This document shows, in pieces, positions 1 through 64,000 of a DNA stretch of 64,000 nucleotides. The stretch is from the NCBI GenBank assembly GCA_965221905.1, contig OZ244922.1, positions 1,184,001 to 1,248,000 on the forward strand, written 5' to 3'. Every line of letters starts with the position of its first letter. Positions within the stretch are counted from its first letter, which is position 1. The notes beneath the pieces were generated by a model, which made no database searches, was not told the DNA's origin, and saw nothing but the letters and a program-made list of their open reading frames with translations. The position numbers and the translations under genes are program-made. Source of the DNA: Chloroflexota bacterium. GTDB taxonomy: Bacteria; Chloroflexota; UBA11872; VXOZ01.

Positions 1-139
1 CAAAATACGCCAAGCTAGTCACCTCCGCCGCGAGAGGCGCGGTGTGTGAATAAACGGCCCAAGGTGTCAATATCGCGCTATGCTGGCCCATTCCTTGTGG
101 AGTAAGTCATCGCTTACGTAGAATTGCAGAACCATCCGT

Positions 140-164
140 GTAGGGGTACCCCTTGTGGGTACCC
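140..164 (+). repeat. GTAG-type REP-like palindrome
   Basis: GTAG followed by the hairpin GGGTACCC-cttgt-GGGTACCC. Confidence 0.7.
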
Positions 165-224
165 AATGCGCTTGGAGCTAGAAGCAATCACCCACTTAGG
201 CAAGGCGCTTAGTTGGTGTGAGAG

Positions 225-398
225 ATGAAGAACTGCGACCTCGTTAGTCAGGCAAGTCTGCGGACGGAACTGCAGGCGCTAGAATTACGCTTGCGCGCCG
301 AACTTGAACAGCGCCTCAACCGCCAGACCATGCAACTGGCAATGATCTTCGTTGCGGCGCTAGGGGTTGCGGTGGCGATCCTGAAGTGGATTCCGTGA
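225..398 (+). CDS. Small coiled-coil protein with C-terminal transmembrane anchor (DUF1640/CCDC90-like, possibly a remnant), 57 aa
   Basis: Read by hand, not in the ORF track: MKNCDLVSQASLRTELQALELRLRAELEQRLNRQTMQLAMIFVAALGVAVAILKWIP. Confidence 0.5.
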   Translation: MKNCDLVSQASLRTELQALELRLRAELEQRLNRQTMQLAMIFVAALGVAVAILKWIP

Positions 399-438
399 GC
401 GCGCCTTACCCGCTAAGCTCAGTTTTCTTTCTCTGATT

Positions 439-463
439 GGCGCAGGTTTCAAACCTGCGCTAC
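439..463 (-). repeat. GTAG-type REP-like palindrome
   Basis: GGCGCAGGTTTCAAACCTGCGCTAC; near-identical copy at 36271-36295, variants at 4993-5017 and 29600-29624. Confidence 0.8.
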
Positions 464-517
464 CGTTTTTGCTGGCGGCAGCGCGCAGCATCGAATCCTC
501 CGTTGCAGGCAAGTCAT

Positions 518-546
518 GTAGGGGCACGACATGTCGTGCCTTTACA
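518..546 (+). repeat. GTAG-type REP-like palindrome
   Basis: GTAGGGGCACGACATGTCGTGCCTTTAC. Confidence 0.75.
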
Positions 547-769
547 TCGCGCGGACAGCCAACGCACGACCTTGTCTTTCCTGCGTAAAGTGGCTCTTGG
601 GCATACTTGAGCAGAAGAAAGTGACTCTCTCACTCAGGTGAGAAAGCTAGGATGATGGGGTATTCCTTCAATCCTGTCTAGCCTCAGAGGATTGTTGGAC
701 GTACGCAAAAACTGCCCTATACCTGAATGAGGGTTCTCCGCAAACGGGTGCACATCTTTGCCCCACGCG

Positions 770-1080
770 TCAGGCGCGAGTGCAACGGTACCGGTTGGGG
801 TTATCGTAGAAAGCAGACTCCGCTGTCTCGTAGGCAGCCTTAATGTAGAGTTTTAGCAGGCTGTCCGGCCCTGACCACGAGGCGAGAGCAATGCTGGCGG
901 CCAGTGTGCCCGGCGCCCTTTCTTCAACTGCTATAGCCCAGGCGCGCTCCTCCGCCGAGGCGGCGTTCAAGTACAACACCCGGCGCTCAGAGACGCCTTG
1001 GGATGACTTCATGCAAAGAGCCGTAGGAGTGGCCTAGTGCTGCCCCGCAGTCTTCCAACACGGTGGATGACTCTCTCCAT
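770..1080 (-). pseudogene. Degraded paralogous copy of the C-terminal domain of the 568-aa lipoprotein
   Basis: ERAWAIAVEERAPGTLAASI...AYETAESAFYDNPNRYRC matches ARSWVIEAEERSPGTLRANI...IYEQAEEALYENPNLYRC; upstream pieces MERVI and HEVIP lie in other frames. Confidence 0.65.
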
Positions 1081-1270
1081 GTCGCAGATGATGCACAAGT
1101 GCTTGTGTTCGCGCCTAAAGACGTTCCAGATGAAGGCAAAGGGGGGCATGCGCTCATTATATTGTTGCCTGGCTTGCGTTACTTCGCACCCAGTGTGCCC
1201 CTTGGCGCGATCGTGGGGACAGTCTAAGATAACATCAGACATGTCTAACAAACTCCTTGTCATGTTGGAG

Positions 1271-1299
1271 AAAGCCGCCAGGTATGAACTGGCGGCTTT
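1271..1299 (-). terminator. Intrinsic terminator-like hairpin
   Basis: AAAGCCGCCAG-gtatgaa-CTGGCGGCTTT just downstream of the 1332..3038 gene. Confidence 0.6.
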
Positions 1300-1331
1300 C
1301 CCTTTTGTATTATTCCTATTCTAGCAGAGAA

Positions 1332-3038
1332 TCAACCTACGCAGCGATAGAGATTCGGGTTCTCGTAGAGCGCCTCCTCCGCTTGCTCATAGATCGTGGG
1401 CAAGACGTACTGCACAATTTCTTGTGGGGTTACTGCCGCACGTATATTGGCGCGCAGTGTTCCCGGAGACCTTTCCTCAGCTTCTATAACCCAGGAGCGC
1501 GCATCCTCGGAAACGCTGCAAGGATCAGCCAGGTAGTTGGTAAGCCACGTGTCAGCGAGTTGGAGGTAGTGCCTGGGTTCTCTGAAGTACGCCTGCCCGA
1601 ATGCGTCTATGCCGGCAAGTGCATGGTCACTCTCAGGGCCGCCCACTGCCCACAAGTGAATTATGTATACTGTGGGCAGTGCGTCGATGTTGCGAGCGTA
1701 CGCGGCCACCAGCATTCCCGCTACACTACCGCCAGGATTCACTTCGTGGATTTCCGCCAGCACCCTTTTCGCAAATATGTCGAGGAAGCGGAAGACGTGC
1801 TCCATTCTCGCAGAGTCGAAGCCCCCTGGCGCTGGTGTCGGTGTAGGCGTAAGCGTTGGCGCCGGGGTCGGAGTAGGGTGCAGCGCTATGGGCGTAGGCG
1901 TCGGCGTGGACGGCGCACCGAATTGCCCGCAGAATTGCCGAAAGTAGAGAATGCCCCGCACCCAATGGGGTAAGGCGCCACTCAGCAGGCGTTGCAGGAT
2001 TTGGTTGAGAAACGCTTCTTGGAGATTTGGGCTCGGCTTGCCACTACTGCCAAAGAATTCTTGCCAAAGGGCGGCCCGCGCGTGATAGGCGGCTTGTATC
2101 TCCTGGTAACAGGCATCCTCAGAATCCGGATCCCCTCCTAGCCTAAACTGAAGGCTAGTGACCAAGGTCCCCGTCAACAACGCGGCAAGCGTCTCCGCAT
2201 TTTCACTGCGATGGGCAGTGCCAACGTAAATGTGGTTTTCTTGCACATCCAAGACAGTATCAAACGGTATATCGGAAACGTCGGGCAGGTTCTGAAATGG
2301 CGCGTCGTCGAACGTTACCGTACCTCCTGCCTCCAAGAAATCCGTGGCCAAGAAACCTCCTCCCTCGGAAGAATGTACTAATCGCAAAGCTTCCGCGATG
2401 AGAGCAGCGTCAACATGAGCGTGGAAATTGGCTGCGACTTGACCGGCCGGTGTCTCGGCGATTAAGTGCCATGCGTTGTCAGTCAACCGGAAAGTAACCA
2501 CGACCTCTTTCGTCGGGCAGCAAGTCGGGTCGTTAGGGCCGAGTTGCTTTGTTTGCAGCGTAACGACCCCGTCTGCGATTGCGACCGAGTCAATCCCTAT
2601 GTTGAGTCCTAAGAAGGCGGAGGCAACGTGCCCCGGCGCGCCGTTTTCATTAAGGACTGCGGCGAGGTAGCGAAGCCCGGCGTTACCATCTACCAGCAAC
2701 AGCACCACCACAGCGTCGTCTGTCCCGTCGCCATCGAGGTCGCCGAAGGCGAGCGGGTCCTGTGCGTCAATCCGCTCTTTTTGTAATGATCCGTAAGTTG
2801 GAAGGCCGATCACGTACTCAGCACTTCGCAACGCGTCACGGGTGAGTTTGGGCGTTGCCACCGATGGGGTAGCAGTAGCTTGGGTGGTTTCTTGGTCTTT
2901 GCGCTCGGTATCTTGGCGAGGTTGTGAACCACTGACCTGGGTGCCATTGCCTTCGGCACAAGAGGTCAGTACAACACAGAATGCCAGGCATGCGCCTAGC
3001 ATTACTGTTGCAAGTCTCTTTTTCATCCGCCTACTCAA
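1332..3038 (-). CDS. Multidomain lipoprotein: LppP/LprE-like domain, helical domain, Pro-Thr linker, C-terminal domain
   Basis: Lipobox LTSC after a hydrophobic stretch; GDLDGDGTDDA and GPNDPTCCP motifs; PT-repeat linker. Confidence 0.75.
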   Translation of the reverse strand: MSRRMKKRLATVMLGACLAFCVVLTSCAEGNGTQVSGSQPRQDTERKDQETTQATATPSVATPKLTRDALRSAEYVIGLPTYGSLQKERIDAQDPLAFGDLDGDGTDDAVVVLLLVDGNAGLRYLAAVLNENGAPGHVASAFLGLNIGIDSVAIADGVVTLQTKQLGPNDPTCCPTKEVVVTFRLTDNAWHLIAETPAGQVAANFHAHVDAALIAEALRLVHSSEGGGFLATDFLEAGGTVTFDDAPFQNLPDVSDIPFDTVLDVQENHIYVGTAHRSENAETLAALLTGTLVTSLQFRLGGDPDSEDACYQEIQAAYHARAALWQEFFGSSGKPSPNLQEAFLNQILQRLLSGALPHWVRGILYFRQFCGQFGAPSTPTPTPIALHPTPTPAPTLTPTPTPAPGGFDSARMEHVFRFLDIFAKRVLAEIHEVNPGGSVAGMLVAAYARNIDALPTVYIIHLWAVGGPESDHALAGIDAFGQAYFREPRHYLQLADTWLTNYLADPCSVSEDARSWVIEAEERSPGTLRANIRAAVTPQEIVQYVLPTIYEQAEEALYENPNLYRCVG

Positions 3039-4083
3039 TACTCACCATTTCGCCGGTTTCGGCAGACTTGTACGCGGCAAACACCGTGTGCATGACCTTT
3101 TCGGCGGCGTCGGCGCCGAGGAAGGGTGTGCCGCCGGTTTGGACAGCCCAAACGAAGTTGTCGATGACAGCATCGAAATGCGCCTGTGAACCGCGGAGTT
3201 CGCGGTAGCGGCGTTCGGTGTATCCGGTAGTTGCACCGAAGAGCACTGCGTCAGGTTCCAGTTCATCGGCGACCAAAGTGCCGCGCGTGCCGGTTACTTC
3301 CAGCCAGAGATCGCCGTTGTGCAGATTGCCCGGCACGTGCGCTCGACCGACGCAGACCGAAGCGATGATGCCACTCTCCATCTGTAGATTGAGCAGCGCC
3401 ATGTCCTCAAGGTCGAGTTCGCGATGGGCGCGGTTGTAGTACGCACCGGTGACGCAGTGCACGGCGGTGGCGGCCAGTCCGGTGACATCCAATATGGCCG
3501 AGAGGGGATAAAGCCCGAAATTCAGGAGTTCGCCGCCGCCGTTGGCGACGGGGTCGAAGAAAGTGCGCTCCTCGTCGTCCCACTTCTCGCCGTTGCCGTA
3601 GGTGACCAGGAAGTGGGCGTGCACGTTCACAATATCGCCAAGTTCACCGGCCGCTACGGCGTCGCGCGCTCGCTGGAGCGAGGGGTGACCGATGCGGGCG
3701 ATCCAGGCGAAGGTGCGCGTGCTCCGACGCGCTGCCGCGATCAGTGCGTCGCACTGCTCCAGCGTAATGCCAACGGGTTTGTCCACCAGCACGTGCTTGC
3801 CGGCCGCGAGCGCGCGTAGGGCGAGCGGTGTGTGCCGCGCGTACTCCGGCGCCACGCACACCGCGTCAACGTCGTCGCGGGCGAGAAACGCATTGAGGTC
3901 TGTCGAGTACTCCAGTCCTTGTTCTGATGCAATGGCGCGGTTGAGATCGTGGTAATCCTCCGGGATGTCGGCGTCGTCGGCTATGCCAACCAGAGTTACG
4001 TCAGGGTGGCGCGCAAAGACCGTGGCGTAGTCTTCTTGATGGCGGACGCCGCTTACCAAGCCCACCCGCAGTTTCTCAGCCAT
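3031..4083 (-). CDS. Gfo/Idh/MocA family oxidoreductase
   Basis: ALAAGKHVLVDKP and GGGELLNFGLY motifs; ATG at 4083 with GGAGG RBS. Confidence 0.88.
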   Translation of the reverse strand: MAEKLRVGLVSGVRHQEDYATVFARHPDVTLVGIADDADIPEDYHDLNRAIASEQGLEYSTDLNAFLARDDVDAVCVAPEYARHTPLALRALAAGKHVLVDKPVGITLEQCDALIAAARRSTRTFAWIARIGHPSLQRARDAVAAGELGDIVNVHAHFLVTYGNGEKWDDEERTFFDPVANGGGELLNFGLYPLSAILDVTGLAATAVHCVTGAYYNRAHRELDLEDMALLNLQMESGIIASVCVGRAHVPGNLHNGDLWLEVTGTRGTLVADELEPDAVLFGATTGYTERRYRELRGSQAHFDAVIDNFVWAVQTGGTPFLGADAAEKVMHTVFAAYKSAETGEMVSIE

Positions 4084-4900
4084 TTGCCACCTCCTGCCAC
4101 GCCACACGGCGTCGTTCTTGAAGCGAGCGGTCGATTGCTTGGGCAAGGCGCTCGGCGGTAAGGGTTTGTTCTGCGCACATGAGTGGTTCGTCACGCCCGC
4201 TGCGCACGCTCAGCCAGTGGTCCAAGAGATGGGCGGCGAGCGTGTGGTCGGCGGCCTCGTCGCGTTGGTGCAGCATACCTTTTGTGCCGTACACCATCCA
4301 ATCATCGTGCACCGGGCCGTCCGGTACCTGCACCCAGGTTGCCATCACCTCGGCAGACGGGTAGTGAAGGTTGACGATGATGGTGGTGGTCTCTTTGTAC
4401 TCGGCGCGACTGGCAAAGACCCACTCCGGAGTGTCGTCTATCAATGTGGCTGCAGTAACGAGGGCAACCGTTAACGGCGCAAAGTGCGGGGCCGTGGGGG
4501 CGGATCGGGTTAGCCGTCTCACGGCAACGTAACGCGCCGGGCCTGTTCTCTCTGGGTCGAGCGCCAGTTTCATCGCGCGTACGGCAGGCAACACGAGGCT
4601 CGCAGCGCCAAGGAATGGTGAAGACGAAGAGGACTGGAGAAGCTGCAGTTCGTCCGGCGTCAGCGGTCCGGGGAGACACAGGGGCCGATTAGTTGCCAAC
4701 ACGCGCTGAGCTAGGGTGAGCCGATCAGCGAGGTTCCAGTACAGTATGACGCTGTCGAGCGTCGGATCTGCCAATGCTCCTTCAAGCTCACATGTTTGAA
4801 TCGTGCGGGGCACTCGCTGGTAGCGGTCGCGCCACCGTGTACTAGGGCGAAGCGCCTTTGGGAATGGGCCCACCAGTGCGACCCATGGATAATCGTCCAC
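4076..4900 (-). CDS. Divergent Gfo/Idh/MocA-like protein
   Basis: C-terminal pattern (VYGTKGML; AERLAQAIDRSLQERRRV) resembles the family; overlaps the start of the next gene. Confidence 0.55.
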   Translation of the reverse strand: MDDYPWVALVGPFPKALRPSTRWRDRYQRVPRTIQTCELEGALADPTLDSVILYWNLADRLTLAQRVLATNRPLCLPGPLTPDELQLLQSSSSSPFLGAASLVLPAVRAMKLALDPERTGPARYVAVRRLTRSAPTAPHFAPLTVALVTAATLIDDTPEWVFASRAEYKETTTIIVNLHYPSAEVMATWVQVPDGPVHDDWMVYGTKGMLHQRDEAADHTLAAHLLDHWLSVRSGRDEPLMCAEQTLTAERLAQAIDRSLQERRRVAWQEVANG

Positions 4901-5330
4901 CGCTTGCCTCTCTTGCGCTGTAGGAGTACATAGTTTGTATTAGCCTATCACAAGATGATCGTTAGCGGCAGGCAGCTTGGTCTTGGGCTGCAGGCACAGG
5001 TTTCAATCCCGCGCTACGCGGGTGGGGCCGCGAATGTCATTTGACCAACGCGCGTTTCAGAGGAGCTGACTGCTATTACGGGATGCACTCCCCTGCTCTT
5101 CCAGGAAATGGGGAAAGCGGAAACAATGCAGAAGAGATTGTCTTCCGCTTGCGCGGAAACGAGGTTGAGTGGGATGAAGGCCTTGCTTTGAGCGCAACAC
5201 ATTTTGAAAATGCGATCCCAATCCGATTGCGGACCAGGACTTTCGTAAGTAGAATCCAGCCGCGCACATGAGATTCCAAGTGAGGCCCACCGCGATGGGT
5301 TAACAGCACATGAGACTGCCTGGCAGCGGG

Positions 5331-6125
5331 CTACACGATCAGCCAGCCGCCGTCCACGACCACAGTGTGTCCGACCATGAAGTTGGAGGCCTGGGAGGCG
5401 AGGAACACCGCGACTCCGGCGTAGTCTTCCGGTTCGGCGAGCCGTCCGGCGGGGCAGCGCGCCTGCACTGATTCGACGAAGGCGGCAGTCTCCGGCGTTT
5501 CAGCCAGGTAGCGTCCGCCGCCGATTTGCGTACGGGTATAACCGGGGGCGAAGCCGTTAACTTGGATGTTGTGGGGCGCAAGCTCGACGGCTACCGAACG
5601 GATGAGATTGATCACGCCGCCTTTCGCAGAACCGTAGGCGCGAGAAAGGCCGTGGTGAAACGAAGCGACGAAGCCCACCGCGCTGGCGGTAACGATGATC
5701 TTTCCTTGTTGGCGCGGAATCATTACTTTGGCCGCTTCGCGCACGGTAAGGAACGCGCCGGTTAGGTCAACATCCAGCACGTGTTGCCACTCTTCCAGCG
5801 AAGCATCTATCAGATTGCTGCGTCGTTCGGCCACGCCCGCATTGGCAAAGCAGATGGCAAGCGGGCCGAGTTGTGCTTCGGTGGTAGCCACCATCTGCCG
5901 CATGGCGTCCTCGCTGGTAATGTCCGCCTGGATGGCAAGCGCCGTGTGCCCTGCTTGGGCAAGCTGGCGCGCAGTCTCGTCGGCGCGTTCCGCGAGACTA
6001 TCCACACAGGCGACGCGGGCGCCCGCCTCAGCCAATGCGGCGGCAATTGCTCTGCCGATTCCGCTGCCCGCGCCCGTCACAATGGCGACCTGGTCGTCTA
6101 AATGGAACTGCGCCAAGATGTCCAC
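5331..6125 (-). CDS. SDR family oxidoreductase
   Basis: TGAGSGIG, ANAG and YGSAK motifs. Confidence 0.92.
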   Translation of the reverse strand: MDILAQFHLDDQVAIVTGAGSGIGRAIAAALAEAGARVACVDSLAERADETARQLAQAGHTALAIQADITSEDAMRQMVATTEAQLGPLAICFANAGVAERRSNLIDASLEEWQHVLDVDLTGAFLTVREAAKVMIPRQQGKIIVTASAVGFVASFHHGLSRAYGSAKGGVINLIRSVAVELAPHNIQVNGFAPGYTRTQIGGGRYLAETPETAAFVESVQARCPAGRLAEPEDYAGVAVFLASQASNFMVGHTVVVDGGWLIV

Positions 6126-6409
6126 TACTCTGTTCTCCTTCCGCCTACCGAGTATACACGCTTAAGTGTTCAATGCGGTCTCATTCTCGCGGTTCGCCCG
6201 TCCGCGCCGCAGATTGCTGCCGTCGCATGCAGTGACTTTGGTGGGCTCGTCAATTCACGTAAACGGTGTTCAGGCCGATAGCTCTTCGGGGTGAACCGAA
6301 GTTTGTTCCAGCGCATTCTGGGTGGCATAATTAGAGAGATTGGCAACTCTTGCAAATAGTTAGCAAAAGTGGCTCACCCGGCAAAGAAGGGAAACAACCG
6401 AGGCCGTAT

Positions 6410-7522
6410 ATGCAGAGACGGGTTCATTATTCTCCTCGTTCTCCTCGCCGCGTGCCATGGTGGCGTGTGGTTATTGGCTTGGGCGTGGCAGTACTTCTCT
6501 TGCTCTCGTTTCTTGGGGGCGCGGCGTGGTTCCTGAATCGGGAAGGAGGCTCAACGGCGAGCCCTACGGCAACAAGCGGAGCTCCGCTAGGGGAGAATCC
6601 CGATGATAACTCCGGCGTGAAGAAGAAGATCCTGGAGGACACATCCACTATCGATGATCCCCAAATTCCTGATTGGCCCGAAACGGAAGCCTTCAGCGTT
6701 GTAATTATAGGGGTAGATACGCGCGCAAATGACGTAGGCCGCGCGGATACCATCATTGTGGTGACCGTTGATCCAGAGAAGAAAGCCGCGATGTTGGTCT
6801 CCATTCCCCGCGACGTGGTTTCGATGGTTCCCGGGTATCAAAACCTGCGCATCAATGAACTCTTCGGATACGGCGGCGCGGACCTCGTGATGGAATCGGC
6901 AGAGATTCTGCTCGGCATCCCAATTCAATACTATCTTACAATTGACTTTGAAGGATTTAGGCGTATTATCGATGAATTGGGCGGCGTGGAGATCAACGTA
7001 ATATGTGACATCAACGACTATCGCTTTCCAAACGAAGACGATACAGGTTTCGATCCCTTTATCATCAAGAGCGGTGTGCACCATATGGGCGGCGATACAT
7101 TGCTCCGCTACGTGCGGACGCGATTCGACGATCCACGCGGCGACTTCGGCCGTATCGACCGGCAGCAGCAGGCAGTGGTGGCCCTCAAGCAATTGCTTAC
7201 CTTCCAGAGTCTCGTGAAGGCGCCTCTGCTCGTCGACGAGCTTCACGCGATGGTGGATACCAACTTTCCTATCGCTTCCCAGCGTGTGGTTGGATTGGCA
7301 AGGCTCGGCCTGGCGATCCCGCTGGAGCGTGTGTATAGCGAAGTAATCGACTATGAAGGAAACTTGGTAGACGACGATGAACTAGAATCGGGAGCAAAGG
7401 TACTGAGGCCGAACCTGCCTGCCGTGCGCAGTATGATGCAGGAGAGCCTTGCGACCATGGGCCAGCTCCAACCTCTTGCCGGTCAAGAAGCTACCGTCCA
7501 GCAAGCGGATGTTGAACCCTAG
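6410..7522 (+). CDS. LCP (LytR-CpsA-Psr) family protein
   Basis: N-terminal TM helix; GRADTI, SIPRD and GDFGRIDRQQ motifs. Confidence 0.92.
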   Translation: MQRRVHYSPRSPRRVPWWRVVIGLGVAVLLLLSFLGGAAWFLNREGGSTASPTATSGAPLGENPDDNSGVKKKILEDTSTIDDPQIPDWPETEAFSVVIIGVDTRANDVGRADTIIVVTVDPEKKAAMLVSIPRDVVSMVPGYQNLRINELFGYGGADLVMESAEILLGIPIQYYLTIDFEGFRRIIDELGGVEINVICDINDYRFPNEDDTGFDPFIIKSGVHHMGGDTLLRYVRTRFDDPRGDFGRIDRQQQAVVALKQLLTFQSLVKAPLLVDELHAMVDTNFPIASQRVVGLARLGLAIPLERVYSEVIDYEGNLVDDDELESGAKVLRPNLPAVRSMMQESLATMGQLQPLAGQEATVQQADVEP

Positions 7523-7619
7523 GCAGTGCCGTAGCAGCGTGGCAGCTTCGCTTGGCCGCCGTATTCCACTGATCGATACCATTGATTTGCGCTAGATTCA
7601 CGTGAATAGAGGGAATAAG

Positions 7620-8558
7620 ATGTCCGAAACGCCCGCTCTGCCGCCCATGATATACAACGATGTGCTGCAACTGATCGGGCGCACGCCGCTGGTTCGTCTC
7701 AATCGCTTGCCGGAGCCTGATTCGGCAAAGGTGCTCGCCAAGATCGAGTCGCGGAATCCGGGCGGAAGCGTGAAAGACCGCATCGGCCTTGCCATGATCG
7801 AAACGGCGGAACGAGAGGGCAAGATCAATCCCGGTGACACGATTGTAGAGCCAACCAGCGGCAATACGGGCATCGGCCTGGCGGTTGTCTGCGCGGTAAA
7901 GGGCTACCGGCTCTTGCTCACGATGCCGGAAGACATGAGCGTGGAACGGCGCAAACTCCTCGCTTTGCTCGGCGCTGAACTCGTACTTACACCGGCCATC
8001 GAGGGCATGTCGGGCGCGGTATACGCGGCCCAGGAACTCGTGAGAGAGCATGGCTACTTCATGCCGCAGCAATTCATGAATCCGGCCAATCCGACCGTTC
8101 ACCGCGAAACCACCGCCCGCGAAATCCTGCACGATACTGCCGGCAATCTCGATGCAGTCGTAGCCATGGTAGGCACCGGCGGTACGATCACCGGCATCGG
8201 GCAGGCCATGCAAGAGGAAGCGCCGCACGTGCGCGTGATTGCGGTAGAGCCGTCAAAATCGGCAGTGCTATCCGGGGGGCGGCCGGGCATTACGCGCATT
8301 CAGGGCACGGGCGCCGGTTTTGTGCCGGGCATTCTCGATCTCAGTGTGATCGCCGAGGTAGTGACCGTGGGAGATGAAGAGGCGATTGCAATGGCAGAAC
8401 GTCTGGCAAAAGTGGAAGGCATCCTGGCCGGCATCTCCGCCGGTGGAGCCGTGGTCGCCGCACTAACGGTGGCGCAACAATTGGGCTCAGGCAAGACTGT
8501 GGTTACGGTCATGCCGGATTCCGGCGAACGCTATCTCTCGATGTGGGATATGGAGTAG
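7620..8558 (+). CDS. cysK: Cysteine synthase A
   Basis: NPGGSVKDRI, EPTSGNTG, GTGGT and PDSGERYLS motifs. Confidence 0.95.
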   Translation: MSETPALPPMIYNDVLQLIGRTPLVRLNRLPEPDSAKVLAKIESRNPGGSVKDRIGLAMIETAEREGKINPGDTIVEPTSGNTGIGLAVVCAVKGYRLLLTMPEDMSVERRKLLALLGAELVLTPAIEGMSGAVYAAQELVREHGYFMPQQFMNPANPTVHRETTAREILHDTAGNLDAVVAMVGTGGTITGIGQAMQEEAPHVRVIAVEPSKSAVLSGGRPGITRIQGTGAGFVPGILDLSVIAEVVTVGDEEAIAMAERLAKVEGILAGISAGGAVVAALTVAQQLGSGKTVVTVMPDSGERYLSMWDME

Positions 8559-8613
8559 CGGCCCGCGGCGCACTCGCTGCTACTCGGAATCCCACGCAGT
8601 ACCGACGTCAGCC

Positions 8614-8640
8614 CGTCATTCCGGCGCAGGCCGGAATCCA
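8614..8640 (+). repeat. CGTC-type palindromic repeat
   Basis: CGTCATTCCGGCGCAGGCCGGAATCCA; related copy at 22062-22089. Confidence 0.8.
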
Positions 8641-8772
8641 TATCTTTGTGTCAATGATGCTTGACGCGATTTTTCGCTGGCTATTTAGGCGGATGTCTCG
8701 AACGTATGCCCCGTCCGCTTTGCCGCGCAATTCCCGATAAACAGCAGCTCCTGTTCCGCCCCGACCGAACGA

Positions 8773-9807
8773 CTATTCCGTCGGATGCAGCAGCATCTTG
8801 CCAAATTGCGCCCGCGCAGCCATGCGTCGGTGGGCTTCTTGGGCTTGATCCAGTGGGTAGACCGTGTCGAGCACTGGGTTCAGAATTCCCCGGTCGGCGA
8901 GCGCGAGCACATGCTGCAAGTCGAGGCGATTGCCGCCCATACTGCCGAGAAGACTCAGTTGCCGTGTATAGAGATGCCCTATGTCCACCGTGCCGCCGCG
9001 GCCTGTGGTCGCGCCGCAGGTGACTAGCCGTCCGTTGCGCGCCAGGGAGCGGACGCTTTGCTCCCACGTATCTTCGCCCACGTGCTCGAAGACGACGTCT
9101 ACTCCTCGCCCGTTCGTGATGCGCTTGACTTCGCTTACCACATCCGATTCGCTGTAGTTGATCGTTGCCTCTGCGCCAAGCTCTTGTGCACGGTCGAGTT
9201 TTTCCTTGCTGCCGGCGGTGGCAATGACGTGCGCACCAAGGAAGCGCGCAATCTGCACGGCATAGACGCCCACGCCACTGCCGGCCGCTTGCACGAGCAC
9301 CCATTCGCCCGGTTCCACGCGGGTGCGCCGGTAGAGCATGTGCCAGGAGGTGATAGCGGCGAGGGTGAGCGCGGCAGCGGCGTCGTACGAAAGAGAGTCC
9401 GGAATGGGCACGGCAACTGACGCCGGTACCGTGATGTACTCGGCATAGCCGCCCTGGTTTGGAGCCGTGCCGATGATGTGACCGTTGGCGCAGAGACTCT
9501 CCTCGCCCCGCAAGCAAAACTCGCAGACCCCACAGAAGGCCCAGGGAGAGACCGCAACGCGTTGCCCTTCGGCGACGTTTCGCACGGCCTCGCCTGCCTG
9601 CACGATCTCTCCGGCAACCTCTGAGCCCGGTGTGTGCGGCGGCTCGAGGCCCGGCCGCGCGCCGGTACGCAGCCATATGTCGAGATGGTTCACGCCCGAG
9701 GCATGAATCTTGACGAGGACCTCATCTGCCCCGGGTTCCTGCGTCGGAACAGTATCGAGTTGCAGAGTCTCAGGGCCCCCAAACGAATGAAAGCGTATTG
9801 CGCGCAT
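8773..9807 (-). CDS. Zinc-binding alcohol dehydrogenase / quinone oxidoreductase (MDR family)
   Basis: CGVCEFCLRGEESLC structural Zn site; AAGSGVG nucleotide-binding motif. Confidence 0.9.
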   Translation of the reverse strand: MRAIRFHSFGGPETLQLDTVPTQEPGADEVLVKIHASGVNHLDIWLRTGARPGLEPPHTPGSEVAGEIVQAGEAVRNVAEGQRVAVSPWAFCGVCEFCLRGEESLCANGHIIGTAPNQGGYAEYITVPASVAVPIPDSLSYDAAAALTLAAITSWHMLYRRTRVEPGEWVLVQAAGSGVGVYAVQIARFLGAHVIATAGSKEKLDRAQELGAEATINYSESDVVSEVKRITNGRGVDVVFEHVGEDTWEQSVRSLARNGRLVTCGATTGRGGTVDIGHLYTRQLSLLGSMGGNRLDLQHVLALADRGILNPVLDTVYPLDQAQEAHRRMAARAQFGKMLLHPTE

Positions 9808-9990
9808 AGAGTATTCTCCTCAACCAGGTTCACGCTTTTGTATTCATGACAATGTACTTAGCGGTTTGCACCCGTAGTGTACAGCGCACATGGTACCGCG
9901 TGTGCGGCCAGTCCGCATCCCGCCGGATGGACGGCATAGATCCCAAGAATCCCAGGTGCGTGGCACAAGGGTACGCGCTACAGTGGAAGA

Positions 9991-10014
9991 GCGGGGGACA
10001 AGCCCCCGCGCTAC
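9991..10014 (-). repeat. GTAG-type REP-like palindrome
   Basis: GCGGGGGACAAGCCCCCGCGCTAC; relatives at 29512-29535 and 54386-54410. Confidence 0.8.
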
Positions 10015-10200
10015 ACAAGAGCCCCACCATGTGCCCATGGCCATATTGGTCGTGAGAGTATTGTGGTGGCAATTCAAACCACCGTTCGTGCTGCGTGTGT
10101 CGAAGCATGAACTAGGTCATTTGCAGTCGCGAACAGAACAGGATTCAAACCGATTCTGCCAGTCTTTGGATCTGCAGAGGTAGATATAAGCCGGGAGTAG

Positions 10201-11379
<1,179 letters not shown>

Positions 11380-11540
11380 GCTGCAATAGGGTGACTTTCC
11401 CAGCTTCCCCTGTCTCGGTGGTTTCGTTAAACGCGCGAGTGAGATTCTCTCACCCATTGTAAGATCGTCCGGAATCTTGCAACACAAGCAGATGCCACTA
11501 CCCAAGGGCAGAAAGTTTCCTTTCGCACGGTCAGTGCTTC

Positions 11541-11572
11541 CCCCTCCAGAGGGAGAGGGTTAGGGTGAGGGG
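11541..11572 (-). repeat. CCCTCACCC...GGGAGAGGG-type palindromic repeat
   Basis: GGGAGAGGGTTAGGGTGAGGGG; related copy at about 61227-61263. Confidence 0.6.
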
Positions 11573-11635
11573 ATCCGAGATCTGGGCCACATGCTCGACC
11601 GATCTGCTAGGACCTACTTCCTCACGAACAACCCT

Positions 11636-11662
11636 AGATTTCTCGCTTCGCTCGAAATGACA
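11636..11662 (-). repeat. TGTCATT-type palindromic repeat (GIY-YIG flank family)
   Basis: Reverse complement TGTCATTTCGAGCGAAGCGAGAAATCT resembles 16889-16915. Confidence 0.75.
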
Positions 11663-11770
11663 GTTGATCGCAACATACAATTGGCAGCAGTTTCCGATAC
11701 AACAGCGACTGCACGAGTCAACGAATTTTAGCCTCACTTTCCTCCCGGGCTAGGGCTTGCACCGTCTTCC

Positions 11771-12061
11771 TCAATCATATGGTGGAAACTTGCGCTGAAC
11801 ACCCGTGGGACGCAGGCCATGGGGATCATTAGGTTCGCGCACCCAGTCGTGATCAATCGTTATCACCGCATCGGGCCCCCATTCCTCCCACACCCGGTCA
11901 AGCACGCTAACGTCGTGCAACTCATCACAGTCGAAGCATTTAATCTGCCGCCCATAGTGTGAGCGAAACGCCGCTACCGTCAGCTTTGACATATAAACGT
12001 ACCCACGCTCTGACGTTCGCTCTTGCGGAAGGCGCCTCACGATGAACTCATGCCTCGGCAT
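11771..12061 (-). CDS. Hypothetical His/CxxC/His protein, cassette gene B2 (96 aa)
   Basis: ATG at 12061 with GGAGG RBS; paralog of 12644..12979. Confidence 0.75.
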   Translation of the reverse strand: MPRHEFIVRRLPQERTSERGYVYMSKLTVAAFRSHYGRQIKCFDCDELHDVSVLDRVWEEWGPDAVITIDHDWVREPNDPHGLRPTGVQRKFPPYD

Positions 12062-12521
12062 CTCCCACCTCCTCCGATGTGCGGAATTCGTAGGTCGGAT
12101 ACCAAATTTCACGGTAGGGCCGCTCCGGTTTCGCCGATTCGCGGTAGACGATGCCGAAGAGCCGCTCGTGTCGTCCGTCGCCATTGAGGACGTACGTCTC
12201 ACGCGTGCCCTCTTCATAGAGGATCGCGTGGATTGGCGGGGGAGCCTCCGCGGCGGGACCGTAGTCCTCGGGACGCTCATTGTCCCGATAGTAATTGTGC
12301 GTGAGCTGTATGGTAATTTTGGTGTCCGGCTCGTACTCTTCTTCCAAGTATTCGAACCCGTGCCCCGGCGGCATTAATTCGCCACAACCCCCGCAAGCAA
12401 ATCGACCTGAAGGAGGGGTGTTGCGGTATTCCGCTACCGTAAATGTGGGCACGCCGGGGTGGAGCAGCAGGGCCTTTATCCCACTCTCAATGGGGATAAC
12501 GCCGAAACTGTGCTTGGGCAT
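12048..12521 (-). CDS. Hypothetical His/CxxC/His protein, cassette gene A2 (157 aa)
   Basis: Paralog of 12966..13442; shares ERLFGIVYRE...PERPYR.WYPT. Confidence 0.78.
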   Translation of the reverse strand: MPKHSFGVIPIESGIKALLLHPGVPTFTVAEYRNTPPSGRFACGGCGELMPPGHGFEYLEEEYEPDTKITIQLTHNYYRDNERPEDYGPAAEAPPPIHAILYEEGTRETYVLNGDGRHERLFGIVYRESAKPERPYREIWYPTYEFRTSEEVGDAEA

Positions 12522-12643
12522 TGCGAGACCCCTTTGCAGTGCAGGGCCGCAGGCCTCTCCTACCGGAGTGACAAACTACCAATGCACATGTGTGGCAGCA
12601 AGACTGACAAGAATATGACTACACGAGTCAACAGATACTAGCT

Positions 12644-12979
12644 TCACTTTCCTGCCGGACCGGAACCAGTACCATTTTCCCCATATTCTCGCGGAAGTAT
12701 GCTCTTTACCATCTCCGCCCAATTTGGCGGTGGCTCACGAGGGTCGCCAGGCTCAAGACTCCAATGGTGAGACACCGTGATCACGGTGTCGGGCCCCCAT
12801 CTTTTCCACAGCCGGTCAAGACCGGTCGCGTCGATCATCTCGTCGCAATAAGCGCACTTGATCTGCTGTCCCCAGCGGGCCTGATACGCCGCTACCGTCC
12901 GGTCGGACATGTCGATGTGCCCAAACATATCCAGTTTTTCTTGTGGAACCCGCTTTAAAATGGTCTCATGCCTCGCCAT
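12644..12979 (-). CDS. Hypothetical His/CxxC/His protein, cassette gene B1 (111 aa)
   Basis: ATG at 12979 with GGAGG RBS; MARHE...QIKCAYCDE...WGPDTVITVSH. Confidence 0.75.
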   Translation of the reverse strand: MARHETILKRVPQEKLDMFGHIDMSDRTVAAYQARWGQQIKCAYCDEMIDATGLDRLWKRWGPDTVITVSHHWSLEPGDPREPPPNWAEMVKSILPREYGENGTGSGPAGK

Positions 12980-13442
12980 CCTGTACCTCCAAGGGAGCGC
13001 GAAAGTCGCCGGTGGGGTACCAGACATCACGGTACGGCCGCTCCGGCGCCGCGACTTCGCGATAGACGATGCCGAAGAGCCGCTCCTCACGATGGCCGCC
13101 ATCCGAGACATACCGCTCACATGCGTCATCTTCATATAAAAGCACGTGTGTTGTCGCGGGAGTCTCTGCGTCAGGGGCAACATCTGCGGCACCCACATCA
13201 TCGGCGTAGTGGTTGTGCGTGAGCGTTACGGTAATCAGGGTTTCCGGCCCGTATTCTCGATCCATGTGCTTGAACCCATCTCGCGTCGATTGCGGCTCGC
13301 CGCAACTTCCGCAGCGAATCGCTCCCAATGGATGAGCCTCACGAAACTCCGCCAGCGTATACGTTGGAGCTCCGGGATGAAGCCACGGGGCCAACTTGTA
13401 CTTGTCACCGAGAATCGAAGGTCCGATACCGTGCTTCAGCAT
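12966..13442 (-). CDS. Hypothetical His/CxxC/His protein, cassette gene A1 (158 aa)
   Basis: MLKH...CGSCGE...GPETLITVTLTH; start chosen by alignment to A2. Confidence 0.78.
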   Translation of the reverse strand: MLKHGIGPSILGDKYKLAPWLHPGAPTYTLAEFREAHPLGAIRCGSCGEPQSTRDGFKHMDREYGPETLITVTLTHNHYADDVGAADVAPDAETPATTHVLLYEDDACERYVSDGGHREERLFGIVYREVAAPERPYRDVWYPTGDFRAPLEVQDGEA

Positions 13443-13773
13443 GGGTAGACTCCAGAATGCGCAGGCGGTAAGACATCCTCTATACATTCTTGAGATTAAG
13501 GCACATTGGATGAATGGTCAATAGCTTCGGCAGGGAGATGTGCCTTGATTTCGAATTCTCCGGTTGCACAAGATCCGTGGCCCAAGAACTGCAATTGGCA
13601 GCAGGAGTGCAATATGTCCATCCGTTCGTGCTGAGTGGGCTTCGCGGAGCCCTTGTCAAAGCATGAACGAATGGCCAGAACAGGCAGCAAGCTTACCCGC
13701 AGCCGTTTGACAATGCCGAACCCTTGCAGGAGAGACTTCCGCAGTTCACGCGAACTTCGATAAAGCGCCTAGC

Positions 13774-15228
13774 CTATTCAGGCGGTTGCCAGCGCAGGTT
13801 GGGACGGCGGGCGGCAGTGGTCTCGTCGAGACGGCGTACGGGAGCGGAGATGGGAGCCTCTTTGAGTTTCTCCGGAGCCGTTTGCGCTTCCTCGGCGATG
13901 GCGAGGAGGGCGTCTATGAAGGTGTCGAGGGTGTCTTTGTTTTCGGTTTCCGTCGGCTCGATCATCAGGGCCTCCGGCACGATGAGCGGAAAATAGACCG
14001 TGGAGGGATGAAAGCCGTAGTCAATCATGCGCTTGGCGACGTCCAGCGTGCGCACGCCCTCGGCCTTCTCCTTCAAACCGGCAAAGACGACCTCGTGCAT
14101 GCACGTACGGTCGTAGCGCAGGGCGTAAGCGTCGCGCAGGCGCTCTTTCAAGTAGTTTGCATTGAGCACGGCGTACTCCCCCGCGCGCTTGATACCCTCG
14201 GCCCCCAGCGTGCAGATGTAGGTGTAGGCGCGCACCTGGTTGAGGAAATTTCCGTAGAACGAATGGATGCGACCGATACTATCGGGGCGGTCGTAGTCCC
14301 AGGCGTACACGCCGTCTTCCTCCTTGACGAGCGGCACCGGCAGGTACGGCTCCAGCGTTTCGTTGACGCAGATCGCGCCCGCGCCGGGTCCACCGCCGCC
14401 GTGGGGCGTGGTGAAGGTCTTGTGTAGGTTGAGGTGGAGCACGTCCAGCCCCAACGCGGCGGGCTGCACCGTGCCCAGCAGCGCGTTCATGTTGGCCCCG
14501 TCGCAGTAGACGAGCGCGCCGACCTCGTGCGCCATGCGGCAGATTTCCACGATGTCCTGCTCGAAGAGGCCGAGCGTGTTCGGCACCGTAAGCATCAAGC
14601 CCGCGACATCCTCATCGAGCAACGCAGCCAGCGCGTCCATGTCCACGGTGCCGCGTGCGCTGGAAGGCACTTCGATTGCGGCATAACCGCACATGGCGGC
14701 CGTAGCCGGATTCGTGCCGTGGGCGGAATCGGGAATGATCATCTTGCGGCGCGGATTTCCCTGCTTGACGTGGTACGCCCGGATCATCAGCACGCCGCAG
14801 AGTTCGCCGTGAGCGCCCGCGGCCGGCTGCAGCGAACAGTTGGCGTAGCCGGTAATTTCCATAAGCGCCCGGGAGAGATTGTGCATGAGGGCGAGTGCAC
14901 CCTGAATCGTGTTCTCCGGCTGATGTGGATGGATGAACGAAAAGCCCGGTAGGCCCGCGACAGCGTCGTTCACCTTGGGATTGTACTTCATGGTGCAGGA
15001 ACCCAGCGGATAGAAGTCGTGCTCAATGCTGTAGTTGCGCTGTGAGAGTCGGGTAAAGTGTCGCACAACGTCGAGCTCAGACACTTCCGGCAGGGGAAGT
15101 GCGGCCCGCTGCCAGTGCTCGGGAATATCTGCTTCGCTATCGAGCGCAGGCACGTCGCTTTCCGGTAACGAATACCCACGGCGTCCGGGAGAACTACGCT
15201 CGAAGATCAAGGGTTCTGCGTTTTGCAT
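13774..15228 (-). CDS. gcvPB: Glycine dehydrogenase subunit 2
   Basis: PLGSCTMKYNP and LNLHKTFTTPHGGGGPG motifs. Confidence 0.96.
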   Translation of the reverse strand: MQNAEPLIFERSSPGRRGYSLPESDVPALDSEADIPEHWQRAALPLPEVSELDVVRHFTRLSQRNYSIEHDFYPLGSCTMKYNPKVNDAVAGLPGFSFIHPHQPENTIQGALALMHNLSRALMEITGYANCSLQPAAGAHGELCGVLMIRAYHVKQGNPRRKMIIPDSAHGTNPATAAMCGYAAIEVPSSARGTVDMDALAALLDEDVAGLMLTVPNTLGLFEQDIVEICRMAHEVGALVYCDGANMNALLGTVQPAALGLDVLHLNLHKTFTTPHGGGGPGAGAICVNETLEPYLPVPLVKEEDGVYAWDYDRPDSIGRIHSFYGNFLNQVRAYTYICTLGAEGIKRAGEYAVLNANYLKERLRDAYALRYDRTCMHEVVFAGLKEKAEGVRTLDVAKRMIDYGFHPSTVYFPLIVPEALMIEPTETENKDTLDTFIDALLAIAEEAQTAPEKLKEAPISAPVRRLDETTAARRPNLRWQPPE

Positions 15229-15319
15229 CTTTAGCTTGTCCTAATTCTTTGAATGCTCTTGTGACTGTAGCGGGGCGGCGTCTAAGTGACTGTCCAACGT
15301 GTTACTCTCTTCGGGATAT

Positions 15320-16675
15320 CTAGCCAAACCCACCCAGCGCTGTCACGAGGCGGTCTATATCCTCCCGTGTACTCAACTCGGTAACGCAGACCAGCATGTG
15401 ATGATCGAGCTCATCACGCACCCGCCCAAGGTCGTAGCCGCCCAGCACGCCGTGTTCGAGCAAGTGCTCGTTGACGCTGCTCACCGGAGCGGGACAATGT
15501 ACTACAAACTCTTTGATATAGGGCCCGGGCGACGTAACGGAGAAGCTGGCCAGCGCGTCTATCTCCGCAGCGGCATAGTGCGACTTCGCAAGGCAGAGAT
15601 CGGCTTTCTTGCGCATGCCCGCCGGGCCGAGCCAACTGACGTTGATCGTGAACGCCAGAGCTGCCAGCGCTTCATTGGTGCAGATATTTGAGGTGGCCTT
15701 TTCACGGCGGATGTGTTGCTCACGGGCTTGGAGGGTCATCACGAATCCGCGCTTGCCTTCCAGGTCTTTGGTCATGCCGGAGACCCTGCCGGGCATCTGG
15801 CGCATGTACCGTTTGCGTGTCGCGTAGAGGCCCAGCCGGGGGCCGCCAAAGGCGGGCGGCAGCGCCAGACTGTGTCCCTCGCCGGTGACAATGTCGGCGC
15901 CGTACTCACCGGGCGGCGTCAGGATGCCGAGGGCGACCGGATCGGCGCTTACGACCAGCATGGCGCCGTGGGCGTGAACGTCTTCCGCGACCTGTTGGCA
16001 CTCATGTACCCAGCCGAGGAAATTTGGCACCTGCACGGCAACGCAGGCTGTATCCTCATCGATGGCGGCGCTCAACGCCTCCCAGCGATCATGGAACATG
16101 CCGTCATCGTCCAGGGCAAACACCGGTACGCGCACGAGGGTGAGTTCGCGACCCTCGGCGTAGGTCTCCAACACCTCGAGGGTGGTTGGATGGAACGTGT
16201 CCGGTACAACAACCTTGGAACGCTTTGTGATGCTGCAAGCGGTCAGCACCGCTTCCGCGGTGGCGGTTGCCTCGTCGTACATGCTGGCGTTCGCCACGTC
16301 CATACCGGTGAGCACGCAGACCATACTCTGAAATTCGTACATGGCCTGCAGAGTGCCCTGGGAGAGTTCGGGCTGGTAGGGCGTATAGCTTGTCAGGAAC
16401 TCGCCCCGCAGAATCAAGGCATTTACGATGCTGGGAACAAAGTGATTATAGCTGCCGGCGCCCAGAAAGCTGGGCATTTCCTGCACATTGCGGTTCAGCC
16501 CGGCGAGTGATTGCATGTGTCGGATGACTTCCGGCTCGGCCATGCCGGGCGGCAGGTCCAGGGTCGGATGGCGTACATCCTCGGGGATATCGTGAAAGAG
16601 GTCTGCGCTGCTGGCTACGCCAATCGCACGCAACATTGCCTCTTTGTCTTCGCTACTGTGTGGTACGTAGTCCAT
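15320..16675 (-). CDS. gcvPA: Glycine dehydrogenase subunit 1
   Basis: TSYTPYQPELSQG and REQHIRREKATSNICTN motifs. Confidence 0.96.
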   Translation of the reverse strand: MDYVPHSSEDKEAMLRAIGVASSADLFHDIPEDVRHPTLDLPPGMAEPEVIRHMQSLAGLNRNVQEMPSFLGAGSYNHFVPSIVNALILRGEFLTSYTPYQPELSQGTLQAMYEFQSMVCVLTGMDVANASMYDEATATAEAVLTACSITKRSKVVVPDTFHPTTLEVLETYAEGRELTLVRVPVFALDDDGMFHDRWEALSAAIDEDTACVAVQVPNFLGWVHECQQVAEDVHAHGAMLVVSADPVALGILTPPGEYGADIVTGEGHSLALPPAFGGPRLGLYATRKRYMRQMPGRVSGMTKDLEGKRGFVMTLQAREQHIRREKATSNICTNEALAALAFTINVSWLGPAGMRKKADLCLAKSHYAAAEIDALASFSVTSPGPYIKEFVVHCPAPVSSVNEHLLEHGVLGGYDLGRVRDELDHHMLVCVTELSTREDIDRLVTALGGFG

Positions 16676-16888
16676 AGCACCTTCTTCATTAAAGCAAGAA
16701 TTGTCAGACTTCCTAAAACTCGCGCTTGTAAACAAACTACCTAAAGTAATTCTGCATCCTTGTCCAACCCGTAAGCTCTGCGCAATTCAGTTGCGAGGCA
16801 ATGCAGTGGCACGCGGTCTAAGAGAACTTTCTGAGTGAACAGTAGTTTGGTCTCACGTCGCCGAAATCGCGTGGAGTTTCGCTTCATA

Positions 16889-17278
16889 TGTCATTCCGAG
16901 CGCAGCGAGGAATCTAGGGTCAAATTGCGCACTCTCCAAACCAGTCCAGCGCCAAATCCTTCCATCGGGGATTTGCAGACTCGACGAGCGCGATCTTCTT
17001 GCTCCTTCGCCACTTCTTGATCTGCTTCTCTCGCGCTATCGCCGATTCTACGTCTGACGTCTCTTCATAGTAAGCTAGCCACGTCAAATTGTACTTCCTT
17101 GTGAAACCCGGAACGAGTCTCTGCCTGTGCTCATGTATTCGACGAAAGAGATCGCTGGTGACACCTAAATAGAGCGTTCGGACACTATTGGTCAGGATGT
17201 ACACGTAGTAAGACCTGTCTTGACTCTTGGCCAAGTTCTTTAGATTCCTCTCTCCGCTTCGCTCCGTTCGGAATGACA
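16889..17278 (-). mobile_element. GIY-YIG nuclease gene bounded by palindromic inverted repeats
   Basis: Ends TGTCATTCCGAGCG...CGTTCGGAATGACA; lies between gcvH and gcvPA; gene-less copy at 59756-59872. Confidence 0.6.
16920..17234 (-). CDS. GIY-YIG nuclease family protein
   Basis: YYVYIL...LYLGVTSDLFRRIHEH...AIAREKQIKKWRRSKKIALVESANPRWKDL; probable TTG start. Confidence 0.9.
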   Translation of the reverse strand: MAKSQDRSYYVYILTNSVRTLYLGVTSDLFRRIHEHRQRLVPGFTRKYNLTWLAYYEETSDVESAIAREKQIKKWRRSKKIALVESANPRWKDLALDWFGECAI

Positions 17279-17444
17279 TGGGGAAAGTAGCTCTCTTACT
17301 TTCGCCAACTCGGTTCAATCTAGGCGCCGTGACGGATCTATGATCTTGGTATTTCACTTAAGGACCACAAGTTTCGCGCAAGCCCTGTAAACTCGCGGGC
17401 TTTAGAAACTTCCTGGGGCCGCACTTTCAACAACCAACCCTGCC

Positions 17445-17840
17445 CTAGTGCGCGCCGGACTCTGCCAGCACTTCCTTGTATCCCGCGGCGTCGAGCAGCG
17501 TTGCCCATTCTTCATCCAGGTTTGAAGGTCGGATCTTGAGCATCCATCCTTCATCGTACGGGGAATCGTTGACCAACTCCGGATTATCGGTAAGCCCCTC
17601 ATTCACCTCCACAATCTCGCCTGCAATCGGCGAGTAGAGATCGGAGGCAGTCTTCACGGACTCTACGACGCCGAATTCTCCCATTATCTCCACCTGGGTG
17701 CCGGGCTGCGGCAACTCCACGTAGACAATGTCGCCGAGTTCGCCCTGGGCGTAATCGGTGATGCCAACTACGCAGAGGTCGCCCTCCATGCGCGCCCATT
17801 CGTGTTCTTTGGTATAGCACAACTCATCCGGTATGTTCAT
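17445..17840 (-). CDS. gcvH: Glycine cleavage system H protein
   Basis: HEW, GITDYAQ and the VESVKT lipoyl-lysine motif. Confidence 0.96.
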   Translation of the reverse strand: MNIPDELCYTKEHEWARMEGDLCVVGITDYAQGELGDIVYVELPQPGTQVEIMGEFGVVESVKTASDLYSPIAGEIVEVNEGLTDNPELVNDSPYDEGWMLKIRPSNLDEEWATLLDAAGYKEVLAESGAH

Positions 17841-18052
17841 ATGCTTCTCCGTTGCAATTCACTGAAAGCAGCTTGGCAGCGCATGTATTCCCTTTATGCC
17901 GCCCCGATGATACCGCAGTGCTTCCGATGGCTTCTAGTAGTCTCCCGGACTTGCGGGTGCTCCGGTCCGGTGTCATCGTCTACGCTTGCGTTCCGCTCGA
18001 TCTTCGCGCAAGAGTGTGCGCGATGCGTCTGCTTGCGATAGCAACAAGCCAA

Positions 18053-19156
18053 TCACCGCGGGCGTTGATAGAACGGCATTGCGACCACTCTGGCTTCGCG
18101 CAAGTCCGCACGAATGCGCATGTGGACCGTAGCACCCACCAACGCAGTTCCTGTCTCTACATTCGCTATAGCAATCGCCTTCTGCAGTGTTGGGCTGAAC
18201 GTGCCGCTTGTAACGAGGCCGACGTCTTCACCATCCACGACGATGAGACATCCCTCTCGTGCGATGCCGCGATCTATGAGTTCCAGGCCGATCAACTCCC
18301 TGTCAGGGCCCAATAGCCGCACGTCTACAAGAGCCTCTCTGCCAATGAATTGACGGTCCTTGAAGCGCACGAACTTCTGCAGTCCCGCGTCAAAGGGAGA
18401 CGTCGCGTCATCCAACTCGTGCCCGTACAGCGGTAGCCCAGCTTCCAGCCGCAGGGTATCGCGTGCGCCGAGCCCTACGGGCTTTATGCCGTGCGCGGCT
18501 CCCTGTCCCAGTATTGTGCGCCAAGCCTCTTCCGCGTCCATGGCAGGCACGAAGAGCTCGAAGCCGTCCTCGCCGGTGTATCCGGTGCGGGTGATTGTAA
18601 TTGTGTTGCCCAGAAACGGAGCCTGCGTGCCACGGTAATAGCGCACTGCGCCGAGGTCGGCGGCACTACCCACCATGCTCTGCAGGAGAGCGAGCGCTTT
18701 CGGTCCCTGTACGGCCAGCAGCGCAAGCGCGCCATTCTGGACAGTAATGTCAATTGTCCAATGCTGGCTTGAGATCTGGTGCTCCAGCCAGTCGACGATT
18801 GTGTCGGTGTTAGAGGCGTTTACGACCAACCGATAGTGGGTAGGCAGCCGATAGATCAGCACATCATCCAGTATCCCGCCATCCGGACGACACACAAGAC
18901 TATAGCGAATCTGGTTTTCGGCAAGGTCGGTTACCTTGTTTGTCAGGATACCGTCCAAGAAGGCGGGGACGGCGTCGCCGGCAAAGTCGAGGATGCCCAT
19001 GTGGCTGATGTCGAAGAGCCCGATCGCGCTGCGCACCGCCCGGTGTTCCGCAATCACGCCTTCGTACTGGACCGGCATTTCCCAGCCCGCAAAGGGCACT
19101 ATCCGCGCGCCTGCCTCGACGTGGGACTCAAAGAGGGGTGTACGCTTGAGTTGCAT
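18053..19156 (-). CDS. gcvT: Glycine cleavage aminomethyltransferase T
   Basis: FDISHMG, RTGYTGEDGFE and GLGARDTLRLEAG motifs. Confidence 0.96.
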   Translation of the reverse strand: MQLKRTPLFESHVEAGARIVPFAGWEMPVQYEGVIAEHRAVRSAIGLFDISHMGILDFAGDAVPAFLDGILTNKVTDLAENQIRYSLVCRPDGGILDDVLIYRLPTHYRLVVNASNTDTIVDWLEHQISSQHWTIDITVQNGALALLAVQGPKALALLQSMVGSAADLGAVRYYRGTQAPFLGNTITITRTGYTGEDGFELFVPAMDAEEAWRTILGQGAAHGIKPVGLGARDTLRLEAGLPLYGHELDDATSPFDAGLQKFVRFKDRQFIGREALVDVRLLGPDRELIGLELIDRGIAREGCLIVVDGEDVGLVTSGTFSPTLQKAIAIANVETGTALVGATVHMRIRADLREARVVAMPFYQRPR

Positions 19157-19384
19157 AGTTTCCTGACGTTGAGTACTAGAGTGTTTACCTAAGCTTGGAC
19201 TAACCACCACTGTGTTTATTCTACCCAGTCAAAGCAGTGGCTTCAACGTATGCAGCGCATGCGCCCTGGTGTGCAGTCGCTCGCTGAGATGCTCTCTTTC
19301 CGCCCCGCTGCTTTGGTGGGCGCTTAGCGTCGCAAAGCGGCAAGGACGGCGTGATACAATGGCGCACAAGGAAAGGAACTACCC

Positions 19385-20779
19385 ATGCCTCAGTTGCTCC
19401 TGTTTGGCATGAATGCGGGCGACGCATCTGCTGAATCCACTGCTGCATCCGCTTTCATGACAGGGCCTGCGTCGATTCTTGCCGGCAATCCCCGGCATCC
19501 ATTGCTCCGGCAGCACTTTGGGGTGCGCATGCGAGAAGCGACTGCGTCGCGAGTCCGCGCGGCACTGGAGGGACAGGGCGACGTGGCCTATGTGTCTGTA
19601 GGGCACCCGCTCCTCGATGACGGATCGGCGCGCGCACTGCACAACCAGGCTGCGGCGATGGGGTGGGAGGTGCAAGTCTTTGCTGCACCCAGTCTGCTGG
19701 AGCCGGCATACTCGTCACTCACGGTCGGCAGCACTCCTCACTTGGTTGTAGGCGGGGCAGCGCCTAAAGACATGGCAACAGATACGGCACTTCTTGTATT
19801 GGCGGCGAATGTATCGCCGCGTACGCTGCGTGAGCTAGCTCGAAATTACCCCGCAGCTCATCAGGTTGACGCACTTGTGCTCCATGGCGAGCAAGTGTCG
19901 GCGGTGCACACGTTGCCCCTTCGCGAAGCGATCACACAGCACCCCGACGTGCTCTACATTCCACCACTAACGCCCCTTGAGCGGCTGGACACACCTGACT
20001 CTCTCCGTTGGATCATGGCGCGCTTGCGCGCGCCGGACGGCTGCCCGTGGGACCAGGAACAGACCCATCAAACGCTCAAAAAGCACCTTATGGAAGAGAC
20101 TGCTGAGGTGCTCGACGCGCTCGATGAAGAAGATATGGCAGCACTCCGCGAAGAACTGGGCGACCTTCTCCTCCAGGTGTACTTTCAAGCACAAGTTGCT
20201 GAAGAACAGGGGGATTTTACGTTCGACGACGTGGTGCGCGGGATTAACGAGAAGCTCGTGCGCCGCCATCCCCACGTATTTGGCGACGGTGCGGCGGGCA
20301 GTGCCGCGCAAGCCTTGGCCAATTGGGAGCAGATCAAGCAAGAAGAGCATTCAGCGCAGGGCAAGGAGCGGCACTCCGTGCTCGATCGGGTACCGCGCTC
20401 GCTGTCCGGCTTGGCGGCGGCGCAGGCGATTGGCAACACAGTAGCTAAGGTGGGATTTGATTGGCCGGACATACAGGATGTCTTGGAAAAGCTGCGTGAA
20501 GAGATCGACGAATTGGTTGCCGCCGAGACGCCCGAGCATCGTTTTGAAGAATTCGGCGACGTGCTTTTCGTGTTGGCGCAGGTCGCGAAGTGGCTGCAGG
20601 TAGATGCAGAGGAGTCGTTGCGTGCCTCCAACAGCAAGTTCCGGCGCCGCTTTGCCTATATGGAAGACGTTGCACGAGACGCGGGTAGCACCCTAAGCGA
20701 CTACTCGCCCGAGAAGCTTGACTCTCTTTGGGAAGAGGCCAAGCTGGCCACGAACGATCCTTGGGGATGCCCCCGCTAG
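19385..20779 (+). CDS. mazG: MazG/YabN nucleoside triphosphate pyrophosphohydrolase with degenerate N-terminal methylase-like domain
   Basis: GCPWDQEQTH, EELGDLLLQV, KLVRRHPHVF and GFDW motifs. Confidence 0.9.
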   Translation: MPQLLLFGMNAGDASAESTAASAFMTGPASILAGNPRHPLLRQHFGVRMREATASRVRAALEGQGDVAYVSVGHPLLDDGSARALHNQAAAMGWEVQVFAAPSLLEPAYSSLTVGSTPHLVVGGAAPKDMATDTALLVLAANVSPRTLRELARNYPAAHQVDALVLHGEQVSAVHTLPLREAITQHPDVLYIPPLTPLERLDTPDSLRWIMARLRAPDGCPWDQEQTHQTLKKHLMEETAEVLDALDEEDMAALREELGDLLLQVYFQAQVAEEQGDFTFDDVVRGINEKLVRRHPHVFGDGAAGSAAQALANWEQIKQEEHSAQGKERHSVLDRVPRSLSGLAAAQAIGNTVAKVGFDWPDIQDVLEKLREEIDELVAAETPEHRFEEFGDVLFVLAQVAKWLQVDAEESLRASNSKFRRRFAYMEDVARDAGSTLSDYSPEKLDSLWEEAKLATNDPWGCPR

Positions 20780-21984
20780 TGACACCCTGGCAGCGGCGTC
20801 TCCTTCCCGTACTTATCGCGGCATTCACTGCCCAACTCGGGGTGCCGGCATTTCTGCCGTTTATGCCGCTCTACATGGCAGAGCTGGGCATTGACGACAT
20901 CGGCTTGGCTGCGCGCTGGAGCGGCGTGTTGGTTGCGATAACCCCGCTTACTTCCACCGTGTCAGTACCGTACCTCGGCTTGATCGGCGACCGCATTGGG
21001 TTAAAACCCCTCGCCCTCATCGGCCTTGGGGCCGGAGGGTTTACCATAGTAGCTCTGGCGCTGGCTACGAACCCCTGGCAACTGCTCGTCGGTCGGTTGC
21101 TCTTTGGCATTTGCGGGGTGTATTGGACGTTTTTTGCGGCTGCCATTGCCGAACACGCGCCGCGCGAACACATGGTGCGCGCGTTTGGCTGGCTGCAGAT
21201 GGCGAACTTCGGCGCTCTGATTGTCGCACCGGCGGTAGGAGGGGCAATCGCCTCGGTGCTGGGATTGAAGGCGGTCTTTGTGCTTGCCGGGGTGATGTTT
21301 TGGATTGCCACCGCGATGGTTGCGTTTTGGTATCCGAGCACGAAGCAACTCAAGCCGCAACGCTCAGGGACACACAATGGCTCGCCTTGGAAAATGATCC
21401 TCGCGCAGCCGCAGATGGGGATGCTTTCAATTGTGCTGCTGGTCTCGTTCTACGCCGAAGGAAGCACGCTCCCAATCATTCCGCTTTACCTGCAGTTTCT
21501 TGGCGTCGCATCGAGCCAAGTAGCGGCCATGGTCGGACTGATTACCGCCCTGAGCGCGCTGACGTATATCGCGGCCAACGCGTTTGTCGGGCGCGTTGTG
21601 CCGACCCGCCTTGCCCATCTTGCCGTGCTGCCGGGTCTCATAGGCGCCGCCATTGTGTGCGTGCCCCTCTTCTTTGCCAACCAACTCTGGCATCTGCTCG
21701 TCTTTCGTCCCCTGCTTTCGCTCTTCACCGGCACTATTCCGGCGTTGGTATATTCGGCGGCAGAGCCGTTCGTGCCGCCGGAGCGTCGCGGCGCGGGATT
21801 CGGACTCTTGACGAGCGTGGGCCTGGGCGGTACCGCCGTTGGGCGCGTCGCTAGCGGCATGGTAGCCTCGCTTTCACTCTCAGGCGTCTTCATCGTTGAC
21901 GGCATACTGCTTTTGGGTGGGTTCGGTCTCTACTCCGCGTTGCGGCGTCGTTTCCCCTATCCAATCGTGGAGGAAAAGCAGTGA
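20767..21984 (+). CDS. MFS transporter
   Basis: About 12 hydrophobic segments; GLIGDRIGLK motif A. Confidence 0.88.
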   Translation: MPPLVTPWQRRLLPVLIAAFTAQLGVPAFLPFMPLYMAELGIDDIGLAARWSGVLVAITPLTSTVSVPYLGLIGDRIGLKPLALIGLGAGGFTIVALALATNPWQLLVGRLLFGICGVYWTFFAAAIAEHAPREHMVRAFGWLQMANFGALIVAPAVGGAIASVLGLKAVFVLAGVMFWIATAMVAFWYPSTKQLKPQRSGTHNGSPWKMILAQPQMGMLSIVLLVSFYAEGSTLPIIPLYLQFLGVASSQVAAMVGLITALSALTYIAANAFVGRVVPTRLAHLAVLPGLIGAAIVCVPLFFANQLWHLLVFRPLLSLFTGTIPALVYSAAEPFVPPERRGAGFGLLTSVGLGGTAVGRVASGMVASLSLSGVFIVDGILLLGGFGLYSALRRRFPYPIVEEKQ

Positions 21985-22061
21985 AGGACGAATTGCTGTT
22001 GGTTTGAACAGGGGGAGCAATTCACGCTAGCATTAAATCTAGAAGCCAGAGTACAAGCCAC

Positions 22062-22089
22062 CGTCGTTCCGGCGGAAGCCGGAATCCAG
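22062..22089 (+). repeat. CGTC-type palindromic repeat
   Basis: CGTCGTTCCGGCGGAAGCCGGAATCCAG. Confidence 0.75.
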
Positions 22090-22252
22090 GAAAGCTAAGT
22101 ACTGTGAACGCCTGAGAGCGCATGGGAGCGCATGGGAGCGCAACGCAACGGCCTCAGGTCGCGCTGACGGATAGCGCAGGGACTGAATCGAAGTAGATAA
22201 TTGGAACGTTGACTTCCAGTGAAACCAGTAGCTGTTACTGAAGGATGATTGA

Positions 22253-23353
22253 GTGAAAGTCTTTGTTACCGGAGGCGCGGGCTATATCGGCAGCGTTGTG
22301 TCCGAGGTGCTGCTGAATAGCGGTCATGAAGTGGTAGTATTCGATAGCTTTGAGACCGGTCACCGGGCGGCGGTTGATCCGCGCGCCGCGCTCATGGAAG
22401 GGGATACGGGTTATGCCGGGCCGGTGCGCGAGGCAATGCTGAGCGCCGCGCCCGACGTGGTTGTGCACATGGCGGCTTACATCCAAATGGGCGAATCGAT
22501 GCTCGACCCCGGCAAGTACTTCCGCAACAATACTGCAAATACACTGAATGTCCTCGATGCCATGCTCGCGGCGGGCGTGTCGCACATAGTATTCTCTTCC
22601 ACCGCCGGTGTTTACGGCACACCTGAGTCACTTCCCATCGAGGAAGACCATCCGATAGACCCGCTCAACCCCTATAGCGAAAGTAAGCGCCAGGTAGAGA
22701 GCATCATCCGGTGGTATGCACAGGCGCACGGCATTGCGGCGACGATCTTCCGCTTTTTCAACGCCGCGGGCGCCACGGTCAACTTTGGCGAAGACCACCG
22801 GCCGGAGAGTCACCTCATCCCCATCGTGCTGCAAGTGGCGCAGGGCAAGCGCGCGCACCTTGATCTCTACGGCACCGATTACGCCACCCGCGACGGCACA
22901 GCGAGCCGCGACTATATTCACGTGCGCGATCTTGCCCAAGCGCATCTGCTGGCGATACAGAAGATGGATTCCCGCCCCGTATCAGGTACGGGGCAGGCTT
23001 TTCGCGGGAATGACGAGGGAGATATCGAAAGTGAGGCGGGAACGGCCGGGAATGAGGGGAGGATAGCCGGGAATGACGGCGGTGGTAACGTTACCCTCTA
23101 CAACATCGGCAGCGAGCACGGCGCGACTAATCTGGAGGTCATCGAAATGGCGCGCCGTGTCACCGGCCGGCCGATACCCGTACGGGAATGTCCCCGCCGC
23201 CCCGGCGATGCGCCGGCGTCGCTCGCAAGCGCCGAGAAGATCCGCAGTGAGCTGGGTTGGGAGCCGGCAGCATCGGACCTGGAGACGATCATCGGCAGCG
23301 CGTGGGACTGGCTGCAGCGGCACCCGCATGGCTACGGACATTCGGCTGATTGA
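22253..23353 (+). CDS. galE: UDP-glucose 4-epimerase, with in-frame repeat insertion
   Basis: TGGAGYIGS, FSSTA, YSESK, RDYIHVRDLA and RRPGD motifs. Confidence 0.93.
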   Translation: MKVFVTGGAGYIGSVVSEVLLNSGHEVVVFDSFETGHRAAVDPRAALMEGDTGYAGPVREAMLSAAPDVVVHMAAYIQMGESMLDPGKYFRNNTANTLNVLDAMLAAGVSHIVFSSTAGVYGTPESLPIEEDHPIDPLNPYSESKRQVESIIRWYAQAHGIAATIFRFFNAAGATVNFGEDHRPESHLIPIVLQVAQGKRAHLDLYGTDYATRDGTASRDYIHVRDLAQAHLLAIQKMDSRPVSGTGQAFRGNDEGDIESEAGTAGNEGRIAGNDGGGNVTLYNIGSEHGATNLEVIEMARRVTGRPIPVRECPRRPGDAPASLASAEKIRSELGWEPAASDLETIIGSAWDWLQRHPHGYGHSAD

Positions 23354-23402
23354 GCGAGAAGCTATCGCACTATTCGAATCGGCGTGCCGACATGTGTTTC
23401 GA

Positions 23403-23481
23403 CCCTTCGTCACGCTCAGGACAGGCAAGCTCAGCACGAACGGGTGTCTCCTTTTCCGTTCGCCCTGAGCCTGTCTAAGGG
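23403..23481. repeat. Inverted pair of CTTCGACAGGCTCAG-family palindromic repeats
   Basis: GCTCAGCACGAACGG ... CCGTTCGCCCTGAGCCTGTCTAAGGG; family members also near 13621, 25921, 26183, 49025 and 49107. Confidence 0.7.
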
Positions 23482-23539
23482 CAGGTATATGGAGAGCAAT
23501 ACTTGACAAGCGTTTTGCTAGCTAGTGGGGAGCCACGCC

Positions 23540-24184
23540 GTGCGCATTGATCTACATACTCATACGGAATTCTCATCGGATTCCGAACTCCCGCTGGAAG
23601 ATGCCGTGCGCGGGTGGCAGCGCGCGGGCATTGATTGCGTGGCGGTTACGGATCACAACACTATCGCCGGGGGACTGGCCTTGCGAGAGTGGGCGCCGCT
23701 GCGCGTGATCGTGGCGAGCGAGGTCAGGACCTGTGAGGGCGAGATAATTGGCTTATTCCTTGAGGAAGAAATAGCGCGCGGCCAGACGCCGGAGGAGACA
23801 ATCCAACACATCCGCGCCCAGGGAGGCTTGGTGATGATCCCGCACCCGTTCGACCGCTTTCGCCGGTCGCGTCTCACGGAAGAAGCCCTCAAGCGCATAT
23901 TGCCGCAAGTGGACATTATGGAAGTCTTCAACGCGCGCACGGCTCTTGGATGGGACAATCGCCGCGCGGAAAAACTGGCGTCTGCGCACGGGCTGGCGGC
24001 AGCGGCGGGCAGCGATTCCCATACCACGCACGAGTTAGGCCGCGCCTACGTTGAAATGGCGGACTTCGATTCGCCGCAGACATTCCTCGACTCGCTGCGC
24101 GCAGGGCGTCTGGTCAAGAGGCAGAGTTCCTGGTTCGTGCACGCCTCCACCCGCTGGACAAAACTGCGCTCGAGGCTGCGTTAG
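23540..24184 (+). CDS. PHP domain phosphoesterase
   Basis: DLHTHT, TDHNT, PHPF and GSDSH motifs. Confidence 0.9.
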   Translation: MRIDLHTHTEFSSDSELPLEDAVRGWQRAGIDCVAVTDHNTIAGGLALREWAPLRVIVASEVRTCEGEIIGLFLEEEIARGQTPEETIQHIRAQGGLVMIPHPFDRFRRSRLTEEALKRILPQVDIMEVFNARTALGWDNRRAEKLASAHGLAAAAGSDSHTTHELGRAYVEMADFDSPQTFLDSLRAGRLVKRQSSWFVHASTRWTKLRSRLR

Positions 24185-24252
24185 GCACATATGTCGCCTC
24201 AGCGGGATTCGCTGCTCTCCTGGGGTTCCGAAACTTGCTGAACGGTGAGGAG

Positions 24253-24720
24253 CTACTCTGCAGGAGGATCTTGGTCAGGGATGACCTCGATCGCCAGGTG
24301 GCCTGCCTCGAGATCGACGATGTCGATTTCGTAGGTGAACCGGTCCGCCCCAAAGTTTAGTGTCTGACCGGTAACCCTGTGTCCGTCCGCCTTGAATTCT
24401 AATGCTGCGTATCTGAAACTCAGTCTGACTTTCTTGTAGGCGCTGGTCTCGCCGACGGCAATGTCGCCATAGTCCCGGCCGGCGATGCTAACGTCGGTGA
24501 AGTCGAGCGTTGAGGCGTTGTGAATGCGAATCTCAATCTCGACCTCTCCCTCAGTTTCGCAGGCGCTCAGTGCGATCAGGCACCAAACGACGCATACCGC
24601 CAAACAAGCGATCCGCAGCGCGTCTCGAAATATACTGCCGGTAGGTGTGCAAACCCATTGATCTTGGCTCAACAAGGAACGCAAGCGCAGTAGGATCACG
24701 AGCCTACTGGTCCACGACAC
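24253..24720 (-). CDS. Small hypothetical lipoprotein (start uncertain, probably shorter)
   Basis: Hydrophobic stretch plus LSAC lipobox, then a beta-rich domain. Confidence 0.55.
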   Translation of the reverse strand: MSWTSRLVILLRLRSLLSQDQWVCTPTGSIFRDALRIACLAVCVVWCLIALSACETEGEVEIEIRIHNASTLDFTDVSIAGRDYGDIAVGETSAYKKVRLSFRYAALEFKADGHRVTGQTLNFGADRFTYEIDIVDLEAGHLAIEVIPDQDPPAE

Positions 24721-25843
24721 TGCCGTCGACGTGCAGGCGGGCGCCGGTGGGACGCGGCACGGGCGGATGCTTTGCCACAGCGTCGGGCATCAGCTCAATT
24801 CCAATTCCCGGCGCGTCCGGGATGATGAGGAAGCCCTGTTCGCACTGCACGGGCGTCTGCACGATTTCGCTCTTTGGCGGCCGATCTTCGCCGATGGGGT
24901 ACTCCTGGATGGCAAAGTTGGGAATGCAAGCGGCAACCTGCAGGCAGGCGGCGGTGCTAACCGGCGATAGCGGATTGTGCGGCACCACGCCCACGTAGTG
25001 CGCCTCGGCCAACGCCGCAATCTTCTTGGTGCCTGAGATGCCACCAACCAGGCAGACGTCGGGGCGCACATACTGCACGGCGCCGCGCGTGAGGAGCATC
25101 TGGAACTCTTGCAATGTGTGCAGCCGCTCGCCGGTGGCGATAGGAATGCCGATCTTATCCGCGATCTGCGCCATGGCGTCGAAGCTGTCAGGAAGTGTAG
25201 GATCTTCGTAGAAATAGGGATGGTACGGTTCAATGCTGCGCGCCAGGACGACCGCTTCGGCGGGCGTCAACTGGCGGTGGATCTCAATACAGAGATCAAC
25301 GTCAGTGCCAACGGCTTCGCGATACTGCCGCACGTGGTCGGTAGCCTCGCCAATCCTGGCGGCGTGGGTCTTGAAGAAGGGCTCGTCGCGCCCTTCGTCG
25401 AGTAACGGGTTGAGGTGCCCTACGGCGGTAAAGCCTTTTTCGCGTGCTTCCGCGCAGCCGCGCACTTGCTCCGCAATGGTGCGACCGTAGACGTGGTAGT
25501 AGACCCGCGCTTTGTCACGGCATTTGCCACCCAGCAGATCGTAGACCGGTACGCCGTGCTCCTTGCCTTTGATGTCCCACAGCGCGATGTCTATGGCTGA
25601 GAGCGCGCCCATGATGGCAGACCCGCGAAAGTGGGCAGTGCGGTACATGACGTTCCAGTGATGCTCGATCCGGCTGGGGTCTTCGCCCACGAGATAGGCG
25701 GCGAATTTCTCCAGCGCCGCTTGCGAGGCTTCCAGGTGACCCCACGTCCCGGACTCTCCCAGACCGGTGATGCCGGCGTCGGTCTCGATCTGCACGAAGA
25801 GATAGCGGTCGATCGGTAACGCGTTTACGGCAGTAATCTTCAT
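24704..25843 (-). CDS. Mandelate racemase/enolase superfamily, galactonate dehydratase-like
   Basis: SAIDIALWDIKGK, YEDP, IATGERL, PHNPLSPV and IPNFAIQEY motifs. Confidence 0.88.
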   Translation of the reverse strand: MKITAVNALPIDRYLFVQIETDAGITGLGESGTWGHLEASQAALEKFAAYLVGEDPSRIEHHWNVMYRTAHFRGSAIMGALSAIDIALWDIKGKEHGVPVYDLLGGKCRDKARVYYHVYGRTIAEQVRGCAEAREKGFTAVGHLNPLLDEGRDEPFFKTHAARIGEATDHVRQYREAVGTDVDLCIEIHRQLTPAEAVVLARSIEPYHPYFYEDPTLPDSFDAMAQIADKIGIPIATGERLHTLQEFQMLLTRGAVQYVRPDVCLVGGISGTKKIAALAEAHYVGVVPHNPLSPVSTAACLQVAACIPNFAIQEYPIGEDRPPKSEIVQTPVQCEQGFLIIPDAPGIGIELMPDAVAKHPPVPRPTGARLHVDGSVVDQ

Positions 25844-26283
25844 GGCGGCGGTGCTCCTCTTCTTGTAGTGGGTTTGAGGAAGAATCACAGTAGGTGTCCA
25901 AGAACGTGGCGCGCGCAGCATCCATTCACACTGAGCCTGTCGAAGTGCGAGCGGATGCGCCGTCCGTCAACTGTATGGTATCGCCTTTGCGCCGGTGTAA
26001 CCAGGGGAACGCTTATAAAGGCCGGACAAAGCGTGTCACGCGATAGGATTGCCCCTAGATCCGTAGTTCGCGTGTGGTCGGCCAAATGCGGTAATCTTGC
26101 CAGTGGGTTTGTTGGGCACGAGCCAGTAGAATTCAGTTCGCCCCATATGAGCTCGGTTCACTTTTATTTGAATTCGTCCGTATCCGTTCACACTTCGACA
26201 GGCTCAGTGCGAACGGATACGGACATGCGAACAGGTACGCATGGGAGAGCAATGCCTCACCGCGTTGGAGAAGGGAGAATAGT

Positions 26284-27984
26284 ATGAACTCCGGAGACTT
26301 ACTCGCAGAACTGCTCATTGCCCACGGCGTAGAGTACGTCTTCGGGGCAATCGGCGGTCAGGGCTATCCGCTCAACGACGCGCTGCACCGCCGCCGGAGC
26401 AAGGCCCGCCATATCGCCGTGCGCGACGAGCGTTCCAGTGCCTACGCCGCGGACGGCTATGCGCGGGTGAGCGGCAAGGTGGGCGTCTGCGACGCCGCGT
26501 TTGGCGTGGGCGTGCTCAAGCTGCCCTCCGGCTTGGCTGAGGCCTATAATTCTTCCATCCCTGTGCTGGGCATTCTGAGTAATGCTCCGCGCGATTGGAT
26601 GGTGTGGAACGAGCGCGGCTGCACCGCGCAGGGCGTGGAGCAGGTCTCTCCGTTTACGCCCATCACGAAAGGGACGTTTCGCGTCACCACCCAGAGCACG
26701 TTGGCGGATACAATCCGCTACAGCTTCAATCTAGCTTCAGCGGGCCGCCCGGGACCGGTGGTATGCGATATACCCGCGGACGTGTTCAAAGCGGATTGGG
26801 ACGAAAGCGCGTCGGACGTGGTTAGCAGTCCGCGTGCCGGCCGCTTTCCCGCATGGCGCGCCCACCCGGACCCGGCAGATGTAAAAGCCGTAGTGACTGT
26901 GCTTGAAAACGCTGAACGCCCCGTCCTCGTGGCAGGCGGCGGCGTGGCGATTTCCCAAGCATGGGACGCCCTCCGCGTTTTCGCCGAGAGGATGCAGATG
27001 CCGGTTGCTACCACGATTTCAGGTAAAGGCGTTTTTCCAGACGACCATCCCCTCGCCATCGGCGTCATGGGCGGGCAGTACGGCTCGGAGGCCGCGAACC
27101 ACGTGGTCGCGGCAGCCGACGTGGTCTTCCTGGTGGGTATGAAATCATTCCAGCAGGTAACTTCCGCTTGGACCCAACCTTCACGGTCGCAGCGCGTGGT
27201 GCACTTGGATGTTGATCCGGCTGAGATCGGCAAGATATTTCCGGTCGAGGCGGGAATGGTAGCCGATGCGCAGGCCGGATTGGAAGCCTTACAGGCGGCG
27301 TGCGCAGACGTGCGGACGGAGCGGAGTGCCTGGCTCGGTCAGGTGGCGGAGTTCAAGGCGCAGTGGCAGGACGTGATTGGAGCGGAGATGAACGATACGG
27401 CCGCGCCGATTCGCCCGCAGCATCTCATGGCGCAGATTCAGGCGCGGCTCAATCCCGAAGACATCGTAGTTTCCGACGCAAGTTTCTCTGTCGGTTGGGT
27501 TGGCACGTATCTGCGCGCCCTGCGCGGCGGCCAGCGCTTTCTGTTTCCCCGCGGTCAGGCGACCATGGGTTTTGGCGTACCGGCGGCGATTGGCGCACGT
27601 TTCGCCCAGCCGGAAGGCAAAATTGTGGTCGTGGTCGGCGACGGCAGTGTCACCTACGCTATCGGCGAGTTGGCCGCGCTCGCTAAGTATGGCTTGGAAA
27701 TAGTCGTGGTGGTCTTGAACAATAGTTGCCTCGGTTACAGCAAGATTTCGGAGATGTTGAATTACAGCGGCGACTATGAGGAAGTTGACTTCCCCGATAC
27801 CGACTTTGCCCTTATTGCCCAGGGCTTTGGCTGCGAGGGACTAGCGGTGAAAGAGCCCAATGAGCTTGCCCCCGCGCTGGAAGCGGCGTTTGCCGCCCAG
27901 GGCCCGGTGCTGCTCGACGTGCGCGTCGACCCCTGGCAGACGCCGGAACTCGACCTGCGCAAGCGCTTGGCAGCACTGCAATAG
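26284..27984 (+). CDS. Thiamine pyrophosphate-dependent enzyme (acetolactate synthase-like)
   Basis: RDERSSAYAADGYAR, GRPGPV and GDG...LNN TPP motifs. Confidence 0.9.
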   Translation: MNSGDLLAELLIAHGVEYVFGAIGGQGYPLNDALHRRRSKARHIAVRDERSSAYAADGYARVSGKVGVCDAAFGVGVLKLPSGLAEAYNSSIPVLGILSNAPRDWMVWNERGCTAQGVEQVSPFTPITKGTFRVTTQSTLADTIRYSFNLASAGRPGPVVCDIPADVFKADWDESASDVVSSPRAGRFPAWRAHPDPADVKAVVTVLENAERPVLVAGGGVAISQAWDALRVFAERMQMPVATTISGKGVFPDDHPLAIGVMGGQYGSEAANHVVAAADVVFLVGMKSFQQVTSAWTQPSRSQRVVHLDVDPAEIGKIFPVEAGMVADAQAGLEALQAACADVRTERSAWLGQVAEFKAQWQDVIGAEMNDTAAPIRPQHLMAQIQARLNPEDIVVSDASFSVGWVGTYLRALRGGQRFLFPRGQATMGFGVPAAIGARFAQPEGKIVVVVGDGSVTYAIGELAALAKYGLEIVVVVLNNSCLGYSKISEMLNYSGDYEEVDFPDTDFALIAQGFGCEGLAVKEPNELAPALEAAFAAQGPVLLDVRVDPWQTPELDLRKRLAALQ

Positions 27985-28016
27985 GGGCAGGCAGGCAGCT
28001 TCTACGCATGGGGGGC

Positions 28017-28451
28017 ATGATGGCGAATACTGTCAAGAAAGTAGCTGCCTACATCACCCGGGGAGACGAACTCTTGGTCTTCACGCACCGTGACTTTCCT
28101 GAGGCCGGTGTGCAAGTTCCTGCCGGAACCGTGGAAATGGATGAGACGCCTGGCGCGGCAGTGCTGCGAGAAGTGCATGAGGAAACCGGCCTGACGCCTA
28201 CGGCGGGGCGCAATACGGCATTCTTGGGGCGCCGTCTTTGGAAAGCGGGACCCTACTGCCATGAACGTTATTTCTATCATCTCTTGCTCACCGCCGCTGT
28301 GCCGGACACGTGGCTCCACTACGAGACGAGCGGCGGGAAGAGTGAACCCATCGCGTTCTCTTTCTATTGGGTAGAGCGCAACGACCCGTGTTTGTGTCTT
28401 GCCGGCGAACAGGGCGCATTGATCTGGAAGCTCTCACGGCCTGCACAGTAG
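28017..28451 (+). CDS. NUDIX hydrolase
   Basis: Nudix box GTVEMDETPGAAVLREVHEETG. Confidence 0.9.
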   Translation: MMANTVKKVAAYITRGDELLVFTHRDFPEAGVQVPAGTVEMDETPGAAVLREVHEETGLTPTAGRNTAFLGRRLWKAGPYCHERYFYHLLLTAAVPDTWLHYETSGGKSEPIAFSFYWVERNDPCLCLAGEQGALIWKLSRPAQ

Positions 28452-28526
28452 GGATGATTGCCTGGTCGGGACGGACTTACACATCGGTATGAGAGTGATA
28501 CGTGCCTAACGGAAGAGAGATCACGT

Positions 28527-29300
28527 ATGCGATTAGAGAACAAAGTTGCCATTGTCACCGGCGCGGCGGGTGGGCTGGGAGCGACGTATGCCCAAGCCAT
28601 TGCGCGTGAAGGGGGTCAGGTGGTTGTCGTAGACATGCTGGATGGTGAGGGCACGGCGCAGGAAATTAGCGCTCTCGGCAAGCCGGCCCTCGCGCTGCAG
28701 GCAGACCTGACAGATGAGGACGACGTGCGGCGAATGGTGGCGCGGGTGGTGGCGGAGTACGGCAATGTGGACATCCTCGTCAACAACGCGGGCGGCGCGG
28801 GGCAGCAAGCTGCCGAATCGGAGATAGAGAAGATCGACCGGGCGCACTGGGACGAGATAATTGCGATTAACCTCACCACAACTATGCTCTGCATCAAGCA
28901 CGCCGCCCCGCACATGAAGCGGCAGCAGAGCGGCAAGATCGTAAACGTCTCCTCTCGCGCCGCGCGCGGCACGTCGTGGTTCGGTCAGGTGACGCCGGAG
29001 TATATCTGCGCCAAGATCGGCGTTATCGGACTGACCCGGCAGCTTGCCAAAGAGCTGGGGCCGCATGGCATTAACGTCAACTGCCTCGTGCCGAGCTTTA
29101 CGGTCAGCGGCCCGGCGCTCCAGGCCGCCTGGGACCACATGACGGACGAGGAGCGCAGCCATATGATCGAGGCTACGCCGCTGCGCCGCCTGCCCGATCC
29201 GGAAGAATTGGCGAGCGTGGTAGTGTTTCTCGTAAGCGGCGATTCTAGCTACGTCACCGGTGCCTGCCTGGACGTCAACGGCGGATCGCTCATGGCGTGA
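28527..29300 (+). CDS. SDR family oxidoreductase
   Basis: TGAAGGLG, NNAG and YICAK motifs. Confidence 0.9.
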   Translation: MRLENKVAIVTGAAGGLGATYAQAIAREGGQVVVVDMLDGEGTAQEISALGKPALALQADLTDEDDVRRMVARVVAEYGNVDILVNNAGGAGQQAAESEIEKIDRAHWDEIIAINLTTTMLCIKHAAPHMKRQQSGKIVNVSSRAARGTSWFGQVTPEYICAKIGVIGLTRQLAKELGPHGINVNCLVPSFTVSGPALQAAWDHMTDEERSHMIEATPLRRLPDPEELASVVVFLVSGDSSYVTGACLDVNGGSLMA

Positions 29301-29882
29301 AGGACGCGGAGATGAGGATTAGCAATAGGTCACACGTGTTACGGCGATTTGAGAATTCCCCGCTGCTGTTCCCAAACCTGTGAAGAAGGGATTGCCCACA
29401 GGTCACTCGCCTACCGTCCGTGCGAGTGTGTAAATCCTTGGTGAAACGACAAATAAGCACTTGGACTCGGATAGTATCTTTTTGTCAATGTGCGCTTGCC
29501 TTCTGCATACCGTAGCGTGGGGGCTTGTCCCCCGCTCGTCGTCGGACTCCCGTCACGTAAGCGACACGGTTCAGACTTTGCGTTGGGCCCACCGCAGCGG
29601 ACGCAGGTTGCAAATCTGCGCTACCGGGCATGCAGACTCTGACTACTGCCCGAGCTCCTCAAGTAATCAGTAAATGCGACAGAATTAGGTTCTTTCCTCA
29701 ATTCCTGGCGTCAGCAGTGAACACCTTATCGGGCAAGGCGCTCCATAATCCGTTGGCGTTCTGCTGGAACCCATCGCGGCAGAGCGGTGTAGTATAAGTA
29801 GTAGGAACAGCGAATAGCGTGTCGTCTTTGAATTCTGCCTAGCGCCTTGGTGGCGTATCAGCACTTTGCACAGGCCGTAGCA

Positions 29883-31259
29883 ATGTCAGTCACTCTCGTA
29901 GAACATGAGCCAAAAGAAGCCACAAAAGGCGTGACGAGCGCTCCCCGCTGTGCGGTGCTTACGCTTGGGTGCAAGGTAAACCAAGCGGAATCGGAAGAGT
30001 TGCGCGAGCGTTTTACGCAGGCGGGATACAAGTCGGTGGCTTTCGGCGAACCGGCGGAAGTCAGCATAATAAACACGTGCACGGTGACTCACGTAGCCGA
30101 CCGCAAGTCGCGCCAGATGATCCGCCGCGCCCATGCCGCCACTGCCAACGGCATTGTGGCAGTTACCGGGTGCTACGCTGCCGTGTCGCCGCAAGAAGCG
30201 GAGGCAGTGGTTCCCGGCGCGCTGGTAGTCCAGCGAGACGAGCACAACGACCTAGTAGACATCGTCTCGGAGGCGCTTCGCGAGCGCGGCGTGGACATCC
30301 CGGAGTTGGTCTCTCCCGAGGAATTAGCGTATGCGGCAGTGTTCCAGCCTACGAAGGGACGTACACGCAGCCGGGTGTTCGTAAAAGTGCAGGACGGCTG
30401 CTGGCACGCCTGCGCGTATTGCATTGTACCGCGCGCCCGTGGCCGCTCAGTATCGCGGCCCGCATCTGAAATTGTCCGGCGTGTGCAGGCGCTCCATGCG
30501 GAGGGTGTTGCGGAGGTAGTGCTTACGGGCGTTTGCATCGGCGACTATGAGGACCCCGATTCCGGCAGCTCCCTGACGGCGCTCATCCATCGCCTGCTCA
30601 ATGAAACCGCTATCCCCCGCATCCGCATTAGCTCCATCAACCCGATGCACTTCGACTACGCTTTTCTGGAGCTATTCGCGCACCCACGCATCTGCCGACA
30701 CCTGCACTTGCCGTTGCAGAGCGGCAGCCCGTACATACTGCATCGCATGAATCGGCGCCATACTCTAGACGAATACCGTGCAATCGTACGGCGCGCGCGG
30801 CAGATTTGTCCCGACATTGCGCTAACGACCGACGTGCTCGTCGGCTTTCCCGGCGAAACGGAAGAGCACTTTGCTGAGACGGCTGCATTTATCGAAGAGA
30901 TGGAGTTTGCCGATCTCCATGTCTTTCCGTATTCCGTCCGTCCCCGTACGAGTGCCGCGCACTTTGACGCACAGGTGCCCTTTGGTGCACGCAAACAACG
31001 GGTGCAGCAACTTATCGCCCAAGTGCCCGCACTGCGTCAGGCATTTACCGAGCGGTTTCTTGGTAGGTCGCTGGACGTGGTTTGGGAGGAGGAAGTAGCG
31101 GGGTACTGGCGCGGGTGTTCCGATAACTACCTGCGCGTTTACGTCAAGAGTGATACGATTATGGCGGGCATGCTGCGTGCAGTGCGGCTTGTAGAGCCGT
31201 ACAAGGACGGTGTTTTGGCCATGATGGCGGAGGATGCGCCGCGAGGCCCAATCGTTTGA
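29883..31259 (+). CDS. mtaB: tRNA t6A37 methylthiotransferase (radical SAM)
   Basis: TLGCKVNQAES, NTCTVT, KVQDGCWHACAYC and HVFPYSVRP motifs. Confidence 0.9.
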   Translation: MSVTLVEHEPKEATKGVTSAPRCAVLTLGCKVNQAESEELRERFTQAGYKSVAFGEPAEVSIINTCTVTHVADRKSRQMIRRAHAATANGIVAVTGCYAAVSPQEAEAVVPGALVVQRDEHNDLVDIVSEALRERGVDIPELVSPEELAYAAVFQPTKGRTRSRVFVKVQDGCWHACAYCIVPRARGRSVSRPASEIVRRVQALHAEGVAEVVLTGVCIGDYEDPDSGSSLTALIHRLLNETAIPRIRISSINPMHFDYAFLELFAHPRICRHLHLPLQSGSPYILHRMNRRHTLDEYRAIVRRARQICPDIALTTDVLVGFPGETEEHFAETAAFIEEMEFADLHVFPYSVRPRTSAAHFDAQVPFGARKQRVQQLIAQVPALRQAFTERFLGRSLDVVWEEEVAGYWRGCSDNYLRVYVKSDTIMAGMLRAVRLVEPYKDGVLAMMAEDAPRGPIV

Positions 31260-31419
31260 CGCACCGCTTTCGAACTGGCTTTTTGGCGGAAGATGCACGT
31301 GGGAAGCAAGACAATACGGGCTATGCGCTTGCAAATCTTGTTTGGCATGCATTTGCCAGCCGAAGGGGGAGCAATGGCGGGCTGGCATGAATGACCGTCA
31401 CAAAGGAGTGAGGTAACAG

Positions 31420-31761
31420 ATGGAGTGCATTTTTTGCGGCATTGTCAATCGAAGCTTGCCGGCAGAGCTCATTTACGAAAGCGACCTGATCGTGGCGTTT
31501 CGCGACATTACTCCTCAGGCCCCGACGCACGTGCTCATCGTGCCGTGCGAGCACGTTGAATCGGTCGCCCAACTCAATGAAAGTCACACAGAACTCCTTG
31601 GCGAAATGTTCCTTGCAGCGAATGCAATCGCGCAGCAGGAAGGCATCGGTGAAACCGGCTACCGGCTGGTTTTCAACTGCGGCCGCGCGGCAGGGCAGTC
31701 GGTTGATCACGTGCATCTCCACCTCCTCGGTGGACGTAAGCTCGGCTGGCCGCCGGGTTAA
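31420..31761 (+). CDS. Histidine triad nucleotide-binding protein
   Basis: CIFC, HVHLH and LGWPPG motifs. Confidence 0.93.
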   Translation: MECIFCGIVNRSLPAELIYESDLIVAFRDITPQAPTHVLIVPCEHVESVAQLNESHTELLGEMFLAANAIAQQEGIGETGYRLVFNCGRAAGQSVDHVHLHLLGGRKLGWPPG

Positions 31762-31904
31762 TGCGCATTGCGATAGCGTGGCTCGTCTCATGACCGGTGC
31801 GCTGCTTCAAGCCGGCTGCGCCGGGTACTACTTACGCGCTTTGACCGCCTTCAAGTGCTTCTCTATCATGGAGTCTGGTCGCAGACATGGGAATGGAGCG
31901 CTGC

Positions 31905-32249
31905 ATGCGTTCGGTATATGACGACATCGTAATGCGGCTCGAGCAAGCGGAGTGCCTGGCGGTTGCTACCGTAATCGAAACGCGCGGTTCCACGCCGCAA
32001 AAGGTGGGCGCCAAGCTCTTGGTGCAGGAAGACGGACGCACGCAGGGCACCATTGGCGGCGGCTGTGTCGAAGCGGAGGTGTGGAAAGAAGCTACGGCAG
32101 CCCTGCGCGCCAAAGCTTCCCGTGTGGTCGAGGTGGACTTGAATGACGACGTAATGGGCGATGTCTGCGGCGGCACGCTTACCGTCTTCATTGACGTCTG
32201 GCAGCCGGAAACTGCTGCTGCGGATGGTCGGAGCGAGGATGGGGCATAG
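31905..32249 (+). CDS. XdhC/CoxI N-terminal domain protein
   Basis: GSTPQKVGAK, GTIGGGCVEA and VCGG motifs. Confidence 0.88.
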   Translation: MRSVYDDIVMRLEQAECLAVATVIETRGSTPQKVGAKLLVQEDGRTQGTIGGGCVEAEVWKEATAALRAKASRVVEVDLNDDVMGDVCGGTLTVFIDVWQPETAAADGRSEDGA

Positions 32250-32469
32250 GCGGTATTGCCGGCGGAAATTACCTATCCAAACCGCTGTCTGTGCCAAATT
32301 CCGTTTTCTGCGCCGAATCGATTCCGCTACCTGCTCGTGACCGCAACACACGAGCGGCCGCACTTGCAGCGAGGCCCCACCGCAAGAGCGGCATACGTCG
32401 TATCCATCGATTTCTAAAAGAAATGCCTGCTACTATGATTGAGCGCATGGAATCCCATGGAGTACGCGC

Positions 32470-33327
32470 ATGCTAGACTTGGCGCGACACGTGGCCGCGG
32501 TACTTGCACGTCGTCAGTCGGCAGTAATGGTTACCGTTGTCAACGCCCGCGGCGATGGCGGCGGAGCGACTCCGGGAGCCAAGCTCCTGTTCGCCTCTAA
32601 CGCGCGGACCCATGGCACGCTGGGCTCTGAAGCTCTCGACCAGGTTGCGCGCGACCGGGCGGCGCACGTAATCGACGAAAGGGAACCGCGGCTCGCGCAG
32701 TATTTGCCCGATGGGACCCCAGCGCCGCGACGCAGCCGGACCTACGTCCAGTTGCTCTACGAGCCGCTCCTACCGCCCGACCGCCTGCTTGTGATTGGCG
32801 CCGGGCATATTGCTGTTCCAATGCATGAGATCGGCAAAATTCTGGGATTTGAAGTAATCGTGGTGGATGATCGGGCTGACTTTGCCACCAAGGAGCGCTT
32901 TCCTAGCGCCGACGAGGTACTCTGCATCCCGTTTAGTACGGTGCCTGCGCAAATTACGATCGACCGCACGACCTATCTGGTGCTCGTTACGCGTGCGCAT
33001 GAGCACGATGAAGCAGTACTACGGCAGGTGGCGGATTCGCGGGCGCCGTATATTGGCATGATTGGGAGCAAGCGGCGGGTGATCACCGTTTATCGACGTC
33101 TCCTGGAGGAAGGGGTTACGCAAGAGCAGTTGCGCCGAATCTACGCGCCGGTAGGCCTCGCAATCAACGCGCGGACGCCGCAGGAGATTGCCGTTGCCGT
33201 CATGGCGGAGATAGTAAGTGTGAAGCGGCATGGCGAGGGCAACCACTCAGCGTTGCGGGAGTTGCCGCGCTCACTGCAGTCGGTTGCAGCCGCACCGCGG
33301 CCCCCTGTATCTTTACCGGAATCCTAG
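32470..33327 (+). CDS. XdhC family protein (CoxI-like plus Rossmann domain)
   Basis: GAGHIA, YIGMIGSKRR and PVGL...TPQEIA motifs. Confidence 0.9.
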   Translation: MLDLARHVAAVLARRQSAVMVTVVNARGDGGGATPGAKLLFASNARTHGTLGSEALDQVARDRAAHVIDEREPRLAQYLPDGTPAPRRSRTYVQLLYEPLLPPDRLLVIGAGHIAVPMHEIGKILGFEVIVVDDRADFATKERFPSADEVLCIPFSTVPAQITIDRTTYLVLVTRAHEHDEAVLRQVADSRAPYIGMIGSKRRVITVYRRLLEEGVTQEQLRRIYAPVGLAINARTPQEIAVAVMAEIVSVKRHGEGNHSALRELPRSLQSVAAAPRPPVSLPES

Positions 33328-33466
33328 CTGCGCGCTCGTGGGGGATGCACAATTCTACGTGAAGTGATACTCTATGGTGCAATAGACTAGTGAGAGTTCG
33401 ATGTGCCCGCTATGGCTGTTTGGCGCGAATGGGTGCGGCAGAAATTAACGATATGTGGAGGGTTTC

Positions 33467-33883
33467 ATGAGAATAGTTGCAAGCATACTGCTTGTGCTAA
33501 TGGTGTTCGGTTTGAGCGCGTGCCGCATTGGGCCGACGGCATCAGACAGACCGTTAGGCGAATCCGCAGTGTTGGGCGAGCTCGATGTGGTAGAAGAAGA
33601 GCCGACCGATGTCGTTCTGACCATCGATGGTGAGGGCGTGTCGCCGTCTGCTATTGCCGTACCCCGCGGGCCGGTGCACTTGTTAATACAGAATGAGGCA
33701 CAGCAGTCGCGGACGTTTACGCTCTCCGGAGATGAAATTGAGGAACAGAAGGTGTCGGTCTCTGCCGGACAAAGCTACACTTTGGAGCTTGTCCTTCCAC
33801 CTGGGATATATGAGTTTTTTGTGACCGGTGGCGACACTGAGTTGCGCGGCGTTATTACGGCGAATATCCCCAACTCCATCTAG
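33467..33883 (+). CDS. Cupredoxin-like fold lipoprotein
   Basis: LSAC lipobox; PGIYEFF pattern, but without the Cys/His copper ligands. Confidence 0.6.
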   Translation: MRIVASILLVLMVFGLSACRIGPTASDRPLGESAVLGELDVVEEEPTDVVLTIDGEGVSPSAIAVPRGPVHLLIQNEAQQSRTFTLSGDEIEEQKVSVSAGQSYTLELVLPPGIYEFFVTGGDTELRGVITANIPNSI

Positions 33884-33958
33884 ACCTCAGTGCGGTATGC
33901 GGCACGTTTTCTGACGAAAACGAGCGCATAACAACGGTACTAAAGAGCGAGAATGAAG

Positions 33959-33986
33959 AGGGCCGTGCAGGTTTCTGCACGGCCCT
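33959..33986. terminator. Hairpin terminator between convergent genes
   Basis: AGGGCCGTGCAG-gttt-CTGCACGGCCCT. Confidence 0.7.
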
Positions 33987-34000
33987 TGTGTTTCAGATTT

Positions 34001-36112
34001 TCAGTCTTTTCGTTCATAGCCCGGCATGAAGCCTTCGAACATGTCGCGCTTTTGCGTCCAGACACGGTCGCTCCAGCCATCCACCCCCGTGCCCCACTCC
34101 CAGGCCGGCAAGTCGGCAACGCGGTCAACGGTGGGCGCGATACCTTCCAAATAGTCGCGCGGCAGTGCGCCTTGGCATTGTGCCGGCGGCTCGATGTTGA
34201 GCAGATGACAGACGAGCGGCACGACGCTGGTCAAGTGCACGTAGCCCAGGCGATCGACCAGACGCCGATAGCCTTCTTTCAAGCCGGGCCCGTGCGTCAG
34301 GAGAAATGCCATGTTAGAGGAGAGGGCGGTGCGAGCGGTAGGCAAATACGGCCCGTGGTGCGCGCCGTACTCGGCCGGCTTAAAGACGTACGGGTCTTGT
34401 CCTGCCGCATCGCCGCCGGGATAGCCGCTGACATAGCCGTCCTCCATGGCATAGACGATGTCGCCGCACTGATCGCCCCAGCAGCCAAAGAGCGCGGCGT
34501 GGTACTTGGGCAGTGCTACGGCGACGGGACACTGTCCGGTCTCCTCATCCACCCACGAGCGTAGCAGCGTGATGACATCGCGCTGGATGCGCACGTACTC
34601 TTCCGAACCTTCCGGCGCGTTGATGAAGAGTTCGTAGTTGCGGACGGGAGTGATGAATACCTGCGTCCGGTCCATGTCGATCTTGGCAAAGTCTTCGTTG
34701 GGGTCGAAGTGCGCAATTGGCTCTGTGTAGGCTAAATAGCCGTTGTCATGGAGCAGGCGCGGGATGTCGGTGGCGCGGAACTGCGGAATGGCGGCGTGAT
34801 CGGAGACGACGATAACGGCAGTGTCCGCAGGCGTATTCTCCAGGAGCGTGCCGAAGAGGCGGTCGGCCACTTTGTAGGATTCGCGGTAGGCGCGCCAGCC
34901 CTCAGCGGCGTTCTCTTCGCGGTACCCGGGACAGGCGGGATCCACGAGCGGCAGGAAGATATGGTTGATGTAATCGAATATATGGATGTGGGTATAGAGT
35001 AACGCGTAGTCTTGCTCCTCGAGGAGGTACTTCCCTACACGGGCGATCCACTGGCATTGGTACTCAATCTCTTCGAGGCACGTATCCAGGTCGGCGATGC
35101 CCCAGACGTAGGGAAACACCGAGGCGTGTTCGAGATACGGCCCAAAGCGCTCGACCAATGTGCTGCTGAGTTCAGGCGGTTCGCAGAAGTCATCCACGTG
35201 CATGATTTGGGATCGGTAGAGCAGGAGACGACTCGCGTCGGGGGCGAGCTCGACGGCTTTGCAACGAAAGGCCGCTTGCTGTTCCGCACCTTCGACTATG
35301 AAGGTGCGATAGATCCAGTCGCTCCAGGAGCCCACGTGCGTGCGGCCGAGCTCCGTTTGGCCGTCGCGGGTCGCGTGGATTACGACGGTGTCGTATCCCT
35401 TGCCTGCCGTGTCGAGCACGAGACCCCAGAGAGTTTGATTCTCACCATCGCGCTTGGTGATGATTTCGATGGGGAATTCCAGCGGCGGCATGCTTCCGGC
35501 GGTACTTTCCGGCAGGTTCTGCCAGGTTCCGTCATCCAGTGGCGGCTGGTGGGCAGCATTCAAGAGCGACGCTTGTGCGCTTCCTGTTACGGTTACCGAG
35601 GCTCTGGCCGTTTGTAACCCGATCTGCGTGCTGTTGGTAACGTTTTCGAGGTTCGTGTAGCCCCACGCAGGTGTGACTTCGAACGGTGTAGTGCCGTAGG
35701 CGGGATGGCCGAACCCGTCGATGACGTGGGCGAGCGGCGATTGGCTCGGTGATGCCGCCGGATAGTGAATTGCGACGCTCTTGAGCCCGGCTTTCGCGGC
35801 CGCTTCGAAGACGTTTTCAGCCGCTGCCGCCGGGCGAATGAAGGCAGACAAGGTCTGCTCCTCGTGCCGGGGCGTTGGCAGGTTGAGAAACCAGCGCGAG
35901 ACGCTGTGCGTGCCGGTGTGCGCGCCCGTAGCGAGGGTAGTCCAGTTTGTAGGCGTCCATACCGGCATGGAGGGGTAGGCTTCGCCTACGATACCGGCAT
36001 CCGCCAGCTTCTTGAGATTCGGCAGCAGCCCCTCTGCGGCAAACCGCTCGTACATGGGGAACATCATGCCGTCGAGGCCTATGACGTAGACGCGCTTGAC
36101 CTGCTCCGTCAT
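34001..36112 (-). CDS. Alkaline phosphatase superfamily, type I phosphodiesterase/nucleotide pyrophosphatase
   Basis: VIGLDG, TPTNWTTLATG and VVSDH motifs. Confidence 0.85.
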   Translation of the reverse strand: MTEQVKRVYVIGLDGMMFPMYERFAAEGLLPNLKKLADAGIVGEAYPSMPVWTPTNWTTLATGAHTGTHSVSRWFLNLPTPRHEEQTLSAFIRPAAAAENVFEAAAKAGLKSVAIHYPAASPSQSPLAHVIDGFGHPAYGTTPFEVTPAWGYTNLENVTNSTQIGLQTARASVTVTGSAQASLLNAAHQPPLDDGTWQNLPESTAGSMPPLEFPIEIITKRDGENQTLWGLVLDTAGKGYDTVVIHATRDGQTELGRTHVGSWSDWIYRTFIVEGAEQQAAFRCKAVELAPDASRLLLYRSQIMHVDDFCEPPELSSTLVERFGPYLEHASVFPYVWGIADLDTCLEEIEYQCQWIARVGKYLLEEQDYALLYTHIHIFDYINHIFLPLVDPACPGYREENAAEGWRAYRESYKVADRLFGTLLENTPADTAVIVVSDHAAIPQFRATDIPRLLHDNGYLAYTEPIAHFDPNEDFAKIDMDRTQVFITPVRNYELFINAPEGSEEYVRIQRDVITLLRSWVDEETGQCPVAVALPKYHAALFGCWGDQCGDIVYAMEDGYVSGYPGGDAAGQDPYVFKPAEYGAHHGPYLPTARTALSSNMAFLLTHGPGLKEGYRRLVDRLGYVHLTSVVPLVCHLLNIEPPAQCQGALPRDYLEGIAPTVDRVADLPAWEWGTGVDGWSDRVWTQKRDMFEGFMPGYERKD

Positions 36113-36270
36113 AATTCTCACTCCTTTTTGCGTCGGTTGTTCATCGGTCTTGGCAATCGGCGCCTGCGGCGAGCGGCACATCCTCACTGAGCGCTTGGCA
36201 AGGGACGAGCCTCAACCCCTATATAACTCTACGATGAGAGCAATCATGGGGATCACTCCGGCAGAAGTCT

Positions 36271-36295
36271 GGCGCAGGTTTTAAACCTGCGCTAC
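36271..36295 (-). repeat. GTAG-type REP-like palindrome
   Basis: GGCGCAGGTTTTAAACCTGCGCTAC. Confidence 0.8.
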
Positions 36296-36428
36296 CGGGA
36301 GGAGGTGGCGCTTCGCACGCTCGGTGTGTAGCGGCAGCCGTTCAATCGCTAACTTTGGATGAGTCCCGCGAATTGCACTTCCCAAGGTCTTACTGACAGC
36401 CATGATCTGCAGTGAACAATCAAGCGAG

Positions 36429-37346
36429 TTAGCGCGTGCCCATAGCGAGCAGCACCCAGTCACCCGCCTCTTTGCGGTCAAGCAGGTTAAGACCCTCCGC
36501 CTCAAAGGCTGCGAGCGCCTCGTCGGCCTTTGTGTCAATGATGCCACACGCGAGCAGGCGCCCGCGCGGCGCCAGCACTGCCGGCAGCCGGGGCGACAAC
36601 GTGATGAGGGACTGGGCGGTAATGTTGGCAAGGATAACGTCATAGGTGGGCGAAGGAGCGGGCAGCGGAAGTGTGCCTTCCATCACGGTGATGGTGTCGG
36701 TGAGACCGGCCTGCGCGACATTATCGCGAGCGGCGGCCACAGCCACCGGGTCCGTGTCCAGCGCGTCTACGCGCGCTGCGCCGAGCTTAGCCGCGGCGAT
36801 GGCCAGAATGCCGGAACCTGTGCCCACGTCAAGAACCTGTGCGCCGGTTACGGGCAGTTTTTCAAGCGATTCTAAGCAAAGCTGTGTCGTGGGGTGCGTA
36901 CCGGTGCCGAAGGCCATGCCCGGATCGAGCGCGATCACAATCTCATTGGGCTTGGGTTCGTAAGCTTGCCAGCGCGGCTTGACGACCAGGCGCTCACCGA
37001 CGTGAAGCACGGTATAGAATTGCTTCCAAGCATTGGCCCAGTCCTCCTCCGCTACCCACTTCGTGGTCAGTTCGCCGACCAGGTCGCCGTGAAAAGCGTG
37101 CAGGTGCCAGAGGTCTCTTTCCAGGCCGTCGCGGCGCGCGGCCGGCGCGATGGTATCGGGCAGATAAGTTGTGAGAGTGAGCCAAGCGCCGACCGGACGC
37201 GGGGCATGGTCGAGGGATTCTTGCTCGTGCTCCTGGAAGATCGCCACACCGCCCTCACCCCACTTATGCAACAGGGCCGCGACCGTTTCCGCCGCCTCCT
37301 CATGGGCCCGCACGGCAAGTTCCAGCCAACGCTTTGGGGCGTTCAT
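36429..37346 (-). CDS. prmA: Ribosomal protein L11 methyltransferase
   Basis: EEDWANAWK, DPGMAFGTGTHPTT and LDVGTGSGIL motifs. Confidence 0.95.
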   Translation of the reverse strand: MNAPKRWLELAVRAHEEAAETVAALLHKWGEGGVAIFQEHEQESLDHAPRPVGAWLTLTTYLPDTIAPAARRDGLERDLWHLHAFHGDLVGELTTKWVAEEDWANAWKQFYTVLHVGERLVVKPRWQAYEPKPNEIVIALDPGMAFGTGTHPTTQLCLESLEKLPVTGAQVLDVGTGSGILAIAAAKLGAARVDALDTDPVAVAAARDNVAQAGLTDTITVMEGTLPLPAPSPTYDVILANITAQSLITLSPRLPAVLAPRGRLLACGIIDTKADEALAAFEAEGLNLLDRKEAGDWVLLAMGTR

Positions 37347-38221
37347 GGGTGCTGCCCGTCTGTTGCCGCGGCGAATGTGTTGGGATTCTCCAGCTCATGA
37401 AAACTGACGTCTGGGAAGTCCCGAAAGCGCCGCTGCATAATCGCGATGGCCTGCGGGTTATCGTCAATGAGCATGAAAGAGCGACCGCATTCGTGCGCTG
37501 CTATGCCGGTGGTGCCGCTGCCGGCGAAGAAATCGAGCACCGTATCGCCGGGATTGGAGGAAGCCCGAACAATGCGTCGCAGTATGCCGAGCGGTTTCTG
37601 CGTGGGGTAGCCGGTGCGCTCTTTGCCATTCGTCGGGACGATGGTGTGCCACCAGACATCTGTGGGGAGCTTGCCGCGCGCTGCCTTCTCCGGCCCCACC
37701 AGACCGGGAGCCATGTAGGGCACGCGATCAATGGCGTCAACATTGAAGACGTAGTTTCCGGAACTCTTTACATAAACGAGAATGTTGTCGTGCTTGGGCG
37801 GCCACTTTTTCTTGGTACGACCGCCGTAGTCGTAGGCCCAAATGATTTCGTTCAGGAAGCACTCTCTGCTAAAGATACGGTCGAGCAGCACCTTGCAGTA
37901 GTGAACTTCACGATAGTCGATGTGAAAGTAGAGCGTGCCGTGAGGTGCAAGGACGCGATACGCTTCGCACAAGCGCGGCTCCAAGAAGGATAGAAAGTCA
38001 TCGAATACATCGGCATAGGTGTGGCTGCCGATGGGAGTTGTACGGTACTGCTTGCCTTGGAAACCCTTGCGGTCGCCATTTTCAGCAGCGACCGTCTCCA
38101 AGCGCGTGTAGTGACGGTCTTTGCCGGTGTTAAATGGTGGGTCTATATAGATGAGGGGAAAAGTATCGTTGGGGAGCTGCTTGAGAATGGGAAGATTATC
38201 GCCGAACCAGACCTGGTTCAC
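37343..38221 (-). CDS. Site-specific DNA N6-adenine/N4-cytosine methyltransferase, beta class
   Basis: DPPF motif IV precedes the FAGSGTTG motif I; YPTQKP. Confidence 0.92.
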   Translation of the reverse strand: MNQVWFGDNLPILKQLPNDTFPLIYIDPPFNTGKDRHYTRLETVAAENGDRKGFQGKQYRTTPIGSHTYADVFDDFLSFLEPRLCEAYRVLAPHGTLYFHIDYREVHYCKVLLDRIFSRECFLNEIIWAYDYGGRTKKKWPPKHDNILVYVKSSGNYVFNVDAIDRVPYMAPGLVGPEKAARGKLPTDVWWHTIVPTNGKERTGYPTQKPLGILRRIVRASSNPGDTVLDFFAGSGTTGIAAHECGRSFMLIDDNPQAIAIMQRRFRDFPDVSFHELENPNTFAAATDGQHP

Positions 38222-39339
38222 CCCAGCGCGTCCTTCATCTTATCGAAGAAGCCCTTATCGTCTTGCGGGCTTGTCTTGCCGCCAAGAGTCTTTGCCAGCT
38301 CTTGGAGCAATTCTCTTTGGTGGGTGGAGAGCCGATCCGGTACCTCTACGTGGACGTGAACGTGCTGATCGCCCCGGCCGCCGCCGTTCAGATGCGGCAC
38401 GCCGCGCCTGCGCAGGGTAAATACCGAGCCCGATTGCGTACCGGGCGGAATTTGCACGCTCTCGTTGCCTTCCAAGGTCGGCACTGCTACCGTGTCGCCC
38501 ATGGCGGCCTGGGCAAAGTTAATGAGATAGTCGAGGTGGATGTCATCGTTTTCACGCTCGAAGCGGTCGTCAGGCCGCACAGTGACGAAAACGTAGAGAT
38601 CGCCGCGGGGTCCGGTCCTGGGGCCGGCTTCGCCTTGGCCGCCCAGGCGGATACGCAAGCCACTATCCACGCCGGCCGGTACCTTGACGGAAATCGTGCG
38701 GTTCTGCTTGGTGCGCCCGCTGCCGGTGCAGGTGCCGCAGCGCACGGTCGGTACCTTGCCTTCGCCCCCGCAACGCGAGCACGTGGCGACGGTGGTGAAT
38801 TGTCCGAAGAAGTTCGATTGCATGCGCCGGACTTGACCTTGCCCTTTGCACGCCGGACAGGTGCCGATTTTGCTCCCCGGCTCTGCGCCGCTGCCTGAAC
38901 AGTCCGGGCAGGACTCCAGTCGAGAAACGTCGATGTCTTTCTCAGCGCCAAAGACGGCTTCCGCGAATTCGAGCGTCAGATCCATGCGCAGGTCGGCGCC
39001 CGTTTCCGGGCCGGTGCGTGCTGAAGGACGCGCGCCAACGCCGAAGAACGCCTCAAAGATATCGCCTATGCCGCCCATGTCCGAGGGGTCAACGCCTCGC
39101 GGCATGCCGCCGGAGCGACCGTTCGTGTGGCCGAAGAGGTCGTAGGCGCGCCGTTTCTGCGGGTCGCGCAAGGTTTCGTACGCTTCGTTGATCTCCTTGA
39201 AGCGCGCCTCGGCGTCCGCGGCCTTACTCACATCGGGGTGGTACTTTCGGGCGAGCTTGCGGAAGGCTTGCTTGACCTCCGCCTCAGATGCGTCACGGCT
39301 TACACCGAGCGTCTCGTAGTAATCGGCTTTCGTACTCAT
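38218..39339 (-). CDS. dnaJ: Chaperone DnaJ
   Basis: J domain HPD and four CxxCxGxG repeats. Confidence 0.97.
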   Translation of the reverse strand: MSTKADYYETLGVSRDASEAEVKQAFRKLARKYHPDVSKAADAEARFKEINEAYETLRDPQKRRAYDLFGHTNGRSGGMPRGVDPSDMGGIGDIFEAFFGVGARPSARTGPETGADLRMDLTLEFAEAVFGAEKDIDVSRLESCPDCSGSGAEPGSKIGTCPACKGQGQVRRMQSNFFGQFTTVATCSRCGGEGKVPTVRCGTCTGSGRTKQNRTISVKVPAGVDSGLRIRLGGQGEAGPRTGPRGDLYVFVTVRPDDRFERENDDIHLDYLINFAQAAMGDTVAVPTLEGNESVQIPPGTQSGSVFTLRRRGVPHLNGGGRGDQHVHVHVEVPDRLSTHQRELLQELAKTLGGKTSPQDDKGFFDKMKDALG

Positions 39340-39413
39340 CTATTCCTAGTTCACCATCTTGAGTTTTAGCGTGCACGGTGTCTACGCGTGCACGGTATTT
39401 ACACCTGCGCGGG

Positions 39414-39488
39414 GTCTACGCTTGAGCGACGTCTACGCTTGAGCGACGTCTACGCGTGAGCGACGTCTACGCGTGAGCGACGTCTACA
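39414..39488. repeat. 17-bp tandem repeat at the 3' end of grpE
   Basis: GTCTACGC(T/G)TGAGCGAC x4 plus a partial copy containing the grpE stop codon. Confidence 0.9.
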
Positions 39489-40209
39489 CTTGCGGGGCGT
39501 CATTGCCGGTTTCTATCGCGTCAGTGTCAGCGGCGTCCTGCTCTGCATCGGCTTCCGGGCTCTGTGGCGGCGGTCCTACCTTGACGAGGCTGGGACGCAA
39601 TACACGGTCGTGCATTACGTAGCCCTTTTGCAGCTCTTCGAGCACAACTATCTCGCCGTCATTGTCCTCACCTTCGCGCATCACAACTTCGTGGTAGTTG
39701 GGGTCGAAGGGTTGTTCATGTGTGTCAATAGGCTGCAAGCCGCGCTTCTCAAGCACGTTGCGCGCCATTTGATGGACCAGGTCAACACCTTGCAGCCACG
39801 AGAAGAAGCGGAGTTCGCGGGGTATCGTGTCCAATGCCCGCTCGAAATTATCGAGAATGGGGAGGAACTCAGCGACGAGGAGCGCAGTCGCAAATTTGGA
39901 CTGCTCTTCCTGCTCTTGCTGCGTGCGCCGCCGAAAGTTCGCAAAGTCGGCACGCGCACGGGCAAGCGCTTCGCGGACTTGCTGCAAATCTTCTTCTTTG
40001 GCCCCAAGCGATTCGTTGGCAGCGGACAACTCGGCATTGAGGCGAGCTATCTCACTCTTGGCGGCGTCTCCCGGATCGGATGCCTCTCCGCTCTCGTTCG
40101 CAGGTTCCGCTGCTGCCGCACCCTGTAGGTCTTCTTCAGGGGAAGCAGCGGCTGCCATTTTCTCAGTTGAACTCTTCTTCTTGGTACTACTTGCTTTCTT
40201 TGACGCCAT
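39484..40209 (-). CDS. grpE: Nucleotide exchange factor GrpE
   Basis: RARADFANFRRR, FDPNYHE and QKGY...RVLRPSLVKV motifs. Confidence 0.95.
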   Translation of the reverse strand: MASKKASSTKKKSSTEKMAAAASPEEDLQGAAAAEPANESGEASDPGDAAKSEIARLNAELSAANESLGAKEEDLQQVREALARARADFANFRRRTQQEQEEQSKFATALLVAEFLPILDNFERALDTIPRELRFFSWLQGVDLVHQMARNVLEKRGLQPIDTHEQPFDPNYHEVVMREGEDNDGEIVVLEELQKGYVMHDRVLRPSLVKVGPPPQSPEADAEQDAADTDAIETGNDAPQV

Positions 40210-40454
40210 TTATCCTATCCTGCCGGCATGAAATCCATTGTGTGTGAGGGTGGGCTGTGGTTCTCCTGACTCCTAGTATACTCAATCTCCGCCTGAGAGG
40301 GAGAAGGGGGCCGGACGCGCCGATGCGTCCGTACCTTTGCTGTGCGTCACCAATCGCCGAATTGATAAGAGGCGAAGCTCACGTCCGGCATGGTTGGCTA
40401 AAGGGCTGCCAGGCAGACTGTCGGCTGCAGCGAAAGGTGGCACGCAATTCAGCA

Positions 40455-41258
40455 TCAGATTCCGGCAATGTCCCGTCGACGGAAGACGAGCGCCGCTGCT
40501 CCAAGAAAAACCAGGCTGGCGGCCAGCAGCACTGCAGGGTCTCCGAATGCCAGGTCTTCACGCAGGATAGCCAATGGTTCGAAGTAGTTGAACGGCCCCA
40601 AGATCCGGTAGTCGTGAAGGCCCTCGACGATGTCTGTGAATGCGTCGAAGAAGTATGCGCCTACCGTAAAGACGGCACCGATAACGCCGGCAAGCCGGCG
40701 CGACGGGAGCAAGGCGGAAAGGAATAACGAGAAGCAATAGAAGAGCGCTCCCACAGCAAAGGTGCTGAGGAGTACAAGGCCGAGACGATCGAGCGCCAGC
40801 ACGGCTTCTTCCACGAGGGCCGTACTCACCCAGAGCACCGCACCTATGAGCACGAGAACCAACGCGATGCTGAGCAGCGTAGCGATTGCTTTTTGTATGA
40901 CCACTTGGCTGCGCGCTATGGGAAGGGAGAGGAGCGTGTCCATGGTGCCGCGTTCTTCTTCACCCCGAAGCGCCCCAGTGCCCTCGATGATCGCGAAAAT
41001 TGCCAAGATCAACGGCAAGATGATCAAGTACTGCGACACCAGGTAGCCGTCGAACTCGGTCAGTGAGAGCACGCCGCCGGTAAAAGCCTTGTAGGCGTCC
41101 GGCAGGTTCTTCATGGCCTCCTCGACTTCAGCGCCGCTTGCTGCGAAACTGGGGTAGATTGCGATGACTAGCAGCGCGAGCGCGCCAAGGCCGAGTCCAT
41201 AGGCCAGGATTGGAATGCGCTGGTCACGCAGGGTCTTGAGCAGCAGATTCTGCAGCAT
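40455..41258 (-). CDS. ABC-2 type transporter permease
   Basis: GEEERGTMDTLLSLPIAR, six TM segments, FRRRDI C-terminus. Confidence 0.9.
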   Translation of the reverse strand: MLQNLLLKTLRDQRIPILAYGLGLGALALLVIAIYPSFAASGAEVEEAMKNLPDAYKAFTGGVLSLTEFDGYLVSQYLIILPLILAIFAIIEGTGALRGEEERGTMDTLLSLPIARSQVVIQKAIATLLSIALVLVLIGAVLWVSTALVEEAVLALDRLGLVLLSTFAVGALFYCFSLFLSALLPSRRLAGVIGAVFTVGAYFFDAFTDIVEGLHDYRILGPFNYFEPLAILREDLAFGDPAVLLAASLVFLGAAALVFRRRDIAGI

Positions 41259-42159
41259 GGTTTTCCTCTCGGGTGTCGTAATACTGGAGAAAGATATCTT
41301 CGAGGCGTCGCTCTTGGTATTCAATATCCACCACGGTGTGGCGTGCCGCTTCTTTGAGGGCTCCGGCGAGATTGCTTTGGACCAGCGCCAGCACGGTATT
41401 GCCCTCCTGGGACTCTTTTTGCACGCCGTCCAGGCCGGTTAGAAAGTCTGCCGGCGGCGGTTCAGCAAAGACCAGGCGCAGCCGCCGCACGTGCTTCTCC
41501 TGGAGAGACTCTAAGGTGTCGCTCAAGACAAGCCTGCCGTCGCGAATCACCCCCACTCGGTCGCAGATGCGTTCCACCTCGTCCAAATAGTGGCTGGAGA
41601 AGAAGACTGTGCCGCCCTGCTGGCGGTACTCATCCAAGATCGCGTAGAGTTCCTGCTGCATGAGGGGATCGAGCCCGCTTGTCGCCTCATCGAAGAGGAC
41701 CAGGTCGGGACGGTGCATGAGCGCCTGCAGCACGCCGAGCTTTTGTTTATTGCCCCGCGATAGCGTGCCGATGCGCCGGTCGAGTGCAGCGCTCAAACGA
41801 TCGGCTAACTCGTACACGTACGTGGTGTCTGAAACACCGCGCACGGAGCCGAAGTAGCGCAGCAGTTCCTGCCCCGTGAGATTCTCGTACATGCGCAACT
41901 CGCCGGGCAGAAAGCCGGTGCGGGCACGGATCGCCTTCGATTGACGTTCCATGTCCATACCGAGAATGTTCGCGGAGCCGCTCGTGGGGCGGATGAGATT
42001 TAGGAGCAGACGGACCGTGGTCGTCTTACCGGCGCCGTTCGGGCCCACAAAGCCGTAGATTTCTCCACGCTGCACGTCAAGGTCAAGTTCCACGACGCCG
42101 CGACTCTTGCCGTAGGTCTTGGTTAATTGCCGTGTTTCAATTGCCAGTTCTGACTCCAA
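41224..42159 (-). CDS. ABC transporter ATP-binding protein
   Basis: GPNGAGKTT, LSRGNKQ and FDEATSGLD motifs. Confidence 0.93.
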   Translation of the reverse strand: MESELAIETRQLTKTYGKSRGVVELDLDVQRGEIYGFVGPNGAGKTTTVRLLLNLIRPTSGSANILGMDMERQSKAIRARTGFLPGELRMYENLTGQELLRYFGSVRGVSDTTYVYELADRLSAALDRRIGTLSRGNKQKLGVLQALMHRPDLVLFDEATSGLDPLMQQELYAILDEYRQQGGTVFFSSHYLDEVERICDRVGVIRDGRLVLSDTLESLQEKHVRRLRLVFAEPPPADFLTGLDGVQKESQEGNTVLALVQSNLAGALKEAARHTVVDIEYQERRLEDIFLQYYDTREENHAAESAAQDPA

Positions 42160-42734
42160 GGTTCGGATCCTCTCTGCTTGGCTTCTTGCCTGATGTAACA
42201 AGATTGAGAATTTAGTCAATCATACGAAGTTCGTGTAGGTGCGTACTCACGACCGAATTGTTGCAAAGCATGCACATCATCCATCCGATTCCAATCGCAC
42301 GTCTAATTTTCCGATTGAGAAAACGTTATTCACGTGACGCCTAACGGAGGAATAGCAGGCTTCTGAGATTTCGTAGTCTCAATAGGATTGTTTACGGCGG
42401 CAACCACGGTGTTGTTTTGCTGCTTCTACCGCTATTATAGCCTATACGTATCAATAAGAAGACGCGGGTACTGGGGGTGGTGGAGCCCCAAAAGGCTTGA
42501 TGCTTGCATGTGCGCGGAATCGCCTTGCCGGCATAGTGGCGGCCAGGTTCAATGGAACTTGGCGCACAGGCCACAGCCGTGGCGAGTGCAACGCCGCTTA
42601 GGCGCGTTTCTTAGGTAGTTCTCAGACTGCATAGGTAGAATGAAGTACGATCTTAGCTGGCGAGACCGCTAAGGGGTGCGTTCTGCACATTGTCAAAATT
42701 CTCTTTATGACTTGCTGTAACGGAGGTTTGCGAA

Positions 42735-43583
42735 ATGGGCACTTTGGATAGACGAGGTTGGGTCGGTATATCTGCCTTGGCAGTGGGGGTGGTGATTCTG
42801 CTCATTGTGATATTTTCATCCGTTCGCGACGCGGGCCAGCAGTTCCTCAACCTCTTTCGAGTCCAGCAGGTGCAAACTATCCAGATCACGCAAGAATTCT
42901 TGGATTCTCTACCGGAACCGGACGCCGAACTGATCCAGTGGGTAGAAGAGCCTTCAGGCGATGGAGAGGGACGTGAGGTCACGCTTGCTGAAGCGGAGGA
43001 GGCGTTGGGCTTTCGACCCGCGCGGCTCTCTGAAGTGCCTGATATTTTGCAGGCAGACCCCAAAGTCATGATTACCGATGCAGCAGAAGCCTCGTTTAGC
43101 ATTGACTTGCCTGTGGCTCGAAACTACATCTGGGCGCTAGGCGGCGACGGCGCTATTCTTCCCGATGAGCTGGAGGGCGCGATATTCCGAATCACGGTGC
43201 CCCAGGTGGGAATGCTGTTCTATGCTTCGAAAGACAATCCCGATCAAGGCGTCCGTCTCCTGCAAACTACCAGCCCGACGCTTGCAACCCCCAGTGAGAT
43301 AGACATGGACGCAATTCGTACTGAGCTTCTGGAATTGTCCATCTTGTCTCCGGAGTTGGCAGACCAACTGCGGGCGGTAGAAGACTGGGAACAGACGCTG
43401 CTCCTGCCTTTGGTGGAAGGTATGTCTGAGGAAGTAAACGTTGGCTCAGCGACCGCGGTGCGGTTCTTTGGCATAGACGACGAAGATCGCATGCTCGTCT
43501 GGGTTGTCCAGGATCGAATTCACGTACTTAGCACGAATGTCCCCGACCTCAATCTGGCGGACTTGGCGGAGAACGTCAGGTAA
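42735..43583 (+). CDS. Membrane-anchored hypothetical protein resembling the extracytoplasmic part of anti-sigma factors
   Basis: N-terminal TM, FLNLFRVQQV and QLRAVEDWEQTLLLP patterns; no cytoplasmic Zn finger. Confidence 0.55.
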   Translation: MGTLDRRGWVGISALAVGVVILLIVIFSSVRDAGQQFLNLFRVQQVQTIQITQEFLDSLPEPDAELIQWVEEPSGDGEGREVTLAEAEEALGFRPARLSEVPDILQADPKVMITDAAEASFSIDLPVARNYIWALGGDGAILPDELEGAIFRITVPQVGMLFYASKDNPDQGVRLLQTTSPTLATPSEIDMDAIRTELLELSILSPELADQLRAVEDWEQTLLLPLVEGMSEEVNVGSATAVRFFGIDDEDRMLVWVVQDRIHVLSTNVPDLNLADLAENVR

Positions 43584-43910
43584 AGAAGCTCTGCCACTGA
43601 CTACAGAGTCGGCAGTGTCGACCGCAACTTGGCGGCCTGACGGCGTGTTGCCCAGTTATTGCTCTATGGGGACGCAATCGGAATACTTTTTTGCACGCGG
43701 TATGAGTCTTGGGGGAGTCGCTGCTTCCTGCAAGAGATTGCGTGCTCTTTGATGCTGATCAGCCTGTTCGTAGGTAAGTAGGGCATTGAACCACGCACCG
43801 CATCGGCGGTCCGCGCGTTGGCGCAATGAACTCCAGGTGCGCGGTATGCGGTCGTTGGAGTACGCTAGATTCGGAGTGCAATGTTGAGCGAATCCCATTA
43901 GGAGGCTTAC

Positions 43911-44588
43911 ATGGAGTACGAGATCTTTCACCGACCGTCATACGCGATGCTCAACATGCAATTGTCTGCCGGTGAGAATGTGAGCGCCGAAGCCGGCGCG
44001 ATGGTCAGTATGTCCAGCGGCATCGAGATAGAGACCAGCATGCGCGGCGGCCTAATGGGCGGCTTACGGCGCAAGTTCCTGGGTGGCGAGTCCTTCTTCA
44101 TAAACACGTTTAGCGCGGCGCGGAATGGAGAGGTGAATTTTGCGCCCAGCCTCCCCGGCGACATCTATGCGGTTGAGCTCAACAACGAAGTTATATTTGC
44201 CCAATCCGGCTCATTTATTGCCTCGACGGCTGGCGTCGAAGTGGATACTTCTTGGGGCGGCGCGAAGACGTTCTTCTCCGGTGAGGGTCTCTTCCTCCTC
44301 AAGATCAGCGGCAGCGGCACAGTGTTCCTCTCAAGCTATGGCGCGATCCACGAGATCGTTTTGGATGAAGGACAATCTTACACCGTGGACACGGGCCACA
44401 TGGTCTCGTTTGCCGAAGGCGTCGGCTATTCGGTAAAGCGTGTGGGCGGCATGAAGTCCACGCTCTTCAGCGGAGAAGGCCTGGTGGTCGAACTGACCGG
44501 CCCCGGCAAGGTGACGATTCAGTCGCGCAGTACCGACGCGTTCCTCGCCTGGCTCATTCCCCACTTGCCCAAGACCAACTCAGGTTAG
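43911..44588 (+). CDS. TIGR00266/AIM24 family protein
   Basis: AEAGAMVSM, GGESFFINTF, SGEGLF and VDTGH motifs. Confidence 0.9.
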   Translation: MEYEIFHRPSYAMLNMQLSAGENVSAEAGAMVSMSSGIEIETSMRGGLMGGLRRKFLGGESFFINTFSAARNGEVNFAPSLPGDIYAVELNNEVIFAQSGSFIASTAGVEVDTSWGGAKTFFSGEGLFLLKISGSGTVFLSSYGAIHEIVLDEGQSYTVDTGHMVSFAEGVGYSVKRVGGMKSTLFSGEGLVVELTGPGKVTIQSRSTDAFLAWLIPHLPKTNSG

Positions 44589-44661
44589 GTGCAGGTCGAT
44601 CATCGTAAGCCAAGACAATTCCTTGTCATAGGGTCGCTATCGCAAGGATTGATCCTTGCGT

Positions 44662-44907
44662 TCAATCCGCGGTTTCCACGGTTGGGGCGTGCGTGAGGTC
44701 CGCCTTGGTTACTGGTCGCGCCTGTGACGGCAGCACCGTAGCGATAGTTATAGTCTCTCCGTCCGAGGCCGTGAACTCCACGACAAAGGCTTCGCCATTG
44801 GGGTGGACATGCACGATTGTACCGACGTCTCCCGGCAGCAAATTGTCTTTGCGGTCGCCGGAGACAGCGGCGGTGAGGACGACTTGCTCGTGTTCTTTGA
44901 ACATCAT
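44662..44907 (-). CDS. DUF4926-like small protein
   Basis: EHEQVVL...LLPGDVGTIVHVH...AFVVEF. Confidence 0.8.
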   Translation of the reverse strand: MMFKEHEQVVLTAAVSGDRKDNLLPGDVGTIVHVHPNGEAFVVEFTASDGETITIATVLPSQARPVTKADLTHAPTVETAD

Positions 44908-44911
44908 CGCC

Positions 44912-45682
44912 TCAGGCTGCAAGTTCAGGAAGCGCGAGTTCACGATTGGACCATGAGATTCCGTGCACGTCATACTCCCGCAAGGCCGCCATCGCGTTTT
45001 CCGCTACCTGCCGTTCCGTATCGTTCAATAGCGCGTAAGCGCGAGAGTCGGGTGTGCGATTCTCTTTGGTGTCGCCCCAAGCGAACACCATTGACTGAAC
45101 AGTCTGCCGGTTCGGCTGATTGATTGCCTTTACAACTCGTTCAGGCTGCGATCTGGACTTGGGGATCACAAAGTCGAACACGTGATCATAGCCGCTTCTC
45201 CCCGAGAACTTAACGGTAGGCGTGTATCTTACGTCGGCATGATCAAGCCAAGTTACGACCTCTTCGCGAAATAGGAGTGGCACGGGAGTCGCCAAGTAAA
45301 ACAGATCGTTGACAGCAAGCATTGCCTGCACGAGGTTGTGCTTGCGAACTGGGAAATTGTCCGGTGACGTGTTGACCTCTAGTCTATTTCCATTTCGTTT
45401 TATGCCAAACCCGTTTAGAGTCATGTCGAGCAACGCGCGTCGCTTGGACGGCCTGGAAGTATCGACACCGCAGCCTGACATCTCCAGGTCATCCAAAACG
45501 TATCCGTCATCGCTTAAGATGAATCCGCCGTTGTTTTTTGTGGCAAATATCTGGAGATAGTCATTGTGACGGTCCAGGTGCGGCGTGGTTATCTCGACCC
45601 AGTCATTGATTTGGCGCAGTGTCGTCTTTTCTTTCAGCCACTCCCAGTATTGGTTTAAGAGTAGCTGCACTTCGTCAGTCAT
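44912..45682 (-). CDS. DUF1828/DUF1829-like protein
   Basis: EITTPHLDRHNDYLQI, KHNLVQAMLAVNDLF and GRSGYDHVFDFVIPKS; ATGA overlap with the upstream gene. Confidence 0.8.
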   Translation of the reverse strand: MTDEVQLLLNQYWEWLKEKTTLRQINDWVEITTPHLDRHNDYLQIFATKNNGGFILSDDGYVLDDLEMSGCGVDTSRPSKRRALLDMTLNGFGIKRNGNRLEVNTSPDNFPVRKHNLVQAMLAVNDLFYLATPVPLLFREEVVTWLDHADVRYTPTVKFSGRSGYDHVFDFVIPKSRSQPERVVKAINQPNRQTVQSMVFAWGDTKENRTPDSRAYALLNDTERQVAENAMAALREYDVHGISWSNRELALPELAA

Positions 45683-46128
45683 GGAAACAACTCTCTCCTG
45701 ATAATGGGTGGCTCCGTTATCCTGCAGTACTCCATGAAATCCTGAAGCGTTTGCCAAGTGTCGCTCAAGTTTGCAAAGCGAACTGACGGCACCGGGATTG
45801 CCCATCTATCGCCATACCCTTCCCGGTAGATGTGTAGGTGGGGTGCGGGCACTTCTTCATCATCGGGGTTACGGTGAGGCGGACCGCTTGCATCCAGTCT
45901 GACCAAAACCACGACGCCTCGGGCGCGATTCTGATAGGTTCTTCGGGAGAGGGCGATCTTGCTCCGGTATAGGTCCAACCGGAACTGCTCACGACCATCC
46001 CGCGAAACTAGCGGAATGATGACCTTCCCACCCATGTGTGGATAGAGCCACTCCTTCGCGTCGACTCTGTACTTGTCTAGAGCAATAAGTTCCTCGGCCT
46101 CGGCTTGCGTTAGGTTGACGTTCGCCAT
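45679..46128 (-). CDS. DUF6978-like protein
   Basis: LTQAEAEELI, YQNR, LVRLD, HRNPD and PHLHIYREGYGDRWA. Confidence 0.75.
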   Translation of the reverse strand: MANVNLTQAEAEELIALDKYRVDAKEWLYPHMGGKVIIPLVSRDGREQFRLDLYRSKIALSRRTYQNRARGVVVLVRLDASGPPHRNPDDEEVPAPHLHIYREGYGDRWAIPVPSVRFANLSDTWQTLQDFMEYCRITEPPIIRRELFP

Positions 46129-46330
46129 TCATTTGTCCGATTGGTATTTCTCTGACTACAGCTCTTCAGCACAAATGTAGCTAAATCGTTGTTGCAAGAG
46201 TGAATTCCCGGGCAATCAACAAGAATTCGTAGCATGCTGCAACCGGTACTGGGTCTCTAGCCAAAGACCTCATCAAACTTGGCCCAAACCGACAACTTAT
46301 GTGCCTGTGCGGCAACCCAGTTGAGAGTGT

Positions 46331-47032
46331 TCAGGAATCTTCGCCGTTGTCGGAATTCCAGGCTCGGCTGCCTTTAACGTGCAGGTAGCTTGCGCCGGCC
46401 TCGATCCAGGCTTCGCGGTAGGCGTAAAGAGTTTGCTCGTTGCGGCCGGCAACGGTGCGCACTTCCTCAGCGGTCTTATGCAGCCACGGCACGTTATCGG
46501 CCACCTCTTCAGGACGCTCTTGCAGGAAGCGGCGCATCTCTTCCAGCTTGGCCAGGCCGCCGGGCACGTCCGGCCCGGTGATCGCCTGCATCCGCTGTGC
46601 TGCTTCCAAGAGCGCGTCGGCAGCTTCTTTGTACACGTCCCAGCGGCGCTGCATGCGCTCCATCATGTGCTGGATGTCGTCCAGGAGCGCGGTGATGTGC
46701 TCAGCCTCTGCCTGCACCCGTGCCGGCTCTTCTTCCTCAACGCGCTTCAATTCGTCAATACTGCCGCAGACGTCGGTGTAGTGAGTCTGGCGCGCGGCGC
46801 CTCCCTCCGACATGTCCGGCACAAATTGGTTGGCTCCGGTCCAGCGCACGCGCGGCAGCTCCATCATGCCGCCGTCCTCGAAGTAGACCAGCGGCGGCTG
46901 GTTGTGCCCCGCCTCCTCGATGTGCGCGCGGCCCTCCGCGATCTTTTCCAATATCTTCTCGCGGTGCGGTGAAGGCGGCAGCCATCGCTCGTCGATATCA
47001 GTGGCGGCGACTCTTTCTTGCAGTTGGCTCAT
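46331..47032 (-). CDS. Hypothetical protein with helical C-terminal half
   Basis: 233-aa ORF, GAGGAG RBS, GC-rich third codon positions. Confidence 0.75.
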   Translation of the reverse strand: MSQLQERVAATDIDERWLPPSPHREKILEKIAEGRAHIEEAGHNQPPLVYFEDGGMMELPRVRWTGANQFVPDMSEGGAARQTHYTDVCGSIDELKRVEEEEPARVQAEAEHITALLDDIQHMMERMQRRWDVYKEAADALLEAAQRMQAITGPDVPGGLAKLEEMRRFLQERPEEVADNVPWLHKTAEEVRTVAGRNEQTLYAYREAWIEAGASYLHVKGSRAWNSDNGEDS

Positions 47033-47145
47033 CGTGTTTGCTCCTCATCTGATTTACAGATACATGTGCGGCGTACAAGGTGTAGTACTCGCCCTGCCGG
47101 CCCGCTTTTTCTTCGCTTCTGCTCTGCACTTAGTATACTACCCTT

Positions 47146-47760
47146 ATGGACATTGTCATCCCAGAGCTTCAACCCACGCCCGAGCGGCGTGTCTCCGTGA
47201 TGCAGACTCATGATGTCACCCTGCGCGGCGCAGCCGTGACTCTGCGGCCTATGGCTGAAAGTGACTGGGATGTGCTCCTCAAGTGGAACAACGATCCCGC
47301 AGTGATGGAACTCGCCGATCACAACCCTTTTGAAGAGTCCACGCTGGAGGACTTGCAGACCATCTATCGCTGGTTATCGACCCACGCCTACTGTTTCATC
47401 ATGGAAGTAGAGGGCAATCCAATCGGCGAGTGTTGGTTGCAACGGATGAATCTGCAGCGGATCGTTGCGCAGTTTCCCGATAAGGACCTGCGCCGCATCG
47501 ACCTCATGATCGGCGAGAAGGAGCTATGGGGCTGCGGGTACGGTACGGAGGCAATAGGGCTCCTCGTAGAATTCGGTTTTCAGATTGAGAGAGCCGACGC
47601 CATATTCGCCCCCGTAATGGCGGACAACCACCGCAGCCAACGCGCCTTCCAAAAGAATGGCTTCACCTGCCACGCCCGCATCCAGGAGCCGGACGGAAGG
47701 GTGAATACCGATCTGGTACTGTGGCGGACTGAGTATGAAGCCGCCGGAGCGGGCGAATAA
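47146..47760 (+). CDS. GNAT family N-acetyltransferase (RimJ/RimL-like)
   Basis: LRPM, IGEKELWGCGYGTEA and NHRSQRAFQKNGF motifs. Confidence 0.88.
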   Translation: MDIVIPELQPTPERRVSVMQTHDVTLRGAAVTLRPMAESDWDVLLKWNNDPAVMELADHNPFEESTLEDLQTIYRWLSTHAYCFIMEVEGNPIGECWLQRMNLQRIVAQFPDKDLRRIDLMIGEKELWGCGYGTEAIGLLVEFGFQIERADAIFAPVMADNHRSQRAFQKNGFTCHARIQEPDGRVNTDLVLWRTEYEAAGAGE

Positions 47761-47835
47761 TCGCCGCAACATGGCGTGGACGACCTATTAGCATAGCGCC
47801 CGGCGATGGTCTTGCATTGGCGTTTGAATCCCAGG

Positions 47836-48879
47836 CTATGCTGACGTTACTGTGATCCCGCTGCCTTCGGTCACGGAGCCGATGATCCAGAGCGGCTCGT
47901 TGGCGGTGCGGAAGGCCTCTTCGAGTTGGGCTTGATCCTGCGGGGGTACGGCGGCGAGCAGACCGCCGCTGGTCTGGGGATCGAAGAGGAGGGCGCTGAG
48001 TGCGGACGGGATTTCCGCCACCAGGGCAAGCAGTCCTTCATCCAGGAGAAAGTCGCGATTGCGGTCTAGGCCGCCCGGCACCACGTCGTCGCGGGCATAA
48101 GCCAACGCGCCGTTGAGCAGCGGAATTGCTTGTGCTGCAAATTCAAAGCGCACGTTGCCGTGGCGCGCCATCTCCATTGCATGTCCGAGCAGGCCGTAAC
48201 CGGTCACGTCGGTGCAAGCGTGGATGGTGAACTGTTGGAATAACCGCGCAGCGCCGCCATTGAGACGGCACATGCTGGCAACGGCTTCCTCTAAGTGCGC
48301 TGGCTCGACGCAGTCGCGCTTGTGGGCCGTGGTGATCACGCCGGTGCCGATAGGTTTCGTTAGGACTAGAATGTCCCCCGGCTGCGCGCCGGCTTTGGTG
48401 AAGATACGGTCGGGGTGAACTTGGCCCGTCACCGATAAGCCGTACTTCGGTTCCTCGTCGGTCACCGTGTGCCCACCGGCGATCACCGCACCGGCCTCCA
48501 GTACCTTGTCCGCGCCTCCCTGAAATATGCGGCTCAGGATGTCCAGGTCGAGGTTGTCGGGAAAGCCCGCGAGATTTAATGCGAAGAGCGGCTCGCCTCC
48601 CATGGCGTAGACGTCGCTTAGAGCGTTGGCAGCCGCAATCTGGCCGAAGGCGTAGGGATCATCTACCACGGGCGGAAAGAAGTCCGCAGTGCTGATGATG
48701 GCCTGCTCGTCGTTCATGCGATACACGGCGGCATCATCCGGCGCGGCTAAACCCACCAGGAGATTGCTATCGGATTGTGAAGGAAAGGCGCGCAGAACCT
48801 GCGCGAGCTCGGCGGGGCCGAGTTTGCCTGCTCACCCCGCACAAGCGGCCAGGCTGGTCAACTTTATCGGTGTTGCCAT
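47836..48879 (-). CDS. selD: Selenide, water dikinase, selenocysteine-containing (Sec16)
   Basis: MATPIKLTSLAACAG-TGA-AGKLGP in frame with DDAAVY, DFFPPVVDDP, ANALSDVYAMGG and DPQTSGGLL. Confidence 0.95.
48789..48805 (-). promoter_or_regulatory. Candidate SECIS hairpin of selD
   Basis: CGCGCAG-GTT-CTGCGCG starting 26 nt after the TGA; alternative hairpin CTCGG-CCCCG-CCGAG at 48808-48822. Confidence 0.5.
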
Positions 48880-49116
48880 CGTGTTACTCCTACTGCCTTT
48901 GGCGGCGGTATCGAACGGGTGTTTGCAACGGCGCCACCGCGCCGCCTCACAATGTTGTCCCCTTGTCTTAGGCCCAAATTCACTGAGGCTTGTGCGCTAA
49001 CTCGGTATTGGCTGCACAGCAATTCCGTTCGGCCTGAGCTTGTCGAAGGCCGAGATTGAGCGCAGAGACAGCACGTATTACACGCTCGTGTTCTCAGCCT
49101 TTCATGCTTCGACAGG

Positions 49117-49226
49117 CTCAGCACGAACGGCTGGCGTGCTCAGCACGAACGGCTGGCGGGCTCAGCACGAACGGCTGGCAGTCTCAGCACGAACGTTTGG
49201 CAGGCTCAGCACGAACGGCTGACAGT
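49117..49226. repeat. 22-bp tandem repeat, five copies, derived from a palindromic repeat end
   Basis: CTCAGCACGAACGGCTGGC core at 49117, 49139, 49161, 49183 and 49205. Confidence 0.9.
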
Positions 49227-49422
49227 GTCACCGAAAGCGAGATTGGCAAACGTTGTATACACCCTCTCAGTATAGCAACTCCGCGTGGAGGCAATGGATT
49301 TGCAGGAGGACTCAGCACGCGAGCAGCCTCGCGATAGCAAGTCTCTGCGTTGACCGTTTCGCGCATTGGCGTCGCATCCAGGTCTTAGGGATTCCCACAA
49401 GCGCAGCAGTTCGTTGCACTCC

Positions 49423-50271
49423 CTAGGCAAAGTCCCGCCACGAGTATTGCGGTTGAAAGCCGAGGTCGCGCTTTGCCTTGGCGTTGGATAAGCCCGATTG
49501 CGTGCCGGTGAGGTGAGCTGCCATTTGCTCAGTGCCTGGGAAGACGAGCGGCGCGGCTTCGGCGAGGGGCATGGGGCAGAAAGCGTCGTCGGCCACGATG
49601 TAATACGCGCCTTGCACGGCGTCTTCCGTTTCCAAGGCCAAACGAAAGCCGACTGCCAGATCGCGCACGTCCGAGTAGCCCCATATGCCGCGGTAGTAGA
49701 CGTTGAAATCGGCCTCCATGGCCGCCAAGCGTTCGGGCCAGTTCTCCGGCACGATGACGTGCGACGGACGGATAGACACAGCGGGTATGCCGGTGCGCCG
49801 ATGCACCATGTCCACGATGTCTTCCCCCACCACTTTGGAAAGTCCATAGGGGTCTTGCGGGAGGTCTGGGTGGTTCTCATCCACCGGCAGGTAGTGAGGC
49901 GCGAAGTCACGGTAGCGGAACCCCATGCCGAGCACGTTGATGCTGCTCGTCGCCACGATCTTTCGGAGTCCGAGCGTGGCGGCCGCCTCGCACACGTTAT
50001 AAGTGCCCATCACATTTGTGCGAAAGACATGAGCGTTGGCGTGGGTGCCCGGTGAAGGGATGGCGGAAAGGTGAACCACGGCCTCCGCCGGGGCGAGGAG
50101 TTCGAAGATGGTGCCCTCGTCCTCGTGGTCTCCGAGGCGATAGTGAACGCCCGCTTCCGGCTCCGGCGGTACTACTCGATCGAAAGAGACGATTTCGTGC
50201 CCGTGCCGCAAGAGCTCTCTGACTACGTACCGACCGATGTTGCCGCTGCCGCCCGTTACAACCACTTTCAT
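49423..50271 (-). CDS. NAD-dependent epimerase/dehydratase
   Basis: TGGSGNIG, HLSAIP and YGLSK motifs. Confidence 0.9.
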   Translation of the reverse strand: MKVVVTGGSGNIGRYVVRELLRHGHEIVSFDRVVPPEPEAGVHYRLGDHEDEGTIFELLAPAEAVVHLSAIPSPGTHANAHVFRTNVMGTYNVCEAAATLGLRKIVATSSINVLGMGFRYRDFAPHYLPVDENHPDLPQDPYGLSKVVGEDIVDMVHRRTGIPAVSIRPSHVIVPENWPERLAAMEADFNVYYRGIWGYSDVRDLAVGFRLALETEDAVQGAYYIVADDAFCPMPLAEAAPLVFPGTEQMAAHLTGTQSGLSNAKAKRDLGFQPQYSWRDFA

Positions 50272-50773
50272 GCCGCCTATCTCCTCAAATATTGCTTGGT
50301 GCTCGCTTGTGTTCGCTGCTTGTAGGCACACTGTCACGTTACATGGTGCCATGCACTCCCTCTGTCAGCCGATTCGTTCCTACAGATGATTCGTTTTCAC
50401 TCATTGTAAGGGCTCTGCCGCTAGACCGGGCGTCCGCCAGTGAAGATTTCAAGCGGTGCCCAGCCCTCCTACTGTAGCCCGCATGGAAACTGTGTCGGCG
50501 GCTAACACCGAATAGGTAAATGTAAGCGAGATCCACGCCATCTTCAAGAATCGGACGGGGGAGACGTGCTACGCTATGCTGGAAAGTGAGCACCCACTCT
50601 CTTCTCCAAGCGGATGGTTGACTGCCGTGTGCACGTTAGTATAGCGTGAGAGGCGGCAATGGGAGTATTCATTGCCGCGGCACTTGGTATCGTGCCGCAT
50701 GCAGAGTCAAGTGGGACAATTGGCTGGCGCGAAAGACAAAGGTGTCTCATAGCAGCGAGAAAGAGGAGACAGC

Positions 50774-51631
50774 ATGGGTACGATTGCCATCGTTACTGAT
50801 AGCACGAGCGACCTCGATCCCACAATTGCCGCCGAGCAGCACATCACCGTTGTGCCGGCGCACGTGCGTTTTGGCGAAATCGACTATAAAGACGGCGTGG
50901 ACATCACGGTCGAGCAATTCTTTGCCATGCTGTCGGAAGCACAGGAATTGCCACAGACCTCGCAGCCCTCGGCAGGGGAATTTGTCGAAGTCTACCAACG
51001 ACTGGCTCAGGACCACGACCACATCGTCTCACTCCACATGTCCGGCAAGCTGAGCGGCACCGTTCAGTCAGCGCTGACAGCTTCGCAACAGTTGCAGGGA
51101 GAGTCTTCCTGCAAGATTCATGTCGTTGACACCAGCTCAGCTTCAATGGGGGTAGCCTACATGGCGCGCGAAGCGGCGCGGCTGGCGGCTGAGGACGTAG
51201 AAGTTGATCGCATCGTGAATCATATTAAGTACGTCGCAGACCTCATGCACGTCGCCTTTACGCCCGAAACGTTGGATTACTTGCGGCGGGGCGGCCGCCT
51301 CGGCGCGGCTTCACACTTGGTGGGTTCGCTGCTCCGCATCAAACCGGTTTTGATCCTCAAGGATGGCGCCGTCGACATTCTTGACCGGGTGCGCACACGC
51401 ACACGCGTTATCGAGCGCATCGTTAGCTATGTGGAATCCGTTGCCGGCCCTGAGGGAACACTCACCTACTTGGGCGTGATGCATGCGAATGAACCGGGAT
51501 TCGCGGCTGAGCTGCAAGAGGCGATTTTGAGCCGTGTCTCTGCACAAAGCGTCATGAATGGCTCAATCGGCCCGGCGATCGGCACACACGCGGGGCCGGG
51601 CTCTGTAGGCGTATCTTTTTATAAGGAGTAG
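50774..51631 (+). CDS. DegV family fatty-acid-binding protein
   Basis: IVTDSTSDL, TSQPS, SGKLSGT, LRRGGR and THAGPG motifs. Confidence 0.94.
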   Translation: MGTIAIVTDSTSDLDPTIAAEQHITVVPAHVRFGEIDYKDGVDITVEQFFAMLSEAQELPQTSQPSAGEFVEVYQRLAQDHDHIVSLHMSGKLSGTVQSALTASQQLQGESSCKIHVVDTSSASMGVAYMAREAARLAAEDVEVDRIVNHIKYVADLMHVAFTPETLDYLRRGGRLGAASHLVGSLLRIKPVLILKDGAVDILDRVRTRTRVIERIVSYVESVAGPEGTLTYLGVMHANEPGFAAELQEAILSRVSAQSVMNGSIGPAIGTHAGPGSVGVSFYKE

Positions 51632-51639
51632 TCGAGTCC

Positions 51640-52998
51640 ATGCGCGAGCGCATAGAAGACGCGTTGAGAAAACACAGTGCGGACTTCGTGGAGATCCGCA
51701 TTGAAGAGACACAGTCTACCAGTATTACCTACCGGGGCCAGGACTTGGAAGAGGTGGGCACGACCACGCAGCTTGGCGGCTGTGTGCGCGCGGTAGTAAA
51801 CGGCGGATGGGGTTTCGTCTCATTCAATCGAATCGCCGATTTGCGCGAGAAGGTGGATCAGGCCGTCAGTCAAGCACGCCTGGTAGGCAGCGAGAAGACC
51901 GCAATGGTGGACGTGCCGCCGGTTCAAGACGTAGTGAGCGTCTCCATGCAACGCGACCCGCGCGATGTACCCCTGGCGGAGAAGAAACACCTCATGGACT
52001 CCTATGTTGAGGAGATTTGGCGAACGCCGAAGATCCAGACATCCACGGTGGGCTACGGCGACGGCTTCCGCAAGCAATACTACGGCAACTCGACGGGAAC
52101 CTATATCGAGCAGGAGCGGGGGCGAGTGACCGCCCATTTCGGCGTCGTGGCGCGCGACAATGGAAACGTGCAACAAGCGCGGGCGGGCTTTGCAAGCAGC
52201 GACGACTACAGCGTAGTTGAAGATAACCATGAGGCAGTGCGCGAGGCCGCCGCGAAGGCCGTTGGCATGCTTGACGCGCAACCGCCGAAGGGCGGCGAAT
52301 TCATGGTAATACTGGATTCCACGCTAGCGGGGGTCTTTGCGCACGAAGCATTCGGGCACTTGTCTGAAGCCGACCACGTGTATGAGAACGATAAGCTCAA
52401 AGAAATCATGGTCTTGGGCCGTACCTTTGGCGACAAGCACCTTAACATCATCGATAGCGGCCAGGTGCCCGGTCTTACCGGCTCTTTTGCTTACGATGAC
52501 GAGGGCGTGCCCACGGGCAAGCAGTACTTGATACGGGAAGGCGAGCTCGTGGGGCGGCTGCACTCGCGGGAAACGGCGGGCAAGATGAATGAAGCGCCCA
52601 CCGGCAACGCGCGCGCCCAGAGCTACCGCGTGCCGCCGCTGGTGCGCATGCGCAATACCGCCATCGAGCCGGGCGAGACCCCGTTTGAAGAGATGCTGGC
52701 AGAGGTGAAGGATGGCGTCTATTGCAAGAATTGGTACGGCGGCCAGACAAGCATGGAAATGTTCACGTTTTCCTGTATGGAAGCCTATGCCATTCGCGAC
52801 GGCAAGCTGGCCGAGCCGCTGCGCGGCGTGAACCTATCGGGTAATGTCTTTACTACCTTGGAAAATATCATTGCCGTCGGCAACGACTTTGCTTGGGACC
52901 CGGCAGGCGGTACTTGCGGCAAAGGGGGACAATCGGCGCCGGTTGGCGACGGCAGCCCCCACGTACTGATTAGCAAGTGCTTGGTGGGAGGTCAGTAG
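51640..52998 (+). CDS. tldD: TldD metalloprotease
   Basis: HEAFGHLSEAD, DDEG, RMRNT and CGKGGQ motifs. Confidence 0.92.
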   Translation: MRERIEDALRKHSADFVEIRIEETQSTSITYRGQDLEEVGTTTQLGGCVRAVVNGGWGFVSFNRIADLREKVDQAVSQARLVGSEKTAMVDVPPVQDVVSVSMQRDPRDVPLAEKKHLMDSYVEEIWRTPKIQTSTVGYGDGFRKQYYGNSTGTYIEQERGRVTAHFGVVARDNGNVQQARAGFASSDDYSVVEDNHEAVREAAAKAVGMLDAQPPKGGEFMVILDSTLAGVFAHEAFGHLSEADHVYENDKLKEIMVLGRTFGDKHLNIIDSGQVPGLTGSFAYDDEGVPTGKQYLIREGELVGRLHSRETAGKMNEAPTGNARAQSYRVPPLVRMRNTAIEPGETPFEEMLAEVKDGVYCKNWYGGQTSMEMFTFSCMEAYAIRDGKLAEPLRGVNLSGNVFTTLENIIAVGNDFAWDPAGGTCGKGGQSAPVGDGSPHVLISKCLVGGQ

Positions 52999-53002
52999 TA
53001 GC

Positions 53003-54325
53003 ATGTTTGAAGAACTACTGGAAAAGGCCAAGAAGACCGCCGAGGTGGCGGAGGTGCTCTACCATGAGTCGACCGAACTCCCTATCTCATTTGAAGCCAA
53101 TCGCATGAAGTCCATTAACGCTCGCGAGTCGAGCGGCATGGCGTTGCGCATAATCAAGAATGGGCGCATAGGACTTGGTTATTCGACCAAGTTGAGCGAG
53201 CCGGGCGATCTGGATGCGCTGGTGGAGAGCGCAGTTGAGTCCGCGCAATTCGGCGCCCACGCGCAATTCACGCTTCCCAGTACCTACACTACGAACGGTG
53301 TCGCAATCTACGATCCGGCAGTGGAGGCGCTTGCGCTGGAGGACCTCGTGGCGCTCGGCACCGAGGCGCTCGAGCTGTTGCGCAGCCACGACGACGAGTT
53401 CTTGTGCGAGGTGGGCGCGACGAAACGCATCTCGCGTGTCCGGTTGCTGAATTCCCATGGTGGCGGCACCGACTACCAAAAGTCGGTGGTGTCTTTGGGG
53501 GCAAGTATCAATTTGACACGGGGTGAAGACATTCTGGACGTCTGGCACTATGCCCTCTCATGCAAGGCCGGGGTTGACCCCCAGGCTGTGGCGCAGCGCA
53601 TTATTCAGCGGGTCGAGGCCGCACGTAACCACGCGGCCGTGACTACCAAGCACATGCCGGTGCTCTTCACACCGCAAGGACTCGGTAATACGCTCATGCA
53701 GCCGCTGAGGCAGGCGTTCAGTGGAAAAACCGTGCTACAGGGCGCGTCACCCTTGAGCGAGCGTTTGGGAGAGCAGGTGTTCGACGAGAAGCTAAGTGTC
53801 TATGACGACGGCACGATCGATCACGCCGTTGGCTCCTCGCCAACCGACGACGAAGGCATTCCGTTGCGGCGTACTCCGCTCGTTGAAAACGGCTACGTAC
53901 GCACCTTCATCTACGACTTGCAGACCGCCGGGCTAGCCGGCGCTGAGCCGACCGGCAATGGCGAACGTTCGCCAAATTCGTTGCCGGCCCCCGGCTATCA
54001 CAACGTGGTGGTCGAGCCCGGTGACGGTGGGAGTCTTGAGGACCTTATTGGTGGAGTCGACGAGGGCATTCTCGTTGAATACACTATGGGCGCTTCGATG
54101 GGGAATCTCTTTTCGGGTGACTTCTCCGGCAACGTGCACTTGGGCTATAAGATCGAGAAAGGCAAGCTGGCGGGCCGCGTGAAGGATACGATGGTGGCAG
54201 GCAACTCCTTCGAGGCGCTCAAGAACATCGCTGCTATTGGCAGCGAACCGGAGTGGGTCGGCGGCAGCTTCTACGCGCCTCCGATCCTGGTGGCGGACTT
54301 GAGCGTAAGCACCCGTGAGGGTTGA
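53003..54325 (+). CDS. pmbA: PmbA/TldE protein
   Basis: DDEG, TGN and SGDFS motifs; no HExxH; follows tldD. Confidence 0.88.
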   Translation: MFEELLEKAKKTAEVAEVLYHESTELPISFEANRMKSINARESSGMALRIIKNGRIGLGYSTKLSEPGDLDALVESAVESAQFGAHAQFTLPSTYTTNGVAIYDPAVEALALEDLVALGTEALELLRSHDDEFLCEVGATKRISRVRLLNSHGGGTDYQKSVVSLGASINLTRGEDILDVWHYALSCKAGVDPQAVAQRIIQRVEAARNHAAVTTKHMPVLFTPQGLGNTLMQPLRQAFSGKTVLQGASPLSERLGEQVFDEKLSVYDDGTIDHAVGSSPTDDEGIPLRRTPLVENGYVRTFIYDLQTAGLAGAEPTGNGERSPNSLPAPGYHNVVVEPGDGGSLEDLIGGVDEGILVEYTMGASMGNLFSGDFSGNVHLGYKIEKGKLAGRVKDTMVAGNSFEALKNIAAIGSEPEWVGGSFYAPPILVADLSVSTREG

Positions 54326-54419
54326 GCGCTCGACCGCAGTTAACACAGTGTCTCCCTTGCTCTCTTGCCTTCTTGGGATTGCGCCGTAGCATGGGGGGCT
54401 TGTCCCCCACTTCTTGGAG

Positions 54420-54482
54420 CGAAAGGACACAGTCGCTGAGTTTCTGCGCTATTACTTGACCGACACAGGGATCGAGCCATGA
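54420..54482 (+). pseudogene. Probable 3' remnant of hicA
   Basis: RKDTVAEFLRYYLTDTGIEP* overlapping the hicB ATG; GTAG REP immediately upstream. Confidence 0.45.
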
Positions 54483-54805
54483 TGAAGTACAAAGGATACA
54501 GCGCGGCTGTTTGCTTCGATTACGAGGCGGGTGTCTTTCAAGGTGAGGTGGTGGACACGCGCGACGCGATCGTCTTTGAAGGCGACTCCGTGGCGCAACT
54601 TGAAAGAGAGTTCCGGTTCTCCATAGACGACTACTTGGCTGCGTTTGCTGAGCGAGGCCGGACACCGGATCGACCGTTCTCAGGGCGGGTTCCGCTGCGT
54701 TTAGCGCCAGAGATTCATCGCGCAGCTACGACCGCAGCGCGGGCAGAAGGCAAGAGTCTCAATGCTTGGCTGGCCGAAACTATTGAAAGGGCGGCATCGG
54801 GCTAA
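54479..54805 (+). CDS. hicB: HicB family antitoxin
   Basis: MKYKGY, SIDDYL, FSGRVPLRL and SLNAW motifs. Confidence 0.9.
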   Translation: MMKYKGYSAAVCFDYEAGVFQGEVVDTRDAIVFEGDSVAQLEREFRFSIDDYLAAFAERGRTPDRPFSGRVPLRLAPEIHRAATTAARAEGKSLNAWLAETIERAASG

Positions 54806-54871
54806 TAATTTTTGTCTGCCTACATGAAGCGATGTAGGCGGTTTCACGGATCTATGCAGGAGACGCATCCG

Positions 54872-55717
54872 ATGGCGGCAGATAGCACAGGGGACGAACG
54901 GCGCAGCGAGTTTCTCGACGAGCTCTTCGGTCTCAGCGGCGAAGTGGCGGTCGTAGGCGGCGGCACGGGTATTTTGGGCGGTGTGATCGCAGAGTACCTC
55001 GGCGCTTCCGGCGCAAAGGTCGCGGTGCTGGGTCGCAATCAGGAACAGGGCCAGCGCCGCGTGGAGACGATAACTGCCTCCGGTGGCGAGGCAATCTTTG
55101 TGTCCTACGTCGCTACCGATGCCGATTCGGTTGCGCAAGCGCATGCGCAGGTGCGGGAGGCGTTTGGCGCGGTTACGGTGGCAGTGAATGCGGTTGGCGG
55201 CAACCACCCATCGGCGGTCGTCAGCGCAGACCAGGCGTTTGAGGAGCTTGGCTTGGAAGCCGTGCGCGACAATCTCGATCTCAATCTGACGTCGGCGTGG
55301 CTCGCCTGCCAGGAATTCGGGCCGGCGATGCTCGCGAACGGACGCGGCAGTGTCATAAATATCGGCTCGATGGCGGGAGGAGAACGTCCGCTCTCGCGCG
55401 TACCGGTCTACGCCATTGCCAAGTCCGGGGTGGCAACCCTCACGAACTTCCTGGCGCGAGAGTGGCAGGGAATTGTGCGGGTTAACATGATCGTTCCCGG
55501 TTTCTTCGAGACGACGCAGAATCGTTCTTTGCTCCGCAACTCGGACGGCAGCCTCAGCGAACGGGGCGAACAGATTGTCGCGCACACGCCTATGGGCCGT
55601 TTTGGCGAACCCTCTGAGCTTGGCGGCGCGGCGGTCTATCTTGCTTCCAACGCCAGCGCCTTTACCACGGGCTTGGCATTCGTGATTGACGGCGGTTTCT
55701 CGGTGCAGTCGATCTGA
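54872..55717 (+). CDS. SDR oxidoreductase (UxuB/D-mannonate oxidoreductase-like)
   Basis: GGTGILG, GGNHP, PLSRVPVYAIAK, PGFF and HTPMGRFG motifs. Confidence 0.85.
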   Translation: MAADSTGDERRSEFLDELFGLSGEVAVVGGGTGILGGVIAEYLGASGAKVAVLGRNQEQGQRRVETITASGGEAIFVSYVATDADSVAQAHAQVREAFGAVTVAVNAVGGNHPSAVVSADQAFEELGLEAVRDNLDLNLTSAWLACQEFGPAMLANGRGSVINIGSMAGGERPLSRVPVYAIAKSGVATLTNFLAREWQGIVRVNMIVPGFFETTQNRSLLRNSDGSLSERGEQIVAHTPMGRFGEPSELGGAAVYLASNASAFTTGLAFVIDGGFSVQSI

Positions 55718-55864
55718 GGCACTGCGCCGCCCGGATGAAACGTGCACTAGGATGGCGCCGTTCGGGTAGGGTGGAGACGAATCTGGGAGAGGCATGTGCC
55801 ATTAGACGGATGTATTTGGGCGCAATGGAGGCTGCGGAATCTATCTGGCACAGCGGACTGCGCA

Positions 55865-55894
55865 TTGACGACAGTTTTCCCGCTTGCCTATAAT
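55865..55894 (+). promoter_or_regulatory. Sigma70 promoter of tRNA-Leu
   Basis: TTGACG-N18-TATAAT. Confidence 0.75.
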
Positions 55895-55915
55895 CAAGGT
55901 GAAGAAGCAATACAT

Positions 55916-56000
55916 GCCGAAGTGGCGGAATTGGAAGACGCGCTAGCTTGAGGGGCTAGTGGGCTTTACGCTCGTAAGGGTTCGAATCCCTTCTTCGGTA
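55916..56000 (+). tRNA. tRNA-Leu(GAG)
   Basis: Acceptor GCCGAAG/CTTCGGT, anticodon arm CTAGC-TTGAGGG-GCTAG, long variable arm, GGTTCGAATCC; CCA not fully encoded. Confidence 0.95.
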
Positions 56001-56082
56001 CCTTTTCGTGAACGTTTGGAGAACCTCCGTCGCGCAGGTCACAGACGGATGCCTGGCGAACCCCGTAGACTAGCCCGCCGGT

Positions 56083-56793
56083 TCAGAGCGCTGTGAAGAG
56101 CAAGCGGCCGCAACTGTCGCAATAGACAGCTTCCTGATTTTGTTGCGCGCGGCGCAGTTGGGTGTCTGGGAGCGCAATGTGACAGAGGGTACAGCGGCCC
56201 TGGGAAACGGGCACGAGTACTTGGCCGCCTAGGCGTGCCCGCAGCGATTCGTACGGCGTGACCAGAACTCGGTCGTTCTGAGCCGCGAGTGCGGCACGTT
56301 CCTCTTCCCGCAGTGGGATTTCCACCGCTAGCTCTTGCAGCCGCGCGCCGTGTACTTTCTGCATCGCGGCAAACGTCGTTTCGAGGGAATCGAGACGGTC
56401 TTGCTGCTCGTCCCGCGCTGCTTCCGTTTCTTCAGCCGCTACCATGGCTTGAAGCGCGCGCTCTTCACGTACGGCGCGTTGCTGCATGAGCTGCGCAATG
56501 TCCGCCTGCAGTGCCTCAAGCTCCCGTGAGTTCACGACGCTTCCGCTATAGAGATGCTTCGACTTCCGTTCTACTTCGGCGGTAATGGTGGCTAACGCAA
56601 GTTCGGCATCGCGGAGGGTGGCGCTTGCTTGCTCATGCGCTTTCGTCAGCACGGCTTGCGTGCGGCGCGCCTCTTCAATCTCACCGTGATCGGCGAGAGC
56701 GGCTTCAAGTTGCACGACCTCGGCGCGGAGAGCGTCCAACTGCAGGTCGATTACCTGCAATTCCTGTAATCGCCCAAATGCAAGGGTAGGCAT
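56083..56793 (-). CDS. Coiled-coil plus C4 zinc-ribbon protein (DUF164-like)
   Basis: LQELQVID start, long coiled coil, CTLC...CDSCGRLL. Confidence 0.88.
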   Translation of the reverse strand: MPTLAFGRLQELQVIDLQLDALRAEVVQLEAALADHGEIEEARRTQAVLTKAHEQASATLRDAELALATITAEVERKSKHLYSGSVVNSRELEALQADIAQLMQQRAVREERALQAMVAAEETEAARDEQQDRLDSLETTFAAMQKVHGARLQELAVEIPLREEERAALAAQNDRVLVTPYESLRARLGGQVLVPVSQGRCTLCHIALPDTQLRRAQQNQEAVYCDSCGRLLFTAL

Positions 56794-57223
56794 CACGAGG
56801 GACCTCTGCAGAAAACTCAGCTTTCCTGCCATTATACAATTCTCAACCCCGATGGAATATGCTATGCTCTCATGCAGTAGAGGCGGCTTGGCTGTTCCGT
56901 TGCTGTCCTTATGGTGTGCTGAGTTCTGCGGAACCCTCCCTCGTGAAGGAAACTGGACGGGACGGCAGTGTGGAAGCACGCAGGTAAGTGCGCCCGGCGG
57001 TGCTTAAGTGGAAAAGGCAAGAAAGAAGCCAGTGGCACAATTGGCGTTTCGTCGGTTGTGCGTGGATGAAGTCTCCTGCTCGCTATGGGCGTAGCTGGGC
57101 GACTTGTGATTATCTCATTGTTGACATACTATTGGTATACGAAGCTCAGCGCGTTGAGACACTAGTGTGTAGGAAATTGCACATTGTGTTCGCAGCGCTG
57201 CACTTGAGAAAACAGGAGGGACC

Positions 57224-58150
57224 ATGAGGCGGCTGAAGATTCCATTCATTTACCGGGTTGCGATCCTAAGTTTTCTTCTGCTCATCGCAGGGGCGGCCTG
57301 TGGAATTGATGAAGTTCTTGAAGTAGATGAAACGCCCATTTCTGCCAACCCAAGCCTGGTGGCCACGGCGCAGGCCCGCGCGATTACCGAGGCGGAAGAG
57401 AGCCGGCGCGACCTACCACTGCGCATGGAAGTAGCTGAGGAAGCGGGCAATGCCGAGATCGGCGTGGCGCTAAACTCTCACAAAGGCTCGGTCTTCGTGA
57501 ACGGTCGCCGCATGCCGCAGCCCTCGACTTTTGGGGGCAATATCTTTGTGGTGTGGGTAGGCACGGAAAGAGGTGGGACCATTGAGTATGAGAATGGCGG
57601 AGCGCTCATTGCCGATGTTTCGCGTATCGCTACTCTGTGGACCTACACCACCTTCGACACGGTCAAAGCATTGTATGTGACTGCTGAAGAGCATGCCTTG
57701 GTGGAGAATCCATCGGTTGCTATAGAGGATGCGCCTCTCTGGCTCATCTTGTCGCGATCGATTCTCATGCGGCCTGGCAGGATCTTTCAATTGCAGCCAA
57801 CGGAACTTGGTGGTGACGTAAATACAGTCGTGCGCATAGGAGTTAATGGGGGCGTCTCAATTACATTTGCCGGGCTCAAGCAGCCGCGCGAGTATGGTGA
57901 CAAATTCCTATTGTTTTGGGTCCTGGATACGCTGAGCGATGAACCGATAACTTACAATGGCTCCTGGCTCACAGTGACGCCGAATGGCGATTCCCAGATA
58001 GTAATGCCATCCCCGCCCGAAACTAAGGGCATGCGGCAATATAATCGCTTGCTCATTACCGCCGAAAACCTCACGGACGTGAGGTCACCCAATAGTCGGC
58101 TTGTCATATTCACACTGGACAGCGAAATTCCGTTCTGGGAGACCGTCTAG
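57224..58150 (+). CDS. Lipoprotein with two repeated beta domains (RskA C-terminal-like)
   Basis: GAAC lipobox; QP...VW...YVTAE repeated as QP...FW...LITAE. Confidence 0.6.
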   Translation: MRRLKIPFIYRVAILSFLLLIAGAACGIDEVLEVDETPISANPSLVATAQARAITEAEESRRDLPLRMEVAEEAGNAEIGVALNSHKGSVFVNGRRMPQPSTFGGNIFVVWVGTERGGTIEYENGGALIADVSRIATLWTYTTFDTVKALYVTAEEHALVENPSVAIEDAPLWLILSRSILMRPGRIFQLQPTELGGDVNTVVRIGVNGGVSITFAGLKQPREYGDKFLLFWVLDTLSDEPITYNGSWLTVTPNGDSQIVMPSPPETKGMRQYNRLLITAENLTDVRSPNSRLVIFTLDSEIPFWETV

Positions 58151-58306
58151 GCAGTTCGCTACCACGGCAGTGCATCGGGCGTATGCGATTGAATTTGCGG
58201 GCCCCTCGGTCTGTTAGTGGTGCAACTGGGGTCGGCAACTAAGAGGAATCACGCGTGTTCTGCGGCTAGGTAGCGGCAGAGAGTTTAGGTGCATCGAGGA
58301 AAACCT

Positions 58307-59569
58307 ATGGCATCGCTTCCCCGTATGGTTCACGTACGTCAGCGGTTCGCTACGGAACAGATTGAGAACCTCCAAGCTGCAATTCACGCCGAGCTAACGC
58401 GCGTGGGTTTGGGGAAGGTTGTGCGTCCCGGTATGGAGGTTGCCATTACAGCCGGCAGCCGGGGCATCAGCCGTATTCCGGAGATAATTCGTACGGTCGC
58501 GGATGCTGTGAAAGCGGCGGGCGCTGCGCCTTTTATCGTGCCGGCCATGGGCAGTCATGGCGGCGCCGTGGCGGAAGGGCAAGCCTCGGTATTGCGCGAC
58601 TACGGCATCACTGAGGAGTCAACCGGCGCGCCCGTACGCGCCACGATGGAGGTGGCGAACCTCGGTACGACGGCCAATGGGGCAACGGTATTCTTCGATC
58701 AGAATGCCTACAATGCAGATGCAGTCATTGTGGTGGCTCGCGTAAAGCCCCATACGAGTTTCCGCGGCCCGGTGGAGAGCGGCCTCTGCAAGATGATTGC
58801 AGTGGGTCTGGGCAAGCAGAAGGGCGCGGAGCAAATGCACGCCCACGACTTGGCTGAGACCATTCCCCAGTCCGCGGCGATTGCAATCGAAAAGTCGAAT
58901 ATCGTGCTGGGTCTTGGCGTAGTCGAGAATGGGTACGACCAACCCCACACGGTGCGAGCGGCCCAGGCCGAAGATATCTACGAGACCGATAGAGAACTGC
59001 AGACACTGTCGAAGACGCTGCTGCCCCGCGTGCCGTTTGAAGAGCTCGACCTTCTCATTGTGGACGTGATGGGGAAGAATATCTCCGGCGCGGGGATGGA
59101 CCCAAATATCATTGGGCTCAACCGCGGCATGACGATGGACCGGCATCCCAACTACAAGCGCGTGCTCGTACGCGACCTGACGCCGGAATCACACGGCAAC
59201 GCGGTGGGCATCGGCCACGCGGACTTCGTGACGAAGCGCCTGGCCGACAAGATCAACTACTACGACCTTTACATGAACGCCCTCACGGCCAACAACCCGT
59301 CCGTAGCCAAGATTCCCATCACACTGGAAACGGACCAGATTGCAATTGAGACGGCCTTCAAGTCTGCCTGTACCGACGTAGCTGCCCCCCGTGTGGTGCG
59401 CATCTACAGCACACTCCACTTGGAGTATCTCCTCTTTTCCGAGGCGCTCATACCGGCTGCGGAGGAAAATCCTGCACTGGAGATTCTCGACGTTCCTTAT
59501 GCATGGGACTTCGACGCCAGAGGCAATCTGCTGGAAGACGGACTGCTCCACCAACCGCAGAGCGCTTGA
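58307..59569 (+). CDS. LarA/DUF2088-like protein
   Basis: AITAGSRGI, PAMGSHGGA, RVKPHTSF and GKNISGAGMDPN motifs. Confidence 0.8.
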   Translation: MASLPRMVHVRQRFATEQIENLQAAIHAELTRVGLGKVVRPGMEVAITAGSRGISRIPEIIRTVADAVKAAGAAPFIVPAMGSHGGAVAEGQASVLRDYGITEESTGAPVRATMEVANLGTTANGATVFFDQNAYNADAVIVVARVKPHTSFRGPVESGLCKMIAVGLGKQKGAEQMHAHDLAETIPQSAAIAIEKSNIVLGLGVVENGYDQPHTVRAAQAEDIYETDRELQTLSKTLLPRVPFEELDLLIVDVMGKNISGAGMDPNIIGLNRGMTMDRHPNYKRVLVRDLTPESHGNAVGIGHADFVTKRLADKINYYDLYMNALTANNPSVAKIPITLETDQIAIETAFKSACTDVAAPRVVRIYSTLHLEYLLFSEALIPAAEENPALEILDVPYAWDFDARGNLLEDGLLHQPQSA

Positions 59570-59755
59570 CCTTCGTTGGCAGTCGATTTGCGATTGAGGT
59601 CTAATTCGGTTCTTCGGCAGTTGCCCATCCTAACGTTGCTAAGTCAATGGTGCCGGTCTGACTGCTCACACTCTGTGCCCAGTGCTACCTGCTATAGCAA
59701 TTCCGGTACGGAATTAGCAAGAATGTGCTCACCTGCTTCGTTGCGTTGAAGTATC

Positions 59756-59872
59756 TGTCATTCCGAGCGCAGCGAGGAATCTAGGGGCCATGCCGTGCAT
59801 AGTTTCATAGGCCTCAGCACTCTAGATTCCGCGCTCAGAGCGACACTGCGCTGCGCTCCGTTCGGAATGACA
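59756..59872. mobile_element. Non-autonomous (MITE/REPIN-like) copy of the GIY-YIG element ends
   Basis: First 31 bp identical to 16889-16919; last 19 bp identical to 17260-17278. Confidence 0.7.
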
Positions 59873-59981
59873 ACAGGGGTGCGCTCCGTTGGCCGTGCGT
59901 TATGTCTCACATGTCGCATAGCTAAAGCCTAGAAGTACAGTTTTCGTTTCGGTTTTCGGTTGAGGAATCGGTCGCCCGGCA

Positions 59982-59990
59982 TGTTATACT
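59982..59990 (+). promoter_or_regulatory. Extended -10 promoter of ssrA
   Basis: TGTTATACT, 12 nt upstream of the tmRNA 5' end. Confidence 0.55.
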
Positions 59991-60002
59991 GAAGATATAC
60001 AT

Positions 60003-60376
60003 GGGGATGAGTGGATTCGACAGGGTTGGGAGGCTTGTAACTGCGAGCCGAGGTGCTATCACCCTCGTTAAACAGGTAGCAACTTTTTTAAGTGCCAACA
60101 AGCACGATTTTGCTCTCGCAGCCTAAATAAAGCTGTGACGTCCATCTGCTCTTCCTCCGGTGAGCGCAGCGTGGGCGACCTAACAGCCGGGGTGCCGCAG
60201 TCCATGCGGATAGAATCCGCCGCCTTCGGGGATTGCGAAAGACAAATGGAGGCTAGTTTCCAGAGGTTTTCGTCCGCTCGTGATCTGGAAATGAACTTCA
60301 AAAGCTGACTACGCTCGTAGAGGTTGCAGGAAGAACAGCTTTGGACGGGGAGTTCGACCCTCCCCCATCTCCACCA
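60003..60376 (+). ncRNA. ssrA: tmRNA; tag peptide (A)ANKHDFALAA at 60094-60126
   Basis: 5' GGGGATGA..GGATTCGAC, 3' GGGGAGTTCGACCCTCCCCCATCTCCACCA, tag ORF ending ALAA*. Confidence 0.95.
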
Positions 60377-60625
60377 TAGTCACAATTCACCGTGCGACCG
60401 CGCAGGAACCTTCCGGTGCGCGGCTTTGTGCGCATGCCAGCCCAAGTCCTCCAATCTGTTTCCTGGCTTTTTCTAGGTGAGAGGGGTGGGCGCAGGGGTG
60501 CTAGTCGCGGTGAGGTGTTTTCTGTGAGGCACAGGGCGAAGTACGCCGGTTTGTATGCTATAATGCCGTTGCGGAAGCGTATGTGATAGCCTTCTGCGAT
60601 TGGAGTAGAGAAAGAGAGCGATAAA

Positions 60626-60937
60626 GTGATTACGGTTACTGACACGGCGGCGGCTGAGTTGCAACGCCTTTTGGCGGGTAACGACATGGCTGATGCCAAG
60701 CTGCGCATCTTTGTGCAGAACGAGTGCGGCTGCGGCAAGGTGAACTTCGGCATGGGCTTCGACCAGCAAGTTGAAGATAACGATCAGGTGGTTGATTCGG
60801 CCGGTGTCGGCGTGGTGATGGACCAGCAGGCGTTCGCGGCGCTGGACGGCGCTTCGGTAGAGTATGTTAACGAGGGCGCGCGCCGCGGCTTCATGATAAG
60901 TGGTGTTGAGACCGGTGGCTGAGGCGGCGGCGAATAG
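60626..60937 (+). CDS. HesB/IscA family Fe-S assembly protein; ends at 60922 unless the TGA is read as Sec
   Basis: ITVTDTAAAEL, LRIFV, CGCG and LDGASVEYV motifs; GG-TGA-GGGE-TAG tail. Confidence 0.85.
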
Positions 60938-61421
60938 AAAGCCCGTGTAGGCTTTCAACAAGGTAGGATCGGACTTAGAGGGGCATTCTGCTCTTCCTGG
61001 CTGGACAGGGAAGTGGAGCGCTCCTCTTGTTTTGCTTTTAGATTGAGTGTTGGTAGTACGCGGGCGGTTGCGCGCCGGTTTGCACTGCACGCGCGAGGGG
61101 ATTTGCTGCTTTGTATACTCCTACGGGGATAACGAGATACTATGCGTGATCCCGCTTTCCCAACCCCTGCAGGGCTGACTTTCCACGTGCGCGCTTAGAG
61201 TGAGATGGTGTCTGCCAGGCAGTTCACCTTCACCCCGGCCCTTTCTCATCGAGGGAGAGGGGGTACGAGCGTACGCTTGGGAAACTTGCAAAGCAAGCGT
61301 ATCCCTTCGAGGGAGGGAAAGAGAGCACTCACGCCGGCCTTGGCTTTCGCGAGTCAGTTGAGATGCTCGCTGTAAGGTACGGAGCGGTTTTAGGACCCAT
61401 GAAACGAGCCACTACTTGCCC

Positions 61422-61913
61422 ATGAAACGTGTGACTATCTACACAGACGGCTCTTGCATCGGGAATCCGGGCCCTGGCGGCTATGGGGCGGTTATTCTAT
61501 TCAACCAACACCGCAAGGAGATTGCCGCCGGGTATCGCAAAACGACGAATAACCGCATGGAGATTCTGGCGGCTATCCGTGCGCTGGGAAAACTCACTGA
61601 ACCTTGCGCAGTTGTCCTGCATAGCGACTCCAAGTATCTTGTGGACGCGATGAGCAAGGGTTGGGCGGAAAAGTGGCGAGCGGACGGATGGAAGCGCGGG
61701 AAGGATGGCAAGGCTGCTAATCCCGATCTGTGGGCACGCCTGCTCGAATTAGCCGCCACGCACCGCGTGACCTTCAAATGGGTGCCCGCGCACCGCGGCA
61801 TACCGGAAAACGAACGCTGCGATAAGCTCGCGAACACAGCGGCGCGAGGTGATGACTTGCTGATTGACGAGGGATATGAGAAGTCCGCTGCGTCCGCAGC
61901 GACAGATTCGTAG
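61422..61913 (+). CDS. rnhA: Ribonuclease HI
   Basis: YTDGSCIGNPGPGG, TTNNRME, SDSKY and ENERCDKLA motifs. Confidence 0.96.
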   Translation: MKRVTIYTDGSCIGNPGPGGYGAVILFNQHRKEIAAGYRKTTNNRMEILAAIRALGKLTEPCAVVLHSDSKYLVDAMSKGWAEKWRADGWKRGKDGKAANPDLWARLLELAATHRVTFKWVPAHRGIPENERCDKLANTAARGDDLLIDEGYEKSAASAATDS

Positions 61914-62021
61914 GAATGTCGCTCTATGGATTCGCCGATTGCGGAAGCGGCAGTGCGAGTGGGCCCTAATTCGCTGGCGTAGTGATTTTAGCGGTCGCTC
62001 GCGCTCGCTTTGAAACAGAGT

Positions 62022-63221
62022 TCAGGCGTCCAGGTGCTTAACGGCATCTCGGAGCGCCGTGTCGCTCCTGCTGGGCGCAAAGCGCTGGGGGGTAAGTCTG
62101 AGGGCGGAATTGCGCAACCAGCAGGCAAGCGGGTTCTGCCATTGGCCGACCCACCCCATGCGTCTGGATACTCTCACGATGTTGGCGGTGCGTGCGCGGC
62201 GGCGGTCTTCGTAGGCGCGCAGGGCCGCAACGTGGTCGGCATGGCGGCTAAGGCATTGGGCGAGCACGACCGCATCTTCGATTGCCATGCATGCGCCTTG
62301 ACCGAGATTCGGGGTGGTAGGGTGCGCCGCGTCACCGAGCAGAGTCACGCGGCCTTGGCCCCACCGGGCAAGTGGGGGACGGTCACAGATGTCAGTGCGA
62401 ATGAGCGTTTCAGCAGGGGTGGCAGCAAGCGCTTGGGGAACCGGCGCGGCCCAGTCTTGAAACAAGCCTTGAAGTCTGTCTTTGAGCGGCTGGCCGGTTT
62501 CCGCGCCACCTGCGGGTGCGTTCCATGTGGCATACCAGTAGACTTGGTCTCTATTGATGTGAAATAAGCCAAACCGCTGACCGCGCCCCCAGGCTTCAAA
62601 TCCCGTGCCCTCTGGGAGGGAGTCCGGTGCGAGCATAGTGACCCCGCGGCTTGACGTGTAGCCGGCATAGCGCGGCGGCTTGGCGCCCCACAATTGCGCG
62701 CGAACCGTGCTGAAGAGTCCGTCTGCTCCGATCAAGATTGTGCCGTGCGCCTCTTCACCGGTGACAAACTGCGCCGTAACTCCCGTGTCGTCCTGCGTAA
62801 ACCCAACACACTCGCTGCCTAGACGAATCGTGCCGGCGTTCAATGCCTCGGCAAGCGCCGCGTGCAGGTCCGCGCGATGCACGACTGTGGTCACTACGCG
62901 GAGTTGCCTTTCTAGCGGCTCTGGGGTCAACGCGTTCAATGTCGCGCCGTCGTGCGCACGGATTTCGATACGCTCTGCGGGTGAGCCTACCGCTCTCACC
63001 GCGTCGGCGAGACCGAGCTTTGTCAGCGCATACATGCCGTTCGCGCCGAGGTTGATCCCTGCGCCTACTTCCTGCAACTCAGGCGCGCGCTCGAAGACGG
63101 TGGCGGATATGCCCACCTGCTGCAAGGCTAGGCCGGCTGCCAGCCCGCCTATGCCGCCGCCGATGATGAGGACAGTTGTCTCGGCGGTCGTCGGTGTCCG
63201 GCGTAATGAAGCGCTGGCTAT
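62022..63221 (-). CDS. FAD-dependent monooxygenase, apparent ATA start
   Basis: IIGGGIGGL upstream of the called ORF; GADG and LLGDAAHPTTPNLGQG motifs. Confidence 0.85.
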   Translation of the reverse strand: MASASLRRTPTTAETTVLIIGGGIGGLAAGLALQQVGISATVFERAPELQEVGAGINLGANGMYALTKLGLADAVRAVGSPAERIEIRAHDGATLNALTPEPLERQLRVVTTVVHRADLHAALAEALNAGTIRLGSECVGFTQDDTGVTAQFVTGEEAHGTILIGADGLFSTVRAQLWGAKPPRYAGYTSSRGVTMLAPDSLPEGTGFEAWGRGQRFGLFHINRDQVYWYATWNAPAGGAETGQPLKDRLQGLFQDWAAPVPQALAATPAETLIRTDICDRPPLARWGQGRVTLLGDAAHPTTPNLGQGACMAIEDAVVLAQCLSRHADHVAALRAYEDRRRARTANIVRVSRRMGWVGQWQNPLACWLRNSALRLTPQRFAPSRSDTALRDAVKHLDA

Positions 63222-63284
63222 CGCAGTCTCCTTGCTTGTTGTTGGTATCCTGCCGTTCCGTTTAGGGGCAGAGCTTGCGGACGG

Positions 63285-64000
63285 CTATCCGGTGCGGGCC
63301 ACCACCAGCGCATCGACGCCGGATTCCGCGCCCCAGACTTCGCCGGGCCTGCCGAGGAGTTGCCGCACGGAGGCGCCGGAGCTCGGAAAAGGATAGGCGG
63401 CGAATGACTCATCCACCGGATCGAAGCGAACAAGGGCATTTGCGCCAAAGTCCGTGAGCCAGACCAAATCGTCTTCATCGACGTAGACCGCGTAGGCGCG
63501 CGCTGCGCCGGGGAGCGGCCACTCCCGCCAGCTTTGGTCTGTCGGGTCGTAGAGACTGACTTGACCGGTATTCCATTCCGCCACCCAAATGCGGTTTTGC
63601 GAATCCGACCACACGCGCCGCGCGCCCTGGCGGGCCGTGGGCGGTTCCAGTTCCGTGACCGCGCCGGTAGCCGTGTTGATAAGTCCCACGTAGCTCCCCG
63701 CTAGCGACGCGTAATAGACATTGCCGTCAGGTGTGGTGCAGATGCCGTAGGGGCCGCGGGGGCCTCGAACACTTCCACCTCCGCGCTCTGGGGGTCTACA
63801 CGGCCATAGATACCGCTCTGTCCTGTAAACCAGCAGATGCCTTGGAGGTCGAAGGTTGCCGTATTGAGGTTGGTATAGCCGGTATTTTCCGGCAGCGGGA
63901 AGAGCGTAACCGCTTCTGTGGACGGATCGACGCGCACGATAGCGTTGAGGCCGCCGTCGGTGATCCAGGGCGCGCCGTCCGGCCCGACAATCACGCCATG
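63285..64000 (-). pseudogene. Virginiamycin B lyase (Vgb)-like beta-propeller, frameshifted near 63760; 5' end outside the window
   Basis: HGVIVGPDGAPWITD...FEAP continues in another frame as RGPYGICTTPDGNVYYASLAGSYVG. Confidence 0.7.

Follow-up and report, generated by a model that had tools for sequence, protein, structure and literature searches.

An in-frame UGA as a candidate selenocysteine codon at a C-terminal ligand position of an A-type iron-sulfur carrier in one genus of uncultured Chloroflexota

An A-type Fe-S carrier gene in one genus of uncultured Chloroflexota very probably encodes a 103-aa selenoprotein, with the UGA at codon 99 read as selenocysteine (Sec). We infer this from the general signature of selenoproteins, an in-frame UGA that aligns with a Cys of homologs and is followed by conserved coding sequence, which the gene carries. 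The gene lies between the tmRNA gene and the RNase HI gene, outside any isc or suf operon, in the window, that is, the whole stretch of 64,000 nucleotides (64 kb) that was analyzed. An earlier sequence-only reading had described an ORF ending at TGA in the context ETGG-TGA-GGGE-TAG, followed by a 7-bp hairpin with no U tail whose loop begins 21 nt past the TGA, and had proposed a 103-aa selenoprotein with Sec99. Both descriptions hold, and the proposal gained support from TGA/Cys alternation, the conserved tail, the hairpin and the Sec machinery of the genome. The features are as follows.

60626..60937, + strand: full coding sequence of the candidate A-type Fe-S carrier selenoprotein (GTG start, 103 codons, UGA as codon 99, TAG stop).
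60725..60733, + strand: codons 34-36, Cys-Gly-Cys, placed by alignments to the solved IscA, AQ_1857 and HI1723 and by 77 distant homologs.
60920..60922, + strand: UGA codon 99, candidate Sec codon (TGA in 17/17 orthologs, TGC in the metagenome ortholog L063; aligned with IscA Cys99).
60923..60937, + strand: tail after the UGA, GGC GGC GGC GAA (Gly-Gly-Gly-Glu), and the proposed true stop TAG, from ortholog conservation and the L063 tail.
60937..60956, + strand: candidate bacterial SECIS, a 7-bp stem with loop CGUGUA, from fold, energy, conservation and bSECIS constraints.
60977..61039, + strand: long imperfect hairpin (60977-61027) and T-rich run (61028-61039), probable intrinsic terminator, from the fold and a block present in all 17 orthologs.

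As annotated, the ORF runs from the GTG at 60626 to the TGA at 60920-60922 and gives 98 aa. Its product is an A-type (IscA/HesB/SufA-like) Fe-S carrier according to both profiles and fold. It scored 45.4 bits against the PF01521 (Fe-S_biosyn) profile (cut-off 26.3) and 61.2 bits against TIGR00049 (cut-off 58.8; 61.1 bits for the read-through form), and it stayed under the cut-offs of the IscA, SufA and ErpA equivalog models. The best Foldseek match of its AF2 model (pLDDT 82.3 overall) was E. coli IscA (1r94, TM 0.80), with further matches to SufA (2d2a, TM 0.75) and IscA-[2Fe-2S] (1x0g, TM 0.69-0.76). The pLDDT was below 50 in tail residues 97-103, so no ligand geometry is readable from the model. 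All 12 database proteins retrieved for this clade end at or before residue 98 (window numbering), as expected from the earlier claim that gene callers miss the extension.

The TGA and the tail behind it were compared across the genus. Orthologs from 17 of 17 genomes (own genome included; 80-99% identity) each contain exactly one in-frame TGA, always at the same codon, and after it GGC GGC GGN, an optional fourth codon (GAA, AAA, TCC or absent) and then TAG or TAA; in the window this reads E-T-G-G TGA GGC GGC GGC GAA TAG, with the TAG at 60935-60937. The second stop alternates between TAG and TAA and moves by one codon among the 17 species, while the TGA is constant. Only one of the nine Gly-codon columns of the tail is variable, a synonymous C/T/A wobble, in contrast to 75/98 third-codon columns and 58/60 5'-UTR columns in the same orthologs. 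Finding at least eight of nine columns invariant at the wobble rate has a p of ~6e-5 (a hand calculation that takes columns as independent). Pairwise identity among the 17 orthologs was 0.93, 0.955 and 0.71 at the three codon positions, respectively. In all 17 species the first two Gly codons keep their wobble bases unchanged, and the tail therefore appears to be under selection at the RNA level besides the peptide. The TGA form occurred in 11 genomes of a 401-genome phylum sample, all within this genus, and the clade profile, run against all species genomes, gave 15 genus loci and a single unrelated match.

A Cys-form ortholog was found in a metagenome (L063). It has TGC at the codon-99 position and then the same tail, CGGGE-TAA, is 59% identical over 59 residues, and is syntenic, with RNase HI downstream. 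This sole Cys-form ortholog is a 5'-truncated fragment, with the N-terminal motif outside it, and no SECIS-like hairpin was found after its Cys codon. Cys/TGA alternation at codon 99 had been named as a check in the sequence-only reading, and the 17 TGA orthologs and the one syntenic TGC ortholog with a GGGE tail show it. A glutaredoxin gene lies directly downstream in L063; a remnant of such a gene, searched for between the carrier gene and rnhA at the window locus, was not found there. The next relative (P0014, 60% identity), known here as a protein only, ends in ...SSGGG-stop. Its DNA was not recovered from the genome contigs or metagenome contigs searched, and a second profile search in a 5.8-billion-protein set found no clade members beyond it.

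The hairpin after the TGA (GAAAGCC/CGTGTA/GGCTTTC; -8.6 kcal/mol) has a 6-nt loop with G at position 2 and U at position 3. It starts 14 nt past the UGA, sharing its first base with the last base of the TAG stop (60937), and is followed directly by AACAAGG. In the 15 distinct rows of genus orthologs its pairs are 100% formed, loop bases 1-4 (CGUG) are invariant and its distance from the TGA is fixed. One pair is A-U in 8 rows but G-C in the other 7; another changes from C-G to U-G. Covariation, a further check that had been proposed, is seen in this conserved hairpin as one compensatory pair, probably a single event. The 20-nt sequence occurs once in the genome, and allowing up to 4 substitutions adds one chance match (4 mismatches); a repeat element was ruled out by this uniqueness.

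The available text of a 2026 review (PMC13188914) gives the bSECIS constraints as a loop of 3-9 nt, a stem of 4-16 bp, a G in the first or second loop position with G or U next to it on the 3' side, a distance of 16-37 nt from the UGA and an MFE of ≤ -7.5. The hairpin lies within all of these (6 nt, 7 bp, CGUG, 21 nt, -8.6), under a model loose enough that ~7% of ORFs pass. Hairpins of at least 7 bp that obey the bSECIS rules follow 248/3369 TGA-ended ORFs of at least 100 aa in the own genome, 118/1746 TAA-ended ORFs and 249/3331 TAG-ended ORFs. By itself the hairpin is not significant, being matched at this rate whichever the stop codon, and significance comes from the 17-species comparison. 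The earlier proposal of a SECIS is therefore borne out in the conservation of the hairpin and its fit to the bSECIS model, but not in its mere presence, which does not exceed chance. An Rfam scan of the region found only the tmRNA and left the hairpin unmatched, which carries no information, since Rfam curates no general model of bacterial SECIS elements.

As an intrinsic terminator the hairpin at 60937-60956 lacks a U tract and was passed over by the terminator scan. The fold of 60915-61050 has an energy of -53.4 kcal/mol (z -2.68) and includes the long hairpin at 60977-61039; the simple promoter/terminator scan flagged neither this hairpin nor the small one. Contigs from RNA libraries in 4/4 runs, all from relatives, span the stretch from the gene through the small hairpin into the terminator region (e.g., 60341-61300, 59962-61247) and are identical to the window over 60905-61039; such contigs are blind to RNA ends, strand and level, and the libraries possibly contain DNA, so that they leave transcription through the hairpin unproven.

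The genome has the machinery for Sec insertion. Genes for selA, selB, tRNA-SeC (anticodon tca, i.e., tRNA-Sec(UCA)) and selD were all found, and selA, selB and selC had been among the proposed checks. The selD gene lies in the window itself (~47935-48864, minus strand) and has one in-frame TGA at 48832-48834, in agreement with the earlier claim of a Sec-type SelD. FdhA has a TGA in the motif SCNRT-U-HAPS. Across the genus, selB was detected in 16/17 genomes, the single miss being a genome that is 69% complete. TGA ends about as many ORFs of at least 100 aa as TAG in the own genome (3369 and 3331), indicating a standard code.

The canonical ligands of A-type carriers are Cys35, Cys99 and Cys101 of E. 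coli IscA. In our carrier, Cys36 aligns with Cys35 of E. coli IscA and is the canonical first ligand, Cys34 is extra, and residues 37-98 are without Cys, which agrees with the earlier description of CGC near the N-terminus and no C-terminal Cys. Among the 77 distant homologs, Cys occupies column 36 in 72 and column 34 in 15. Codon 99 corresponds to the first Cys of the C-terminal CGCG ligand motif, also Cys in 72/77, and the second Cys of this motif (position 101) is Gly in the carrier. With Cys36 matching and position 99 being TGA/Sec, the carrier departs from the strict three-Cys signature because position 101 is Gly. Canonical IscA/SufA/ErpA proteins (1r94, 1s98, 2d2a, 1x0g) have the same fold (TM 0.69-0.80), length and ligand positions; their ligands are Cys35, Cys99 and Cys101, whereas the carrier would have Cys34, Cys36 and Sec99, with Gly101. 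The extra Cys34 may compensate for the lost Cys101 as third ligand. If Sec is inserted at codon 99, the balance tips slightly towards its being a cluster ligand.

The nearest relatives outside the clade (34-44% identity) belong to a CGCG...CGCG A-type subfamily found in Chloroflexota and elsewhere (e.g., P0015-P0019, L068-L071, L075, L076). They have the N-terminal motif C-G-C-G...(H/N)(Y/F)GMG in common with the carrier but, unlike it, keep both C-terminal Cys (GG-CGCG-H) without an in-frame stop. Both C-terminal Cys and no in-frame stop were seen in 7 of the 11 phylum relatives read, or 6/10 when L072, from a genome flagged as unpublished (G171), is excluded. The "swapped ligand layout" of the sequence-only reading, with CxC at the N-terminus and a putative Sec at the C-terminus, stands in its outline, but the N-terminal CGC is a mark of this wider subfamily and not peculiar to the carrier. 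The swap would therefore amount to losing the third of the canonical Cys (Gly101), the extra N-terminal Cys being already present in the lineage.

We propose that, with the ribosome at UGA99, the 3'-UTR hairpin 14 nt downstream would sit at the mRNA entrance and bind SelB-GTP-Sec-tRNA(Sec). After insertion of Sec, translation would run on for three or four codons (GGG or GGG-E/K/S) and end at TAG/TAA, with transcription presumably ending at the separate long hairpin and U tract ~40 nt further on. The dimer could then hold a [2Fe-2S] cluster, a [4Fe-4S] cluster or iron through Cys36 (perhaps also Cys34) and the selenolate on the flexible Gly-rich tail, and hand the cluster or iron to apoproteins. 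Cys34, the additional Cys close to Cys36, would likely be the third ligand. In its complete form, the proposal is a natural A-type carrier whose cluster is partly held by selenolate, with Sec at the Cys99 position, the third ligand moved to the N-terminal Cys-Gly-Cys, a second independent origin of Sec in the IscA/HesB superfamily and a SECIS wholly in the 3' UTR; taken as a whole we offer it tentatively, at a little under even chances.

Could TGA99 be an ordinary stop? The product would be a 98-aa protein without C-terminal ligands, and the GGCGGCGG tract and the small hairpin would form a conserved element of the 3' UTR, with a role such as stabilizing the mRNA, binding a protein or partly terminating transcription. 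This is improbable given that translation of the tail is unambiguous in L063, which is syntenic (CGGGE-stop), that homologs mostly have Cys in the TGA column (72/77), and that the TGA is never TAA or TAG in 17 species, unlike the second stop. The only variable tail column is synonymous, the next in-frame stop is never more than 3-4 codons away, the Sec machinery is complete, and the hairpin lacks a U tract while a distinct terminator lies downstream. An ordinary stop would agree with the gene callers and public records, which stop at residue 98, with the chance-level frequency of such hairpins, with the RNA-level constraint that the invariant wobbles of the first two Gly codons suggest, and, weakly, with the missing Rfam match, as Rfam has no general bacterial SECIS model. 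Selection on the tail means that some read-through is needed, and this could also be satisfied without SelB, by near-cognate Trp/Cys decoding or a reassigned code, giving 103 aa without selenium. We consider such decoding very improbable: the code is standard, the position calls for a Cys-like ligand, a SECIS-type hairpin at SECIS distance is kept only in the TGA forms, and the genome has a complete Sec pathway plus at least two more selenoprotein genes that contain a TGA.

With Sec at position 99, a different role for it must also be weighed against that of cluster ligand. GG-U-GGG might be a swinging redox arm that forms a selenenylsulfide with Cys34 or Cys36, so that the protein, rather than carrying clusters, would be an oxidoreductase of the thiol/selenol type or would relay selenium or sulfur (as persulfide). 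Animal thioredoxin reductase uses its C-terminal Gly-Cys-Sec-Gly arm in this way. The tail of the carrier is Gly-rich and predicted by AF2 to be disordered. The loss of the canonical third ligand Cys (Gly101) and the glutaredoxin gene directly downstream in L063 point the same way, as does the fact that most bacterial selenoproteins are redox proteins with Sec paired with a nearby Cys, according to the available text of PMC13188914. However, the carrier is above the A-type cut-off of TIGR00049, Sec would fall exactly on a cluster-ligand position, three candidate ligands (C34, C36, U99) are still in place, and no redox partner gene adjoins the carrier gene within the 64-kb window. A redox arm is, on this evidence, rather unlikely.

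Sec is known elsewhere in the superfamily. The HesB-like selenoproteins (TIGR01911 HesB_rel_seleno; NF038090 IscA_HesB_Se) likewise have a small HesB/IscA fold, one Sec in place of a ligand Cys and truncation by gene callers. They have Sec at the N-terminal ligand, the TIGR01911 motif being UxGP in the available text of PMC13188914, whereas the carrier has Cys36 there (CGCGK) and its candidate Sec at the first C-terminal ligand; NF038090 entered this comparison by score only. The carrier scored 19.6 bits against TIGR01911 (cut-off 66.35) and 43.9 bits against NF038090 (cut-off 85; 43.6 bits with Cys at 99), and no NF038090 members above the cut-off were found in 301 phylum genomes. The available text of the same review does not name IscA, PF01521, TIGR00049, ErpA, SufA or NF038090, and has HesB only as TIGR01911/UxGP. 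HesB and IscA are unmentioned in the main text of the BSepDB paper, whose family list sits in its supplement, and the literature accessible to us yielded nothing relevant on Chloroflexi IscA selenoproteins or on selenocysteine in A-type carriers. If UGA99 is read as Sec, the A-type carrier family would have Sec at a C-terminal ligand position, from which it is not known in this family.

If so, the IscA/HesB superfamily would have gained Sec at two different ligand positions, and the genus and L063 would make a natural Sec/Cys pair for asking how a selenolate affects Fe-S binding and transfer. The Sec codon would stand 4-5 codons before the real stop, leaving the truncated protein near full length, and searches based on truncation or extension tend to miss such cases. 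The "UXX-star" families, which differ from the carrier in fold and family, also have Sec a few residues from the C-terminus, a comparison of family names and motifs in the available text of PMC13188914 from which a similar SECIS placement can be surmised. With Sec 4-5 residues from the end of the carrier, its SECIS must lie in the 3' UTR, and the carrier would add an example of a bacterial SECIS entirely past the stop codon. The clade is a small one, with a single genus of uncultured Chloroflexota and a few relatives from metagenomes, and the number of known bacterial selenoprotein families already exceeds 100 (PMC13326102, available text); the wider impact would therefore be moderate.

The candidate SECIS was also compared with those of other selenoprotein genes. 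The E. coli fdhF-type SECIS is likewise a stem-loop whose apical loop contains G-U, ~11-14 nt past the UGA. In the own genome, two candidate hairpins follow the UGA of selD, with loop CCC 12 nt past it and loop GUU 27 nt past it, and neither has a clear likeness to the carrier hairpin. The hairpin of FdhA, with a GGUCU loop 12 nt past its TGA, is nearer to the carrier hairpin in architecture than the selD candidates are.

The carrier gene, a HesB/IscA-type reading frame, ends at a TGA that the sequence-only reading had proposed to encode selenocysteine (Sec) at position 99 of a 103-aa protein, with a CxC near the N-terminus and a 3' hairpin acting as SECIS element. Its description of the reading frame, the TGA context, the hairpin and the cysteine layout was correct throughout on re-reading. 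The features concerned are as follows.

60626-60922, plus strand: carrier reading frame, from GTG (60626) to TGA (60920-60922), 98 aa, followed by GGC GGC GGC GAA and TAG (60935-60937)
60937-60956, plus strand: candidate SECIS hairpin, GAAAGCC/CGTGTA/GGCTTTC, a perfect 7-bp stem, -8.6 kcal/mol
60977-61027 with T run 61028-61039, plus strand: probable terminator of the carrier gene, an imperfect hairpin of ~25 bp, remarkable for its length
about 47935-48864, minus strand: selD, with an in-frame TGA (48832-48834) in the context LAACAG-U-AGKLGP

The carrier protein was assigned to its family by Pfam Fe-S_biosyn (45.4 bits, cut-off 26.3) and by NCBIfam TIGR00049, iron-sulfur cluster assembly accessory protein (61.2 bits, cut-off 58.8). 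Its AlphaFold2 model (86 sequences) had a mean pLDDT of 82.3, with values below 50 only at residues 97-103, and the top structural matches were E. coli IscA (1r94, TM 0.80), SufA, and IscA with a [2Fe-2S] cluster. The plus frame is the coding frame because third codon positions are far more variable among the orthologs (identity 0.71) than first (0.93) and second positions (0.955); on the same evidence, a long antisense reading frame at 60473-61090 was rejected as spurious. The genome also encodes a canonical carrier (GGCSG...SCSCG) and a third HesB/IscA-like paralog with zero Cys (G000:C1:2973820-2974089; PF01521, 36.7 bits), so the Sec-candidate carrier is an additional, specialised copy. 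A tmRNA gene (60003-60376, plus strand; tag peptide ANKHDFALAA; Rfam RF00023, 168 bits) lies directly 5' of it.

To follow codon 99 across species, we used a six-frame search reading through stops. An ortholog with 80-99% identity and exactly one in-frame TGA was found in 17/17 genomes of the genus, the window's own included, and 24 genomes from other families of the class yielded only stop-free paralogs (23-34% identity). In all 17 loci the TGA is at codon 99 and is followed by GGC GGC GG(C/T/A), and then by GAA, AAA or TCC plus TAG, or by TAA/TAG at once. Wobble columns of the gene are variable at 75/98 positions and 5' UTR columns at 58/60; only one of the nine columns 3' of the TGA varies, by a synonymous wobble in the third Gly codon, and the five bases beyond are variable again (identity 0.64). 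With columns taken as independent, a hand calculation gives ~6e-5 as the probability of at least 8/9 invariant columns at the wobble rate (23/98 invariant). The TGA is never TAA or TAG in the 17 species, and in the same species the second stop switches and shifts. TGA99 is very probably a real, uncalled selenocysteine codon, as judged from the sequence comparisons.

Only genus members and P0014, the next relative (60% identity), whose C-terminus reads SSGGG-stop, were recovered when 5.8 billion proteins were searched by profile and 1.84 billion representatives were scanned in full with HMMER. All database genus members end at or before residue 98 (window numbering), as anticipated by the suggestion that gene callers would miss the extension. 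Run against every species genome, the clade profile gave 15 genus loci and one unrelated match, and the clade seems confined to the genus, apart from P0014 and L063, an ortholog on a metagenome contig. Three clade database proteins (P0010, P0011 and P0012) turn into unrelated sequence partway along, which suggests frameshifts or chimeras in the calling of genes on metagenome contigs.

The alternation of Cys and TGA expected at a Sec codon was found in L063, which covers the 3' part of the gene (59% identity over 59 residues) and is syntenic with the window, RNase HI lying 3' of the carrier in both. It ends in GFRISGIESG-C-GGGE-TAA, with TGC aligned to the window's TGA and a tail identical to that in the window. 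The window carrier and L063 are, as aligned, a classical Sec/Cys pair. No homologous hairpin was found 3' of the Cys codon of L063, where folding is no more stable than in shuffled sequence (z 0.61). Between carrier and rnhA, at 313-549 of that contig, lies a gene for glutaredoxin (CQDC motif, PF00462); neither the corresponding position in the window nor the rest of its genome showed a counterpart or remnant (E 1e-3).

The Sec machinery is present in the window's genome, as the sequence-only reading would require: tRNA-SeC with anticodon tca, selA (565.6 bits) and selB (360.7 bits), the last found in 16/17 genus genomes, the sole miss being 69% complete. A formate-dehydrogenase-type molybdoenzyme (G000:C1:2241293) has a TGA inside the motif SCNRT-U-HAPS, with a hairpin GUCGUC/GGUCU/GGCGAC 12 nt past it. 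Two candidate hairpins follow the selD TGA (loops CCC and GUU), neither clearly the SECIS.

The carrier hairpin opens on the last G of the TAG stop. It agrees with every constraint quoted from the bacterial SECIS model in the Fig. 2 legend of PMC13188914 (loop of 3-9 nt, stem of 4-16 bp, loop 16-37 nt from the UGA, energy threshold -7.5), having a 6-nt loop in which the G at position 2 precedes a U, a 7-bp stem, a distance of 21 nt and -8.6 kcal/mol. By itself this proves nothing, because the model is loose: ~7% of reading frames of at least 100 aa in the genome pass whatever their stop codon (TGA 248/3369, TAA 118/1746, TAG 249/3331). The hairpin is, however, unique in the genome and stands at a fixed distance from TGA99 in all 17 species. 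Every cell of its stem is paired in 15 distinct rows; the covariation sought there was seen as a single compensatory pair, A-U in 8 rows and G-C in the other 7, beside a C-G to U-G change, and loop bases 1-4 (CGUG) are invariant. A role as terminator was rejected, since it is followed by AACAAGG with no U run, and by the separate long hairpin with its T run, itself present in all 17 loci.

Alignments to solved structures place Cys36 on the canonical Cys35 of E. coli IscA, TGA99 on Cys99, with which the C-terminal C-G-C-G begins, and Gly101 on Cys101. Cys34 and Cys36 are followed by no further Cys in the carrier. Among 77 distant homologs, Cys occupies the TGA column in 72, column 101 in 71, column 36 in 72 and column 34 in 15. 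The supposed swap of ligand layout pairs an N-terminal CGC with a putative C-terminal Sec, but the CGC is not peculiar to the clade: it is a subfamily trait, because the closest non-clade relatives (P0015-P0019, 34-44% identity) and 7/11 phylum loci read (6/10 without one from a genome flagged unpublished) carry CGCG both there and at the C-terminus. The clade-specific feature is (Cys/Sec)-GGG replacing CGCG, leaving Cys34, Cys36 and Sec99 as three candidate ligands.

We propose that SelB with Sec-tRNA(Sec) would bind the 3'-UTR hairpin while UGA99 occupies the A site; Sec would be inserted, the Gly-rich tail completed, and the ribosome would halt at TAG or TAA. The comparative evidence makes such insertion highly likely. 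The product would be an A-type carrier in which Cys36, probably also Cys34, and the Sec99 selenolate, borne on a flexible tail, hold a cluster or iron. Given Sec, this ligand role, read from homology, is slightly more likely than not; its chief competitor as a function is a redox-active Sec/Cys arm.

Knowledge of HesB-like selenoproteins goes back to the mid-2000s (PMC1794560). A 2026 review (PMC13188914) enters them as TIGR01911 with the motif UxGP, by which Sec is at the N-terminal ligand, in agreement with the earlier statement; the window carrier has Cys there and its putative Sec at a C-terminal ligand. Its scores fall well short of both family cut-offs, at 19.6 bits for TIGR01911 (cut-off 66.35) and 43.9 bits for NF038090 (cut-off 85). 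The main texts searched make no mention of a C-terminal-Sec form of IscA/HesB; the supplementary family tables of the BSepDB and Haft papers may bear on the point. What is new is the proposed Sec position and ligand layout; selenoproteins as such were known in the superfamily. The interest is moderate.

Contigs from four RNA libraries span the whole stretch of gene, hairpin and terminator, although contigs cannot show RNA ends; they run beyond the probable terminator to about 61220-61300. The tmRNA gene is very abundant among them. About 40 nt at 61222-61263, within an ORF-poor gap before rnhA, draw numerous matches in all four libraries from contigs that are short or unrelated and hang loose at either end; this stretch may be a common repeat or a small element under conservation.
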